Origin: Desulfatiglandales bacterium
GTDB taxonomy: Bacteria; Desulfobacterota; DSM-4660; Desulfatiglandales; Desulfatiglandaceae
Assembly: GCA_963666345.1 (NCBI GenBank)
Contig: OY762721.1
Coordinates: forward strand, 1,888,001-1,952,000
Length of the DNA stretch: 64,000 nucleotides
Reading direction: 5' to 3'
A model generated the notes under the pieces. It did no database searches, had not been told where the DNA came from, and worked only from the letters and a program-made list of their open reading frames with translations. The translations under genes and the position numbers were made by a program. The stretch's first letter is position 1, and every line of letters starts with the position of its first letter. Of the stretch, positions 1-64,000 are shown piece after piece.

Positions 1-55
1 TCCCAGGTATAATAAGGGCCAGGGCAAATATAAGAAAGGCCCCTTTCATATTCAT
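1..55 (-). CDS. 5' end of an exported or membrane protein (partial, runs off the window)
   Basis: ATG at 55 with a GGGAGAG RBS; reads MNMKGAFLIFALALIIPG, which is signal-peptide-like. Confidence 0.5.
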   Translation of the reverse strand, partial: MNMKGAFLIFALALIIPG

Positions 56-124
56 AAGATCTCTCCCTTTTGGATAGTGCGCCCCCTTAGGGCTGAAGAT
101 TCTACTTGCCCTCCCGACCCCTCA

Positions 125-835
125 TTACTCAGCCAAAGAGGGGTCCTTGCCCTTCTTTATTCTGTAACGGGCCATAAGCTTTTTTACCGTAATGGGGAAA
201 AGGCCAAGTATAACAAAAGATATTATCAGGCCCGGGGATAAGATACCTGAAAGGGAATCAATCCGCCCCAGCTCTTTTCCCGCGTTTACATAGACCATTG
301 TGCCGGGCAGCATGCCCACCTGAGACACCCAGTAAAAGGAGAAAAGCGGCATCCTGGTTATCCCCATGGCGAGATTTATCACAAAGAAAGGAAAAACAGG
401 AATCAGGCGCAGTGAGAAAAGGTAGAAGGGGCCTTCAGTTTCAATCCCCCTGTTAATGGCCCTGAGCTTATCTCCGAATCTCTGCTGAACCCACTGCCTG
501 AGGATAAATCTTGAGACAAAACAGGCGGCAGTCGCACCAATGGTGCTTGCAAAAGATACGATAAACGTTCCGTAGACAAAGCCGAATAAAGCCCCGCCGA
601 TAAGTGTGAGTGCGGCAGCTCCGGGCAGGGAAATGGCCGTCGCTACGATGTAGATCATCATATAGACGGCAATCGCAAGGAACTGATGCCGGGAGTAGAT
701 TTGAGAAAAGGAATCTCTGGATGCCTTCAGATAGTCAAGGGAGAAAAACCTGTCCAGATCAAAGATCTTGAATGCGGCAAAAAGGACCGCTACCCCTAAC
801 AGGATGGCAAGCCTTTGAATCTGCTTCTCTTTCAT
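125..835 (-). CDS. TVP38/TMEM64 (VTT/DedA-like) membrane protein
   Basis: Hydrophobic 236 aa; motifs SLPGAAALTLIGGALFG, LRLIPVFPFFVINL, SQVGMLPGT. Confidence 0.9.
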   Translation of the reverse strand: MKEKQIQRLAILLGVAVLFAAFKIFDLDRFFSLDYLKASRDSFSQIYSRHQFLAIAVYMMIYIVATAISLPGAAALTLIGGALFGFVYGTFIVSFASTIGATAACFVSRFILRQWVQQRFGDKLRAINRGIETEGPFYLFSLRLIPVFPFFVINLAMGITRMPLFSFYWVSQVGMLPGTMVYVNAGKELGRIDSLSGILSPGLIISFVILGLFPITVKKLMARYRIKKGKDPSLAE

Positions 836-961
836 TTTATCGGCCGCCGGTTTTTATCTTTTCTTTCACCTTCATGTCCTCTACTAAAACATGGAAGCTC
901 AATCTTTATCGGCAGGTGTTAATATGTTTTTTGGAAGAAACATGGTTTCAGTGCTGTTTGC

Positions 962-987
962 AAATGAACCCCGTCAGGGGTTCATTT
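962..987. terminator. Hairpin, probable terminator of the oxidative-stress cluster
   Basis: AAATGAACCCC-GTCA-GGGGTTCATTT, perfect 11-bp stem downstream of the FTR gene. Confidence 0.5.
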
Positions 988-1044
988 TTCTTGGGACAGG
1001 GAAAAACCCATACCGCAGACAAGGCCTGGCACCAGATTATGCCA

Positions 1045-1377
1045 CTAGGATATCTTCTCAGGCGGCCTTCTTTCAGGAACGTACTTATGTGGCGGCTCCT
1101 CTTCGTTCCATTCCTTTGTCACATAGAGGTTGCAGTAACAGCTGCCGTATTCCTTTACATCCTGATCCCTGTAGACACAGGGGCAGAGGATATCCTTGTC
1201 TTTTTCACGGTCCCCCGATGCGAGCCTGCAGGGGCAGCCCATATAGCCGTAGCGCTCTTTGTTTAACAGAAGTGCTTCAAGAAGCTCAAACACCCTGTCT
1301 TTGTCTTTATTAAAGTAATAACCCCTGGGTTCCTGAACCTTTTTCAACATTTCATAAAGCTTTTCTACTTCATTCAT
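1045..1377 (-). CDS. Ferredoxin-thioredoxin reductase catalytic subunit family protein
   Basis: CPC...CPC...CYC motifs (GCPCR, LCPCVY, GSCYCNLY). Confidence 0.9.
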   Translation of the reverse strand: MNEVEKLYEMLKKVQEPRGYYFNKDKDRVFELLEALLLNKERYGYMGCPCRLASGDREKDKDILCPCVYRDQDVKEYGSCYCNLYVTKEWNEEEPPHKYVPERRPPEKIS

Positions 1378-1628
1378 AGTCCGAGGGCCTCCTTGATCTC
1401 ATCTTCTTTAAATCCAACGATGACGGTATCACCGATTATTATCGTGGGAAAAGAAAGGTTAGGGTTATGTCTTTTCACATCATCAACCACGCTTTTTCTT
1501 TCTTCTCCCTTGAGAAGATCCACATCCTCAAACTCATATTCAACATTGCATTTATCAAGCATTCTCTTGGTGGACTTACAGTGACTGCATGTACTAAGGG
1601 TGTAAACCATTACAGGTATCTGGGCCAT
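1374..1628 (-). CDS. Glutaredoxin/NrdH-like redoxin
   Basis: YTLSTCSHC active site, SFPTIII cis-Pro motif; 4-bp overlap with FTR. Confidence 0.9.
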   Translation of the reverse strand: MAQIPVMVYTLSTCSHCKSTKRMLDKCNVEYEFEDVDLLKGEERKSVVDDVKRHNPNLSFPTIIIGDTVIVGFKEDEIKEALGL

Positions 1629-1715
1629 AAGCATGCCTCCTTTGTCTACTTTATGATCTGATGCGATCTTTGCTGAAATCTTAAGTACGTCTCTAACCTA
1701 ATCCTTCCTTTCACT

Positions 1716-1910
1716 TCATTTCTCGATTGATATGCATTCTTCCGGACAACAGGCAACAGCCTCGTTAAGGGCATCTTCCGGATACTCTTCAAGATCCCTT
1801 ACCCATACCTCTCCCAGGTCTTCATCCCACTCAAAGACCTCGGGACAGACAGACACGCATGATTCGCATCCGCTGCATCTGGATCTGTCTATTATGGGTG
1901 CGGTCTTCAC
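1716..1910 (-). CDS. Single-cluster ferredoxin
   Basis: CSGCESCVSVCP and CCPEECI. Confidence 0.9.
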   Translation of the reverse strand: MKTAPIIDRSRCSGCESCVSVCPEVFEWDEDLGEVWVRDLEEYPEDALNEAVACCPEECISIEK

Positions 1911-1943
1911 CCGATCGAAAATCCTCCGGCCTTAAACGGCACT

Positions 1944-3128
1944 TTACTCGGGAAGCTGCTCAGCCACCTTTCTTCCAAGTTCATAGCAGGCCTCAAGCGC
2001 CTCTCCGTCAGGCACATACTGAACCCTTAGTCCCGGTTCCACAACCTTGAAATTCATTGCATCCAACTCATTTTTTATCAGTTTTACCGCCTCTCCGCTC
2101 CAGCCGTAAGAACCGAATGCCGCGGCCACCTTATTCTTCGGTTTAAGACCTTTCATATAGGTAAGAAAATCACCAAGGGTGGGGAATATCCCATTATTAA
2201 GGGTCGGTGAGCCTACTACTACAGCTCCTGCATCCAGGACCTCCGTTATAATATCGCTTCTGTGGCAGCTTCTTAGATGCATCGGTTTGGCGTAAACGCC
2301 TTCATTTATGAGCGATTCCGCGATTGCGTCGGCCATCTTCTCCGTGCTGTGCCACATGGTATCGTATATCACCACAGCCTTTCTGGTCGGCTCCTGTCTG
2401 CTCCAGCTGTCATAGGCATCTATGATCCTTCCCGGATCCTTTCGCCATATGATCCCATGGTCAGGACATATCATGTCGGGATTGAGCCCGATTTCCTTTA
2501 CCTTGGACAGAAGCTTCTGGATGAGAGGAGAATAGAGAAGCAGGATGTTTGCAAAATACTTTTTGGCATGGGGCATTATATCATCCCCGATCTGATCGTC
2601 GAACCTTTCAGGACCTGCATAGTGCTGACCGAATGCGTCACTTGAAAAGAGGATATTATCCTCCTTTACATATGTGAACATGCTGTCCGGCCAATGAAGC
2701 ATCCTTGTCTCCATAAATGAGAGGGTCCTTTTGCCCAGGCTCAGCTCACCCCCGTTTTCAACAGGGTTGTAATTGTATTTGCCGGGCAAATGCATTGAAA
2801 GGTTTTTTTGTCCCATCTTGGAACAGAAGACAGGCTTTTCCTCTCCTATCCGGTGCATAACCCTGGGGATGCTTCCGGAATGATCCATCTCGGTGTGGTT
2901 GCTGACAAAATAGTCTATCTTTTTAGGATCGACAATCCTGCCTATGTTCTCAATGAGATCATCTGAGAATTCTTTTTTTACCGTATCTATGAGGGTTATC
3001 TTTTCATCCATTATGAGATAGGAATTATATGTGGTTCCGGGATATGTCGAATAACCGTGGAAATCCCTTATATTCCAGTCTACAGCGCCAACCGAATAGA
3101 TCCCGTCGGCAATCTCTAAAGGCTTCAT
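1944..3128 (-). CDS. fprA: Flavodiiron protein (A-type flavoprotein, O2/NO reductase)
   Basis: HTEMDHSG metallo-beta-lactamase motif, LHWPDSM, SSDAFGQH, CPDHG, C-terminal flavodoxin domain with FGSYGWSGEA. Confidence 0.95.
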   Translation of the reverse strand: MKPLEIADGIYSVGAVDWNIRDFHGYSTYPGTTYNSYLIMDEKITLIDTVKKEFSDDLIENIGRIVDPKKIDYFVSNHTEMDHSGSIPRVMHRIGEEKPVFCSKMGQKNLSMHLPGKYNYNPVENGGELSLGKRTLSFMETRMLHWPDSMFTYVKEDNILFSSDAFGQHYAGPERFDDQIGDDIMPHAKKYFANILLLYSPLIQKLLSKVKEIGLNPDMICPDHGIIWRKDPGRIIDAYDSWSRQEPTRKAVVIYDTMWHSTEKMADAIAESLINEGVYAKPMHLRSCHRSDIITEVLDAGAVVVGSPTLNNGIFPTLGDFLTYMKGLKPKNKVAAAFGSYGWSGEAVKLIKNELDAMNFKVVEPGLRVQYVPDGEALEACYELGRKVAEQLPE

Positions 3129-3235
3129 AGCTCTCTCCTAAAACTTAAACCCATAAAAATGTTCGGAAACGCCCGGCCGATTAATACAGTAGGGACGTTT
3201 CCGAAGTTCTCAAGATATCACACCGCAAAACGACC

Positions 3236-3397
3236 CTAGTCCTCCTTATCAAACTGGTCCTTGCTTGCGCCGCAGACCGGGCATGTCCAATCATCAGGCA
3301 GTGCGTCAAAAGAGGTCCCGGCATCGACTCCATTATCAGGATCTCCATCAGCCGGATCATACACATAGCCACATACCGTACACACATACTTGTCCAT
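3236..3397 (-). CDS. Rubredoxin (53 aa, not in ORF track)
   Basis: Manual translation [62 protein letters not shown]. Confidence 0.95.
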
Positions 3398-3493
3398 CTC
3401 TTTACCTCCTGTTAGTGATTTAATTAAAAACAGATTTAAAAAGTCCGCCCTTGCCTCAGCAGGGGCGTTTTGACCTTACTGGCTGTGAGAGGC

Positions 3494-3679
3494 CTAATTT
3501 CCAGCCTCCAAGGTGCACTTTGTAAAATCAATTTCCTTTCCGCAGCCTTTGCATTTATGCACCCTGTCGAATTCGTCGGAAAAGATTTCTTTCTCTTTCC
3601 CGCAGTTCGGGCACTTGCAAACAAAAGACTTGAGATTCTTGCGCTGTTCAAAACCGGGGCAATGCTGAGGAGTAGTCAT
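3494..3679 (-). CDS. Small Cys-rich zinc-ribbon-like protein
   Basis: HCPG, CPNCG, CKGCG motifs; AGGAG RBS; co-oriented in the cluster. Confidence 0.75.
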   Translation of the reverse strand: MTTPQHCPGFEQRKNLKSFVCKCPNCGKEKEIFSDEFDRVHKCKGCGKEIDFTKCTLEAGN

Positions 3680-3708
3680 GGTTTTCTCCTTTCTTGCATT
3701 AATAAGAT

Positions 3709-4146
3709 TCAGGGATTCAGCATCTTTCCTACCTGGCGGCCGTAATCCTGCGCCATTTGCTTGCCGCCGCCTAATAAGGCGGACTTCAGTTTCAAAGGGC
3801 CGCTTACCATTGCCATGTTGAATATATTCTCCATGGTGTCGAAAATGCGCCCTGGCGCCTCCCCGCTCCAGCCATAGGCCCCGAAAGAACCTCCGATTTT
3901 TCCTTCAAGATTTGCCTTTTCCGCGAGAAAAAGCATGGTCTTCATACCCTGCATCATTTGCCCATGATATGTGGCGGAACCGAAAATATAGGCGTCATAG
4001 CCATTGAGTGCATCTTCCTTTTTTATCTCGGAAACATTTACGACCGTTGATTCATGACCCTCAAACCGTATACCCTCCGCGATTAACTCGGCGATATTCT
4101 TGGTTTGTCCGGTCCTTGTACAATAGACTACAAGAGCGTTTCCCAT
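3709..4146 (-). CDS. Flavodoxin-domain protein
   Basis: TRTGQT FMN loop, GSATYHG, FGAYGWSGEA; start moved to MGNALVV after GGAGG. Confidence 0.9.
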   Translation of the reverse strand: MGNALVVYCTRTGQTKNIAELIAEGIRFEGHESTVVNVSEIKKEDALNGYDAYIFGSATYHGQMMQGMKTMLFLAEKANLEGKIGGSFGAYGWSGEAPGRIFDTMENIFNMAMVSGPLKLKSALLGGGKQMAQDYGRQVGKMLNP

Positions 4147-4232
4147 TTTTACCTCCCGGAGGGCACTACGCGCTGATGGTCCATCAAACATGCGCAATAT
4201 CAAGGAGTAAAAACATAAGATAATTGCTGATG

Positions 4233-4388
4233 TTATCCCAGTCGAGTATCCTGGCCGGTATTACCACAATCCGGGATATAGCACGTAATGTCTATAAACT
4301 CGCACTTTTCACTGCAAGAGGGGCATTTCTCCGGAGGCGTTTCCGCCTTGAGGGTATACCCGCAATTCGTACACTTCCAATCGCCCAT
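4233..4388 (-). CDS. Rubredoxin-like small protein with extra C-terminal Cys motif (51 aa, not in ORF track)
   Basis: MGDWKCTNCGYTLKAETPPEKCPSCSEKCEFIDITCYIPDCGNTGQDTRLG; GGGAGG RBS. Confidence 0.85.
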   Translation of the reverse strand: MGDWKCTNCGYTLKAETPPEKCPSCSEKCEFIDITCYIPDCGNTGQDTRLG

Positions 4389-4432
4389 TTTTTCCTCCCT
4401 TGCTGAATAATGTCAGACAAAACAAAAAGTTG

Positions 4433-4807
4433 CTAGGCCTTCCACAAACCGTGCATATTACAATACTCCCTTGCGGTAACCTTATCCGCCTCTATCTCAA
4501 AAACGGCTGCAGGCTCCTGCCCGGGGCTTAGAAATTTACGGTAAAGTCTTCCGTCGGCGATAATTTCAATCCATTCGATATAATGTTTTTCTTCCATCGG
4601 ATGGGCCACATCCCCTACCTTCACCTTGAAACCGGCTGAGGTCTTTTCAACAACAGGCACATGTTTTTCCTTTGCCGCGTCAACGGTATTTTCCTTGAAA
4701 AGCTTCATAGGCGCACCGCAGCATACAAGCTCTCCCTTGCCCCCATGCAATACCTCCACGATATTTCCGCAAACCTCACATTTATAAATCTCAAGTCTTT
4801 CCGCCAT
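4433..4807 (-). CDS. dfx: Desulfoferrodoxin (superoxide reductase)
   Basis: CEVCGN...VCCG desulforedoxin domain, [22 protein letters not shown]. Confidence 0.97.
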
Positions 4808-4976
4808 TTTTTATCCTCCTTTTTTCAAATTAACAGGACCGTTATACCTGTGATAACTATTTTTAGTTGATACGCCGAATGTCTTACTGACAGCTGAGAG
4901 CTTGTACGCCGTCTTTTTGGCGTACTGATTGCTGATAGCATGAGTCCATAAATCTTGATTTATGGATGAATACTGA

Positions 4977-5552
4977 CTAATAGTTTTCTCCCAGCAATTC
5001 AAAATGAGCCTGAGGGTGGGCACAGGCGGGACATAGTTCCGGAGCCTCATCTCCTGTAAAGATATAGCCGCAGTTCCTGCATCTCCAGACCACCTCTTTC
5101 TCCCTTTTAAATACACGACCTGCTTCAATATTTGCCGCCAGATCATTGTAGCGCTTTTCATGCTGCTTTTCCGCAACCGCGATTGCCTCAAAAACCGCCG
5201 CTATCACGCCGAAACCTTCCTGTCTGGCCGTTTCAGCAAAACCGGGGTACATCTCAGTATGCTCATAGTTTTCGCCTGCCGCAGACGCCTTGAGATTGTC
5301 CACGGTATTTCCTATTACGCCTGCCGGGAAGGCCGCCGTGATTTCCGTTTCACCGCCTTCCAGGAATTTGAAGAGCCTCTTGGCATGTTCCTTTTCCTGG
5401 TTGGCTGTCTCCTCGAATATGGCGGAAATCTGCACAAAGCCTTCCTTTTTGGCCTTGCTTGCAAAATAGTTATACCGGTTTCTCGCCTGAGATTCCCCCG
5501 CAAAGGCGGTTAACAAGTTTTTTTCCGTCCGGCTTCCTTTCAAATCCATCAA
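4977..5552 (-). CDS. rbr: Rubrerythrin
   Basis: [23 protein letters not shown]-terminal CRNCG...CPAC. Confidence 0.97.
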
Positions 5553-5654
5553 TCCATACCTCCTTTGATTCGTCTAAATTGTTTCAGGTTCCTATCCGAA
5601 TTTCTCATACCTGCTGCCACGGTAATAAAAAACATCTTGTTTACTGAGGGACCG

Positions 5655-5864
5655 TCAACTCCCTTCCGCCGCCACCGACCCGGGTCCACCCAGTGGCCTG
5701 AAAGCCTTTTTTGTAGCCCCGCATACCGGGCATTTCCAATCGGCCGGCAGATCCTCAAAAAGGGTCCCTTTGGGGATCTTACCCTTTCGGTCCCCCTTGT
5801 CGGGGTTGTATATATATCCGCAATTTACGGTCTGACATTGCCACATGTCTTTAGGTTCAGCCAT
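5655..5864 (-). CDS. Rubredoxin (C-x4-C type)
   Basis: [12 protein letters not shown]...[14 protein letters not shown]. Confidence 0.9.
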
Positions 5865-6010
5865 GTCTATTATATCTCCTCCATCTTTGCCTGCGGGTCA
5901 AAATTGAACTTTTTTCAAGTTTACTTCAATATGTACTAAAAAGAGTCCGATTTGGGAACAAACCCGCTTATCGGTTTTTAAACGGATAATGATCTTTTTC
6001 AGCCATCTTC

Positions 6011-6514
6011 CTATTCTACTTTAAAAAAGGCCTTTGCCTTTGATTTACATACGGGACAGCTTTCAGGGGGTTCTCCCTCACAGGTATATCCGCACACGGA
6101 ACAAACGTAATAGTCAGTTTCTTCAAGGCTGTCCATCTTTTCCAGGGCCTTTTGATATAGCCCTGCATGTATCTTTTCCACCTCATTTGCATAGGTAAAA
6201 GATCTGAGTGCCGCCTTGTTGTCTTCATTCATAGCCTCTTCAATCATATCGGGATACATCTCTTTGTATTCATGAGTCTCACCCTCTATGGCATCCTTTA
6301 GATTCTCCGAAGTGGACCTGATCGCGCCCAGCGCCCTTAAGTGTGAGTGTGCATGAACCGTTTCCGCTTCCGCGGCTGCCCTGAAAAGCCTGGCGATCTG
6401 AGAAAGGCCTTCATTTTCCGCCTGTCTTGCAAAGGCAAGGTAACGCCTGTTTGCCTGTGATTCACCGGCAAATGCCTCCATGAGATTACTTTTGGTCTTA
6501 TCCATGCTTTCCAC
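6011..6514 (-). CDS. Rubrerythrin family protein (short type)
   Basis: [28 protein letters not shown]...CPVC. Confidence 0.95.
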   Translation of the reverse strand: MESMDKTKSNLMEAFAGESQANRRYLAFARQAENEGLSQIARLFRAAAEAETVHAHSHLRALGAIRSTSENLKDAIEGETHEYKEMYPDMIEEAMNEDNKAALRSFTYANEVEKIHAGLYQKALEKMDSLEETDYYVCSVCGYTCEGEPPESCPVCKSKAKAFFKVE

Positions 6515-6660
6515 CTCTTTCTTTTAATATATGATTATAGCCAATTAATCGCCAAAAAGGGGAATTTTTTGATCCTTTACCGCTCTTCCGCCTTTTCCGG
6601 CAGGTTTTAATCTGAAGCCCCTGCTACACACAGGATGAAAATTGCGCACTTCTCATTTCA

Positions 6661-6768
6661 TTATTGTTTTTTCTCAAAGCTCTTTTTTTCTCCGCATTCC
6701 GGGCACTTTTGAGGTTTGCATCTTCCATCCTTTTCATAACCACATTTTGAACATTTAAAAACCGCCAT
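6661..6768 (-). CDS. RCKP-type rubredoxin-like microprotein (35 aa, not in ORF track)
   Basis: MAVFKCSKCGYEKDGRCKPQKCPECGEKKSFEKKQ; GGAGG RBS 8 nt upstream. Confidence 0.85.
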   Translation of the reverse strand: MAVFKCSKCGYEKDGRCKPQKCPECGEKKSFEKKQ

Positions 6769-6828
6769 TTGATCAGCCTCCATTAAAATTATCATGCCTG
6801 AATATAATAAAATAAATTAGCCGGGCAC

Positions 6829-7029
6829 TTATCCCCACTTACCTTTTTTAATATGAGCATCCTTTTCAGACTTTGCAAATTTCTGAAGTTTGTAGGCCGA
6901 GTCTCTCAACATGCCGTAAAGTGCTCCGCATCCGTTATCATCTCTTGCTGCATCACCCTTATCGGCAAGATCGATCATCTTTCCGGATAACTCCAGAACC
7001 CTGTTTATCATTTCATTACATGCCTTCAT
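6829..7029 (-). CDS. Small helical hypothetical protein
   Basis: LADKGDAARDDNGCGALYGMLRDSAYKL; ATG at 7029 preferred over the TTG at 7056. Confidence 0.7.
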   Translation of the reverse strand: MKACNEMINRVLELSGKMIDLADKGDAARDDNGCGALYGMLRDSAYKLQKFAKSEKDAHIKKGKWG

Positions 7030-7150
7030 TACTTTCAGCTTCTCCTGCCGGCTCAAAAGGTAGGAGCGTCTGAAGAATTTACAGGCCTGCCAAAAACCCG
7101 CCCCCTATAAATGAACCTCACGCAGTTGTTTCATTGTTGGAATAGATATA

Positions 7151-7165
7151 TCAAAAAGCATGCCA
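7151..7165 (-). promoter_or_regulatory. Putative sigma-54 promoter
   Basis: TGGCATGCTTTTTGA (GG-N10-GA, one deviation at -12), downstream of a sigma-54 activator gene. Confidence 0.5.
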
Positions 7166-7468
7166 GAAGGCTGCGCAAAAAAACAAGCATGATATCAAGC
7201 GCTTAACCGGGAAGGCTTCACAAGTCCCGTAGGCAACCCGGATTTTTCCGAGACATAATCGAGACATAACGCTTTTTGATCTCAAAAAGGCATAATGCTT
7301 TGTTATTATTGCTGTTTTGAACACATCAAGGGCAGGCATTGCAGGATGCGGCACCGAGCCATGATTCAATCAGAGACAAGCGGTCCGCTATGCCGACATG
7401 TTACATGTGGGGCATAACTACTTGAAATAAAAATATAAAACATGTCATTTACAACTTCAATTCATATA

Positions 7469-7491
7469 TGTCTCAATATTTTTTTGAGACA
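7469..7491. promoter_or_regulatory. Inverted repeat, candidate enhancer (UAS)
   Basis: TGTCTCAA-N7-TTGAGACA; more GAGACA half-sites at about 7250, 7261 and 7373. Confidence 0.45.
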
Positions 7492-7499
7492 AAGGTGTA

Positions 7500-8840
7500 T
7501 CATGATACACCTTTATTGTCTTTTAAAAACCTGTACAGGGTGGCGCGTCCCACGCCCAGTATTCTGGCGGCCTTGGCCTTGTTGCCCCCGCTTTCGGTTA
7601 AGGCGTCTTTTACAAGGGTCTTTTCCAGTTTTCCGGCAGGGCCCCGTCTGCCGGACATTTTTTTCATATTATTCAGTTCCAAGGGCAGATGCTCGGGTCC
7701 GATTATTTCGCCCCTTGATCTTACGGTGGCGAATCTTACGGCACTCTGCAGCTCCCGAACGTTTCCGGGCCAGTCATAATCAAGGGCAAGATCCATCGCC
7801 TGTCGCGAAATCCCCTTGATGATTTGCCCTTCCTCTTTTGCCGTCTCAAGAAAGTGTTCGATCAGCAGCGGCAGGTCCGCCTTCCTCTCCCTCAGGGGAG
7901 GTACAATGACCGGCACGACATTAAGCCGGTAATAGAGGTCGTCTCGAAAGCTACCCTTTTTCACTTCACTGCCGAGGTCCTTATTGGTTGCGCTGATAAT
8001 CCGTACATCTACAGATATTGTCCGCTCTCCTCCAACCCTCTCAAAGGATTTATCCTGAATAACGCGCAATATTTTTGCCTGCATGACCTTCGGCAGATCC
8101 GCTACCTCATCAAGAAACAGTGTGCCTCCATGGGCAAGCTCAAAACGGCCCTTTTTGTCTCTGACCGCGCCCGTAAACGCCCCCTTCACATGTCCGAACA
8201 GTTCACTTTCAAGGATACCCTCAGGAAGGGCGGCGCAGTTAACCGGCACAAAAGGAGCACCCCCCCTGCGGCTTTCTTCATGTATCGCGTTTGCAACCAG
8301 TTCCTTGCCGGTTCCGGTCTCCCCGGATATGTGCACGGGATAGTCATTTGTGGAAAGATCCCGGATCTGTTGAAAGATGTTCAGGATTTTGGGGTCCTTG
8401 CCTATTATCCCTGAAAATCCCTTGAGTTTGCCGAGGGCGATTCTGAGTCCCGTAATATCCGTAACATCCCTGAAGGCCGCTATTATCCCGATAAAATCAC
8501 CGGCCTCGTCCGTCATCCCGCTGACCCGCATTTCAATCCTTCTGCTTTCCCCGCCGGCGGTAACTATGTTGAGGGGGTATTCCATGTCCACCCAATTCGC
8601 CGGAGGATCTTCGGAAAAAGAGCACCTGCCCCCGCAGAAAGGGCCGCCGAATGCATCGTGACAGTCTCTTCCAAGCACCTGTTTTCTTGAAAATCCGGTT
8701 ATCTTTTCAGCTTCACGATTAAAATAGACTACGCGCCTTTCCCTGTCATGGGCTATTATACCTTCGGCAAGGCTGTCTATTATTCTCTCCAGGTTTTTCT
8801 TATAGGCCAGAGACCTTTCAAGGCTCATTTTATTTTTCAT
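7500..8840 (-). CDS. PAS-domain sigma-54-dependent transcriptional activator (Fis family)
   Basis: N-terminal PAS, GETGTGKE Walker A, ESELFGH-GAFTGA, WPGNVRELQ, C-terminal HTH. Confidence 0.95.
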   Translation of the reverse strand: MKNKMSLERSLAYKKNLERIIDSLAEGIIAHDRERRVVYFNREAEKITGFSRKQVLGRDCHDAFGGPFCGGRCSFSEDPPANWVDMEYPLNIVTAGGESRRIEMRVSGMTDEAGDFIGIIAAFRDVTDITGLRIALGKLKGFSGIIGKDPKILNIFQQIRDLSTNDYPVHISGETGTGKELVANAIHEESRRGGAPFVPVNCAALPEGILESELFGHVKGAFTGAVRDKKGRFELAHGGTLFLDEVADLPKVMQAKILRVIQDKSFERVGGERTISVDVRIISATNKDLGSEVKKGSFRDDLYYRLNVVPVIVPPLRERKADLPLLIEHFLETAKEEGQIIKGISRQAMDLALDYDWPGNVRELQSAVRFATVRSRGEIIGPEHLPLELNNMKKMSGRRGPAGKLEKTLVKDALTESGGNKAKAARILGVGRATLYRFLKDNKGVS

Positions 8841-8913
8841 AAAAGGCTTTCATCTCAATGGCTGGTGAAGTCGTAATAGAATGGATTAAGAACGGTTTCT
8901 GCCTTACGAATAC

Positions 8914-9552
8914 TCAAGGTTTTGCCCCTAAGAGACTTGATTCTATGTAGCCGAAATAGTTGTCCATCAAGGCTATTCGTGCCCATTTTCCTTCCCTGCT
9001 CAGGAGTTGAGCTGCCGCCCCCTGTCCCAGGTAGCCTATTACAGGGGAGTCCTTGTCTGCTGATGCATGAATCCCGGCCATTCCGGCCGCAAGTTTTTTC
9101 AGGTCAAAATCATTTTTTTCACACAGGCTCTCCCGCAGCCGGTTGAAAAGCTCCTCTTCCGAGGAGTATTCCCTGGTGGAGACACTGCCTCGTTTCAACT
9201 TGCATATCACCTTTGTAAGCCTTGGAGTTATCGTCTCAAGAGACAGGCACACGAAGGCATCCCCCCAATCGGCTCGTACGTAGCCTTTCTGACTGAAATA
9301 TTCGATTCTTTTGATTTTGAAATTCATCTCTCCCAGGTCATGAACAACAGCGGCAAGCACCCTTTTTACCGGATGGGAGAAACTTTCCTCCTGCCCTATG
9401 ACATAGTCCTTTGCCTCCTTTAATGTCACGGGAACGGCTGAAAGCGGAGAGCAGGCCTGCAGATTCGCCCATACCAGGATAATGGCCGAGATGAAAATTT
9501 TATGAAGATTTAATTGTCTAAGGGTCGGGCCAACCAAATTTTTCGGATGCAT
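8914..9552 (-). CDS. Putative lipoprotein (DUF3568-like N-terminus, SH3-like C-terminus)
   Basis: Hydrophobic stretch then LQAC lipobox-like motif; C-terminal ASADKDSPVIGYL...GKWARI...GYI pattern. Confidence 0.55.
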   Translation of the reverse strand: MHPKNLVGPTLRQLNLHKIFISAIILVWANLQACSPLSAVPVTLKEAKDYVIGQEESFSHPVKRVLAAVVHDLGEMNFKIKRIEYFSQKGYVRADWGDAFVCLSLETITPRLTKVICKLKRGSVSTREYSSEEELFNRLRESLCEKNDFDLKKLAAGMAGIHASADKDSPVIGYLGQGAAAQLLSREGKWARIALMDNYFGYIESSLLGAKP

Positions 9553-9872
9553 TTCTATTATTAAAATCTATGGTCAGTTATATGAGGTAAAAAAGGGTTC
9601 GCCTGGTAAAAATCCGGCGTTTTCGAAGTGGTAGGATATGGAATGGAAGGCCGGGTGTAAAGAGAAAAGGTCTTGTAAAATTAAAATAAGGCAATTTCTC
9701 CGGAAAATTATTAATTGCCTGAACAAAATAAACCGGGGACCTGAAAAAATGCACATGTTCATATTCAAGTATTAGGCTCCGGCAATTTTCACCCTTGAAT
9801 GTTGATTTAAAAACCACACTGATTTATTCTCTGATCCATGTCCTGAAAATAATAAGACAGGAGAAAGGCACA

Positions 9873-11009
9873 ATGAAGAAAGATCTTATTGAAAAGGCCC
9901 TTCTGGTGACGGCATTTTTTTCTATCGTTTTTGCCCAACCGGTGCTGGCAAGGGTCAAGCTGGTAGCCCTTCCTGAACGGGGGGCTGCCGTTATAAGAAT
10001 GGAAAATCCGAGGGCAACCCTGATTGAAGAGGAACGGGTCCTGACACTTCAGAAAGGGATCAATAAGGTGGATTTTTCATGGAAAGGGGTAAGCATTGAT
10101 GAGGATTCGATTCGCCTCAAGGTCCTTTCCCACCCATACAAGGCGACCCTTCTCGCAGTAAGCTACCCGCCTGACGAGGACGCCCTGGTCTGGGATATTC
10201 ACTCTGACGGAGCCCTGGAGGTGGCTGTAAGGATAAGCTATCTTCTGTCCGACATAGACAGGCTGGTTAAGTACAGGGCAATGGCAGATCAGAATGAAAC
10301 AGGGATTAACCTCAAGGGATTTCTCGTGATTCGCAATTTTTCCGGTGAGGAGTTTGAAAAGGCCCTGGTTTTTTTGGACCAGGAAAGAGCCTTTGCCAAA
10401 AACATACGGCAAAATGAGACAAAACAACTGCTATTATTTGAAAAAAAGGAGGTCCCTGTCCAAAAGGTATGGACCTTTGATGCGGGCATTCATCCCTGGG
10501 ACCCTGAATCAGAAAATGCCGCGCAGGGCATTCCTGTTGTCTACAGGATCTCAAATGATAAATTATCCAACCTGGGCGGGTTCGACCTTCTTGCCGGAAA
10601 AATTCGCATTTTCCAGAAGGACGGCCATGGGAGCGGCATATTTCTGGGTGAAGACTCAATCGGCCGGGTTCCTGTGGGAGAAAGGATGGACATATACATA
10701 GGAGACAGCCGGGATATTGTCGTAACCCAGAGGAAGATGAAAGAAAGGCGAATAAACATCAGGCGAAATTCAAAAAACAGGACGGTTCTCTATGATACGG
10801 ATGAAATGATTAAAGCGAAAATCGAAAATTTCAAAAAACAACCGGCCACTCTTACAATGATTCAGCATATCCCCGGACAATGGGATATGCTGAACTGCAG
10901 CTTCGAGTATAACTTGAGGGATGCCAACACCGTTGAATTCAGGATCGATCTGCCCCCCGGGGCCAAAAAGGAACTTATAATGCATTACAACAGAAGGAAT
11001 GTGAGATGA
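9873..11009 (+). CDS. Exported DUF4139-like protein
   Basis: Signal peptide then VKLVALPER, TLQKGINKVDFSW...ID; paralogous to the next gene. Confidence 0.65.
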   Translation: MKKDLIEKALLVTAFFSIVFAQPVLARVKLVALPERGAAVIRMENPRATLIEEERVLTLQKGINKVDFSWKGVSIDEDSIRLKVLSHPYKATLLAVSYPPDEDALVWDIHSDGALEVAVRISYLLSDIDRLVKYRAMADQNETGINLKGFLVIRNFSGEEFEKALVFLDQERAFAKNIRQNETKQLLLFEKKEVPVQKVWTFDAGIHPWDPESENAAQGIPVVYRISNDKLSNLGGFDLLAGKIRIFQKDGHGSGIFLGEDSIGRVPVGERMDIYIGDSRDIVVTQRKMKERRINIRRNSKNRTVLYDTDEMIKAKIENFKKQPATLTMIQHIPGQWDMLNCSFEYNLRDANTVEFRIDLPPGAKKELIMHYNRRNVR

Positions 11010-11023
11010 TTGGAGGGACAACT

Positions 11024-12385
11024 ATGAGGCACGCCCTTGTTTGCATTTTATTATTTTCAGCCCTTTTCTGGAACTTTCCGGCCCTTGCGAAGGTGGATCT
11101 GGTCACCCTTCCCCAGCGAGACGCGGTCCGGCTCACCATATATAATTCTTCTGATCTTACCCTGGTAAGGGATACCAGGGCACTTACATTGAGAAAAGGC
11201 CTCAACCGTCTCCAGTTTTCATGGGCCAACACACTTATAGACCCCACAAGTCTTGACATGCGGCCCAAAAGGCAGGCCGATCAGGTTGAGATATTGGAGA
11301 TCTCTTTTCCTGCTCAGGGAAAGAACCTCGGAATATGGAATGTTGAAAGCAGGGTAGCAGGTAACCTACCGGTTGAAATCACCTACCTGACAAGCGGATT
11401 GTCATGGCGGGCATTCTATGTCGCCACCCTTGGCAGGGATGAAAAATCGATGGATCTTAAAGGCTATATAAGGGTTATTAATAACAGCGGTGAAGGCTAT
11501 GAAGATTCCGAGATACGCCTGATAGTCGGGAAAATAAACCTCCTTGATGAGATAGCGACACTTGCCCGCAGAAAATTCCCCTACGGCACGCCTATGACTT
11601 TCAAGGCAGATCGCGAACCGGGAAGGGAACCTGCCAGACCTGCAAGGCTCGCCAAGATGAAGCTTGAAAAGGCCGTGAGTGTCTTAAGCGAAAGGCCCAA
11701 GGAGATAAAAAAAGAGGCCCTCAGCGAATATTTTCTCTATTCAATAGAGGGCAGGGAAACAATCCCTGACAGGTGGGCCAAAAGGCTGCTTAGTTTTGAG
11801 GCAACCGGCGTCCCGGTCACGAACCTCTATAAATATGATCCTGCCCGTTTCGGCGATAAGGTAACGAGATTTTTGAGCTTCAAAAACGACGCTGAACACA
11901 GGTTAGGCAAGACTCCCATACCTGGAGGCACTCTGAAGGCCTACAAAAAACTGGGAGAAGAAGGATACCTCACCTATGAAGGCGGTTCAAAATTCAAATA
12001 TATCCCCGTGGGGGAAGATATCGAACTCAACCTCGGCTCAACCTCGGATCTGATTGTCGAACCCAGGCTGCTGTCCCATGAAAGTTCAGATTATACATTT
12101 GACAAACAGGGCGATATAAGCGGCTGGCGGGAGATTCAGAAAATTGAGATAGAGGTGAAAAACACCCGGCCTGTTCCATGTCAAATAGAGATAACGCGCA
12201 ATTTCTCTTCCGGATCATGGCAGATTGAAAAGAGCGGTGATTTCGATTCCTTTGAAAAACTGGACCTTAAAAGAGTGCGGTTCAAACTGGATATGAAACC
12301 TGGAGAAAAAAGGACCTTTTCCTATGTATTGACAGCCTTTCACGGCCTTCAGGCTGACAAAAGGCTTATGAAATCGTCCGGATGA
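11024..12385 (+). CDS. Exported DUF4139-like protein
   Basis: Signal peptide, LTIYNSSDLTLVRD, YLTSGLSWRAFY, INNSGEGY. Confidence 0.7.
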   Translation: MRHALVCILLFSALFWNFPALAKVDLVTLPQRDAVRLTIYNSSDLTLVRDTRALTLRKGLNRLQFSWANTLIDPTSLDMRPKRQADQVEILEISFPAQGKNLGIWNVESRVAGNLPVEITYLTSGLSWRAFYVATLGRDEKSMDLKGYIRVINNSGEGYEDSEIRLIVGKINLLDEIATLARRKFPYGTPMTFKADREPGREPARPARLAKMKLEKAVSVLSERPKEIKKEALSEYFLYSIEGRETIPDRWAKRLLSFEATGVPVTNLYKYDPARFGDKVTRFLSFKNDAEHRLGKTPIPGGTLKAYKKLGEEGYLTYEGGSKFKYIPVGEDIELNLGSTSDLIVEPRLLSHESSDYTFDKQGDISGWREIQKIEIEVKNTRPVPCQIEITRNFSSGSWQIEKSGDFDSFEKLDLKRVRFKLDMKPGEKRTFSYVLTAFHGLQADKRLMKSSG

Positions 12386-12411
12386 TTGAAACATGACCTG
12401 ACAGCAGGCCA

Positions 12412-13620
12412 TTATGACAGATACGCCGCTGCCATCGAGAAAGACCTTTCAAAGGATTTTTCAATCTCCCTGCTCCTTTTCTCCATAAGTGGAAACGGTT
12501 CCTGATGTGTGTAGGGGTATTCAAAATCAAGATAAGATCGCCTTATGGGCAGGTCTCCCTTTGAGCCGCTGAATGTCCATTCAAGCGCACACGGGGGGAC
12601 TACGATGTCTTTTTGAAGCCCAATCACAAAAAGCCTGTCAGCCAGTTGTCTCAGTCTATCATCCCTGATATCGCTCAATCTTTCACGATCAAGCAGCGCC
12701 CTGAAAAAGTTTACGGCCCTCTCATCAAAAGATGCCCCGGCTGAAAAATCATCTTCGCTATCCAGAAACCTGTAAAAGAAAGAATTAAGCTCCTTATTTG
12801 CAAGGCTGTCCATTATCGATTTTCCTTCAGGTCTTGTCGTAAGCATGGCCGCGCCCCCGCAGAACATGCAGAGCCTGGAATCTGAAAACAGCTCCCTTGG
12901 GTCTGTCATGACGATAATCAGGGACAGGAAACAGCCTATGGAATAGGCAAAAAAATCAATGCTTGCATCCCTGTCAAAATGGGGATTTCTTCCGTCCCTT
13001 ATCTGACCTGCAAGCGAAACCACATCCTGGAATGTCTGCATAACAGATGTCATAAATCTTGCCGGTTCATCATGCAGCCTGCAGCTTATGGCGGCATTTG
13101 CAAAGGAGCTCGACCTTAGCCCGGGGAACATCTTTTTGCGAGTCTTTGAAAGGTAATTCATTAACCGGGGCTCACTCCAGCTCTCCGGGGCACGATTCAT
13201 GTGGTATGCTATCGGAAACAGGATGACCGTTTTACCGGTTAACCTGTGGAGGATCTCGGCCCACGGGAGGTATTTGTCCCATTTTCTTTCATTTAATCCA
13301 TGGAAAAAAATGAGCGCCTCCTTTGATTTGGAGCAAGAAGGGCCTTTGATTATGCTGTATTTGAATGAATTATTCCGGGTTATGGCCTTGTCAAGTCCCA
13401 ATATATCCCGCTGAAAATCCGGTTTATCGCATACGCCCGAAAAATCGGCGGGAAACTGGCTCCTTTTGCCGCAAAGACTTATACTCTCCAAAAACCTGGA
13501 ATTTCCTTTTGAAAAAAAAGGCTGATTGAGAACCTGTATCCCCTTTTCAGGGAGATATACGACTTCGTCAACCTGATTGAATTTCAAGTTGAAATATCTG
13601 GAATCATCTATTAGAGACAT
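12412..13620 (-). CDS. Alpha/beta-hydrolase-fold protein (DUF6051-like)
   Basis: FHGLNE, AYSIG nucleophile elbow, KDIVVP, THQEPFP. Confidence 0.65.
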   Translation of the reverse strand: MSLIDDSRYFNLKFNQVDEVVYLPEKGIQVLNQPFFSKGNSRFLESISLCGKRSQFPADFSGVCDKPDFQRDILGLDKAITRNNSFKYSIIKGPSCSKSKEALIFFHGLNERKWDKYLPWAEILHRLTGKTVILFPIAYHMNRAPESWSEPRLMNYLSKTRKKMFPGLRSSSFANAAISCRLHDEPARFMTSVMQTFQDVVSLAGQIRDGRNPHFDRDASIDFFAYSIGCFLSLIIVMTDPRELFSDSRLCMFCGGAAMLTTRPEGKSIMDSLANKELNSFFYRFLDSEDDFSAGASFDERAVNFFRALLDRERLSDIRDDRLRQLADRLFVIGLQKDIVVPPCALEWTFSGSKGDLPIRRSYLDFEYPYTHQEPFPLMEKRSREIEKSFERSFSMAAAYLS

Positions 13621-13711
13621 AGCTTCTTCATCTGAGCAGACCGGCTATCCTGATCAAGGCCTGATAGAATTCCTCATGACTTTACCTGTCAAGGAAAAAG
13701 GCTCACCCTCT

Positions 13712-14992
13712 CTATCTTACAGGTTGATTGAAATAGCCCAGCTCAAGGTCGGGACACGCATCCTTGAGGATGGAAATCATTTTCTTCATGCCCATGCCGG
13801 GCTGTTCTGAACAGGGCATGCTTTCAAGATAAAATGCTGGGTCAATGTTCAGGTTTTTGAGGTGTATGAAGTTTACACCCGTTTTTTCAACAAGCGCCAG
13901 GAGTGCCTCCAGCTCCTTTTCCTGATCCGATATCCCTGGAAAGACAAGGTAATTGATCATGGTGTATATGCCCATATCCCGTGAAAGCCTGACGGATTCC
14001 ACCACATCATCGAAACCATAGCCCTTCGGCCGATAGTAGGCATCATACAAGGATTTCCTGGGACTGTTGAGGCTTATTCTGATGGAATCTAGCCCGCTTG
14101 AGATTATCTTTTTCACCATCCCCGGAAGGCTGCCGTTTGTGTTGAGATTGATCGTGCCCTTGTCCGTGCCCTTTCTCATATCACTTATGCTCTCCACGAT
14201 AAGTGCATGCTCTGTCAAAGGCTCACCCTCACAGCCCTGGCCGAAGCTTACAATAGGGTTGGGAGCGTTCTTCAGATGATTGAGCGCAATAGATACGAGT
14301 TCCTCCCTGCCTGGCCTGAACGCCAGCCTTGCGTGCGAGGCCTCAAATGATCCCTCCGGCTGCAGGGAAAGGCAGCCAAGGCATCCGGCATTGCAGCTCT
14401 GACTTACAGGAAGCGGGGCCTCCCATCTTCTGAGAAACAGGTTTTTAGCGGCAAAACAGTGGTTAACCGTGGCACAATTTATAAGATGCTTTGTAAGAGG
14501 CCCCGCACCATATTCATCCCTGAATCTGTCGATTGCCGTAATCAATTCCCGGTCGTCATAATTTGCAGGGTCCCATGTGTGGTTATATTCGATCTGGAAA
14601 CCGGCGACCCGGTAGCTGTCATCCCTGAAACCGACCGCGGTGTAGGCCCACATCGGAAGATCATAATCCTTTTCACCGTAATCGGCGGCCGGAAGGTGTG
14701 TCCTCACGAATCCGGGCTCAAGAAATGCCGATACCGCGTTGCACCTGACCTTTTTTCCCGACACATCCTCTTCTTCGATCCGAACAAGCTCACCGCTTTC
14801 CGGATCAACCCCGATAGGCGGGCATTTGGGAAGAAAAAACAGTTTGCTGAATTCAGGCATTGAGATGAGATCGCTTTCATCCAGCTCCACAGGCTTATCC
14901 CCTGAAAAGGCGGCCATGCGCAGATACGGATGTTCATAGATTTTACCTTCATCATCGGCGTACAGCATAAAAGGAAGCCGTTCCAGATCCAT
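13712..14992 (-). CDS. Radical SAM protein
   Basis: CNAGCLGC CxxxCxxC, SFGQGCEGEP, NLNTNG. Confidence 0.9.
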   Translation of the reverse strand: MDLERLPFMLYADDEGKIYEHPYLRMAAFSGDKPVELDESDLISMPEFSKLFFLPKCPPIGVDPESGELVRIEEEDVSGKKVRCNAVSAFLEPGFVRTHLPAADYGEKDYDLPMWAYTAVGFRDDSYRVAGFQIEYNHTWDPANYDDRELITAIDRFRDEYGAGPLTKHLINCATVNHCFAAKNLFLRRWEAPLPVSQSCNAGCLGCLSLQPEGSFEASHARLAFRPGREELVSIALNHLKNAPNPIVSFGQGCEGEPLTEHALIVESISDMRKGTDKGTINLNTNGSLPGMVKKIISSGLDSIRISLNSPRKSLYDAYYRPKGYGFDDVVESVRLSRDMGIYTMINYLVFPGISDQEKELEALLALVEKTGVNFIHLKNLNIDPAFYLESMPCSEQPGMGMKKMISILKDACPDLELGYFNQPVR

Positions 14993-15060
14993 TTCTAATT
15001 TGTTCCTTTCCTTTACTCTTTAATTTTTACGACTTTGTAAAAAGTCCATTCTTGTACCTC

Positions 15061-15272
15061 GTTTGCACACAAGAGCAGGTGCCGGGGCTCTTTCAGGAGG
15101 CCTTATCTCACAAAAAAATACCACAGGAAGATGCAGTGGCCGCAGACCGCGCTTTCTTCCCGGGAGCCCTATCAGCTTAGGTAATGCATACAAAAGCCCG
15201 GGGATGCGGCCACTTTTCCGTAAGAAATAGAGAAGGCCGGAGAAAGAGTGCCGGCGCCTGCGCGCACCGGCT
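15061..15272 (+). repeat. Copy A of a ~305-bp structured intergenic repeat
   Basis: Highly similar by eye to 19563-19882 and 25995-26322. Confidence 0.9.
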
Positions 15273-15277
15273 GCAGC

Positions 15278-16570
15278 CTAAGACCCTGAGTTTTCTCTTG
15301 CAATAGCCCTATGGCCTATATCAGTGCGATAATATGCATCCTTCCAGCCTATCTTCTTGACTATGTCATACGCCTTATCCCTGGCACTGCTCACCTTCCG
15401 ACCCAGTGCGGTCACGCACAGCACCCTGCCGCCGTTTGTAACTATCTTTCCGTCCCGCATCCTGGTGCCCGCATGAAACACCTTGTAACCCCTTTCATCC
15501 AGGCCTCCCAGACCCTCTATAACGTCTCCCTTCCGGTATTCTATAGGATACCCCCCGGCAGCCATTACCACCCCGAGGGACGATCTTTCATCCCAGAGTG
15601 CCTCTACTTCGTTCAATCGTCCGTCAAGGGCTGCAAGGCAAAGCTCCACAAGGTCCGATTTAAGCCTCAGGATTATCGGCTGTGTCTCAGGATCTCCAAA
15701 ACGGCAGTTGTATTCAAGTACCTTGGGTGTACCATCCTTCTGGATCATCAGCCCCGCGTAGAGGAACCCGATGTAAGGGACACCCTCTTCAGCCATGCCC
15801 TTTACGGTCGGTTCAATAACCTCTTTCATGGCCCGCTGGTAGATCTCATCGGTAAGCACCGGGGCCGGCGAATAGGCGCCCATACCTCCGGTGTTTGGTC
15901 CCTTATCACCATTGTCTCTGGTCTTATGATCCTGAGAAGTGGCTAGAGGCAGTATGTTTTTCCCATCGGTCATTACGATGAAACTTGCCTCTTCACCCCT
16001 GAGCATCTCTTCAACAACAATAGTCTGCCCCGCCTTGCCGAATGCCTCGCCTGAAAGCATATTGTCCACACTGCTGAAGGCATCTGACTCGCTTTGAGCT
16101 ATGATGACACCCTTTCCGGCCGCAAGCCCGTCCGCCTTGATAACCAGGGGGGTGCCGATTTTGCGTATATAATCCTTTGCGGCTCCCGCATCCTCGAATA
16201 TCTTATAGTCGGCCGTTGGGATGAAATTTCTCGCGAGAAAATCTTTCGCAAAGCCCTTTGATCCCTCCAGTTGAGCCCCCTTTCTCGTAGGGCCGAAACA
16301 CTTGAGACCCTTTTCGGCAAAAACATCCACAACCCCTTTAACAAGAGGATTTTCAGGGCCTATTATGGTGAGGTCAATCCTTTCCTTTTCCGCGAAATCG
16401 GCCAGCTCTCCCACGGAACCGTCACTTATGGCCAGATTTTCAACGTTTTTCTCCCCCGCCGTACCCGCGTTTCCCGGCGCGACAAAAACCCTTTCCACCA
16501 ATGGTGAGCAAGCAGCCTTCCAGGCCAGGGCATGTTCCCTTCCGCCTCCTCCTACAACCATTACCTTCAT
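15278..16570 (-). CDS. purD: Phosphoribosylamine-glycine ligase
   Basis: GGGGREHAL, KADGLAAGKGV, GPNTGGMGAYSP, EYNCRFGDPETQ. Confidence 0.98.
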   Translation of the reverse strand: MKVMVVGGGGREHALAWKAACSPLVERVFVAPGNAGTAGEKNVENLAISDGSVGELADFAEKERIDLTIIGPENPLVKGVVDVFAEKGLKCFGPTRKGAQLEGSKGFAKDFLARNFIPTADYKIFEDAGAAKDYIRKIGTPLVIKADGLAAGKGVIIAQSESDAFSSVDNMLSGEAFGKAGQTIVVEEMLRGEEASFIVMTDGKNILPLATSQDHKTRDNGDKGPNTGGMGAYSPAPVLTDEIYQRAMKEVIEPTVKGMAEEGVPYIGFLYAGLMIQKDGTPKVLEYNCRFGDPETQPIILRLKSDLVELCLAALDGRLNEVEALWDERSSLGVVMAAGGYPIEYRKGDVIEGLGGLDERGYKVFHAGTRMRDGKIVTNGGRVLCVTALGRKVSSARDKAYDIVKKIGWKDAYYRTDIGHRAIARENSGS

Positions 16571-16616
16571 ATCACCCCTCCCTTTGATTATACCGTAACA
16601 CCTTCCACCCCAGCCT

Positions 16617-17309
16617 TCAGGCAAGCGCGTATTCGACCGCCGCTACCGCATGAATACGGGCGGTATCAAAAAGTTCAACAGGCGAATCCTTGTCCTTGAC
16701 GAGAAGACCGATCTCGGTGCATCCCAGGATTATCGCCTCCGATCCTCTGTTTACGAGCCGTTCGATAACCTCCAGATATCTCCTCCTGGCCAGTTCGGAG
16801 ATCTTACCGCAGCACAGTTCGTCATATATTACCTTGTGTACCATCTTCCTATCAGGGCCTTCAGGAATAATGACATTCAGATCGTGCATCTGCTCCAGTC
16901 TGCCCCTGTAAAAGTCCGCTTCCATGGTAAAGCTTGTGCCGAGGAGGCCTATGGTATCATAGCCTTTTTCTTTTATCCTGGCTGCCGTTGCATCCGCAAT
17001 ATGAAGAAGAGGTATGCCTATCCCGGCTTCCACCTGTTCGGCCATAAGGTGCATGGTATTAGTGCAGATGATTACAAAATCGGCACCTCCCCTTTCAAGC
17101 GCCCTGGCGGCATCTATCATTACCTCCGTGGCTTCTTCCCACCTTTGCCCTTTCTGGAGTTTTTCCACTTCGGCAAAATCAACCGAGTAGATAAGCGACT
17201 TCGCAGAGTGAAGACCTCCCAGCCTTTGCCTTACCGTTTCATTTATTATCCGGTAGTATTCAATCGATGATTCCCAGCTCATTCCACCGATAAGTCCGAT
17301 AGTCTTCAT
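16617..17309 (-). CDS. Aspartate/glutamate racemase family protein
   Basis: GLIGGMSWESS, ICTNTMH, LGCTEI. Confidence 0.93.
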   Translation of the reverse strand: MKTIGLIGGMSWESSIEYYRIINETVRQRLGGLHSAKSLIYSVDFAEVEKLQKGQRWEEATEVMIDAARALERGGADFVIICTNTMHLMAEQVEAGIGIPLLHIADATAARIKEKGYDTIGLLGTSFTMEADFYRGRLEQMHDLNVIIPEGPDRKMVHKVIYDELCCGKISELARRRYLEVIERLVNRGSEAIILGCTEIGLLVKDKDSPVELFDTARIHAVAAVEYALA

Positions 17310-17425
17310 TATGCCTCCAGATTATTTGCATGTTGAGCCGATTAAATGACCTGCTTATTGAAAGGCCCGTTACAAACGATTCTTAAGATTCAATCTCCAT
17401 AAGGATATTTCCACCTGCCTTATCT

Positions 17426-17857
17426 CTACAGATTATACACCTGACTGCCCGGGATCACGGTAAAACCTTTTTCCTGAAGCACGTCTATCGCCTCATCTGT
17501 CCGGTCGAACCTGAAGATGATCAGCGCCTTTTCCTTGCTTCTTTCAACAAATGCATAGGTATATTCGGTGCTGATGTTCTTTTCCGAGAGCGCCGCCAGA
17601 ATGCTGTAAAAACCTCCCGGACGGTCCGGCACTGCAACTGCAACCACAAAGGTCCTCCTGACGGTGAATCCCTTTTCCTGAAGTGCCTTTTCAGCCTTGT
17701 CAATATCGTTTACAATTATGCGGAGGATTCCGAAGTCAGAGGTATCGGCCAGAGACAGCGCCCTGATATTGATTTCCTTTTCGCCAAGCACCTTGGCCGC
17801 CTGTTCAAGCATTCCGGGTTTATTTTCCAGAAATATGGAAAGCTGCTCAACTTTCAT
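17426..17857 (-). CDS. ACT-domain protein
   Basis: QLSIFLENKPG, NIRALSLADTSDFGILR, VPDRPGG. Confidence 0.92.
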   Translation of the reverse strand: MKVEQLSIFLENKPGMLEQAAKVLGEKEINIRALSLADTSDFGILRIIVNDIDKAEKALQEKGFTVRRTFVVAVAVPDRPGGFYSILAALSEKNISTEYTYAFVERSKEKALIIFRFDRTDEAIDVLQEKGFTVIPGSQVYNL

Positions 17858-17871
17858 GGACCTATCTCCTC

Positions 17872-19173
17872 TCAGCTGTGTCTATTGTCTATTACCCTGT
17901 GGGCCTTTCCCTCGAATCGCCTGAGATTCTTGGGCCCTACCAGTTTTATCTTCGCGGTAATTCCCAGATACTCCTTGATATCCTTTGTTATCCGCCTTTC
18001 CAGATTCTGAAGCGCCCTGATTTCATCTGAAAAGATCTTTTCACTCACCTCCACGCAGATCTCCAGTGTATCCATCTTCCCGACCCTGTCGACCATCAGT
18101 TCATAGTGCGGTTCAAGCCCTTCTATATTGAGAAGCACGCTCTCCACCTGGCTCGGGAAAACGTTTACGCCCCTTATTATCAGCATATCATCGCTTCTGC
18201 CCGATACCCTTTCCATCCTCACATGGGTCCTTCCACACCTGCAGGGCTCTTTTATAAGCCGTGACAGATCCCTGGTTCGGTAGCGGATAAGGGGAAAGGC
18301 CTCCTTGGTCAGAGAGGTAAATACCAGTTCCCCTGCCTCACCCCGGGGAAGGACCTGTCCTGTCTGAGGGTCAATGGTCTCCACCAGGAAGTGATCTTCA
18401 AAGATATGAAGACCCTCCCGACCCTCTTTGCACTCGATTGCCACGCCCGGACCGATTATCTCGGAAAGTCCGTATATGTCCAGGGCGTCGATATCGAGTC
18501 TTTGTTCTATCTCCTTTCTTATCTTCTCGCTCCAGGGCTCGGCCCCGAAAACACCTACCCTGAGGGCCAGGGCCTTCATGTCGACACCCATCTCTTCGCC
18601 CTGTTCGGCCAGGTAGAGTGCGTAGCTAGGGGTACAGCATATAGCGGTGGGGGCAAAGTCCTGGAGGATCATTATCTGCTTTTTTGTGTTTCCGCCGGAC
18701 ATCGGAATAACGCTTGCACCGAGTCTTTCAGCACCGTAGTGAGTCCCGAGCCCGCCGGTAAAGAGGCCGTAACCGTATGCGTTGTGTATCATATCATCCC
18801 GGGTAAGACCGGCAGCCATAAAGGACCTTGCCATCAGTTCCGACCACGTGGCTATGTCTCTTCGTGTGTATCCTACCACGGTGGGTTTTCCTGTTGTCCC
18901 TGATGAGGCGTGAAGCCTCACGATGCTGCTCATCGGGACAGCAAAAAGACCGAAAGGGTAGTTGTCCCTCAGATCCTGCTTTGTGGTAAATGGGAATCTC
19001 TTGATATCATCAAGACCCTTGATTTCATCAGGCGAGATCCCTGATTTTTTAAACGACCCCTTATAAAAATCAACCGTATGGTAGGCCCTTTGAAGCACCT
19101 GCTTGAGCCTTTTAAGCTGAAGCGCTTCAAGTGCCTCCCTTGGAAGGGTTTCGAATTCCTCATTAAAGATCAT
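17872..19173 (-). CDS. paaK: Phenylacetate-CoA ligase family protein
   Basis: [41 protein letters not shown]. Confidence 0.9.
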
Positions 19174-19562
19174 ATCGTCTTCCTCTCCTTTTATTCACCT
19201 TCAAAATAGACGCCCTCAGGAGGTATAATCGGAGACCTTCCTTCTGCGGGCCTAGCGTGTAAAAGCGGACCTGCTGTCCATATTCTCTTTAACTGATAGT
19301 TCCGCCTGGAGGGCGGAATCAGGGACTGACCGAGAGCATTAAAATTCAGGTATGTTTTTCATGTCAACATTTCTTTTTGCGGTTATATTAAACACTATTT
19401 CATTTACGATCTCAAGGCAGGCGGCGCCAGGTGAGAACTTTTTGTTAATTTAAGACCGGAGCCCCGCTTCGTTCAACGCCTTTACCCTCACGCCTTCGGC
19501 ACTTACCCCTGTTTCATTCGGCCAGAAACAGATACCCATTTTCTTGTTCAATTTTCTGCCAT

Positions 19563-19882
19563 ACACACAAGAGCAGGTGCCGGAGCTGTTTCAGGAGGCC
19601 TTATCTCACAAAAAAATACCACAGGAAGTTCCAGTGGCCGTAGACCGGGCTTTCCTCCCGGGAGCCCCATCAGTTCGGGTAACGCCTGCAAAAGCCCGGG
19701 GATACGGCCGCTTTTCCGTAACACATAGAGAAGGCCGGATGAAAGAGTGCCGGCGCCTGCGCGCACCGGCTAAAGATGCGAGAAAAGAAAAAAAGGGGCA
19801 TGGTTATTTTATACGGAAAAACCGGAAACGCACCCCTGTCCATTATTTTATACCTTTGTTTGTTTGCGCACAAGAGCAGGTG
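19563..19882 (+). repeat. Copy B of the ~305-bp structured repeat (one full unit plus restart)
   Basis: CACAAGAGCAGGTG at 19566 recurs at 19869 (period 303). Confidence 0.9.
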
Positions 19883-20041
19883 ACGGAGCGTGACCAAGTA
19901 AATAAAATAAGACTCACACCCATAGATGTTGACCCGGACTATTGTTTATGAATAATATCAAGAGTTGGAATATTTTATTTAAGACCCCTTTCGGCAATCT
20001 AAAATCAAGCTTTACCCGGAGGCCCAGGCCCTTTCTTAATT

Positions 20042-21466
20042 ATGGCAAAAACTGAAAATATCCGCCCTTTAAAAGGGAAACAGTTCAGACTCGTAAAATT
20101 TTTCGCCTATGCCAGCTTCATCGTCCTCGCCCTGGCCAGCTTTCCCTTCTCCGTTGTCATATCTCAGCAGGCAAAGGATCTTCTCACAAAAAGCTACGAA
20201 AACTACGCCCTTTTTCTGGGTGAGAACCTCAACCACCAGGTATTTCAAAACTTTGTCATTCCTGTGACTATGCGTTTCGGGCAGATACGGCTTAGGGAAA
20301 AAGAACAACATGATCTGATGGACCGGATAGTCAAAAACACCACCCATAGCTTTAAGATGGACATGGTCAATATCTATGACATAGGCAAAGGTGTGGTCGC
20401 CTACAGCACGGACCCGGAGATTGTGGGTAAAAAGGTATCTGAAAATCCCGGCTATCTGTCGGCCGTAAAAGGGAAAAGCAGTTCCAGGCTTCTATCAGAG
20501 GAAGAAAGTCTCTGGGGCCTTGGCCTGGACCTGATCGGAGGAGAAAAAAAACTCAGGACCTATATACCATTTCGAAAAATGGGATATATGGCAAATGAAA
20601 AGGGTTATGTGCTCGGGGTGTTCGAACTGATACAGGACCTGACAACAGAGTACAAGTCGACAGTGAGACTTCAGTATGTCATATTCGGGCTTTCGCTACT
20701 TATAATGGGCTTCATATTCATCGCCCTCTTATTGATTGTCCATAAGGCCGAAAACATCCTGGAGCAAAGGGCAAGGGAGCAAAGAGAGCTTCAGGCTCAG
20801 CTCGATCAGGCCGAAAGGCTTGCAGCGCTAGGTCAGATGTGCGCCGGAGTATCCCATGAAATCAGAAATCCTCTGGGGATTATAAGAAGTACTGCAGAAC
20901 TGCTCGGAACGCTGCCTGACGCACAGGAAACCCAGAAAAACTTATCAGGCGTCATAGTCGAGGAGTCAACAAGGCTCAATAACATTGTTACCGAATTCCT
21001 CGATTTTGCGAGGCCTTCTGAACCCAATCTTCAGGACTGTTATCTGGACGAGATCATAACTAGGAATCTCTCCTTTCTCGGGCCTCACCTGGCTAAACAT
21101 GGAATCATCGTCAACAAAGATCTCAACCGCCCCCTGAGGATAAATGCCGACCCTCAACTCCTGTACAGGAGTTTCCTTAATATTCTCATGAATTCCGTGC
21201 AGTCCATGAAACAGGGAGGCGAAATAACCATAGAAGTAAACGAAGATGAAGAAAATTATATCCTTGCTATAAAAGATACCGGTTCCGGCATCCGTGGGAA
21301 AGACCTCGGTAAGATATTCAACCCTTTTTTCAGTACAAAGGATGAAGGCAGCGGGCTGGGACTTCCGATTGTGAGAAATATTATCGAAGGCCACAGGGGA
21401 TCGATCTGGATCGAAAGCGATGAAGGTTCAGGAACCATGGTCTTCATTAAACTGCCCCGTGCCTAG
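20042..21466 (+). CDS. Membrane sensor histidine kinase (NtrB-like)
   Basis: Two TM segments, SHEIRNPL H-box, DTGSGI, FNPFFSTK, GSGLGL. Confidence 0.95.
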   Translation: MAKTENIRPLKGKQFRLVKFFAYASFIVLALASFPFSVVISQQAKDLLTKSYENYALFLGENLNHQVFQNFVIPVTMRFGQIRLREKEQHDLMDRIVKNTTHSFKMDMVNIYDIGKGVVAYSTDPEIVGKKVSENPGYLSAVKGKSSSRLLSEEESLWGLGLDLIGGEKKLRTYIPFRKMGYMANEKGYVLGVFELIQDLTTEYKSTVRLQYVIFGLSLLIMGFIFIALLLIVHKAENILEQRAREQRELQAQLDQAERLAALGQMCAGVSHEIRNPLGIIRSTAELLGTLPDAQETQKNLSGVIVEESTRLNNIVTEFLDFARPSEPNLQDCYLDEIITRNLSFLGPHLAKHGIIVNKDLNRPLRINADPQLLYRSFLNILMNSVQSMKQGGEITIEVNEDEENYILAIKDTGSGIRGKDLGKIFNPFFSTKDEGSGLGLPIVRNIIEGHRGSIWIESDEGSGTMVFIKLPRA

Positions 21467-21480
21467 GTGGAGCGCATACT

Positions 21481-22845
21481 ATGGAAACAATTCTTATAGT
21501 GGACGACGAAAAAAATTATCTGGTGGTTCTGGAGGCGCTGCTTTCACCGGAAGGATATGAAATACTTACCTGTCAAAACGCCAAAGATGCATTGGAGCTT
21601 ATAAGGAACTCCGATCTTGATCTGGTCATTACGGACATGAAGATGCCCGGCATGAGCGGTATGGAACTGCTGAAAAGCTGCAAAGCCATGAAATCCGAGC
21701 TGCCCGTAATAATAATGACCGCATTCGGTACTATCGAAATGGCGGTTGAGGCGATGAGAGAGCAGGCCTATGATTACATAACCAAGCCGTTTCAAAATGA
21801 AGAACTGAAGCTGACCGTAAAAAAGGCCCTGAAAAACTTCCGCCTTGTAAAGGAAAACATACGGCTCAACGAGGCACTGACCGACAGGTTCAAATATGGG
21901 AATATGGTCGGCAAAAGCTCACCCATGCTCAAGATATACGATATCATCGACAAGGTTGCCCAGTCAAAGGCCTCCGTGCTAATAACCGGACCCTCCGGAA
22001 CCGGAAAGGAACTGATAGCAAAGGCCATTCACTATGGAAGCCCGAGAAAGGATGAACCCTTTATCTCCATAAATTGCGGAGCACTCACGGAGACCCTCCT
22101 TGAAAGTGAGCTGTTCGGCCATGAGAGGGGTGCCTTTACAGGGGCCGTGGCAATGAAAAAGGGGCGGTTTGAAATGGCGGACGGCGGCACCCTGTTTCTT
22201 GACGAGGTGGGTGAAATGCCTCCCCCCCTGCAGGTAAAACTGCTGAGAGTTCTGCAGGAAATGGAATTTGAAAGGGTTGGAGGTACAAGATCGATAAAGG
22301 TTGACGTGCGTGTTCTTTCAGCATCCAACAGAGATATCAAGGACGATGTCTCAAAAGGCGTTTTCCGGGAAGACCTCTTTTACAGGCTTAATGTCATTAA
22401 AATCGACGTGCCCCCTTTATGTGAAAGAACGGATGACCTCCCCCTGCTTGTAAGGCACTTTATTCAGAAATATAAAGAGGAAGGTTCGTCGGAGACATCA
22501 GGATTAAGCCCTGAGGCGTGGAAGGCTATTTATTCATATGGCTGGCCCGGAAACGTCAGGGAGCTTGAAAACGTCATTGAAAGGGCGGTAGTTCTCAACT
22601 CCGGAGGCACCATTTCGGCTGAAGACCTGCCTGATGAACTGACCGGCGCTGAAACCGAATTTGATGTGGACAGATTCGTCCCTGTAAATATACCTCTTCC
22701 TGAAGCACTTGAAAGGATTGAAGAAAAACTGATAAGACGTGCACTTTCCCAAAACAAAAATATACAGGCCCATGCTGCAAGGATGCTCGGAATTACAAAA
22801 AGCCTGATACAGCATAAAATGAAGAAGTACAATATCAATGTTTAG
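21481..22845 (+). CDS. Sigma-54-dependent response regulator (NtrC family)
   Basis: REC domain (VDDE, TDMKMP), GPSGTGKE, GAFTGA, WPGNVRELEN, HTH. Confidence 0.96.
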   Translation: METILIVDDEKNYLVVLEALLSPEGYEILTCQNAKDALELIRNSDLDLVITDMKMPGMSGMELLKSCKAMKSELPVIIMTAFGTIEMAVEAMREQAYDYITKPFQNEELKLTVKKALKNFRLVKENIRLNEALTDRFKYGNMVGKSSPMLKIYDIIDKVAQSKASVLITGPSGTGKELIAKAIHYGSPRKDEPFISINCGALTETLLESELFGHERGAFTGAVAMKKGRFEMADGGTLFLDEVGEMPPPLQVKLLRVLQEMEFERVGGTRSIKVDVRVLSASNRDIKDDVSKGVFREDLFYRLNVIKIDVPPLCERTDDLPLLVRHFIQKYKEEGSSETSGLSPEAWKAIYSYGWPGNVRELENVIERAVVLNSGGTISAEDLPDELTGAETEFDVDRFVPVNIPLPEALERIEEKLIRRALSQNKNIQAHAARMLGITKSLIQHKMKKYNINV

Positions 22846-22923
22846 CGGTTTAAAATATTGTATCCATGTTTTTACTGTAAATTCAAAGCGTTAAACCGAA
22901 ATAGCAATCCATGGGCGATATTG

Positions 22924-22941
22924 GGTACAATATTTTGTACC
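22924..22941. promoter_or_regulatory. Palindrome, candidate UAS for the NtrC-family regulator
   Basis: GGTACAA-TATT-TTGTACC about 100 bp upstream of the sigma-54 promoter; IHF-like ATTCAATAGATTA at about 22998-23010. Confidence 0.55.
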
Positions 22942-23036
22942 TTTTATGCCCAGGCAAAAAAGGGTCACGCCTGACATCCTGCTTAAATATTCAATTAATT
23001 CAATAGATTACCAATTTACCGCAAAATAAAGAGGGA

Positions 23037-23054
23037 TTGGCAGGCATATTGCAT
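23037..23054 (+). promoter_or_regulatory. Sigma-54 (-24/-12) promoter
   Basis: TTGGCAGGCATATTGCAT, exact GG-N10-GC spacing. Confidence 0.8.
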
Positions 23055-23063
23055 AATCTATTG

Positions 23064-23123
23064 TCAGTCAAATTACTCTTTCCTCCTAAAAAACCAACCG
23101 TCCTTAAGGGCGGTTGGTTTTTT
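23064..23123 (+). ncRNA. Candidate sigma-54-dependent small RNA (~60 nt)
   Basis: No start codon between promoter and terminator; CU-rich CTCTTTCCTCCT precedes the terminator stem. Confidence 0.6.
23088..23123. terminator. Bidirectional rho-independent terminator
   Basis: AAAAAACCAACCGTCC-TTAA-GGGCGGTTGGTTTTTT. Confidence 0.85.
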
Positions 23124-23192
23124 ATACCCTGCTCCAAAATGCGCCACATGCTGAAGCCGCAAGATTTTATCCAATCGGCCTGTATGCCGGCA

Positions 23193-24077
23193 TCAATAGC
23201 CCAGATTTCGAAGGATCCTCGAATCTCTGCTCCAGTTTCTGGACACTACCACTGTAAGATCAAGAAAGATCCTGCTTCCGAATATCTGTTCAAGCTCCTT
23301 CCTGGCCGAGGTGCCGATCTCCTTTATGTTTTCACCTCTGCGGCCGATAAATATCTTCTTCTGAGACTCCGTTTCCACATGTATGCGTGCCTTAATTGAA
23401 ACAAGGTTTCTTTCAGATGCCTCGCCAATGGTATCAACAGTCACGGCGGATGAGTAGGGAAGCTCTTTTTTCATTCGCAGATAGATCTTTTCTCTTATGA
23501 TTTCAGAGACCATAAAGGACTCGGACTGATCGGTTTCCATATCAGGGGGGAAAAACTGAGGTCCCTTGTCAAGTCTTGACCTCAATTCATCAACAACGGC
23601 GTCAATACCCTCTCCATTCAAAGCGGACACAGGCAAAAAGGCCTCAAAAGGAAATTTACCCCTGTAGTGATCAATAATAGGGAGGAGTGCCTCTTTCGGC
23701 CTGATATCGATCTTGTTGATAACCAGAAGGCAGGGCTTTTTCAGGTCACGCATCCTCCTTAAAATATTGGATGATTCCTGATCAAAGGCCTTTTGGGTTT
23801 CTATCATAAGAAGGAGGATATCGACCTCATTGAACGCGGCGTATGAGGACTCCACCATGCTTTTGTGGAGAGCCGTCCTGGGCCTGTGGATACCGGGGGT
23901 ATCCACGAATACGATCTGGGAATTCTCCCCGTTCAAGATCCCCATTATCCTGTTGCGGGTAGTCTGCGGCCTGGCAGAGACAATCGCAAGCTTTGCGCCT
24001 GTAATTCGGTTTAAAAGCGTCGATTTACCTACATTAGGCGCCCCGAATATGCCGACGAAACCGGAATAAAAGCTCAT
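23193..24077 (-). CDS. era: GTPase Era
   Basis: GAPNVGKS, PQTTR, DTPG, NKID, KH domain; start moved to MSFYSGFV. Confidence 0.97.
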   Translation of the reverse strand: MSFYSGFVGIFGAPNVGKSTLLNRITGAKLAIVSARPQTTRNRIMGILNGENSQIVFVDTPGIHRPRTALHKSMVESSYAAFNEVDILLLMIETQKAFDQESSNILRRMRDLKKPCLLVINKIDIRPKEALLPIIDHYRGKFPFEAFLPVSALNGEGIDAVVDELRSRLDKGPQFFPPDMETDQSESFMVSEIIREKIYLRMKKELPYSSAVTVDTIGEASERNLVSIKARIHVETESQKKIFIGRRGENIKEIGTSARKELEQIFGSRIFLDLTVVVSRNWSRDSRILRNLGY

Positions 24078-25108
24078 AAGCACTCCACCCTGATCGTTCC
24101 CCGGCTGATGGCGGACCCCTCTCTTACATCCGAGACCCTGGCCCCGCTTTTCATCTCTATCCATTTCATCCCCTCGTTTTTGTAGCCTCTGATAAGCGGG
24201 ATGTCTCTCTTGTTTGCATATATCATAATCTCCGAAGCCTTGCCCGGCCCGGGAAGGGACCCGGCCATTCTTACGCGGAATATCTCAGACCTTACCAAAA
24301 ACCCGAAGGCGCAATGCCAGGGGCCTCCCAATATCTGGCCCTTTTCCAGTAGGGATGGGGAACTCATCAGTCCTATCCTTATGACAGGGATCCCTTCCGC
24401 CTCAATTCGCATGCACGCCTTTGAGCAGAGATCGACCGCCTCTTTCAGCTCAAGAGGTTTATACCTTCCGTTTTCATACCATTCAGCCATTTCAGTCCCC
24501 TTTATCACAAGGGCCGGGTAGATCCTTACCATATCAGGTTTAAGAGCGACAACCTTTTCCACCGTCTCGAAAAAGCCTTCGGCACTGTCACCGGGAAGAC
24601 CGGGCATAAGCTGCATCCCGACCCTGAAACCGGCGTCTTTGAGTTTCTCAAACGCATTGATTGTATCAGAGGAACCATGCCCCCGGTTGGTAAGGCTCAA
24701 CACCTTGTCGTCCATAGACTGCACACCCAGTTCCACTGTCTCGACATGATAGTACTTGAGCGTGTCAAGACGTCTGTCCGCAAGCGCGTCCGGCCGTGTC
24801 GAAACACGAATCGTTTTAAAAAGGCCTTGCCTTATATAAGGTTCGGTAGCATTTAGCAGTTCCGTCATTTTGTCAAAAGGCAGTCGTGTGAAGGTGCCGC
24901 CGTAAAAGGCGATCTCCGGATTTCGCTCGGGATCAAAGCCCCTGGAGGCAACGGCCGTGTCCAGGGTTTTCCTCACATCCTGAGCACTCACGGCCCCTGC
25001 CGACCGGGATGTAATCCGCTCCTGTTCACAGAAGATACAGCGATGCGGACAGCCATGATGGGGGATAAAAATGGGAACTATAAACGGTTTCAAATCTCTT
25101 TCAGACAA
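24074..25108 (-). CDS. Elp3-like radical SAM protein
   Basis: GCPHRCIFC, AFYGGTFT, STRPD, VELGVQS, QLMPGLPG. Confidence 0.9.
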   Translation of the reverse strand: MSERDLKPFIVPIFIPHHGCPHRCIFCEQERITSRSAGAVSAQDVRKTLDTAVASRGFDPERNPEIAFYGGTFTRLPFDKMTELLNATEPYIRQGLFKTIRVSTRPDALADRRLDTLKYYHVETVELGVQSMDDKVLSLTNRGHGSSDTINAFEKLKDAGFRVGMQLMPGLPGDSAEGFFETVEKVVALKPDMVRIYPALVIKGTEMAEWYENGRYKPLELKEAVDLCSKACMRIEAEGIPVIRIGLMSSPSLLEKGQILGGPWHCAFGFLVRSEIFRVRMAGSLPGPGKASEIMIYANKRDIPLIRGYKNEGMKWIEMKSGARVSDVREGSAISRGTIRVECL

Positions 25109-25782
25109 AAATACGCAGTTTCCGCTGCCTTTTGTTCTGCCTCCTTTTTACTCTTGCCCTCACCTTCCGAAATAATGTCATCGTTTATGCTGAGGGCGAT
25201 CTTGAATCTCCTGTCATGCGCGGGCCCGGTTTCCTCAAGCAATCTGTATCTTGGAAGCACCTTGTAGAGCTGCTGTGTATGCTCCTGAAGGAGGCTTTTG
25301 AAATCACGGCCTGTCTTTGCCTTTCCAAGGGCCTTCAACTGTGTGGAAAACAATCTGCCGATTATCTCAAGGGTCCGCTCAAACCCGGCATCAAGGTATA
25401 TGGCACCCAAAAGGGCCTCCACGGTATCCGAGAGTATAGAAGGTTTTTCCCTTCCCCGGCTCCTCTCCTCCCCCTTGCCCAGCATCAGAAATTCACCCAG
25501 GTTCAAAGATTCCGCAATTACGTACAGACCTGCCTCATCCACAATCATTGCCCGGAATTTTGACAGCACCCCTTCCTCGGCATCATTGAAAAGTTCCATC
25601 AGGATATGACTCACACCCAGATCCAGCACCGCATCACCGAGAAACTCCAGCCGCTCGTTGTCCTTGAGAGCTGAATCTGGTTGTTCATTTACATAGGATG
25701 AGTGCCTGAAGGCCTGCCCAAGCAGATCCATATCCCTGAATTTGTAGCCAAGCCTTTCACTTAGTTCATTAAATTTTTCCAT
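25090..25782 (-). CDS. rnc: Ribonuclease III
   Basis: NERLEFLGDAVL, EALLGAIYLDAG, dsRBD with GKSKKEAEQKAA. Confidence 0.98.
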   Translation of the reverse strand: MEKFNELSERLGYKFRDMDLLGQAFRHSSYVNEQPDSALKDNERLEFLGDAVLDLGVSHILMELFNDAEEGVLSKFRAMIVDEAGLYVIAESLNLGEFLMLGKGEERSRGREKPSILSDTVEALLGAIYLDAGFERTLEIIGRLFSTQLKALGKAKTGRDFKSLLQEHTQQLYKVLPRYRLLEETGPAHDRRFKIALSINDDIISEGEGKSKKEAEQKAAETAYFCLKEI

Positions 25783-25966
25783 ATCAATTTTCTTGATTTA
25801 AAGGGGCATTGTCTTGGCCCATATGATTTTATTGACCTTTTGCCCTGTCAGCTTTCCTAAATTCTGATTAAAAGTGCCGGTTCTGAATAATATGAATTCT
25901 CCTCTCCTTTTTCAAGAAAAGATAGGAAAAGAATTCAAAGGGCCTCAGCCGCCCAGACGTGCAGCG

Positions 25967-26001
25967 TTATTGGTTATTGGTTATTGGTTATACGTTATAC
26001 G
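25967..26001 (+). repeat. Heptamer tandem repeat (GTTATTG/GTTATAC)
   Basis: gttattg x3 then gttatac x2, abutting repeat copy C. Confidence 0.8.
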
Positions 26002-26322
26002 GAAAAACCGGGAATACACCCTGTCCAGCCTTTTATACCTTTGTTTGTTTACGCGCAAGCGCAGGCGCCGCGGCTCTTTTTCCGGCCTTATCTCACAAAA
26101 AATACCACAGGAACATGCAGTGGCCGCAGACCGCGCTTTCTTCCCGGGAGCCCTATCAGCTTAGGTAATGCATACAAAAGCCCGGGGATGCGGCCACTTT
26201 TCCGTAAGGAATAGAGAAGGCCGGAGAAAGAGTGCCGGTGCCTGTGCACACCGGCTACAGATGCGCGAAAAGAAAAAAGGGGCATGGTTATTTGTTATTC
26301 GTTATACGAAAAAACCGGGAAT
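25995..26322 (+). repeat. Copy C of the ~305-bp structured repeat
   Basis: TTATACG(G/A)AAAAACCGGGAAT at 25995 recurs at 26302 (period 307). Confidence 0.9.
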
Positions 26323-26413
26323 ATGAAAGGCAGACATAAGGGCCGGGCAAAGAGGCTTTCTTTACTTGACTAATCACATTTTTTTTGCTAAGGCTTCACG
26401 TTCTCCATAAGGG

Positions 26414-26971
26414 GTGAAAAATATGCAGAAGAATATCATTCTCACGCAGCAGGGTATTTCAGATATAATTGATCGGATAGCCGAAGAGATATCAGGAAAA
26501 GGCCGCCCCATTGAAAGTCTTGTCCTGATAGGCATCCGTACCGGGGGGGCATATCTGGCCGCCAGGCTTCAGCACGCCCTTTCGACCCTATCGGGTGAAA
26601 CACCTGGCCTCGGCATCCTTGACATAACGCTCTACAGGGATGACTGGACAAGGATAGGTCCCATGCCTGTAGTAAAAAAGACGGAGATCCCATTTTCCGT
26701 CAACGATAAAACGGTCATCCTTGTCGATGATGTCCTGTTCACCGGTCGTACTGTTCGCGCCGCAATAGATGCCCTGATCGACTACGGCAGACCGAAAAAG
26801 ATAGAGCTGGCCGTTTTGGTTGACAGGGGCGTTTCCTTTCGTGAACTTCCGATTATGGCCGATTATGTGGGCGGCCACTGGGACACATCCCCAAAAGAGA
26901 CAATAAACGTCTACCTGAATGAGCAAGGTTTCAAGGACCACGCGGCAATAGAGGGTAAAAAGGCCGCCTGA
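26414..26971 (+). CDS. pyrR: Bifunctional pyr regulator / uracil phosphoribosyltransferase
   Basis: [39 protein letters not shown]. Confidence 0.95.
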
Positions 26972-27062
26972 GCGTACCCACTTATGGGAAAAGGCTCCTG
27001 CCATTCACTTAAATCGCTTTAAAACACTCATAAAAATTAAAACATCCCGAAATGGGGGGTTT

Positions 27063-27455
27063 ATGACCGGTTCCTTTTCAGTTAAAACCGATGCAAGAAC
27101 AGCTATGAAGGATATCACCTCCCTGATTCGCGATGAAATCGAAAAATCAGGGGTGAAAGAGGGGATTTGCATTGCCTATGTGCCTCACACAACCGCCGGC
27201 ATAACAATAAATGAGGGAGCCGATCCGTCTGTGTGTCACGATATTATCGCGGCGCTTGACAAACTGGTGCCTCAGAATGCCGGCTACAGGCATCTTGAAG
27301 GAAATTCCGACAGCCATATAAAGACCGGCATTGTGGGAAACTCTGTGACGGTGATAATCCAAAAGGGCGGGCCGGTTTTGGGGACATGGCAGAGGATCTT
27401 TTTATGTGAGTTCGACGGACCCAGGACCAGAAAGGTAATCGTCAGGATTCAGTAG
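27063..27455 (+). CDS. YjbQ/UPF0047 family protein
   Basis: [35 protein letters not shown]. Confidence 0.93.
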
Positions 27456-27466
27456 GAAAGCGAAAA

Positions 27467-28324
27467 TCAGATCAGTCTAACCGCCCCTGGGTCAAGACCG
27501 GAATCCTTTAACCAGCCCCTGACAGAATCATATAAAAGCTTATAATATCTTTCTATCCCCCCGAATCCGCGTCTTCCAAAATAGTAGTTGATCTCCAGGA
27601 AAAATGCCTGGGGATCTTTCAGCTCAACGGAAAAGACAAGATCTATCGCGGCAAGATTTATCCCTGTCTTTTCAGACAATATCCTGACCTCGTTTTCACC
27701 CTTTTTTTGCAGCTCCGGTTTCCAGAGGTAATCTATCTTTGCGCCACTACTGATGGTTGTGACCCTCTGCTCCTGAAAGCCGGGTTTTTTCCAGTAGGTA
27801 AAAAGCCTTTTGCCGATAATCACAACCCTTAAGACATTTCCCCCTGAAGGGATATATTCCTGCCACAGAAAACCGGAGGAGCGGCTCTTGTCCATCCGGG
27901 AAAGACGGCTTATGGCCCTTTCAAAAGACTCTTCGCCACGGACCAGGAAGACCCCCTTTCCCTCATGGGCCAAATCGGCCTTCAGATAAAAGGGCATAGC
28001 TGAGTTACCCGGCATGCCTTTCCGGAAATAGACCTCGACATCCTCCAAGGATGCCCATGCTCGGCTCACCGGATGCGGCAGATTGTAATCAATAAAAAGA
28101 CGGTTTTGTCCAACTTTACCGGGATAGACAAAGCGCAGGTCATAGTTCGGGAATATCTTGTCGCAGTACCTTTTGCAGATTTCGTATAGAGGCCTCCTGC
28201 TTTCCTGAGGAAGGATGATCGCGTCCGCCTCCTTGATAAGTTCAATATGCCTGGAGGAAAGAGGTTTGTCTCCAAGCAAGTCGGATTCATCGGCTTCAAT
28301 ACATGGGTGAAAAGAAAGAATCAT
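27467..28324 (-). CDS. ATP-grasp (RimK-like) protein
   Basis: HEGKGVFLV, WQEYIP, LRVVIIG, AIDL, FLEIN. Confidence 0.8.
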   Translation of the reverse strand: MILSFHPCIEADESDLLGDKPLSSRHIELIKEADAIILPQESRRPLYEICKRYCDKIFPNYDLRFVYPGKVGQNRLFIDYNLPHPVSRAWASLEDVEVYFRKGMPGNSAMPFYLKADLAHEGKGVFLVRGEESFERAISRLSRMDKSRSSGFLWQEYIPSGGNVLRVVIIGKRLFTYWKKPGFQEQRVTTISSGAKIDYLWKPELQKKGENEVRILSEKTGINLAAIDLVFSVELKDPQAFFLEINYYFGRRGFGGIERYYKLLYDSVRGWLKDSGLDPGAVRLI

Positions 28325-28347
28325 CGGTATGGGCCATTAAAATATGA

Positions 28348-28738
28348 GGATCATCTCCCGATTAGTTGGTGTTAAACAGGGCTAAATAAAGAAATCCTTC
28401 TTATTTAAGCGGCTGAGACCTCGTAGGATTCTTCGCCCTCGCTTGCGCTTTGCTCAGTCCCACTGCTTCGTAGCGGGTTCCCGGTTTCGAGGATTCGAGG
28501 ATTCAAGTGCTCCATTGAAACGGCGGATAACACCGCTAAAGCATAACAAAGAGTTAAAGCTGTTGCAGAAATCCTACGAACGCGTTTCAGGTATATAGAA
28601 TAAATGAAAAATTCTCAAATAACATAAGGTACACGGAGATCAATAAATTGTTAAAAATGCTGACAAAGCCCTTAGAAAACAAACCCTTGAACCCTTGGGT
28701 CCTTGGACCCTCTTCGCCAACTAAGTTGGAGAAGAACC
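28348..28738. mobile_element. MITE-like element with terminal inverted repeats and 8-bp target duplication
   Basis: TIRs 28348-28369 and 28717-28738 (17/22 match, start GG); AAATATGA at 28340-28347 and 28739-28746. Confidence 0.75.
28536..28700 (+). pseudogene. Internally deleted four-helix-bundle (23S rRNA IVP-like) gene remnant
   Basis: LKHNKELKLLQKSYE and EINKLLKMLTKPLENKPLNP resemble the family N- and C-termini; flanked by octamer repeats. Confidence 0.55.
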
Positions 28739-29074
28739 AAATATGAGGACCTTGTGAACCGGGATTTTACCATCCGATTACAGCCCCTTAGACCGCGGCT
28801 CCGGCATGCCCCTCCGAGCACCGGCAAGATGCCGGATTAAAGATACCGGGACGTTACAAGAACGCCTTATGATCTGAAGCGCGCAGATGACCTCTGGTGA
28901 ACCAAAATGAGCCACAATTATTTGACTTTACCAATCCCAGATACTATATTTTCCAGATTGTAAATTCCATGAAAATCAACGATATATCCAAAATCCACCC
29001 ATGGCCTGAATACCGCAGAGCATATCTTTATGGTGGATCAGGGTAATGATACCCTATTATGAAGGAGCTGTTCA

Positions 29075-29320
29075 ATGCCTATATATGAATTCAGGTGTCT
29101 CAAATGCGGGCATCTTTTTGAAAAATTATTCGTGAGTTCAGATGAAGCCGCTGAAGTAACTTGTCCTGAGTGCGCATCCGATTCTTTTGAAAGGGTCGTA
29201 AGCAGGACGAATTACGCCATGGGAGTTGGAAAGGCCGGAAAACAACCGAAACTGACATCCAAATCATGCGGCCCTTCAGATAAATGCATGACCCTTGAGC
29301 TGCCCGGTCCGGCAAAATAG
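29075..29320 (+). CDS. FmdB-family zinc ribbon protein
   Basis: [16 protein letters not shown]...CPEC. Confidence 0.92.
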
Positions 29321-29403
29321 TCCGCTCACCGTTTAAGTCTTGAAAAATCTCATATCCATGAATTCTTAAACAGTCGAAGTTGAAGAATAGATCTGAAAAA
29401 GAC

Positions 29404-29643
29404 ATGACTCCCAAGATTTCTCCCTATACACTGGATCAAGATCAGAGGATTCACATATCCCTGGTATTTGAACAAGAGGTGGTCCCCAGGCTCAAAATAA
29501 GGAATGCAAGGACCGGGGCGCTCTGCTGTGATTTTGCCGGAAAACAGTACGGTAACTGGCTCCTTTTCTTCAGGTCCAGGGGATACGGTTTCGAGATTAC
29601 CGATTTCGAATATGACGAAGATGCATCAGGATTAAACCTTTAA
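29404..29643 (+). CDS. Small hypothetical protein
   Basis: Open frame with CDFAG and FEITDFEYDEDA, co-oriented with neighbours. Confidence 0.55.
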   Translation: MTPKISPYTLDQDQRIHISLVFEQEVVPRLKIRNARTGALCCDFAGKQYGNWLLFFRSRGYGFEITDFEYDEDASGLNL

Positions 29644-29738
29644 AAGGCTTTGAAAAAAGGGCATTAAACATGATGCGTTGATGAGAAATCAGATGTGAGA
29701 CGGCAAGGCAAAAAGTTCTCCCGGCCCAGGCGGTTCAG

Positions 29739-30929
29739 TTGAACACTTTACAAGGCCGCCCGATACAACCAAACAGAGATACAGGGGTAAAAAAATTGAA
29801 AGGCAAAACTGGGATTAGTGACGAAAGACTCGGAAGATACACGGTGGAAAGGCCTAAATGCCCCTTCTGCGGTCTGGAAATTGAAAGACCTAAGGAACTG
29901 GACAGCAGGATGCCGGGAGAGATGCCTGTGGGCAGGTGCAGCTGCGGCGCGGTATACGCGGCCGATGAGGCCGGGCACAGCCTCGGCATAGCCCAGCTTG
30001 ACGCCCTTTTGATAAGCTGCAACATGGACGCGGATCTTGCATGGGGACTCATCCCTGAAGATGATTACATAGAAAAGATCGTTGAAAAATACGATTTTGT
30101 TAAGCACCTTATCGTCCCGGGCGGCGTACTCGAAGGCAGAAGGATAAGAGGAGCGCTCTTCTTCATACGGCTTCATGACGATGTGCAGGAAGTGACATCC
30201 GAAGGAGTAAAAAAGAGGATCAAGGATTCAGGAAACAAAAGAGCGGAAAGGCCTTATAAGAGAGTATCCGGGGGATCTCTTTCAAAATCCGACATAGAAG
30301 AGCTTGTATCTAAATTTGATTTAGGCCCGATCCTTGAGTCAGCCCCGGCCGACAGGAAGATAATCAAAAATCTCCAGAGGCTGCTTTATTCCGGAGACGA
30401 TCTTTACAGAAAAAGGGCGGCAGACGCCCTCGGTCAGGTGGCATCCATTATCGCGGAAGAGGACCCCGGTACCATTTCAAAGCTTTTGCAGCGCCTGCTG
30501 ACCGCACTTGCCGACACCGCGGCCTTTACTTGGGGGGCCTTTGAGGCCGTGGGAGAAATCATAAGCAGAAGACCTGAGCTTTTTTCAGGTTACATCCCCT
30601 ATCTGTATGAGTATCTTCAGCAGGATACGAACAGGGGTCCTGCCGTTGACAGTCTGTCCAGGATCGCGCGTAAGAGCCCCCAATTGCTGAAAAAGGTGAC
30701 CTTTCGTTTTATATCCTTTCTAAAAGACCCTGACCCCCTTGTGCGTGGATATTCCACCAGGATTCTTGGAAGCCTTGGCGCGGCTGAGGCGGAAAAGGAG
30801 ATACGGAATCTCATCGAGGATCAGAACATGGTCCCGATCTACGAAAACGGTCGGATTCAGGAGATAAAGATCGGTCAGATCGCCTTTGAGGCACTTGAAA
30901 AAATCGGCCGTAAAGCAAAAGACGTCTGA
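29739..30929 (+). CDS. Zn-ribbon plus HEAT-repeat protein (DVU0298-like C-terminus)
   Basis: CPFCG/CSCG at the N-terminus; HEAT-like RAADALG, WGAFEAVGEII, DPDPLVRG; true start uncertain. Confidence 0.7.
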   Translation: MNTLQGRPIQPNRDTGVKKLKGKTGISDERLGRYTVERPKCPFCGLEIERPKELDSRMPGEMPVGRCSCGAVYAADEAGHSLGIAQLDALLISCNMDADLAWGLIPEDDYIEKIVEKYDFVKHLIVPGGVLEGRRIRGALFFIRLHDDVQEVTSEGVKKRIKDSGNKRAERPYKRVSGGSLSKSDIEELVSKFDLGPILESAPADRKIIKNLQRLLYSGDDLYRKRAADALGQVASIIAEEDPGTISKLLQRLLTALADTAAFTWGAFEAVGEIISRRPELFSGYIPYLYEYLQQDTNRGPAVDSLSRIARKSPQLLKKVTFRFISFLKDPDPLVRGYSTRILGSLGAAEAEKEIRNLIEDQNMVPIYENGRIQEIKIGQIAFEALEKIGRKAKDV

Positions 30930-30947
30930 AGACTAAGAATCAATAAT

Positions 30948-32096
30948 ATGGAAATCTCCTACACCTTTTCCACCCCCTCCGGCGATCTGCCTGTCGGCCC
31001 CCGGGAAATGAAAAGGGCCTTCATGACAGGACCTCAGAAAGTCCACCCCTTCCTTACCGTGGGAGACTATTTTGACTGCCTGAGAGACTTTCTCCTCAAG
31101 GACAACGGATCGATAATCGTCCCGCTATCGAGGCGGGCGCTTAAAGAAAACGACCTGAAACAGGAGGATATCTCCCGCCTTCTGATTCGAAGTGAAAAAC
31201 ATGGAAGGCTCTATCACGTATCAAGTATCGAAATCGACACAAGCGAAGGCCCTTTCAAGTTGGCCTTGAGCGCCGCCTTGACCGAAGATGCACGAAAGTG
31301 CCTCTTTGCCGACAGGGATAACCTGATCCTTCTTGGGGGCAGAGGTTCCCTTTCCTACCTGCCGGAGGTATATGCCTGTGGTGAATCAGGGGTAGCAAGG
31401 GGTAAAGACAGTCAGACGATAGGCCTTCTTCTATCCGGGTGGCTCGATGACTTTCATGAATGGCACCTGAGTCGGGCCGAGGCCATGGAAGAGCCCCGAA
31501 TAAGCCTTTGGGACACAAAAAGGGGTTTCCGCTTCCTGGAAAGAGATGAAGCCTGTGAGATATTTCGCAAAATATCCATGATACTCACCTTATATTTTGA
31601 TCCTGAAACCTTTTACCAGGTATATCCCTGGCATCATTCCGCAGGTGATTTTGTAGTAAGAACGGGTGAACGGATAGAGGTGAGACTTACCACGGTGAGA
31701 AACTACATTCCTGTCATTGATGTGCCGGTTGAAAAAACTCTGAGGCCGATTCTTTCATTGATATATTTTCTTTTCCATATGCTGCTTATTATAAGAATCG
31801 ACAGATCGGACGGGGTAGGTGAAATCGTGTGGGCAGGCCCTTTTTCCATTAAGGCATCCCTGAGGGGGTTTTTCGATGCCCTTTCCCTACACACAGGCGG
31901 ACGCGCCTATCCTGCCGGTTCCTTAGAGATCCTCTCGCTTTTGCAATCTTTTTCAGGAGATGAACTCCTGAACCTCCATCTTTCCCTCTTAAGCTATTAC
32001 AGCCTGGATGACACCGATGAGATATCGGCCGTTCAGACGGGGCTTAAGGATCACGTAAAAGAGCTTGAAAACATTATCCGAAATTTTCAGATATGA
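30948..32096 (+). CDS. Hypothetical protein
   Basis: 382-aa ORF downstream of the HEAT gene; motifs EKHGRLYH, FHEWHLS, PWHHSAGDFVV. Confidence 0.7.
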   Translation: MEISYTFSTPSGDLPVGPREMKRAFMTGPQKVHPFLTVGDYFDCLRDFLLKDNGSIIVPLSRRALKENDLKQEDISRLLIRSEKHGRLYHVSSIEIDTSEGPFKLALSAALTEDARKCLFADRDNLILLGGRGSLSYLPEVYACGESGVARGKDSQTIGLLLSGWLDDFHEWHLSRAEAMEEPRISLWDTKRGFRFLERDEACEIFRKISMILTLYFDPETFYQVYPWHHSAGDFVVRTGERIEVRLTTVRNYIPVIDVPVEKTLRPILSLIYFLFHMLLIIRIDRSDGVGEIVWAGPFSIKASLRGFFDALSLHTGGRAYPAGSLEILSLLQSFSGDELLNLHLSLLSYYSLDDTDEISAVQTGLKDHVKELENIIRNFQI

Positions 32097-32709
32097 TCTC
32101 TTCAAGAGGGGTCTTAAGGGCCCTGGGCATTGAAATCAGAAGAGAGGCGTTATCCTTGTCAGTTTGGGGAGAAAGCCTTTCCAGCAGGTCCCTTGAAAGC
32201 ATATAGAGTTGCCTTTGGACCTCATCCATGCTGTAGGCCGGGTAGCTCATCCCCTTTTTAAATCCCGATTTGGCGCACACATGCACCTTCCCCCTTATAA
32301 GGGAGGGCACCCCATATACCCTGCAGGTGACAGGCCGATAATCGTAAAGCACACACTCCTCCTTTTCATTTAAAAGAGGACAGCGTACCCGCTCCCTGCT
32401 CATCGTGTAGGCGGCCATCTGAGGGTCGTCACTGAAGTTCTTAAGCTTTTCCTCAAGCCTTGAGAGATCCTCCTCGCTTCTGTTGCATCGCAAAACAGCC
32501 TTTTCCCGCTCTGAAGGAGTTATCCCTGAAAATTGTTCCTTAATAAAGGCCGCCTCAATCAGAAAAAGCCCGAAGACTGCGTGACAGCAATCCGAGCAAC
32601 CGTTTTTGCACCTGACTTCATCTGGAAACTCCAGCTTCACATCTTTAAAGCCCTGGTCCGCCTTTATCACGATCTGATAATATTCCTCGAATAAGTCTTG
32701 AAAGATCAT
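32074..32709 (-). CDS. YkgJ-family cysteine cluster protein
   Basis: CKNGCSDCC, CPLL...CVLYDYRPVTCRVYG. Confidence 0.92.
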   Translation of the reverse strand: MIFQDLFEEYYQIVIKADQGFKDVKLEFPDEVRCKNGCSDCCHAVFGLFLIEAAFIKEQFSGITPSEREKAVLRCNRSEEDLSRLEEKLKNFSDDPQMAAYTMSRERVRCPLLNEKEECVLYDYRPVTCRVYGVPSLIRGKVHVCAKSGFKKGMSYPAYSMDEVQRQLYMLSRDLLERLSPQTDKDNASLLISMPRALKTPLEEIISENFG

Positions 32710-33332
32710 TTTTCTCTGTAAGGCTCAAGCCTTTTCATCAAATCTGGGTGTACTTTAAAACCGAGCTCAACCGCCCTGTCCGCCTGTTTGATCGCCTTGT
32801 TGTACTCGCCCTTGTTGAAGAAGGCCACAGCCAGATTGTTACGGCCCAACCCGAAATCAGGGGCTATTTTCACAAGCTTCAGACCCGCCTCGATCGCATT
32901 TTCGACCTCATCTTTCTGAAGATAGGCATTTATCAGGTTGCTCCAGGCCTGGACTATTTCAGGGTTCAGCTCCAGGGCCTTGTTGAGGGCCTCGATCGCC
33001 TCGTCCGTCCTGAGCATCTGAAGATAGGCAAAGCCCAGGTTTGCGTAACCCCTTGCGTACCTGGGTTCAATGGCCACGGCGTTCAGGTTCGCCTGGACCA
33101 CCATTTCAAGGTCTCCCTTTTTAAAGTATATGTATCCGAGGTTGACATAGCCCTCAAACATCCTGCCGCTGTTCTCTATGGCCTCGTTAAAGGCATCTAT
33201 CGCCTGATCCAGCTCACCCTTTTCCATCAGCGCCACACCCAGGTTGTAGGCCGAGTTGGCACATTCAGGGTTTTCAGCAAGGAGGCTCTTCTGCTCCGCG
33301 ATAAATTTTTCCGCATCTTGCGGTGTCTTCAT
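32706..33332 (-). CDS. Tetratricopeptide repeat protein
   Basis: Repeated YNLGVAL / YVNLGYIY / YANLGFAY / NNLAVAF units. Confidence 0.93.
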   Translation of the reverse strand: MKTPQDAEKFIAEQKSLLAENPECANSAYNLGVALMEKGELDQAIDAFNEAIENSGRMFEGYVNLGYIYFKKGDLEMVVQANLNAVAIEPRYARGYANLGFAYLQMLRTDEAIEALNKALELNPEIVQAWSNLINAYLQKDEVENAIEAGLKLVKIAPDFGLGRNNLAVAFFNKGEYNKAIKQADRAVELGFKVHPDLMKRLEPYREK

Positions 33333-33425
33333 ATCTTACCTCTGCTAATCCGGTTGGTTACGGTCGATTCACCCTGATCCGGCCACCGGCCGGATCAGGG
33401 TGGGGTAGTAATTTGCCGCCTGAAG

Positions 33426-33464
33426 AAAAAAGAGGTCGCTATCTTCCATGGACAGCGACCTCTT
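33426..33464 (-). terminator. Terminator after dsrD
   Basis: AAGAGGTCGCT/AGCGACCTCTT stem with a U-tract on the minus strand. Confidence 0.65.
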
Positions 33465-33508
33465 AACCGATCTATCCGAAATAAGGCCTTCCCAGAAAAG
33501 GGAAAGGG

Positions 33509-33739
33509 TTAATAATCTTCTGTAACACCTCTGCCTTTAAGACCGTACATCGTGCTGCTTCCCGTGGAAAAGTAAATAAGCTTTTCCTCGTTTATAAGAG
33601 CTGTAGCAGCCTTTTTTATCATCCTGGCCTTGACATCGGGCAGCACCTTGTGGACGGCCTTTTCTATATCCTTGAAATAGAACTTGGTCTTTTTGCTGCC
33701 TTCAGCAAATTCCACAATCGCCTTTTTGATATCTTCCAT
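33509..33739 (-). CDS. dsrD: Dissimilatory sulfite reductase D
   Basis: KTKFYFKD, YFSTGSSTMYGLK; directly after dsrB. Confidence 0.95.
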   Translation of the reverse strand: MEDIKKAIVEFAEGSKKTKFYFKDIEKAVHKVLPDVKARMIKKAATALINEEKLIYFSTGSSTMYGLKGRGVTEDY

Positions 33740-33769
33740 TTGAAGACTCCTTTAACGAATAATTATGAA

Positions 33770-34957
33770 TTATTCAATTCCACCTGCAGCCTTTGAGACC
33801 TCCCAGGCGGCATCGGTGTATTTAAACTGGGTTGAAGTCCTGTATGTATCATAGGCGAGTCTGTAATCGTCGATGAGATGCTCTGTAAACGGGATATCCG
33901 TCTTTTCAAAGAATTTTTCCCATCCGATCCGCTCGGCCCAGTCTCCGAGACGCTCATACTTGTTGGCGTCGGAGGCATAGGCCTCGATTATCCTTTTGAC
34001 GTTATCACACACCTCGGGGAACCTGGGGAAGTTGTTAGGCAGCCACGGCACAACCACCTTGGAGAACTTCGGCTTACTGATCCTGTTCGAGATTTTTCCT
34101 CCTGCAAGGATTGTCACGCCGTCACCCTCTTTGTCCGAAAGAGGTACCGCCATGCACATGGTATAGCAGTTACCGCAGAACATGCAGCGCTCGTTCTTGA
34201 TCTTGACGGTCTTCTTGCCTTCTTCGGTCTTAGCGGGAGAAATCGCGCCTGTGGGACACGCGGCGATTACCAGCGGGATCTCGCAGAGGGAATCCATCAC
34301 CTCATGGTCGATCACCGGAGGCTTCCTGTGATAACCCAGAAGAGCTATATCGGAGCAGTGCACGGCGCCGCACATGTTGAGACAGCATGCCATGGAAACC
34401 CTTACCTGAGCAGGCAGGGTCATGCCCTGAAAATAGTCGAAAAGGTCATCCATTATGGCCTTTACCATTGAAGAGGCATCCGTGGCCGGTGTGTGGCAAT
34501 GCAGGTATCCCTGGGTATGAATTATATTGGTGACGCCTGCGCCCGTACCTCCGATCGGGAACTTGAAACTTCCGCTTACATGCTTGCGGCCTTCAAGATC
34601 CTTCTTAAGGGCCTCCATCTTATCCTGGGTGTCGGTCATGAATTCGATATTGTTTCTTGTGGTAAACCTTACATAACCGTCACAGTGCTTGTCGGCGATA
34701 TCGCAGATTTCTCTCACGTTTTCAACCGTCATGAACCTGCACCCGCCGCATCTTACGGTAAAAACCTTGTCGCCCGTCTCTGAGACATGCACGAGCACGC
34801 CCGGCTCCAGGATCTCATGATATTTCCACTTTCCATAGTTATTCTGAATTACAGGAGGGAAATACTGCCAGAAATGTCTCGGACCGAGATCCGTAATCCT
34901 GTTTTCCATCGGTTTGTCGGGGTTATATCCACCCAATCTCTCTAAAGATAATGCCAT
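33770..34957 (-). CDS. dsrB: Dissimilatory sulfite reductase beta subunit
   Basis: [41 protein letters not shown]. Confidence 0.99.
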
Positions 34958-34968
34958 TTTCTTCCCTC

Positions 34969-36387
34969 CTATCTCTTATGTCTGGATCGGTAGTCATTGA
35001 TGTCTCTTTCCCATCCGCCCGGAACCTCTTCTTCCTTCCAGAAGATATATGGATTGCTCCTCGGTTCTTTAACCATCTGCGGCATGGGTGGAATCTCAAG
35101 GACCTCCAGGAATTTCGGGACACCGTAACGCTGTATCAACTCTCCGAGACGCTCACGGTTTTTGCCCTCTTCCATCCACCAATCCCAGACCTTTTCAATG
35201 ACCTCTTTTATGTTGTCATATGGGTGCTCGCACCTCATAAAAGGTATGGTAAGCAGTGACATCTGGGCACCCTCGAGTATAGGGGCCTTTGCGCCGAACA
35301 GGATGCTGCAGCCGGTATCCGTCCCGGGTCTCAGCGCCTGCGGCATGGTATTTATGCAGTGCATGCAGCGGGTGCACTCCTTGTTGTCGATCATCAGCTT
35401 GCCGTCTTCCATCCACATACAGTTTGTGGGGCAGAGGTTGATGACCTCTTTTTCGATATCAAACGCGCCCCAGTCCTTACCCTTGTGGGCTCCGCCGTTA
35501 GGGGCGATCTCGCCGCCTATATAGGCCTGAACCGCCTCTTGATCGATGCGGATATCATCCTTCCAGGTGCCGATGTACGACATATCGGAACGTGCGATGG
35601 ACGCGACGCAACCATTGGGGCAGCCGTCAAATTTGAACTTGAATTTATAAGGGAAGGCGGGACGATGAAGCTCATCCTGATAGAAATTGGTCAGTTCATA
35701 GCACATATCCTGTGTGTCTATACATGCCCACTCGCACCTGGCCTTGCCAAGGCAGCATGAAGGCGAACGCAGATTGGAACCTGAACCACCCAGATCCTGG
35801 TCCATCTCATGTGTCATCTGATAGAACAGGGGCTCCAGCTGCTCCGTGAATGTCCCAAGCAGGATGATGTCGCCGGTTGAGCCGTGCAAATTCATCATGC
35901 CGCTGCCCCTGTACTCCCACAGGTCGCAGATGGTCCTGAGGTAGTCAGTATTATAGAACTTGCTCGAGGGCTGATTTACGCGAAGGGTATGAAAATGGGC
36001 GATAGAGGGAAAGCGCTCCTGGAGGTCTGAATAACGGCCGATTACCCCACCGCCGTATCCGAAGACTCCGACGATTCCTCCATGCTTCCAGTGGGTCTCC
36101 CCCTCGTCGAACGAGACCTGAAGCTGTCCGAGCGTGTCTTCAACAACGTCGCTTTCAATCAGCATACGGTCTTTTGCCAGGTTTTTTCTGTGCAGGGCCT
36201 CCCTTTTTGCATCGGCCACGAAGCTTGGCCATGGGCCTTTTTCCAGGTCATCCAGATCAGGGGTGTCATGCTTTATCTTAAAGCTCTTCAGTTCATCTTC
36301 GGTGTAGTTGTTCAATTCCTCGTCGGAATAGATCCTCATGTCTTCATATTTAAATTCTTTTTGCGGTTCATTTGGTTCAAAAGCCAT
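34969..36387 (-). CDS. dsrA: Dissimilatory sulfite reductase alpha subunit
   Basis: [50 protein letters not shown]. Confidence 0.99.
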
Positions 36388-36796
36388 GATACATGCCTCC
36401 TGTTGTTAGCTATTTAGAAATAAGGAGAAAATCAACCTTATGATACTTCTGCCGTCACCTCCTCTCAAAAAAATTCAAATACGTATATAAAACTCTAAAA
36501 AAATTTGTCAGCACTGGCTCGGTAAAACGATAAAACCGCAGATAAGGGGCACGTGAATCGGGGAGATACTGTCGGTGCAAAAAACCGTTCCTCTCCCGAG
36601 GGCCCGGAAGGATAAAAAAAGTAAGAAAAAGGACAAAAAAAGGACGACTTGCGGGCATTCCGCATTCATTCCTTAGTTACTTGTGCCTTCCCTGCATCTG
36701 GATTTCATCGGCTTGGCGAGGATAACTATCTGTAAATATTAGCATAAATTTTATTCATATTATACCAACACTGATTTATAATCAAAACCTCTCGAT

Positions 36797-36837
36797 ATTG
36801 TCAATAAAAAAACAGGGAGGAGTTTTTTGTTGACAAT
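36797..36837. promoter_or_regulatory. Back-to-back sigma-70 -35 boxes forming an inverted repeat
   Basis: ATTGTCAATAAAAAA-N11-TTTTTTGTTGACAAT; TTGACA faces each way; TTATAA lies 17 nt on toward dsrA. Confidence 0.6.
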
Positions 36838-36892
36838 CCTCCTGTCCCATGTTCCTAATTCTGCGAATACCCTTTATTAACAACGGAATAAA

Positions 36893-38311
36893 ATGACTCT
36901 GGAACAAGGGAAAAAAAATCCATTAAGACGTAGCGTCTGCATAGCCGCCTTAAGAGGAGGGTCCGGCAAAACAATCCTTTCTCTCGGTATCACGGCTGCC
37001 TGGAAAAACAAGGGAAACAGGGTGGCGGTTTTCAAAAAAGGCCCTGATTTCATTGACCCTGGATGGCTCTGCCTTGCCGGCGACGGCAGCTGCTATAACC
37101 TGGACCCTTTTCTGATGAAAGAAGAGCAGATTATTACCTCTTTTCTTGATCATTCGGAAGGGGCGGACATATCAGTTATCGAGGGAAACAGGGGCATATT
37201 CGACGGCATGGACATAGATGGGTGCAGCAGCACGGCTGAACTTGCCAAGCTCCTGTTCGCCCCCGTCATTATCCTGCTCGATGTGACTATGTCCACAAGG
37301 ACAGTGGCCGCGATCCTGAAAGGCCTTGAGGTCTTTGACACGGATCTGTGTATCGGTGGAGTTATCCTAAACAGGGTAGCCGGAGCAAGGCAGGAGACCC
37401 TCATAAGAAAGTGTATAGAGAGATACTGTGACACCCCGGTGCTTGGTGCGATACCAAGGCTCAAGGAAAACCTTTTTCCCGAAAGACACATGGGGCTAGT
37501 GCCGTATCAGGAACGGGAACATTCCATGAAGGCTATTTCATGGGCCGAAAAAATCGTAAAAGATCATATTGACCTGGATGAGATATGGGATATCTCCTGC
37601 AGGAAAGACCCCTTAATGGATATGACAAAGCGTTATGCGGCCCGCCCTGCCGGCTCAAAAATCGATGAACCGCTCGATATAGGCATAATCAGGGACCGCT
37701 CCTTCTGGTTTTACTACCCTGAAAACCTGGACGAACTCAAACGGATGGGCGGCCGCATTATAGAGATGAACGCTCTTTCAGATCCTGAGATCGCCCGAAT
37801 AGACGCCCTTTATATAGGCGGCGGATTCCCCGAAACCCAGGCTGCGAAACTTTCGGCAAATTCATCATTCAGGGATTCACTCAAGGAGGCCATAGAAAAA
37901 GGCCTTCCCGTCTACGCGGAGTGCGGCGGTTTCATGTATCTGGGAGAAGACCTTGTCGTGGATGGAACTTCTTATCCCATGGTAGGTGCCCTGCCGGTAA
38001 GTTTCACGCTTCGGAAAAGGCCTCAGGGTCATGGCTACACCATCCTTGAAGTGGACAAGGAAAATCCCTATTATGAAAAAGGCTTTATCCTGAAAGGCCA
38101 TGAATTTCATTACTCCGAGCCCACAATAACCGACACGGAAAAGGCAAGGTTCGTATTCAGCGTAAAAAGGGGTGGCGGTGTTCACGGGGACAGGGAGGGG
38201 ATGTGTCGAAAGAATGTCCTTGCAACTTACAGCCATGTCCATGCCGCGGGAAATCCCTTCTGGGCAAAATCCATAATCAGGCAGGCCATGGAGTATAAGA
38301 GGAAAAGATAA
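36893..38311 (+). CDS. dsrN: Cobyrinate a,c-diamide synthase-like siroheme amidase
   Basis: GGSGKT, KKGPDFID, IEGNRG.FDG, ERHMGLVP, YAECGG, GHEFHYS; located between dsrA and dsrC. Confidence 0.88.
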   Translation: MTLEQGKKNPLRRSVCIAALRGGSGKTILSLGITAAWKNKGNRVAVFKKGPDFIDPGWLCLAGDGSCYNLDPFLMKEEQIITSFLDHSEGADISVIEGNRGIFDGMDIDGCSSTAELAKLLFAPVIILLDVTMSTRTVAAILKGLEVFDTDLCIGGVILNRVAGARQETLIRKCIERYCDTPVLGAIPRLKENLFPERHMGLVPYQEREHSMKAISWAEKIVKDHIDLDEIWDISCRKDPLMDMTKRYAARPAGSKIDEPLDIGIIRDRSFWFYYPENLDELKRMGGRIIEMNALSDPEIARIDALYIGGGFPETQAAKLSANSSFRDSLKEAIEKGLPVYAECGGFMYLGEDLVVDGTSYPMVGALPVSFTLRKRPQGHGYTILEVDKENPYYEKGFILKGHEFHYSEPTITDTEKARFVFSVKRGGGVHGDREGMCRKNVLATYSHVHAAGNPFWAKSIIRQAMEYKRKR

Positions 38312-38336
38312 AAATTGGGAAAAAATAAAAGAGCTG

Positions 38337-38365
38337 TTGACAATTATCTAAAAGCAAAGTATCGT
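38337..38365 (+). promoter_or_regulatory. Sigma-70 promoter of dsrC
   Basis: TTGACA-N17-TATCGT. Confidence 0.6.
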
Positions 38366-38436
38366 TATTTGCTTAAATTAATATAATGAATATTATTAGG
38401 CGTGTGGGTGATATCATAAAAAGGAGGTTATAGGTT

Positions 38437-38754
38437 ATGCCAACAGTAGAGTTTGAAGGAAATGCCTTCAACGTAGATGAAGATGGCTTCATCGATGATT
38501 TCAACAACTGGAGCGAGCCATGGGTAAGGCACGTAAAAACAACAGAGGGTATTGAAGAGCTGACTGACGAGCATTGGAAAGTCATCAACGTTCTTCAGGA
38601 TTACTATAAGAAAAATGGGATTGCCCCCATGGTAAGGATCCTCTCAAAGGTTACGGGCTACAAGCTCAAATATATCTACGAGCTTTTTCCCTCAGGACCC
38701 GGCAAGGGAGCATGTAAGATGGCCGGGCTGCCCAAGCCAACCGGTTGCGTGTAG
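38437..38754 (+). CDS. dsrC: Sulfur carrier DsrC
   Basis: VDEDGFI, GIAPMVRIL, C-terminal GACKMAGLPKPTGCV with both Cys. Confidence 0.98.
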   Translation: MPTVEFEGNAFNVDEDGFIDDFNNWSEPWVRHVKTTEGIEELTDEHWKVINVLQDYYKKNGIAPMVRILSKVTGYKLKYIYELFPSGPGKGACKMAGLPKPTGCV

Positions 38755-38774
38755 TATTTTCAGTCATTCCGACA

Positions 38775-38803
38775 AAAAAAGAGGGCACAATGCCCTCTTT
38801 TTT
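38775..38803. terminator. Bidirectional terminator after dsrC
   Basis: AAAAAAGAGGGCA-CAA-TGCCCTCTTTTTT. Confidence 0.85.
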
Positions 38804-38822
38804 ATGCTCTCAAGCCTTACTT

Positions 38823-39251
38823 TTACCTGTTCTCTTTTGATGCCCCGGTTTCAAGCCTTAAAAAATTGCTCAGATAAAGATCGCACAGGATTGCCTTCGA
38901 ATATACTATCTTTATCCTTTCAAGCATCTCCGCGTCACTTATATCCTTTAAAACGGGATGTTTCTCTCTGAGCCTCGAAAGGGCGGACGTCTGGTCAATC
39001 TTCCCCGATGGAAGGTTGAGCGCCTCCTCCAGGGTCCTGTCTATTGTCTTCCAGTCCCTTATCTCGCCTTCTACCCTCTTCCACTTATTATCCACAAGCT
39101 GCCATGAATTCCCTGACCACTTGTCCTGCCTGATCAAGGCATCGCCACTCTTTATGGTGGTATATCTGGGGGCGAAATAGAGAAGAAACAGGGCGGAAAT
39201 CACCGCCCCTATTATCAATCCGGTTCCGAGATATCTCTTTTCTTTGGTCAT
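38823..39251 (-). CDS. Hypothetical protein with N-terminal TM helix
   Basis: Hydrophobic LGTGLIIGAVISALFLLYFA; 142-aa ORF. Confidence 0.7.
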   Translation of the reverse strand: MTKEKRYLGTGLIIGAVISALFLLYFAPRYTTIKSGDALIRQDKWSGNSWQLVDNKWKRVEGEIRDWKTIDRTLEEALNLPSGKIDQTSALSRLREKHPVLKDISDAEMLERIKIVYSKAILCDLYLSNFLRLETGASKENR

Positions 39252-39446
39252 GTTCGATCCTTACAGATTTGCTTCCACACTTCCAGATCTTCAAAGTTTG
39301 TCGTCATTCCTAAACTTCCGTTCCGGCATCTTTATAGCCAGCCTCGCTTATCTCGCTATCCTCTTTTCTCGTCTTTTCGCTTTTCACCCTTTCCCGCGAG
39401 TGTCGCCTCATGCAAATCGATCTTTTTATTTCTTCTAGGGGAGTCT

Positions 39447-39719
39447 TCATAAGGTAAACCTTCTATAGATATCTTTCCGGTGACCTATCTTTACGATTTC
39501 TATAGTAACTATATCTGAATAAACCGAATAAATTATCCTATAGTCACCTTCACGGAGCCGGTACGTATATTCCGTGCCGTGCAATTTACGGCTACCTCGA
39601 GGACAAGGGTTGTCAGATAGAGTTTCAATCGCTTTAAGAACCCTCAAGATGATTTTTCTGCCAAGCTTCCTGAGTTCTTTCCTGGCAGATTGCTTCCACT
39701 CGATCTTATATGAGCCCAT
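39447..39719 (-). CDS. RelE/ParE-family toxin (copy 1)
   Basis: SARKELRKL, NPCPRGSRKL, YRLREGDYRIIY, IGHRKDIY. Confidence 0.93.
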   Translation of the reverse strand: MGSYKIEWKQSARKELRKLGRKIILRVLKAIETLSDNPCPRGSRKLHGTEYTYRLREGDYRIIYSVYSDIVTIEIVKIGHRKDIYRRFTL

Positions 39720-39906
39720 CGCCTTTTAATTCAGCTATAAATGCTTCGTGGGATATTGTTTGTTCATTTCTTCTTTCCGCCACGGTAGCTAAATCTTCAA
39801 TGTCTTCAAGCAACCCCTGGAAGTCAGACATGGATAAAATGACCGATTTTTTCTCCCCCTTTTCATCAGTTATATATTGGGGGCGAATATTATCTAAGCT
39901 TATCAT
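39706..39906 (-). CDS. Antitoxin (copy 1)
   Basis: QYITDEKGEKKSVIL...LLEDIEDLA; overlaps the toxin start. Confidence 0.85.
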   Translation of the reverse strand: MISLDNIRPQYITDEKGEKKSVILSMSDFQGLLEDIEDLATVAERRNEQTISHEAFIAELKGDGLI

Positions 39907-40077
39907 TGGAGCACCTCCTTCCTTACCTCAATAATAACAGCCCAAAGATAGGCTAGCAATTTAAATCGCCATTCCAGGCAGTTATTCCTCCTGATCGATC
40001 AGTCTTTCCCGCTATCCTCTTTTCTTGCCTCTCTCGCTTGTCTCGTCCACTTATAACGAATAACGTCTTTTCGCTTT

Positions 40078-41967
40078 TTACCCTTTCCCGCCCGCAACAT
40101 ACTCCGGCAGAAGTTCCTTCAACTTCCTCCTTATCCCGCCGTCGTCCTTTTGCGTGGCAAGATCGGACAGCTCATCTATCCTTGCATTAAGCATTTCCTG
40201 ATCGCAGGTCTCACCCCTTATTACCATTATCTTCTCATGCCTTGTTGCTACTATCCCCTCGCCCTCGGTAATCAATTCCTCATAGAGCTTTTCTCCCGGC
40301 CTGAGACCGGTATATACGATCTCGATATCACTGCCAGGTTCAAAGCCTGAAAGCCTTATGAGATCACGGGCCATCTCATCGATCTTTATGGGGGTCCCCA
40401 TATCAAAGATAAATATCTCCCCTCCCTCACCCATGGCGCCTGCCTGAAGAATCAACTGGCACGCCTCCGGGATGGTCATAAAATACCTGGTGACCTCCTT
40501 GTGCGTTACGGTCACCGGCCCCCCCATTTCAATCTGCCTCTTGAAAAGGGGCACCACACTTCCAACACTTCCAACCACGTTACCGAATCTAACAGTCATG
40601 AATCTCGTGTCTGAAACCCGGCACCCGTTTTGTCCCTGGACCAAAAGCTCAGCCACCCGCTTGCTTGAGCCCATTATGTTGGAGGGCCTTACCGCCTTGT
40701 CTGTTGAAACAAACACAAATCGATCCACCTTGTACCGGTTTGAAAACTCAACTACATTCCTGGTCCCCAGTATGTTGTTCTTGATTGCGTTCCAGGGCTG
40801 AAGTTCAAGCATCGGCACATGCTTGTAGGCTGCCGCATGAAATATCACATTTGGATCAAACGACTCGAACGCGCCGGTCAGATCATTTCTGTTTCTTATG
40901 TCGGCCAGAAGAGGAACAACCCCTACATCCGGAAAGGTTGCCTTAAGCTCGATCTCAATCTCATAAAGGGGGCTTTCGGCACGTTCAAACAGGAGTAAAA
41001 TCTTCGGCTCAAAACGGCATATCTGCCTGCACAGTTCCGAACCTATTGAACCACCGGCACCTGTCACCATGACGGTGGCATCCTTGAGATAACTCCCGAT
41101 GAGCTCCTCTTCAAGCCGAATTACCTCACGGCCCAGAAGATCACGATAGGCCACATCCCTTATTGCCTTTATGCTCACCTTCCCATCTATAAGCTCGCCC
41201 ATGCTGGGAAGGGTCTTTGAGGGTAGCCCGCACGCCTCACATCCCGATATTATCTCACGCATCTCTTTTGAGGTCGCGGAAGGGATCGCAATCAGACATT
41301 CATCGATCTTGTTCATCCGAGCTATCGACTTCAGATCGTTTAACCTTCCCAGAATAGGAACCCCATGGATCTTTTTGCCCACCTTTTCTTCATCGTCATC
41401 GACAAAACCGATCACCCTGTAGCGCAGTTTCGCGTTGTCTCTTATCTCCCTGTAGATCTTCTCCCCACTGTCACCCGCCCCAAGGATAATGAGATTTTTT
41501 GTGTCACCTTCTCTTCTCTGTCTGAGGAACCTGAGCATCCCTTCACTTTCAGCATGCTCCCAAAACCAAAAAAAAAGCCTTATCCCGACCCTGAAGCCTG
41601 AGATAAAGATAATCGTGAGCACCCAGTCTATTATGAATACCGAACGGGCGAACCCTGTCAGGCCGTGGCTGAAGACAAAAAGGGAAACGACAACCAGAGA
41701 GCCCACAGTGGCGGCCTTTATTACATTCATCAGATCGGAGATGCTGGTATAACGCCACATGCCCTTGTAAAGATCAAAGAAATAAAAGGCGACCATCTTG
41801 GCAAGCACTATAAAGGGAAGCACATGGGTGAAAAGGCCGATGCTTGCGGCAGGGATCTGAAAATTGAATCGCAAAAGGTGCGCAAAATACCCTGCAAGGC
41901 ATAAAAGCCCCGCATCCGTAATAAGAATAGCGATAAGATTTTTATCTATTATTTTTCTATGTCTCAT
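40078..41967 (-). CDS. Nucleoside-diphosphate sugar 4,6-dehydratase (PglF/CapD/WbpM family)
   Basis: N-terminal TMs, VTGAGGSIGSEL, HAAAYKHVP, STDKAV, RFGNV, LRPGEKLYEEL. Confidence 0.95.
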   Translation of the reverse strand: MRHRKIIDKNLIAILITDAGLLCLAGYFAHLLRFNFQIPAASIGLFTHVLPFIVLAKMVAFYFFDLYKGMWRYTSISDLMNVIKAATVGSLVVVSLFVFSHGLTGFARSVFIIDWVLTIIFISGFRVGIRLFFWFWEHAESEGMLRFLRQRREGDTKNLIILGAGDSGEKIYREIRDNAKLRYRVIGFVDDDEEKVGKKIHGVPILGRLNDLKSIARMNKIDECLIAIPSATSKEMREIISGCEACGLPSKTLPSMGELIDGKVSIKAIRDVAYRDLLGREVIRLEEELIGSYLKDATVMVTGAGGSIGSELCRQICRFEPKILLLFERAESPLYEIEIELKATFPDVGVVPLLADIRNRNDLTGAFESFDPNVIFHAAAYKHVPMLELQPWNAIKNNILGTRNVVEFSNRYKVDRFVFVSTDKAVRPSNIMGSSKRVAELLVQGQNGCRVSDTRFMTVRFGNVVGSVGSVVPLFKRQIEMGGPVTVTHKEVTRYFMTIPEACQLILQAGAMGEGGEIFIFDMGTPIKIDEMARDLIRLSGFEPGSDIEIVYTGLRPGEKLYEELITEGEGIVATRHEKIMVIRGETCDQEMLNARIDELSDLATQKDDGGIRRKLKELLPEYVAGGKG

Positions 41968-42146
41968 AGCTCCAAACACAACACCAGGCAACCAATTTTG
42001 CCTTTTTTTCTATATGCCCTTTTTCCACAAATATCAACTATTTCCACTTTTCTTTACCCCCAACAACCTGTAACAAATAGCAATCGCCGTTTTCCCGCAT
42101 TTTTGTCTTTCATGCCTTCTCATATAATGATTAAAAAACGGTCATG

Positions 42147-42189
42147 CCGACTTACCGATTTCCGGTCAAACCTGAAATCGGCAAGTCGG
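42147..42189. repeat. REP-like hairpin 1
   Basis: CCGACTTACCGATTTCCGGT-CAA-ACCTGAAATCGGCAAGTCGG, 3 bp from the transposase stop. Confidence 0.85.
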
Positions 42190-42192
42190 TTC

Positions 42193-43134
42193 TCATACCT
42201 GCTGCTTCAAAATATTGTAGACTGTTTTGGGAGATATTTTCAGGCGTTCTGCGACTTCACAACGCTTGAATCCCCTGGCTATCAACTGCTCGATAAGAAA
42301 CTTTAACGCCTGCCGGGACCCAGGTCTGCGTTTCCCATACTGGGTCAATGTATCATCGGTTCCCTGCTCCAGCGCTTCCATATTCAATATATCCATTCCG
42401 TCGATTTTGGCTACCGTCTTTGCGGTTGTCATCTTCCCAAAAATTTTCGGAAAAACCTTGATCAATTTCTTCCTGAAATCTTCTACGCCGCTTTCTTGCG
42501 TTTTTGGGTAATCAATATGCAATTTAGCTGCCTTTTCAAGCAGGTTACGATATTTGTACCTGGCGACTTGAAGATCGCTGGAAAACATTTTCAGTATGAA
42601 TTCGGCATTTACGAAAGATTTTTTCCCCGGTTCGTCCATAAATAACCGGACCGACGACCATCGATACTCTTTGGGGTCGCCAACGATTTCCGCTTTTACC
42701 GGATTTAGATGAATATAGGTAGAAGCGGTCATCAGGTATGCTTCGTCAAGACACACCGCCTGACGGTAAGGCCCTCCGAACAAGTGCCCTCGCCTTTCAT
42801 ATTTCCTGTTGAATCTCATCGCATATCGGGAAAACAGATCCCTCATGGCGTCCTGGAGGTTTCCGTGATTGGGCCGCAACAGGAGGTGGATATGATTTCT
42901 CATGAGACAAAATGAATAGATCTCGTAATCATGTTTTTGCACCGAATTTTTGAGAAATTTGAGCATACAGAGGAAATCGTCGTCTTCAACAAAACAGGGA
43001 TCCTTGCCGGCAGCACGTTGAGTGATATGCGAAACAAGGTTGCCTTGAGTGAGTTTATTTCGCGCGCGGAAAAAGCGCTTGACCTTATGCCCGTCAACAA
43101 GGTTGATTGAGTCCACGCAGCAGCTCCTCTGCAA
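42193..43134 (-). mobile_element. RAYT-like HUH (Y1) transposase with C-terminal HTH
   Basis: HITQR, CLMRNHIHLL (HUH), GHLFGGPY, YIHLNPVKA, YRWSS. Confidence 0.88.
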
Positions 43135-43213
43135 AAAGGAAACACTAGGTTCAACAAACCATTAACCAACAAAGCCGGAACAGACTTTTGCCTGATCCTG
43201 ACAGGGTCACGAT

Positions 43214-43246
43214 TTACCGATTTCAGGTCAAACCTGAAATCGGTAA
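43214..43246. repeat. REP-like hairpin 2
   Basis: TTACCGATTTCAGGT-CAA-ACCTGAAATCGGTAA, perfect 15-bp stem. Confidence 0.9.
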
Positions 43247-43568
43247 GCAAATTATTTGAATCGGTGTATTATATCAATAATTCTGCCCTTCTCCTCTCTA
43301 GCCCTTTTCGCCCTTTTGATGACAAATAACCAATGACTGCACCTGCCTTTCACATATTGCCATCTGGATCAAGTTCTAATTCTCTGCCATTTAAGACTGC
43401 TGATACTATATCAAACCTCTCTTCGACCCCCCACTGCCCGTGTATTATATTGTTATTTAATAAAAAATGGTAAGGGTCAGAAAACATTTTGTATTAGACA
43501 CTTGACTTATACATAATATAAGCTACCTTATAGTAAGTTAAATATAACACATTAGGAGGCGTATAATA

Positions 43569-43820
43569 ATGAACACAAATACTGTGAGATTAAATATTAC
43601 TCTCCCAAAGGATTTGGTCCGAAACTTAGATAAGTTGTTGACCAGCCCAAGAAAACGCAGTCAGTTTATCTCTAAATCCATCGAACTAGCTATCAAAAAA
43701 GCGGAAAAGGAAAAAATTGAGAAACTCCTAGAAGAGGGCTATCGAGCATCCAGACAGGAAGACCTTGATTTGGCAAAAGAGTTCGAGAATATAGACCTGG
43801 AGGGCTGGGATGAATATTAA
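43569..43820 (+). CDS. Ribbon-helix-helix antitoxin (MazE/NdoAI-like)
   Basis: VRLNITLPKDL, RSQFI, LEEGY; overlaps the toxin. Confidence 0.88.
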   Translation: MNTNTVRLNITLPKDLVRNLDKLLTSPRKRSQFISKSIELAIKKAEKEKIEKLLEEGYRASRQEDLDLAKEFENIDLEGWDEY

Positions 43821-44157
43821 AAGAGGCGAGATATACCTCACTTCACTTGATCCGGTAATTGGTAGAGAAATTTCAAAAACACGGCCGGTAGTAGTTGTTT
43901 CTAATGACAAAAATAATCAATACTCCGGAACAATAACGATTTTACCTATCACGTCAAAAAATCTGAAAAAGACCTACCCTTTTGAGGTATTATTGCCTAA
44001 AGGGTCTGGGAACCTGCCTAAAGACTCAAAAGCTAAAGCAGACCAAATCCGAACCCTTGATAAAAGAAGGATTATTAAACTCATCGACTCTTTGAATGAA
44101 GAGCAAATGGAAAAGATAGACAAGGCCATGAAAATACATCTGGCACTATACAAATAA
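43810..44157 (+). CDS. PemK/MazF-family toxin
   Basis: KRGEIY, LDPVIGREISKTRPVVVVSND, DQIRTLDKRR. Confidence 0.95.
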   Translation: MNIKRGEIYLTSLDPVIGREISKTRPVVVVSNDKNNQYSGTITILPITSKNLKKTYPFEVLLPKGSGNLPKDSKAKADQIRTLDKRRIIKLIDSLNEEQMEKIDKAMKIHLALYK

Positions 44158-44392
44158 TCCATTATTTTTCACCGCTCTAAAACAATCCGGATATTCTTGA
44201 CCTGGCAACATAATTGGCCAGGATAAAACTGATGAAGCAAACAGATAATTAAAAAAACACAGCCAAGATTACATAATTGAATAAATTCAACAATCCCGGA
44301 GCGCACTCTCCCTGTTAATCCATCGTTTTCAGTTGACAATAAACTTCTTTTGAAGTATGTTTTTATAAAAATAAATTTTGGGGATAAGGGTT

Positions 44393-44650
44393 ATGGGCAC
44401 AAGAAGGCAGACATCGATTAAGGTTGACCCAAAAGCTTGGGATGCAGCCAAAATTATTTTTAAAGAATACAATTTAACAGTAACCGACGCTATCAATATA
44501 TTCTTAAACCGTGTAAGAATTGAGCGCGGACTACCTTTTCCCGTGAAGGTGCCTTCAGAAAGGCTGAGAAAAGCCATAGAAGAGGCTGAAACAAATGAGT
44601 TAGTAAGATATGATAGCATAGAAGGCATGATGAACGATCTAAAATCATGA
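44393..44650 (+). CDS. RelB/DinJ-family antitoxin
   Basis: LTVTDAINIFL...GLPFPVKVP. Confidence 0.9.
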   Translation: MGTRRQTSIKVDPKAWDAAKIIFKEYNLTVTDAINIFLNRVRIERGLPFPVKVPSERLRKAIEEAETNELVRYDSIEGMMNDLKS

Positions 44651-44919
44651 AATTTGGGCTGGCAAGAACAAAAAAATTTAAGAAATCTTTCAAGAAACTT
44701 CACCTAAAAGATAATGATGAAGCTATCTATATAGATATAGTATCGAAACTTCTAAACGGAACACCTTTGGACAAAAAGTATAAGGACCATTTTTTAAAGG
44801 GAAATCCAGAACAATACCAAGAATGCCATTTAAGGCCGGATCTGCTGCTTATTTATAGGCTTTATAAAGATGAGGTGCAACTTATTGATATAGGATCGCA
44901 TAGCGATCTATTTGAGTAA
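44647..44919 (+). CDS. YafQ-family toxin
   Basis: YKDHFLKG, ECHLRPDLLLIY, IGSHSDLF. Confidence 0.93.
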   Translation: MKFGLARTKKFKKSFKKLHLKDNDEAIYIDIVSKLLNGTPLDKKYKDHFLKGNPEQYQECHLRPDLLLIYRLYKDEVQLIDIGSHSDLFE

Positions 44920-45070
44920 AAATATTATAGCTATAAGTTCTCAGAGCAAACAATTTCTCCTCGACCAAAAACCACCACCACCTGAAACACCTTATGTCCG
45001 GCTGAGACCTTCCAATGTGGTCGTCAGGCCACCTCAGAAATAAACAACGAAAGATCTAGGGGACTCTTCA

Positions 45071-45340
45071 TCAGGTGAATCTTCTATAGATTTCTTTACT
45101 GTGACCTATTTTGAAGATTTCTATCGTCACGATATCGGAATAGACCGAATAGATAACCCTATAGTCACCTGCCCGAAGCCGGTATGTATATTCCGCGCCA
45201 TGCAATTTACGGCTCCCGGGAGGACAAGGATTGTCAGGTAGAGTTTCAATAGCTTGAAAAATTCTAGAAATGGTTTTTCTGCCAAATTTCTTAATCTCTT
45301 TTCCGGCCGATTGCTTCCACTCGATCTTATATGAGCCCAT
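45071..45340 (-). CDS. RelE/ParE-family toxin (copy 2)
   Basis: Close paralog of 39447-39719. Confidence 0.85.
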   Translation of the reverse strand: MGSYKIEWKQSAGKEIKKFGRKTISRIFQAIETLPDNPCPPGSRKLHGAEYTYRLRAGDYRVIYSVYSDIVTIEIFKIGHSKEIYRRFT

Positions 45341-45527
45341 CGCCTTTTAACTCAGCAAGAAACGCTTTGTGGGATATTGCCGGTTCATTCCTTCTCTCTG
45401 CCACAGCAGCTAAATCTTCAATGTCCTCGATCAACTACTGAAAGTCAGACATGGATAAAATGACCGATTTTTTCTTGCCCTTTTCATCCGTTATATATTG
45501 AGGGCAAATATTATCTAAACTTATCAT
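45327..45527 (-). pseudogene. Antitoxin copy 2 with in-frame TAG
   Basis: Same 201-bp length as copy 1; codon 31 is TAG (45435-45437) where copy 1 has GGG. Confidence 0.85.
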
Positions 45528-45740
45528 TGGAGCACCCCCTTCCTGACCATAATAATAACAGCCCAAAGACAGGCTAGCAATTTAAATCGCCATCCAAAGC
45601 AGCTATTTACCCAGATCGATCGGCCTTAATTAAAATCTGACTTCATGAACAAGTCCAGCAGGAGAAGACCCGGTCTCAGTAGCTTCTTCTTACCAACGAA
45701 GCCGGAATAAGACTTCGCAGAGATTCGGGCAGGGTAATGG

Positions 45741-45775
45741 CTTACCGATTTTAGGTTTGACCGGAAATCGGTAAG
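45741..45775. repeat. REP-like hairpin 3 (opposite orientation)
   Basis: CTTACCGATTTTAGGT-TTG-ACCGGAAATCGGTAAG. Confidence 0.85.
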
Positions 45776-45780
45776 GGGGA

Positions 45781-47082
45781 TTACTTTTTACATTTACGGA
45801 TTATATCAATAATTCTATCGAGATCCTGTTCGCTCATCACAGTGCCTGAAGGAAGGCAGAGACCACTGTTAAATAGATCCTCGGCCACCTCCCCTCCTAC
45901 TACCCTTGCCTTATAGCGCTTTTTGCCTAGCCCACCTTTCTCGCCCGTCTCGCTTTTCACGTCCTTCTCATAACCAGTAACTGATAATGAATAACGTCTT
46001 CTTGCTTTTTTATCTTTTCTCGCATTTCTCGCCTGTCCAGCCTCCTTCTCACACTCAAACACAGGCTGAAGATGCATAGGCTTCCAGACGGGCCTGGATT
46101 CAATATTTTCCGCTTCTAGCGCCAGGCGCACAATCTCACGATCAGCCCCGAATTCCTCTGGAGTTATCAAAATGACCGTCAGCCACCGGTTGGACCTCCC
46201 GTAGTCAGCTTCAGGCATGAATTTTATTCCGGGGACACCACCCAGATTCTCTTTGTAATACTCAAATATCTCCCTTTTTCTTTTTACCCTTTCATCCAAT
46301 ACCTTGAGCTGTCCCCGACCGATAGCTGCCAGGATATTACTCATCCGATAGTTATATCCTATCTCGGTGTGCTCATAATGTGGAAAAGGATCTCTTGCCT
46401 GCTGAGAGAGAAAACAGGCGCGATCGATCAGCTCTTTACTATCAGAGGCCAGCATCCCGCCGCCCGAGGTTGTAATAATCTTGTTACCGTTAAAAGAAAA
46501 GGCCGCTAGCTTTGCACCTTTTCCTGCATGAATGAATTTTCCGTCTCTTTTGTAGGTAGCGCCAACCGCCTCTGCTGAATCACAGATAACAGGGATATTA
46601 TATTCATTACAGATATCCAAAATACGCTTTAGATTACAGCACTGCCCATAAAGATCAGTCGGAATAACAGCCTTGGGCAATCTTCCCCGCCTTTTACATT
46701 CCCTCAATTCCGCTTCAAGTATCCCTGGATCCATGTTCCAGGTATCACGATCACAGTCTATAAATACCGGGGTTGCACTCTGAAATATAATTGGTGTTAC
46801 ACTTCCAATAAAAGTCAGGGAAGAAGCAATAACCTCATCACCTGCTCCCACCCCTAACATTTTGAGTGCCAGGTGAAGGGCAGCTGTTCCGCTTGATAAA
46901 GCAACCACATGCGGGATGCCTATCTTTTCTGCAAACTCCTTTTCAAAGGCATCAACCATCGGCCCCAAAGGTGCGATATAGTTGCTTTCAAATGCCTCAC
47001 CAACAAATCGCATTTCTTCTCCACCCAAATGGGGAGGAGAGAGGAAAATGCGCTTTGCTAATTTTGAATTATTTATGTTCAT
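45781..47082 (-). CDS. DegT/DnrJ/PglE-family sugar aminotransferase
   Basis: LSPPH, SSGTAALHL, FSFNGNKIITTSGGG, GYNYRMSN, GLCLPSG. Confidence 0.95.
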   Translation of the reverse strand: MNINNSKLAKRIFLSPPHLGGEEMRFVGEAFESNYIAPLGPMVDAFEKEFAEKIGIPHVVALSSGTAALHLALKMLGVGAGDEVIASSLTFIGSVTPIIFQSATPVFIDCDRDTWNMDPGILEAELRECKRRGRLPKAVIPTDLYGQCCNLKRILDICNEYNIPVICDSAEAVGATYKRDGKFIHAGKGAKLAAFSFNGNKIITTSGGGMLASDSKELIDRACFLSQQARDPFPHYEHTEIGYNYRMSNILAAIGRGQLKVLDERVKRKREIFEYYKENLGGVPGIKFMPEADYGRSNRWLTVILITPEEFGADREIVRLALEAENIESRPVWKPMHLQPVFECEKEAGQARNARKDKKARRRYSLSVTGYEKDVKSETGEKGGLGKKRYKARVVGGEVAEDLFNSGLCLPSGTVMSEQDLDRIIDIIRKCKK

Positions 47083-47232
47083 TTGAGACTTTCTTGACTT
47101 GTCTTCACAATTGAGCTGAGAATCTTAATGCTTTTTATATATTCAACTATCAAGTTATCCAGATCTAACACAATTTTTCATCCCAATACAGCACTACGAA
47201 GTGTTGTGTTTAGGTTATCAGGACTTTCAAAT

Positions 47233-47266
47233 CTTACCGAAAATGGCTCAAGGCCGAAATCGGTAA
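47233..47266. repeat. Degenerate REP-like hairpin 4
   Basis: CTTACCGAAAATGGCTCAAGGCCGAAATCGGTAA. Confidence 0.6.
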
Positions 47267-47281
47267 AGGGTTGAATGAGAT

Positions 47282-47698
47282 TTATTCGCTTTGAATGTCA
47301 GCTTCCTCAATTACTTTGGCAGGAACACCAAAGGCAGTAACATTGGGGGGGATGTTGGAATTTACAAAACTGCAGGCGCCAACAACCGCATTTTCCCCAA
47401 TCGTAACCCCAGGCATCACAACCGTATGGCTACCTATTCTGCAATTTTTCTTTAATCTGACCTCACCTTTTTTGTTATCTATTGTAGATAATGAGTAGAT
47501 AGCACAATGAGAGCCAATCTGGACATAATCTTCAACTATGACACCATGTTTTGCGTTGATATATGTAAACGCACCGATATCGGATTTATATCCCAATTTC
47601 AAATTATCTTTGTTCTGAACCACCCAATTATATTGAGTCAGCTTCCCATCCTCAATATTGGGGTATTCCCAGTCTGAAAATCTGCTTTCATTATCCAT
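47282..47698 (-). CDS. Hexapeptide-repeat acyltransferase
   Basis: IGSHTVVMPGVTIGENAVVGA, GVPAKVI. Confidence 0.9.
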   Translation of the reverse strand: MDNESRFSDWEYPNIEDGKLTQYNWVVQNKDNLKLGYKSDIGAFTYINAKHGVIVEDYVQIGSHCAIYSLSTIDNKKGEVRLKKNCRIGSHTVVMPGVTIGENAVVGACSFVNSNIPPNVTAFGVPAKVIEEADIQSE

Positions 47699-47702
47699 GC
47701 AT

Positions 47703-48308
47703 CTATCTGTCCCCTTTGAATTTTTCTGCAGTGGCATGTCCAGGTTGATTAATGCCCTCTTTTTTAAAAATCTTCCATGCTGTCATGGCAATTATTTTTA
47801 GATCTAGACCAAGGCTCTGGTTTTCAACATACCATAAGTCCAGCTTAAATTTATCCTCCCAAGAAAGCTCATTTCTACCATTCACCTGCGCCCACCCTGT
47901 AATACCGGGTTTTACATCATGCCTGCGCAATTGTTCTGGTGTATAACGATCAAGATATTCCGTCAAAAGAGGCCTTGGCCCAACAAGGCTCATTTCTCCT
48001 TTTATCACATTAAACAACTCAGGAAGTTCATCCAAACTGGTTCCACGCAAAAACCGTCCCAAGATTGTTAATCGCTCTGAATCAGGCAACAGATTACCTT
48101 CTTCATCCCATTCATCCGTCATGGTGCGAAACTTATAGATGGTAAAAGGCCTGTCATGCAACCCCGGCCTCACCTGCTTAAACAAAACCGGCAAGCCGAT
48201 TTTTATACGCACAAAAAAACCGATCGATATAAAGACCGGCATAAGAATAATCACAGAAGGAACAGCCACCACCAGATCAAAAAGTCGTTTTATACACTTA
48301 TTATTCAT
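47703..48308 (-). CDS. Undecaprenyl-phosphate sugar phosphotransferase (PglC-like)
   Basis: KRLFD, KFRTM, SLDELPEL, SLVGPRP, PGITGWAQVNGR. Confidence 0.95.
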   Translation of the reverse strand: MNNKCIKRLFDLVVAVPSVIILMPVFISIGFFVRIKIGLPVLFKQVRPGLHDRPFTIYKFRTMTDEWDEEGNLLPDSERLTILGRFLRGTSLDELPELFNVIKGEMSLVGPRPLLTEYLDRYTPEQLRRHDVKPGITGWAQVNGRNELSWEDKFKLDLWYVENQSLGLDLKIIAMTAWKIFKKEGINQPGHATAEKFKGDR

Positions 48309-48324
48309 CGTTTTCTAATTCGCG

Positions 48325-49545
48325 TCAATCTGCGGCTAATCCTTCTTTTGCGTTCTGTTCCAACCAATCGACAAACCTCTCCGCTAATTGAACCCTATCA
48401 AAATTTCTTTCAGCCAGCATTCGCGCATTTTTGCCCATTTCAGCAGCCTCATCTCTGTGATCAGCTATATATTCAAGTGCATCCGCAAAGGCTGCCGGAT
48501 TTTCAGGCGGCGCAGCTATTCCACACCTGCTCTCGGTTATAATATCTGCAAGCCACCCAGGGTAGTTATTAATCACAGGCAAACCGGAAGCGATATAATC
48601 AAAAAATTTATTAGGAGAGGTGCCGTAATAAAAAGCCGGAACATTTGCAAGAATCATCATGCCTGCATCAACACGCTGCAAAAAATCAGGCAACTTTTTC
48701 TTAGGCATTGGATCCATAAACAAACAATTATCCAATTTTTCAGATACTGCTCGCATTTTTAAGCTCGGCTTGAGTTTTCCGTCACCTACTAAAATTAGTT
48801 TGATATCTTTCCTTCCTCGTTTTTTTAATACCGCAGCAGAATCCAAAACAGCATCCAGACCATTGGCTATTCCATGTGCACCTGTAAAAATTGCCTTGAA
48901 TTCTTTCTCCCTGTTGGTGTTTGCTTTTGCCTTGAAAAGTTCCAGATCAGATCCGTTAGGGATCATAGTTACAATTTTTGGATTAATCCCCTTCCGTTTA
49001 ATTCCCCCCACAATCCCAGGAGAAAGCCCGATGCAAGCATTTGCGCTATGATATGAGGCCCATTCAAGAAAATCCATGGCTTTCAATATTAAGGGATTTG
49101 TAATAACTCCCATTTCACGGGGCAATTCCGGCCAGAGATCCCTAACCTCAAAAACAAAAGGTTTCTTTCTTAAAAGACTTGAAATTATACCAGGAACTCC
49201 GGCTGTGAGGGGAGTAGATGTAGCAAAAAGGAGATCATAATCATATTTCATGGCAATAATGATGCCCCTGATGGCAAATTCAATAAAAATCATGGTTCTT
49301 TTCAAAAAACCGTCATAATTCGAATAAGGGAGATCAAATTCAATGACATGAATACCATCGACTTCCCCTTCCCTCATTCCCCTTGAATATTCTCCAAGCA
49401 ATCCAGTTTCTGCTTTAAAATAAGAACCACATACCATAGTTACACTATGGCCGCGTTCAATTAGGCTTTTTGCCATTTCATAAGATCGCGTTCCCCCGGC
49501 ACCCTGAGGTGTAGCAAAATGTTGATGATAATAGAGAACATGCAT
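48325..49545 (-). CDS. Glycosyltransferase family 4 (WbuB-like)
   Basis: FEVRDLWPE, GAHGIANGL, SPNKFFDY. Confidence 0.92.
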   Translation of the reverse strand: MHVLYYHQHFATPQGAGGTRSYEMAKSLIERGHSVTMVCGSYFKAETGLLGEYSRGMREGEVDGIHVIEFDLPYSNYDGFLKRTMIFIEFAIRGIIIAMKYDYDLLFATSTPLTAGVPGIISSLLRKKPFVFEVRDLWPELPREMGVITNPLILKAMDFLEWASYHSANACIGLSPGIVGGIKRKGINPKIVTMIPNGSDLELFKAKANTNREKEFKAIFTGAHGIANGLDAVLDSAAVLKKRGRKDIKLILVGDGKLKPSLKMRAVSEKLDNCLFMDPMPKKKLPDFLQRVDAGMMILANVPAFYYGTSPNKFFDYIASGLPVINNYPGWLADIITESRCGIAAPPENPAAFADALEYIADHRDEAAEMGKNARMLAERNFDRVQLAERFVDWLEQNAKEGLAAD

Positions 49546-49551
49546 AATTTT

Positions 49552-51534
49552 TTACTTGGATGAAAATACTATTTTCGTCTTTATATCAGATGGGCTATCT
49601 TTTATTAAAACCTCAAGAACAGGTATTTTACTCTTTTTCATATAATATCTGGACTCCCACCCATCAGTAAGTTTTAGTTTTAAACTAGGGATAGAATCAC
49701 TTGTTAGCTCTATGGAAATGCCATTACCGAAACAAACATTGCCTTGCAATCTCCACTCTCCTGGTTCTAGACGCCACCGTAAGATTGCATCACTTTTAAA
49801 TCCAGATAACGTATCCGTTATTTGCCAACAATTTTGCTTTACATTAACGGACCTTTCCTGTCTGCATCCCATAGAATCAGTGTATGCTCCCGCCCAGGAT
49901 AGATACCCGCGGTGATAAGTTAAAGGCTCTATAGTTCTTCCTTTTGTCCATTTTCCCCATAGAAATCTAGATATTCGGGGCATCTGGTCGTGCCCATCAA
50001 ATTCAACTGTGTTATGGCTTTTTGTGCCCGGAAAGTAGCTTCGCCAAGGTTCAAGACAATTATAGCTGTATGAGCCACCATCTCTTAAAATATTTCTTCC
50101 CTTATACCAAAGATCTAGATGTAGAGCATCGGCATGTGCCGGACGAAACCGGAAATTTGGCAATCGTGCTACTCCCCAAGAATGATCCGAATGTAAAATT
50201 ACAAAACCACCATGCTTTAATGTTTGTGATTTCTTTTCTAATTCAGGTGAAAATCCTTCAATGTTGCTCAAATTAAAGTAATTAAGAACTTCATCCCACG
50301 ACCCTTTATCATATGCTCTACTATTAAAAAAAATGGCAGCCCCTAACTGTACTGAAGGCCTAAAATCCCTGAAACCACAAGAAGTTAAATTCAACAATAC
50401 GGCCCCATCATTAGCTCCTATGTTAGGTGCATCCCCTGAAGCAGCATCGACCATTTGAAACAACCAGTTTACTGCTGCTCGCGCTTTACGATAAAATCCA
50501 ACGGAAAAATTATCCATTCCAAGGTGCATCTGCCAAACTTTTACGATACTTAATGTATCAACAACTAACCTATGATAATTAACGGAATGCTGGGGAAAAG
50601 ACCCATCATCTGCGACCAACCGGGCAACACGGTTTTCGAGCCAAAATCTTCCTTTTTTCTCCCATTCTAAAGCCTTTCTTAGCAACTCTCCGTCATCAAC
50701 CACGTGCTGCCTTAACCACCCACCACATATAAATAATGCAGCAGCCTCGCTTGTTCCATGGTTGTTATCCTGAGACATAGCATAGAAAATTGTCGGCGCT
50801 ATACGCCCGCAATGTTCTCTGACAAAATAAACTAAATCCTTTGTGGGCGATCTGTCTTGCCCTAAAAGATATGCAGATAATAAAATATTTAACACCCGAA
50901 TTGATGCTTCTTGACCACATTTCCAGTTTGGTCCCCGGTTCAACGGATTTTTATTTGTCCAGTCACTTGACCATTTATTTAATGCCGAAAGGTATCTTTC
51001 GTCCCCGCTTACTCGATATGCCCTTGCAAAAACCAGCGCCCAGTCAAACCGCGAGGCCTCCCAGACGATCTTGATGTCCCCCACTTTATCGCTAAAGTCA
51101 GGCAGGCTTGACCAGTGCAGATCGGTATCAGGATATCTCTTTTGATGTAAGGGATTAAAAAACCAGTCAGGAGGAGAACCGACATTATATGGCTGATCTG
51201 AAAAATAAAGGATATTCCCTTTAAGCTGAGCCTCAGCAAGATCAACAACATCGGATTCCAATACAGGGCAGGATAAGTCTTTGGTTGAATGAGAAGAGCC
51301 ATGAAACAACGGATCATGATACCCATCCCCTGCGGGCATCACCTTTTTGATCAATCCACAGCCAAGCGCCAGCCTGTACCCCGCCACATTCGCAACATTT
51401 GCAAGCCCTAATCTGGGCAGAAGAGGCAGTAATAACCTTGCCTTGTTAAACGTTCGCAAACAAGCACTCCACAATCCGCTCCGCCGTTTTTCCATCCCAT
51501 TTCTCCGGCGTTTTGCCTTTTGGTCTTGTGCCAT
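49552..51534 (-). CDS. Heparinase II/III-family protein
   Basis: WEASRF, NNHGTSE, QHSVNYHR, HADALH, DGGSYSY, SHNTV; start uncertain. Confidence 0.88.
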   Translation of the reverse strand: MAQDQKAKRRRNGMEKRRSGLWSACLRTFNKARLLLPLLPRLGLANVANVAGYRLALGCGLIKKVMPAGDGYHDPLFHGSSHSTKDLSCPVLESDVVDLAEAQLKGNILYFSDQPYNVGSPPDWFFNPLHQKRYPDTDLHWSSLPDFSDKVGDIKIVWEASRFDWALVFARAYRVSGDERYLSALNKWSSDWTNKNPLNRGPNWKCGQEASIRVLNILLSAYLLGQDRSPTKDLVYFVREHCGRIAPTIFYAMSQDNNHGTSEAAALFICGGWLRQHVVDDGELLRKALEWEKKGRFWLENRVARLVADDGSFPQHSVNYHRLVVDTLSIVKVWQMHLGMDNFSVGFYRKARAAVNWLFQMVDAASGDAPNIGANDGAVLLNLTSCGFRDFRPSVQLGAAIFFNSRAYDKGSWDEVLNYFNLSNIEGFSPELEKKSQTLKHGGFVILHSDHSWGVARLPNFRFRPAHADALHLDLWYKGRNILRDGGSYSYNCLEPWRSYFPGTKSHNTVEFDGHDQMPRISRFLWGKWTKGRTIEPLTYHRGYLSWAGAYTDSMGCRQERSVNVKQNCWQITDTLSGFKSDAILRWRLEPGEWRLQGNVCFGNGISIELTSDSIPSLKLKLTDGWESRYYMKKSKIPVLEVLIKDSPSDIKTKIVFSSK

Positions 51535-52552
51535 TCAATATTTTTTCGGCCGCAGCAAGTATACTGTCCGGTTTATTTCCCACAATTACATTTGTCCCGA
51601 TTTCGCAGGTAATCGGCCTTTCCGTGTTCTCTCTCAGTGTGATGCATGGAATGCCCAAGACAGTAGTTTCTTCCTGCAATCCACCGCTGTCGGTAAGCAC
51701 CATCTTCGCATGCATATTAAGGTGCAGAAAATCCAGATAACCCAATGGAGAAGTAGTCCATATCCCTTCCGCCTTTTCACCATCAGAAAAATAGTGGGAA
51801 AGCCCAAAAAGATCGGCCATCTTTCTCGTCCGGGGATGAATGGGAAAGACAATCGGGAGTTCCTTAGCGATTTGAGACAATGCTTCTAAAATCCCCCCCA
51901 AGGTATCTTTATCATCCACATTAGACGGGCGGTGAAGTGTAAGTGTGGCAAATTTTCCAGGCTCAAGCTCCAGCCTGTCTGCAAGATCAAGTTTCGCAGC
52001 TGCTTTTTTATGCTTCATGAGGGTATCGATCATCACATTACCCACGAAAAAGATCTTCTCTTCGGGTATGCCTTCACTCCTGAGGTTTTCGTTTGCAATG
52101 AGATCCGTGGTAAAGAGATAGTCACACAAAACATCTGTGCAGAGACGATTGATCTCTTCGGGCATTGACATATCCCTGGAACGCAGGCCGGCCTCCACAT
52201 GAGCCACCTTAATGCCCAGCTTCTTGGCGGTAATGGCACAGGCCATGGTGGAATTTACATCACCCACCACAATTATCAGATCAGGGTTCTCCCTGATGCA
52301 GACCTTTTCAAACTCAACCATAATTTTAGCGGTCTGCACTGCATGTGTACCGGAACCAACCCCAAGGTCAATATCCGGCTTTGGCATGCCAAGATCATCA
52401 AAAAAAGCCTTGCTCATCTTTTGATCATAATGCTGGCCTGTATGCACCAGCATCTGATCTATCCGGTCAGGATAACGATTCATTGCCTCGATAATCGGAG
52501 CAATCTTCATAAAATTTGGCCTAGCACCGACAATATTTAAAATCTTCATCAT
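51446..52552 (-). CDS. wecB: UDP-GlcNAc 2-epimerase (non-hydrolysing)
   Basis: GARPNFMK, HTGQHYD, HVEAGLRS, TDSGGLQEE, NTERP. Confidence 0.95.
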   Translation of the reverse strand: MMKILNIVGARPNFMKIAPIIEAMNRYPDRIDQMLVHTGQHYDQKMSKAFFDDLGMPKPDIDLGVGSGTHAVQTAKIMVEFEKVCIRENPDLIIVVGDVNSTMACAITAKKLGIKVAHVEAGLRSRDMSMPEEINRLCTDVLCDYLFTTDLIANENLRSEGIPEEKIFFVGNVMIDTLMKHKKAAAKLDLADRLELEPGKFATLTLHRPSNVDDKDTLGGILEALSQIAKELPIVFPIHPRTRKMADLFGLSHYFSDGEKAEGIWTTSPLGYLDFLHLNMHAKMVLTDSGGLQEETTVLGIPCITLRENTERPITCEIGTNVIVGNKPDSILAAAEKILNGTRPKGKTPEKWDGKTAERIVECLFANV

Positions 52553-52593
52553 AATGTTTTATCTTTGCGTTTTTGCGCCTTTGCGTGAGACAT

Positions 52594-54789
52594 TTAATTC
52601 ACCTCCACCCAGCGCCCTTCTCTCAGCGATTCAATAGCACCAAAACTCGCCCTGGTAGTATTTACAATCTCCCCAAAAGGAATCATAGTCTTACCGCCAT
52701 TCTTCACCCGATCAATCAGCAGTCTGAACTGCTCGGAATGCCCTTTGCCCTGCTTTTTCTTCAAACGTGAAAAACCTTTAAACCCAAATCCTGTTAATGT
52801 CCGCCAATTGTCCAAAACAAGAGAGCGTCCCTGGGAGTGAACCTCAATGCGCTCCTTAGAGTAGGCTTTATTACCGTTGGCAAAATAATTGATCACAGCG
52901 TTAGAACCATTCTCATAGCGCAGCATAATACTTGCATTGTCGGTATTCTCCTCAGGTGATGTCCCCATTGCATTCATGCATACCGCAACAACCCTGCTTC
53001 CGGTCAGATAAGTACACAGATCAATAAAATGGCACGCTTCACCAACAATGCGGCCACCACCAACCGCAAGATCATGTACCCAGGAATTGGCAGGGATTTC
53101 TCCTGCATTCACAGTGGCCACAATATTTACCGCCCCCATACCAATCAAGGACTTCATCTTCCGGGCAAGCGGAGCAAACCGCCTGTTGAACCCAACCATA
53201 AGAATAGGATTTAAGTTTGAAGATTCAGGTTTTAAATTAGAGGTTTCAGAGCTATCTTTATCCCCACGTAAATCATAAAACCTAAAACTTAAAACTTCCT
53301 GAATTTCATCCAACTCATTCAAATTCAGGCAAAGTGGCTTTTCCACAAAAACATTCTTACCGGCCTTCAAAGATTCAATAACCATAGAGGCATGCAAATC
53401 ATGCCTCGTAGTAATCATAACCAGATCAACATCATCATCTTCAAGCACCTGCTTATAATCAGTTGCGGCACAGGCAAATCCTGCTCGCTTTGCCAAAGCA
53501 CCGGCAGACAATCCCCCGGCAGAAACAATATATTTAAGCTGTACGTCAAGTGGTTTCAGGACCGGAACAAGCGTAGCACTTGCAAAATTGCCAGCGCCGA
53601 TAACAGCTATAACCCCTTTTCCTTTACTGAAAGATCGCTCGGCTACTGTTATCACCGGACTTGTATCAACGTTGCCTTCATAAACCAGCAAAGATGCAAT
53701 AGAGGAAGAGCCGCTCATGTTTTCATAAATGCGGCTGTACTCTGATAGAGGAACCCGCTCTGTAATCAACGAATCCACGTCAAGCTGCCCGCTCTCTATT
53801 GCGGAAAGAATTGCTTCGAAATTGCGTTTTTCAGTCCAGCGAACAAAGGCAACCGGATAGTCCTGCCCTTTTTGTTCATAATTATCATCATAGCGTCCCG
53901 GGCCATAGGAGCATGACACCTGAAAGCTCAATTCCTTCTCGTAAAATTCCGCACGGGAAATATCAAGACCCACAACCCCGACCAGGACAATACGCCCCCG
54001 CTTGCGACTCATGCGAGCGGACTGGGAAATGATTTCATTGCCTTTGGCTGACGCGGTAATCAGCACAGCATCAGCGCCAATCCCATTGGTCTGTTCCTCC
54101 ACAAACCTGACCTGATCTGTCCCTCCAGCCGGATTAACAGCAATAATGCCAAGCTTATTAGCAATATCCACCTTTGACTGATCATAATCAAACCCAATCA
54201 CCCGACACCCATTGGCCCTGAGAATCTGCGCTGCAATAAGACCTATCAACCCAAGTCCAATAACAACAACCGTCTCTCCAAAGGCCGGCTTAAGAAGACG
54301 AACCCCTTGCAGCCCGACAGCTCCGATCACTGTAAAAGCCGCCTGATCATCAGTGACCCCATCAGGAATCTTAGCACAAAGATTTCCAGGCACGCACACA
54401 ATCTCCGCATGCGGCCCATTACTAACAACCCTATCACCTTTCTTAAAACCTAAAACTTGACCCTTAAAACTGTCGGCAGTGTCGATGACGCGCCCGACAT
54501 TGCAATACCCAAGCGGCAAAGGCTGACCCAGCTTATTAAAAACAGCTTCCACAGTCGGCAACAGTCCATCGCTTCGGATCTTGTCGAGTACCATCCTGAC
54601 CTTATCCGGTTGCTGACGGCCCTTTTGTATCAAACTTGCATGGCCGAATTCCACAAGCATCCGTTCTGTTCCAAGAGAAATAAGGGAACGGGAAGTTTGT
54701 ATCTGAACGTGGCCTGCCTTTACTTGCGGAGCGGGAAGTTCAATAAGCTCAGTCTTTCCATTTTTTAAATTTTGCATAATCTGCTTCAA
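52594..54789 (-). CDS. Bi-domain oxidoreductase (Zn-ADH plus Gfo/Idh/MocA)
   Basis: PLPLGY, GLGLIG, SYGPGRYD, GAGNFA, VEKP, VGFNRRF, GEACHFID. Confidence 0.92.
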   Translation of the reverse strand: MKQIMQNLKNGKTELIELPAPQVKAGHVQIQTSRSLISLGTERMLVEFGHASLIQKGRQQPDKVRMVLDKIRSDGLLPTVEAVFNKLGQPLPLGYCNVGRVIDTADSFKGQVLGFKKGDRVVSNGPHAEIVCVPGNLCAKIPDGVTDDQAAFTVIGAVGLQGVRLLKPAFGETVVVIGLGLIGLIAAQILRANGCRVIGFDYDQSKVDIANKLGIIAVNPAGGTDQVRFVEEQTNGIGADAVLITASAKGNEIISQSARMSRKRGRIVLVGVVGLDISRAEFYEKELSFQVSCSYGPGRYDDNYEQKGQDYPVAFVRWTEKRNFEAILSAIESGQLDVDSLITERVPLSEYSRIYENMSGSSSIASLLVYEGNVDTSPVITVAERSFSKGKGVIAVIGAGNFASATLVPVLKPLDVQLKYIVSAGGLSAGALAKRAGFACAATDYKQVLEDDDVDLVMITTRHDLHASMVIESLKAGKNVFVEKPLCLNLNELDEIQEVLSFRFYDLRGDKDSSETSNLKPESSNLNPILMVGFNRRFAPLARKMKSLIGMGAVNIVATVNAGEIPANSWVHDLAVGGGRIVGEACHFIDLCTYLTGSRVVAVCMNAMGTSPEENTDNASIMLRYENGSNAVINYFANGNKAYSKERIEVHSQGRSLVLDNWRTLTGFGFKGFSRLKKKQGKGHSEQFRLLIDRVKNGGKTMIPFGEIVNTTRASFGAIESLREGRWVEVN

Positions 54790-54804
54790 ATATCTATCCT
54801 TGTG

Positions 54805-55917
54805 TTAAGTTTCTTTAGACGATAAAGCATCAAGAATTTTTGACCAGACATGATTGATATCGTGATGCAAAAAAATGTGTTTTTGTGCCTTTTTCCCAAT
54901 TTTGTTCCTGAGTTCAGGCTGTTGGCTTAATTCTATTATGGCTTGCCCTAATGCAGAAACATCACCAGGCTCAATTAAACGCCCCATATTTTCATCAATG
55001 ACAAGTTCAGGAATTCCACCAACTCGGGTCGATATTACAGCTTTTCCTGCCGCCATTGCTTCAATAAGTGAATTAGGCATTCCCTCAACATGCGATGGCA
55101 AAACAAATATATCCGTTTTTTGCAAAATAGCCTCTTTTTCGTCCCCACTTACCCATCCACGAAAATCAAAAAAGCATGATAGCCCTAATTCTTCAATATA
55201 TTGTTGAACTATATTGAATTGATCACCCTTTCCACAAATAATAAATTGAATATTCTGCATTTCATTTTGCCGTTTACTTACAGCATTAACGAGGTCATAA
55301 ATACCTTTATTGCATTCTATCCATCCCAAAAAGAGAACATTACAATTTTCTTTTTTCTCAGTAATATTCAATTTTAAATAAGAAGTACAATTAATCCAGT
55401 TTTTAATAACTACAAAATGATTATCAGAAAGATTTGAGATGGATTTATAAAAAACATACCAGCTGTGACTTTGACATAATATCATATTGCATCTACATAA
55501 CACAAACGGGATATACCATTTCATAAACCTTGACTTTCTAATTGTTAAATGGATTTTACCGCTACGGGGAGCAAAAACCACCCATTTACGACAACAGTGA
55601 GCCCAAAGAGCCATTAATCCTTTTTCAAAAAAACTAAATCCAGCGCTTGCGAAAATTAAGGTACCGTCAATTTCTTTTTTGGGTATGATTGTCAAAAACA
55701 AGTAACCGCGTTTTAACGCAAGAAATAAACGTCGCCAAATTGGAGGCGGTGGCAAAGATTCCATTGTCGAATCAATGGTAATCCAATTTATATAACCTGA
55801 AATTTCACTTTCTATTAAGGTCTTACATGCGTATAGTTGCCCTCCCACAGCACCATCACCTGCTTTTTCTTTAAAAGCACCAACAAAGACGATATTTTTT
55901 TTATTACAAATATTCAT
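54805..55917 (-). CDS. Glycosyltransferase family 4
   Basis: FVLPSHVEGMPNSLIEAMA, VGGIPE. Confidence 0.92.
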   Translation of the reverse strand: MNICNKKNIVFVGAFKEKAGDGAVGGQLYACKTLIESEISGYINWITIDSTMESLPPPPIWRRLFLALKRGYLFLTIIPKKEIDGTLIFASAGFSFFEKGLMALWAHCCRKWVVFAPRSGKIHLTIRKSRFMKWYIPFVLCRCNMILCQSHSWYVFYKSISNLSDNHFVVIKNWINCTSYLKLNITEKKENCNVLFLGWIECNKGIYDLVNAVSKRQNEMQNIQFIICGKGDQFNIVQQYIEELGLSCFFDFRGWVSGDEKEAILQKTDIFVLPSHVEGMPNSLIEAMAAGKAVISTRVGGIPELVIDENMGRLIEPGDVSALGQAIIELSQQPELRNKIGKKAQKHIFLHHDINHVWSKILDALSSKET

Positions 55918-55983
55918 AGAGAATACATGTTACTCCATAAAGCAAAATTCAAAGACAGAGAAACCAATTGAAATATCGCCAAC

Positions 55984-57072
55984 TCAATCTTTGTCAATTC
56001 GATTCTTTATTCCAGGCGCGAATGGTTGTTCGTATATGTATTTCTCATGGTTAAAACTTGGATCTAAGCTTTTATTGGCAACAATGCTCACCCAACCAGC
56101 TCGTGAATTCGTAACAACAATGTTCCAAAGGTGTTCTTTGAGAAACCACTGAAATATATCTTTTGCCCTGTAGTGATGAACAATTTTTGTTGCATAAGTG
56201 TCATGAGTATCGACCATAGACCATATCACGGGTAAATGACGATAGCAGGTTGATGGGAGGCAATAACGGACATATCTTAAAATTGGAATTTTATTTATCG
56301 CATGGAGGATTAGCACAACTGATTTACAATAGGACAAAAATATTGAACTTGGAATTCTTGTGGTTACTGTCCTAAAAAGTTCACAACGCCATACATTTAA
56401 TGCCCAGAGAAGTTCAAGCGTAGCAACCTTAATTGAATTACGATTGGGTCTAGCATATAGACTTATGTCGTAAAGACTGACCGCGATACTTCCCTGGGCC
56501 TTAATTAACTTTGCTAAATTCCGGAATCCAGCCTCAGGGTCTGGGGTGTGATGGAGAACCCCAATTGAATAGCCAAAATCAAAGCATTCTTTTCGAAATG
56601 GCGGCGAAAATATATCTCCCTGGACAAATAGAACATTTTTTCTATCAGCCAAATTATCTTGTGCAGCATCAACTGCATCTGTTGCATCCAAGCCTACAAC
56701 TAACTTTGTGGAGCGCTTAGAAGCAACATCAACAAACCTACCGGCACCAGAACCGAACTCAATAATCGTTCTCCCTTTAAGCTCCTCTTTTTGCCAACCA
56801 ATCTCGGAATCAAATCGGATGGCCGATTCATGCGTCCTATCAGTATCGATTTGAGATTTTGCAAACGTACGCCACTGAGGACCAAATGAATCTGCATAAT
56901 GTGTTGAGCGTGAGAATCGAGGAATATAATTTTCAATGGGGTAAGACGCATGGCAGCCTAAACAATTAATCGACCCCTCCCTGATTCGAACAGAAATATC
57001 ATTAGATTTAATTTCAAGAGCTTCTGAATCACACTTTGGGCATTTTAAAAGCTCTAAATATTCAATCCTCAT
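55984..57072 (-). CDS. Class I SAM methyltransferase with Trm112-like N-terminus
   Basis: CPKC...CLGC...YPI..YIPRF, EFGSGAGRF, SIGVLHHTPD. Confidence 0.88.
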   Translation of the reverse strand: MRIEYLELLKCPKCDSEALEIKSNDISVRIREGSINCLGCHASYPIENYIPRFSRSTHYADSFGPQWRTFAKSQIDTDRTHESAIRFDSEIGWQKEELKGRTIIEFGSGAGRFVDVASKRSTKLVVGLDATDAVDAAQDNLADRKNVLFVQGDIFSPPFRKECFDFGYSIGVLHHTPDPEAGFRNLAKLIKAQGSIAVSLYDISLYARPNRNSIKVATLELLWALNVWRCELFRTVTTRIPSSIFLSYCKSVVLILHAINKIPILRYVRYCLPSTCYRHLPVIWSMVDTHDTYATKIVHHYRAKDIFQWFLKEHLWNIVVTNSRAGWVSIVANKSLDPSFNHEKYIYEQPFAPGIKNRIDKD

Positions 57073-57097
57073 CTTGACAATTTCCTATATACTTCAG

Positions 57098-58990
57098 TCA
57101 AGCAAAACTCACAGAAACGCAATTGGCCCAAATCATAAAATTCAAAATTTTCCAAAGAAGAAAAGAACTATCTCGCTGGCGAGAAACATGATCTTTGTAC
57201 AATACTTGAACAGCAACACTGTCCATCACATCTGGATAGCTATTCTGAAATGTCTCTAACTGATCAAAGAAAAATGGCTTGAGTGCATGACGTAGCCAAT
57301 AGCCGTAAGGCACACCAAACCCAGTCTTTTTACCATAGAGGACATCATTAGGCACGACCCCTTCCAACGCCTTCTTGAGCAACCACTTTTTGTGACCAAG
57401 ATGCACCTTTTGGGGACCACTTAGACGCATGCAGAAGTCAACCACTTCATTATCCAAAAACGGCACCCGCGCTTCGACACTGGCAGCCATCGTGGATCGG
57501 TCTACTTTCTCCAAGAAAATATCGGGCAAGATAATCATGGAATCCACAAACAGCATTTGATTGACGGCATCCTCTTCTTTAAAATACTGCTGACACTGCC
57601 GATATCGTGCAAATGGATCAGACTTCCGAATTTCTCTTCGAAATTCAGGTGTGAATATCATAGTTAGGTCAGCATGACCGTCTTCTTCCGTAAGAAGCAA
57701 TGCCATGACGTCCGCCAAACCATCGGCCTTAAGGGCATTAATATAACGCTGGCGACGATAATGTTTCGCATTTCGAGGTGTGAACTGGTTTGCAACACCA
57801 CCAACTTTAGCGAGAAGGCATGCAATACGATAAAAACTCAATGTTGAATAGCGAGTGTATCCGCCAAAAAGCTCATCGCCACCATCGCCCTGCAAGACGA
57901 CTTTAGTGGTGTCACTGACCCTGGAACTGAGCAAATAGAGGGGTATGTTTGCCGCATCGGAAAATGGCATATCGTGGTGATCCACCATTTTTTCTACAAT
58001 ATCGGCAATCTCAAAGCCTGAAATATGGAGTTCATGATGATCGGTGCCGTACAATTGAGCAATTTTATTTGCCTTTGGCAGCTCATCATTACCTTTATCA
58101 AAATCAAAACCGACCGAATAGGTAGCCAATTTGCCTTTATAATGTCGCGAAGCAAAAGCCGTGATCGCACTCGAATCAATGCCGCCGGAAAGAAAAACTC
58201 CCACAGGGACATCGCTAACCAGTTGGCGCTTGACCGCCTGCTCCAACAGGGTGCGAGTTTGCGATATTCTCTCATCAACGGAACAGCTGTACTTGTCACA
58301 CCCCGAATATTGGGATGGACTCCAGTAACACTCAATTTTAGAACTGAACGTGGTCAAATCAAGTTCCAAATAATGGCCTGGCAGCAATTTATGGATTCCC
58401 TGGTAGAGTGTTCGTTCGCCAAGAGCAGTCCCATAATAAAGCCATTCATGAATCGCTGAAAGATCACACTGTGATGACTGCTCATCAAGAGCAAGTAAGG
58501 CCTTGATTTCAGACGCGAAGGACAGGCTGTCTTCATCTAAACGGTAATACAGCGGCTTAACCCCAAGCCGATCCCGAACCAGCCAAAATTTTTTCGCCTG
58601 CTTGTCATAAATGGCAAAAGCGAACATGCCGTTGAGCAGGTTGACCGATTTAATCCCAAGCTTTGCAAACGCACCAAGCACCACCTCAGTATCCGAATGG
58701 GAGCGAACATTATCAAGCCCAAGGGATTGAGCAAGATCCGCAAAATTATAGGATTCGCCGTTATAACAAATTACATGCCGACCATCTTCGGTCCGCATTG
58801 GTTGACTTGCCGCACCAGACAGGTCGAGGATACTAAGACGAACATGCCCGAGCCAAACACAATCGTCTGAGTATTCACCCTGCATGTCTGGGCCACGGTG
58901 ACGGATAGCCTCGATGACTTGCACCGTCTTGCCATCTGAAAAATCAAGCGCAACACCTTGTCGTACAACTTTGCCGGCGATTCCACACAT
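57098..58990 (-). CDS. asnB: Asparagine synthase-like glutamine amidotransferase
   Basis: MCGIAG, HRGPD, RDRLGVKPLYY, LSGGIDSS, GDGGDELFGGY. Confidence 0.93.
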   Translation of the reverse strand: MCGIAGKVVRQGVALDFSDGKTVQVIEAIRHRGPDMQGEYSDDCVWLGHVRLSILDLSGAASQPMRTEDGRHVICYNGESYNFADLAQSLGLDNVRSHSDTEVVLGAFAKLGIKSVNLLNGMFAFAIYDKQAKKFWLVRDRLGVKPLYYRLDEDSLSFASEIKALLALDEQSSQCDLSAIHEWLYYGTALGERTLYQGIHKLLPGHYLELDLTTFSSKIECYWSPSQYSGCDKYSCSVDERISQTRTLLEQAVKRQLVSDVPVGVFLSGGIDSSAITAFASRHYKGKLATYSVGFDFDKGNDELPKANKIAQLYGTDHHELHISGFEIADIVEKMVDHHDMPFSDAANIPLYLLSSRVSDTTKVVLQGDGGDELFGGYTRYSTLSFYRIACLLAKVGGVANQFTPRNAKHYRRQRYINALKADGLADVMALLLTEEDGHADLTMIFTPEFRREIRKSDPFARYRQCQQYFKEEDAVNQMLFVDSMIILPDIFLEKVDRSTMAASVEARVPFLDNEVVDFCMRLSGPQKVHLGHKKWLLKKALEGVVPNDVLYGKKTGFGVPYGYWLRHALKPFFFDQLETFQNSYPDVMDSVAVQVLYKDHVSRQRDSSFLLWKILNFMIWANCVSVSFA

Positions 58991-58991
58991 A

Positions 58992-60140
58992 TCATTTCAC
59001 CACAACGGTCTTGCCAGTGTGACACTCGACCAGTTTGGAGAATAAGGCCTCATACGCCGTAACCATCTTGTCTATTCCTAAATTAGCCTCGGCATATTCC
59101 TTAGCATTGCGAGAGAAATTAAGCCATTCCTCCCAATTGAGGTTCGTCATTTTGTTAATTGCATCCGCAATACTTTCAGGATTGTTTGGATCGAAAAGAA
59201 AGCCCCTTTCACCATCGCTGACCAACAAAGGGTGGTCACAAACATTAGAAACCAGTACTGGCCTTCCAGCCGCCAATGCTTCGCAGATAACATTGGGTAG
59301 GCCCTCGTAAAAAGAGGGGTGGATCAATGCATGGTGTTCTTGAAGCAACGTTGGCACATCGGAACGTTCTCCAAGCCACTTCCAGCATTTTTTGACTTCG
59401 GGGAATGAATTGAGTAGTTCATCAACTTGTTGGCAGTATTCTTCGCCCATGGGAGTCGCTGTTCCTCTTCGGCCTACCCAGCTTACCGACGGGACCCAGC
59501 CGTAGGTTTGATGAAATATATGCAGCGCTCTTATCAGACTGATCAAGTTTTTCCCGACCCCGATTCGTCCCACGGCAATCAGTTTCATATCTTTTTTTTC
59601 ACGTAGAGGAAAAGGCAAACCTGAATAACACCCAACATCCAATCCATTGTAAATGGTAGTCACTTTCCCCTTTAACCAAGAATATTTCTCCTCCAGCCAT
59701 TCTCTATGGTTGTTCGAGTTGGTGACTAAATGATTCGCCATCCGATGAAAATTGCATCTGATCACTGCACTTATAACACCTTTTTCTCCAAGATGGCTGC
59801 TCCGTTCGCTCACAATGAATTTAGTGGAGGGCGAAAATAAACTGCTAAGTTCAGCATAAATATTCGGGTTGTCCAAGAACGAAATTACTATATCGTAGTG
59901 ATTATTTCTGATCAAACCAATCAGTTGTCCGATAAGCCCTAATGAGAATCCTCGACCTTTATTAAATTCATGCACCGGTATGGCAAGTTCTTCAACCTTT
60001 TTTCGGAAAAACGAGAATTGAGGGAAATAGATAAAAAGACTGACATGATGCCCGCGCTGTTTAAGCCCACATACCAGAGTGACCATTTGCCTTTGGGCAC
60101 CTCCAGAACCAAAACTATCGATGACACACAAAATCCGCAT
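58992..60140 (-). CDS. Glycosyltransferase family 4
   Basis: GSGGAQRQ, HPSFYEGLPNVICEALA. Confidence 0.92.
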   Translation of the reverse strand: MRILCVIDSFGSGGAQRQMVTLVCGLKQRGHHVSLFIYFPQFSFFRKKVEELAIPVHEFNKGRGFSLGLIGQLIGLIRNNHYDIVISFLDNPNIYAELSSLFSPSTKFIVSERSSHLGEKGVISAVIRCNFHRMANHLVTNSNNHREWLEEKYSWLKGKVTTIYNGLDVGCYSGLPFPLREKKDMKLIAVGRIGVGKNLISLIRALHIFHQTYGWVPSVSWVGRRGTATPMGEEYCQQVDELLNSFPEVKKCWKWLGERSDVPTLLQEHHALIHPSFYEGLPNVICEALAAGRPVLVSNVCDHPLLVSDGERGFLFDPNNPESIADAINKMTNLNWEEWLNFSRNAKEYAEANLGIDKMVTAYEALFSKLVECHTGKTVVVK

Positions 60141-60238
60141 AAAAAATCATAACCCTTTTTAACAATCCAAATAACTTTGATGAGCATCACTGAGAGAAAA
60201 GCAGATATAACTGCTTGCACTCTTTCTTCTTCCGTTTA

Positions 60239-61579
60239 TCAACTGGCTGTTAAGCGAGACATGCCCTTTCGACGAAATACTGAAAATGCCAATAATAGTA
60301 GTAAAAATATAAAAAAATGAAATTGGTGTTTTAAAAAGACGCTAAGATCACCATTATTTAAAAACCATGGCATTTTAAAAAAAATATACAAAACGATGGG
60401 GAACGCGCTTTGATATACTTTTACGACACCATAACATTGCCGCTGCATCCAACCAATGCCCACTCCAAAAACCATACACCCAGCAAGAACGCCAATTAAA
60501 CCTCCTCCATACCAAAACGAACCAACCAAGCCAGGTGGTATCCCCCCTTCTTGGCTGCCCGTCAACAATTCAGTATTGTAGTCAGAAATTCGAGTTGGTT
60601 TATCCAAACCACTTCCGAGCAGTCTGGTAGGAATTAAATGCAGAGGAGCGACCCAGAAATGCTCCATTAAATTAAAGTGAATATCGCTATCCATGGCTAC
60701 CCCAAGTGATTTTATTGGATGAGCAAATTCACTAATGAGTCGACCGTATAAGTATTCTGTTTCTCTATAGCCTATCGAATCAAAAGCATACGAAATTTCA
60801 TCACCTCTAAAAATGCCGGTAGTGGCTATAATTGCTTTTTTCCCGTATGCGACAAACCATAATCCGATAATAAGGGCCAATACTAAAGCAGTAATTTTTT
60901 TTACATTTAGATGCAAACCACGTAAATTAAAATGAATAAACAAACTCATCAGAATCACCTGAAAAATAGCGCCTCGTCCGCCTTTGATAAGCCCATAGGA
61001 TATAATTACAATTACAGTACCCATTAGAACAGCAATATATTTCTTTTTATACCTCGAATTCTGATACAATTTATATTGACATATAGCAAAGACGACATAA
61101 GCAATGCCGACAAAATATTGTGCAAGGCCCCCCCCTTGCGCATCAATTATGTCCTTTCCCGTGAGTCTGTTCATTGCAGCATAAGACAAGGCATTTATAA
61201 ACCCACCATAACTATACGCATATGTGTATAATGCGCCACAAGAAATAAGGAAAGCAAACAATACGAATCGGTATTCAAGCTTTTCGTTTATCTTTACTTT
61301 AGGTGAAACTTTAAATATTGGCAATCCGTATGATAGATAATACCCAGAAATTAAAGCCAGCAATCCAACTAAGGCCACAAATCTTGGCATCCAGGGAACT
61401 CCATCACAAAATGGGGCACAATTATATGACAGGGGTAACAGCTCAGGAATTATAAAATAAAGCAGTACATACATAGCCAGAACAAATCGAAATGCATCTA
61501 TTAGGAGTCGTTTTTTACGTGATATCTCAAATAAGAAAAGAGAACTTATAATCAAAAATGTAATGCTTATGCTTAGCAA
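60239..61579 (-). CDS. Putative O-antigen/EPS polymerase (Wzy-like)
   Basis: Many TM segments, GGRG and GGIPPGLVG loops, AT-rich, inside the glycan cluster. Confidence 0.7.
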   Translation of the reverse strand: MLSISITFLIISSLFLFEISRKKRLLIDAFRFVLAMYVLLYFIIPELLPLSYNCAPFCDGVPWMPRFVALVGLLALISGYYLSYGLPIFKVSPKVKINEKLEYRFVLFAFLISCGALYTYAYSYGGFINALSYAAMNRLTGKDIIDAQGGGLAQYFVGIAYVVFAICQYKLYQNSRYKKKYIAVLMGTVIVIISYGLIKGGRGAIFQVILMSLFIHFNLRGLHLNVKKITALVLALIIGLWFVAYGKKAIIATTGIFRGDEISYAFDSIGYRETEYLYGRLISEFAHPIKSLGVAMDSDIHFNLMEHFWVAPLHLIPTRLLGSGLDKPTRISDYNTELLTGSQEGGIPPGLVGSFWYGGGLIGVLAGCMVFGVGIGWMQRQCYGVVKVYQSAFPIVLYIFFKMPWFLNNGDLSVFLKHQFHFFIFLLLLLAFSVFRRKGMSRLTAS

Positions 61580-61619
61580 ACTAAATTTCCTAAAGTGGCA
61601 CAGGGCAAGGGGGTAGCGG

Positions 61620-61790
61620 TACGATGGTTAAGATTATCCAAGTTTCTCCGGACGTCAGAGTACATCGTGTACTGGTGAAGAGCAACCTCTTCACATTTGA
61701 ACATTTGCCAGGGTCTCTCCGCAAAAATATTATAGTACACGGGGCCCCGGACATCCATACTGATTCTGATGCCTTTCTTCTCCAATGGCG
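61620..61790 (-). pseudogene. IS3-family transposase remnant
   Basis: LEKKGIRISMDVRGPVYYNIFAERPWQMFKCEEV resembles the IS3 ISMDGRG...DN.FIERLW...KYEEV segment. Confidence 0.65.
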
Positions 61791-61817
61791 ACGTATTTTT
61801 TGCCTTTGGCGATTTAT

Positions 61818-62954
61818 TCAAGATCTTTCTCCCAGCAATTGTTTTGCTCTGGCCTGCCATGTAAAATTCTTCGTAAAATGCCTATTTGCCTCAGCACCCA
61901 ATCTATGCCGCAGTTCTGGCTCATCCCTTAGCCGCTTCAGGCCATTTTCCCATGCGTCCACATCATCAGGCGGGCAAAGGAGTACGTTGCGATCATGGTC
62001 CATTACCTCGCGAAGCGCCGGCAGGTCCGAACAGATGATAGCCTTAGATGCGGCCATGTATTCAAATATTTTTATAGGGGACATCCAATGAACAGTATTT
62101 CCTCCTCCACCAGCATTAACAGAGGAAACAGATACTTCATGCTGATAAGGCGCCAGGAGAATGTCAAATGCAACGCGTATCCTCTCGGCATTTACGGGTG
62201 ACACAAAACCGTGGAAAATGATATTTTTTAGGTTGACAGTTCGATCCTTCCAAAAAACAATATCCTTTTCTGATCCGCCCACCAAGTGAAAGTCAGCCCA
62301 ATCACAGGTTTTTGCAAGCGCTACGATGACATCCACACCCCGTCCTCTATACAAATGCCCCACATACCCCACCTGAAGGCGCTTACCTTTGTTCGGCAGT
62401 TCCACAGGGATCACACCTTCAGGGATAGGATCAGCGCCATCCGGAGCGACCTGGATTTTTCCCCTAGTCTGCAGATATTTGGCTTCGTAGTCTTTTTTGA
62501 GGGCATGGGTAATGACTACCAGCTTCTGCAAACAAGGCGACCTGATCAGCCCGCGAAACATCAATTCACTTACGCTGCCACGGTCTTCTGTCGGACCGTG
62601 CGATTCAAACACCACGGGTAAGCTAAACAAAGCTGCGAAAAAACATCCGGCAAGGTTTCTGCAATATACCAAATCCGGCTTGAGCGTCTTGGCCTTTCTT
62701 CCGGCCAGCAGGCCGTAAATATACGTCCGGCCTTTGATAGGCAGCCAGGGCAGCTTCACGATCTCGAAACACTTTTCCACACCGTAGAAGGCAAAAGCAT
62801 CTTCCACACCCTGTTCAACATCATTTTTTCTATCCGGAGCAATTAAAACCACCTCATGCCCGTTCCTGGCAAATGCCTGGCACATTTTCATAACATGAAT
62901 GCTGTTGGCGGCACGGGAGGGAATGGTGGAGGAGGAGATGTAGGTGATTTTCAT
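61818..62954 (-). CDS. Glycosyltransferase family 4
   Basis: YVGHLYRGRG, SPIKIFEYMA, SDLPALREV. Confidence 0.92.
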   Translation of the reverse strand: MKITYISSSTIPSRAANSIHVMKMCQAFARNGHEVVLIAPDRKNDVEQGVEDAFAFYGVEKCFEIVKLPWLPIKGRTYIYGLLAGRKAKTLKPDLVYCRNLAGCFFAALFSLPVVFESHGPTEDRGSVSELMFRGLIRSPCLQKLVVITHALKKDYEAKYLQTRGKIQVAPDGADPIPEGVIPVELPNKGKRLQVGYVGHLYRGRGVDVIVALAKTCDWADFHLVGGSEKDIVFWKDRTVNLKNIIFHGFVSPVNAERIRVAFDILLAPYQHEVSVSSVNAGGGGNTVHWMSPIKIFEYMAASKAIICSDLPALREVMDHDRNVLLCPPDDVDAWENGLKRLRDEPELRHRLGAEANRHFTKNFTWQARAKQLLGERS

Positions 62955-63706
62955 TGTTTGTCCTTCTCCAGAACAACCACGAGATGAAAACCAGTTTGTT
63001 TGTCTGCTATTCTATGCTTATTCCAAATCTGTTTCCAAGCAAGGCGCATAAAAGGTTTCACTTCAAGGCTAAAGAACCTGTTATCAAAAAAGCGTTTAAA
63101 AATGTTAAGCCACCAAGGCTTGGAAAAAACATGCTCTTCCCGTAGTACCGCAAGATTTACTCCGCTTTGCTTTAACTGCTTTTTCAAAAGTTCGATTGTG
63201 TAATGCCTAAAATGCTTTTTATTCAACGGAACAACTGTGGTAGGTACAGAAATTATAATTTTACCATTATCATTAACTCGTTCGTATAGCGCATGAAAAA
63301 AATCCGGCAAATCTTCTTCCGGGATATGCTCAATTACTTCAATGGCTGCAACAATATCAAATGTATCCTCCAAGGTACTGACATCTTGATCATAAAAGGT
63401 GCAATCCGGATGAAAAGCCTTCGCAAATGCTACTGCTTTTGATGACAAATCTACACCTACTCGCACAGGCACGTTTGAGGGCAGGCCCCCAACAAAGTAA
63501 CCATCGCCGCATCCTACTTCCAATACGGACTGTGGATTCATGGCAACCACTTTTTCATGGATATGCTTCTGGTAGCAAAGATAGTCGAACCCCCAGTTGA
63601 GTTTGCGGAGCAATGTAGGTATCCCGTTTTTATCAAAATGCGGAATGTAGTGGTATGGGAATTCGTACAGGGAGTCCTGAATTTGAAATTTTTTTTGGTT
63701 TGCCAC
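62951..63706 (-). CDS. Class I SAM methyltransferase
   Basis: VLEVGCGDG, GVDLS, IEVIEHI. Confidence 0.9.
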   Translation of the reverse strand: MANQKKFQIQDSLYEFPYHYIPHFDKNGIPTLLRKLNWGFDYLCYQKHIHEKVVAMNPQSVLEVGCGDGYFVGGLPSNVPVRVGVDLSSKAVAFAKAFHPDCTFYDQDVSTLEDTFDIVAAIEVIEHIPEEDLPDFFHALYERVNDNGKIIISVPTTVVPLNKKHFRHYTIELLKKQLKQSGVNLAVLREEHVFSKPWWLNIFKRFFDNRFFSLEVKPFMRLAWKQIWNKHRIADKQTGFHLVVVLEKDKQ

Positions 63707-63999
63707 TATTTATATCCTTTTGCCGCTTTAAAATATATCTCCAGTGAAACTAAAAGCGATATAAGCTGAGAGTGATTAGCTTGACCTGTTTGATGCTCCT
63801 GCCAAATTATCGGGATATTGATTTCTTTGACCAACCCCCTATATTGAAGATCATCTAAGCTTTTTTGTGCAAAGGCTTTCAGATCATCCTTTTTTCTATA
63901 GCTTAGCTCAAAATCAATATAGTTCAAGCCCTGCGCTGATCCTGAAAAAACAAATGGCAGGTATTTTCGCCCAGTGTATCCGATTCTGTTTGTAATCCG
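63706..63999 (-). CDS. C-terminus of a probable asparagine-synthase-related protein (partial)
   Basis: Frame is open to the window edge; ends IWQEHQTGQANHSQLISLLVSLEIYF, which resembles AsnB C-termini. Confidence 0.55.
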   Translation of the reverse strand, partial: RITNRIGYTGRKYLPFVFSGSAQGLNYIDFELSYRKKDDLKAFAQKSLDDLQYRGLVKEINIPIIWQEHQTGQANHSQLISLLVSLEIYFKAAKGYK

Positions 64000-64000
64000 T

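Follow-up and report, generated by a model that had tools for sequence, protein, structure and literature searches.

In the window, which is the whole 64,000-nucleotide stretch of DNA that was analyzed, the genes of a two-component system are followed by a short run of regulatory elements, a predicted small RNA (sRNA), and the convergent gene era. The features are as follows.

20042..21466, plus strand: sensor histidine kinase, with two predicted transmembrane helices flanking a periplasmic domain of ~170 aa
21481..22845, plus strand: NtrC-family sigma-54 activator, with a receiver, an AAA+ domain with GAFTGA, and a Fis-type HTH
22847..22864, no strand: distal enhancer UAS1, a degenerate copy of the palindrome (15/18 matches), read directly
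22881..22893, plus strand: IHF-like site between UAS1 and UAS2, read directly; missed by the original prediction
22924..22941, no strand: proximal enhancer UAS2, GGTACAA-TATT-TTGTACC
22998..23010, plus strand: promoter-proximal IHF-like site, just upstream of the sigma-54 promoter
23037..23054, plus strand: sigma-54 -24/-12 promoter, with GG at 23039-40 and GC at 23051-52
23064..23124, plus strand: predicted sRNA of ~60 nt, its start placed from promoter geometry (+/-2 nt)
23072..23090, plus strand: pairing region around the core seed, a perfect 19-nt complement of a porin mRNA
23076..23087, plus strand: core seed CUCUUUCCUCCU, a conserved 12-nt anti-Shine-Dalgarno; missed by the original prediction
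23088..23123, no strand: intrinsic terminator, a hairpin bidirectional in shape
23193..24164, minus strand: era, convergent neighbor outside the circuit, with linkage lost in several relatives

The original prediction had placed a kinase and an NtrC-family gene directly upstream of a candidate RNA and era convergent downstream of it, and this arrangement was confirmed. The periplasmic domain of the kinase matched no Pfam family, and a search for kinase homologues returned generic names only. The regulator encoded behind it is the presumed activator of the sRNA. Divergent from the kinase lie a paaK-like CoA ligase gene and a small partner gene (17426-19173, minus strand), and on the other side of the RNA, rnc, an Elp3-like radical SAM gene, and era form one operon (24074-25782, minus strand), with pyrR (26414-26971, plus strand) as a further neighbor. 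The listed start of the era reading frame is probably about 30 codons too early (24164-24074, minus strand); the true start would read MSFYSG..., and alignment with the era profile and with most relatives begins only at residue 30-33.

Regulatory elements were called with the sigma-54 and IHF consensus motifs (for IHF, WATCAANNNNTTR). The palindrome GGTACAA-N4-TTGTACC was found at 22924-22941, as predicted. Its exact form occurs once in the 4.16-Mb genome, with one further site differing by 1 base, and the palindrome is kept in 85/95 in-class promoters compared to a shuffle mean of 3.5. UAS1, 77 bp upstream of UAS2, had been absent from the original list, and a UAS1-type peak is kept at -190 to -192 among in-class promoters. 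The IHF-like site predicted at about 22998-23010, a 13-mer with 1 mismatch to the consensus, was verified and is found in 58/95 in-class promoters (10.7 in shuffles; peak at -40/-41), while the site between the two enhancers recurs in 43/95 (shuffle mean, 15.1; peak at -157). The sigma-54 promoter also held up, with the GG and GC elements exactly 10 nt apart, and rpoN was found in the same genome. Since a search of this genome turned up no second enhancer-plus-sigma-54 unit, the regulon looks like a single RNA, and the sRNA may be the system's sole output. A near-perfect palindrome elsewhere in the genome (G000:C1:763573; L114) has no sigma-54 box, lies beside a gene that looks tRNA-like by eye, and is perhaps an integration-site feature. 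Three enhancer copies at 77-bp spacing occur in L005, L018, L033, and L059.

An RNA started by this promoter would have 24 unpaired nucleotides at its 5' end in the predicted fold and would finish in the hairpin at 23088-23123, which proved to be as strong as had been claimed (-25.2 kcal/mol; z, -7.8; 0/200 shuffles as good) and is probably common to the sRNA and the convergent rnc-radical SAM-era operon. The accompanying claim that no open reading frame fits this region needs amending, as a 120-codon frame with a TTG start (23037-23399) does span it. We do not regard this frame as a gene, because its start lies inside the promoter and because the frame is not kept in relatives, where promoter-to-seed distances fall into all three frames (46/27/46 among 119 relatives). 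The tblastn matches that it gives in relatives therefore reflect conservation of the DNA.

A bidirectional hairpin beside era also invites the reading that there is no sRNA at all: the hairpin would be the terminator of the era operon, and the seed would be the reverse of the ribosome-binding site of a small antisense frame, or the promoter would make read-through transcripts antisense to era. The hairpin does abut the era stop in many relatives, and a strong Shine-Dalgarno sequence can be read on the minus strand, behind which a start and a frame of at least 20 codons follow in 33/116 copies. However, neither an offset nor a codon is common to the antisense starts (the commonest accounts for 13/119), which together with the three-frame promoter-seed distances argues against a conserved peptide. 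The sigma-54 promoter, enhancers, and IHF sites are conserved, each directed toward the hairpin, and at loci without era beside them, promoter, seed, and hairpin still occur as a set, in up to 3 copies. We consider an explanation without an sRNA highly improbable, although era could be part of the reason why the terminator is kept.

The comparison downstream of orthologous regulators that the original prediction had proposed supports an sRNA gene. Activator orthologues were found in 34/41 relatives. Among 30 relative loci read, two of which end at contig edges and one of which has its RNA elsewhere, the -24/-12 box is present in 28 and the seed, read by eye, in 27. A pattern combining promoter and seed matched 156 of the 209 genomes of the class and its reversed control none, and all five of the pattern-negative class genomes that were checked have a variant RNA behind the regulator. 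In a small family (f4), regulator (0/4), pattern (0/5), and porin match (0/4) are absent together. Desulfobacca-like genomes keep a Fis-type regulator; the RNA pattern is found in 0/5 of them, with no strong match to a covariance model of the RNA. That model had matches in 7/150 genomes of the phylum and added one new family.

In an alignment of 71 copies, the columns of the seed vary hardly or not at all, unlike the stem and loop sequences, and two-sided changes occur at all 4 consensus stem pairs. Each of 115 distinct copies folds a hairpin of -14.7 kcal/mol or better, and lengths run from 55 to 99 nt with a median of 67 (n = 115; L010, L051, L156, and L244 left out of both counts). The mean probability that the seed is unpaired is 0.69, exceeding 0.8 in only 41/115 copies. 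The Rfam search suggested by the original prediction placed the RNA in no known family: 12 weak, hairpin-driven matches at E<=10 all fell far below gathering scores, and among 7 related loci, tRNA was the only match. A literature search, with subscription papers and preprint supplements outside its reach, found no description of this RNA. Conserved enhancers, IHF sites, promoter, seed, and terminator strongly support the central prediction of a ~60-nt sigma-54-dependent sRNA under the adjacent two-component system. We take the sRNA family to be real and apparently undescribed, and the target predicted for it is well supported.

The family also has local variants. Whole sRNA genes are duplicated in tandem, 450-670 bp apart, in L005, L230 (G078), G110, and G015. 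At two loci (L109:4450-4570 and L110:4468-4590), a second sigma-54 unit follows the first; its 5' part is longer, its seed is altered, and its terminator loop is C rich.

The seed is an extended anti-Shine-Dalgarno sequence, and its longest complement in the 4.16-Mb genome is a perfect 19-nt match (G000:C1:2280562-2280544, minus strand), the next best being 15 nt. The match spans the Shine-Dalgarno sequence, the spacer, and the first two AUG bases of a 377-aa gene (G000:C1:2280545-2279412, minus strand) that lies 369 kb from the sRNA locus and comes first among 3527 crude gene calls when duplex energies are compared. The encoded protein has a signal peptide, a C-terminal Phe, and a match to Pfam Porin_4 (5.6e-9). 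Folding from the single sequence reached a pLDDT of 31, and an alignment-based model, all-beta with a pLDDT of 78, was used in its place; its Foldseek matches are OmpT/DcaP/Omp32/PorB (E, 4e-14; TM up to 0.70). The predicted target gene thus encodes a porin. The porin leader also carries a 9-nt match to the sRNA 5' end upstream of the main site (about G000:C1 2280575, minus strand), in an order that rules out one continuous duplex with that site.

A single query found porin homologues in 84/209 class genomes; of 70 listed places fetched, 62 had a usable start, and 53 of these keep 11-12 of the 12 site positions, despite only about 30-55% identity among the homologues. The same degree of match occurs in 6/3527 genes of the genome itself and in 1/25 porin homologues from genomes in which no RNA was found (3 of 28 loci dropped). 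Cognate RNA-porin duplexes average -25.9 kcal/mol versus -24.4 kcal/mol when permuted, with 0/10000 permutations as good across 43 genomes, in a test that ignores phylogeny and so overstates the significance. Compensatory two-sided changes of seed and porin occur in G043, G044, G054, and G162, and matching deviations of RNA and porin occur in G100 and G190. In five out-of-sample pairs, G190 ranked 2 of 57 and G100 ranked 13th, the others being mid-rank (26, 30, and 33). Within the 13-nt core, 72 departures from consensus, a count that takes in secondary paralogues and three poorly anchored rows, comprise 36 that break pairing, 32 kept by G-U, and 4 that are compensatory.

Some of this complementarity comes free, because half of the seed is generic anti-Shine-Dalgarno, and the RNA could be real yet act as a broad damper of translation with the porin merely the best matching of many targets. 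In this genome, 3404 AGGAGG sites are complementary to the core CCUCCU, a crude screen also gives duplexes of -24 to -29 kcal/mol for several further genes, and 13 of 30 pairing sites fetched from outside the class head genes other than those for outer membrane barrels or an Lpp/OprI-like lipoprotein. We judge this unlikely, though the least improbable of the alternatives, because the nongeneric half of the seed (ACUCUUU) is conserved to the same degree as the anti-Shine-Dalgarno half, because among 371 AGGAGG genes the porin alone has the spacer that this half matches, and because seed variants track porin variants. Specific pairing with the porin mRNA is the reading we carry forward. Architecture, conservation, complementarity, and the identity of the target as a porin can all be read in the DNA itself.

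Carriers outside the class extend the predicted target set. In an even sample of the phylum, 28/401 genomes matched the pattern, 17 of them outside the class and one of those probably by chance; L158 and L173, which lack the hairpin, were dropped as probable chance pattern matches. All five Syntrophobacterales genomes reached via named loci carry 1-3 copies, and the cultured carrier Desulfoferrobacter suflitae has three. Among 18 out-of-class genomes, 15 have a seed-complementary site before an ATG (38 sites), and the 30 sites fetched divide into 11 that head outer membrane barrels, 6 that head a lipoprotein, and the 13 mentioned above. The lipoprotein is 81-87 aa long, alanine rich, and Lpp/OprI-like, with a C-terminal Lys; its cluster has a member labeled murein lipoprotein, and its match to Pfam Alanine_zipper falls below the cutoff. 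In the Desulfatiglandales genome itself, a 6-sequence profile found no Lpp-like gene (best E, 0.12). A Pfam Porin_4 search found porins in only 5/24 genomes, and none of the 3 start sites read from it has the pairing site; unlike that search, the pattern search for the seed complement recovered the relevant barrels.

Several observations accompany these searches. Seed-complementary starts at L265, L285, L275, and L272 belong to an OprB porin, a further lipoprotein, and proteins that look TonB-receptor-like by eye. Two IHF/HU-like genes, recognized by eye, have partially seed-complementary ribosome-binding sites (G000:C1:3373613, minus strand, and L271), and a feedback of the sRNA on its own IHF-dependent promoter is possible. 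In Syntrophobacterales (L161-L172 and L292-L299) the terminator loop has a conserved GCCCC, a possible second pairing site. Other families of the phylum have scattered members: L160 sits behind the regulator, L364, L156, L157, and L159 are apparently unlinked, and most have palindrome-like enhancers by eye.

The seed recurs in both classes, but the DNA-binding domain of the activator and the enhancer differ. The Syntrophobacterales RNA is not adjacent to the regulator, and its promoters have the palindrome in 0/21 cases and direct repeats, TGGCG-N-GAT, in 16/21, whereas these repeats occur in 0/95 in-class promoters. In the orthologous activator of this lineage, the C-terminal domain is a different one, which lacks HTH_8 and looks winged-helix-like by eye. 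In a tree of the receiver and AAA+ domains, midpoint rooted and with long outgroup branches, both activator types group in one clade (95/91), from which 10 paralogues are separate. The DNA-binding domain of the activator and its enhancer may have changed together. Five Desulfobacca-like genomes have the palindrome at 9 sites, one of them with a sigma-54 box; this unit was rejected as an RNA gene, as it leads to a secreted protein instead (L308:1655-2485), with a tail that looks PEP-CTERM-like by eye. Related activators may therefore read similar sites.

Taken together, we think it quite probable that an sRNA of ~60 nt, made from a sigma-54 promoter on activation by the two-component system, pairs over the ribosome-binding site of the porin mRNA and lowers porin synthesis. 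In this model, the kinase would sense a periplasmic cue, for which envelope stress or a toxic solute is our guess by analogy, and phosphorylate the activator, which would bind both palindromic enhancers, with IHF bending helping to open the promoter. The product would run from a short, variable 5' end through a pyrimidine seed to the terminator hairpin; by pairing with the general-porin mRNA from its Shine-Dalgarno sequence across the spacer to the start codon, the seed would block ribosome loading. In Syntrophobacterales, the same seed would also fit the mRNA of the Lpp/OprI-like lipoprotein and other barrels. An Hfq search (PF17209) found none in the Desulfatiglandales genome or in five others (0/1 and 0/5, or 0/6; control rings, 5/14), and the length of the duplex (13-19 bp) may explain how the RNA could act without Hfq.

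A wider proposal, to which we give even chances, is that this is an old Hfq-free outer membrane circuit of the Desulfobacterota, in which one sigma-54 sRNA silences the main porin and an Lpp-like lipoprotein, independently reaching the outcome for which E. coli uses three sigma-E sRNAs. Across classes, seed and target sites would have remained constant as the activator exchanged one DNA-binding domain for another (Fis HTH versus winged-helix-like), direct repeats replaced the palindrome as enhancer, and the RNA gene moved away from its locus and multiplied. If true, it would represent convergent evolution of porin and lipoprotein silencing under sigma-54, a clear-cut instance of Hfq-independent trans pairing, and an enhancer-binding protein that was rewired in nature when it exchanged a domain. 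The carriers are anaerobic sulfate-reducing and syntrophic bacteria, and porin levels set the entry of solutes and toxins into these hydrocarbon-degrading, syntrophic anaerobes. Because switch, promoter, seed, and mRNA target are all predicted for the family and cross-checked across two classes, each step of the circuit can be tested.

Sigma-54-dependent sRNAs such as Qrr and GlmY are established, and in the cbrA-cbrB-crcZ locus of Pseudomonas, with which the original prediction drew a parallel, CrcZ is a long A-rich sponge for Hfq/Crc with repeated A-rich motifs. The parallel stands for the layout, as CrcZ/CrcY also lie downstream of a kinase and an NtrC-type activator and have a sigma-54 promoter. 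It fails on mechanism, because the seed here is anti-Shine-Dalgarno with a conserved partner site in an mRNA, and because the six genomes searched yielded no Hfq; the family is 55-99 nt long and pyrimidine seeded, with no Rfam match. A protein decoy, either a sponge of the CrcZ/GlmY type or an RNA that imitates the 3' end of 16S rRNA and binds Era, the product of the neighboring gene, would draw on that layout, on the CCUCCU that the RNA has in common with the 16S 3' end of its own genome, and on the adjacency of era in most in-class loci. Yet the Era KH domain reads GAUCA, which the RNA lacks; the RNA is unlinked from era in L007, L015, L053, and the Syntrophobacterales loci read; there are no repeated protein-binding motifs and, in the six genomes searched, no Hfq found; and a decoy leaves the conserved complementarity to porin leaders unexplained. 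We regard it as very unlikely and return to an sRNA predicted to pair with porin mRNA.

Closer precedents for the layout than CrcZ are found in Myxococcus and Desulfovibrio. The pxrK-pxrR-pxr locus of Myxococcus xanthus has a kinase, a sigma-54 response regulator, an enhancer/promoter gap of ~260 nt, and an sRNA, Pxr, of ~108 nt with three stem-loops, which is processed, gates development, and has tandem paralogues in some species (PMC5568312, PMC5684412, PMC10217877). The gene order and sigma-54 promoter are alike, but the RNA here is ~60 nt with one hairpin, and the Pxr family (Rfam RF01812) gave 0 matches at E<=1. In Desulfovibrio vulgaris, Dv_sRNA2 (DVU0679) and the DVU0653 ncRNA lie just downstream of the sigma-54 regulators that target them, with Dv_sRNA2 expressed and its regulator site validated; the portions available report enhancer motifs CGTGCG-N4-CGCACG and TTCCG-N8-CGGAA-like and assign these sulfate-reducer ncRNAs no function or target (PMC3333781, PMC4641369). 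Our locus likewise pairs a sigma-54 regulator with a predicted ncRNA just downstream, but with a different enhancer, GTACAA-N4-TTGTAC.

For the mode of action, the porin-repressing NcS25 of Burkholderia offers a likeness: it is reported to have conserved predicted pairing and a bidirectional terminator common with a convergent gene, but also constitutive expression, no sigma-54 motif upstream, and a host with two Hfq homologues (PMC10117139). The present RNA resembles it in the predicted porin pairing and the probably shared terminator and differs in its sigma-54 promoter and in genomes where no Hfq was found. Among envelope sRNAs, MicF represses a porin under the control of OmpR. MicA and RybB, which repress porins, and MicL, which represses Lpp, are trans-acting, sigma-E-dependent, and Hfq-associated (PMC4102768). 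By Rfam, the present RNA has no match to any of these four. It differs further from MicA, RybB, and MicL in having a sigma-54 promoter and a dedicated two-component activator in place of sigma-E control, in the absence of a detected Hfq, and in a single seed that appears to cover both porin and lipoprotein. It shares with all four a predicted, conserved pairing to the translation initiation region of a porin or lpp-type mRNA, and the best reading of its functional mode is like that of MicF, MicA, RybB, and MicL rather than that of the CrcZ sponge.
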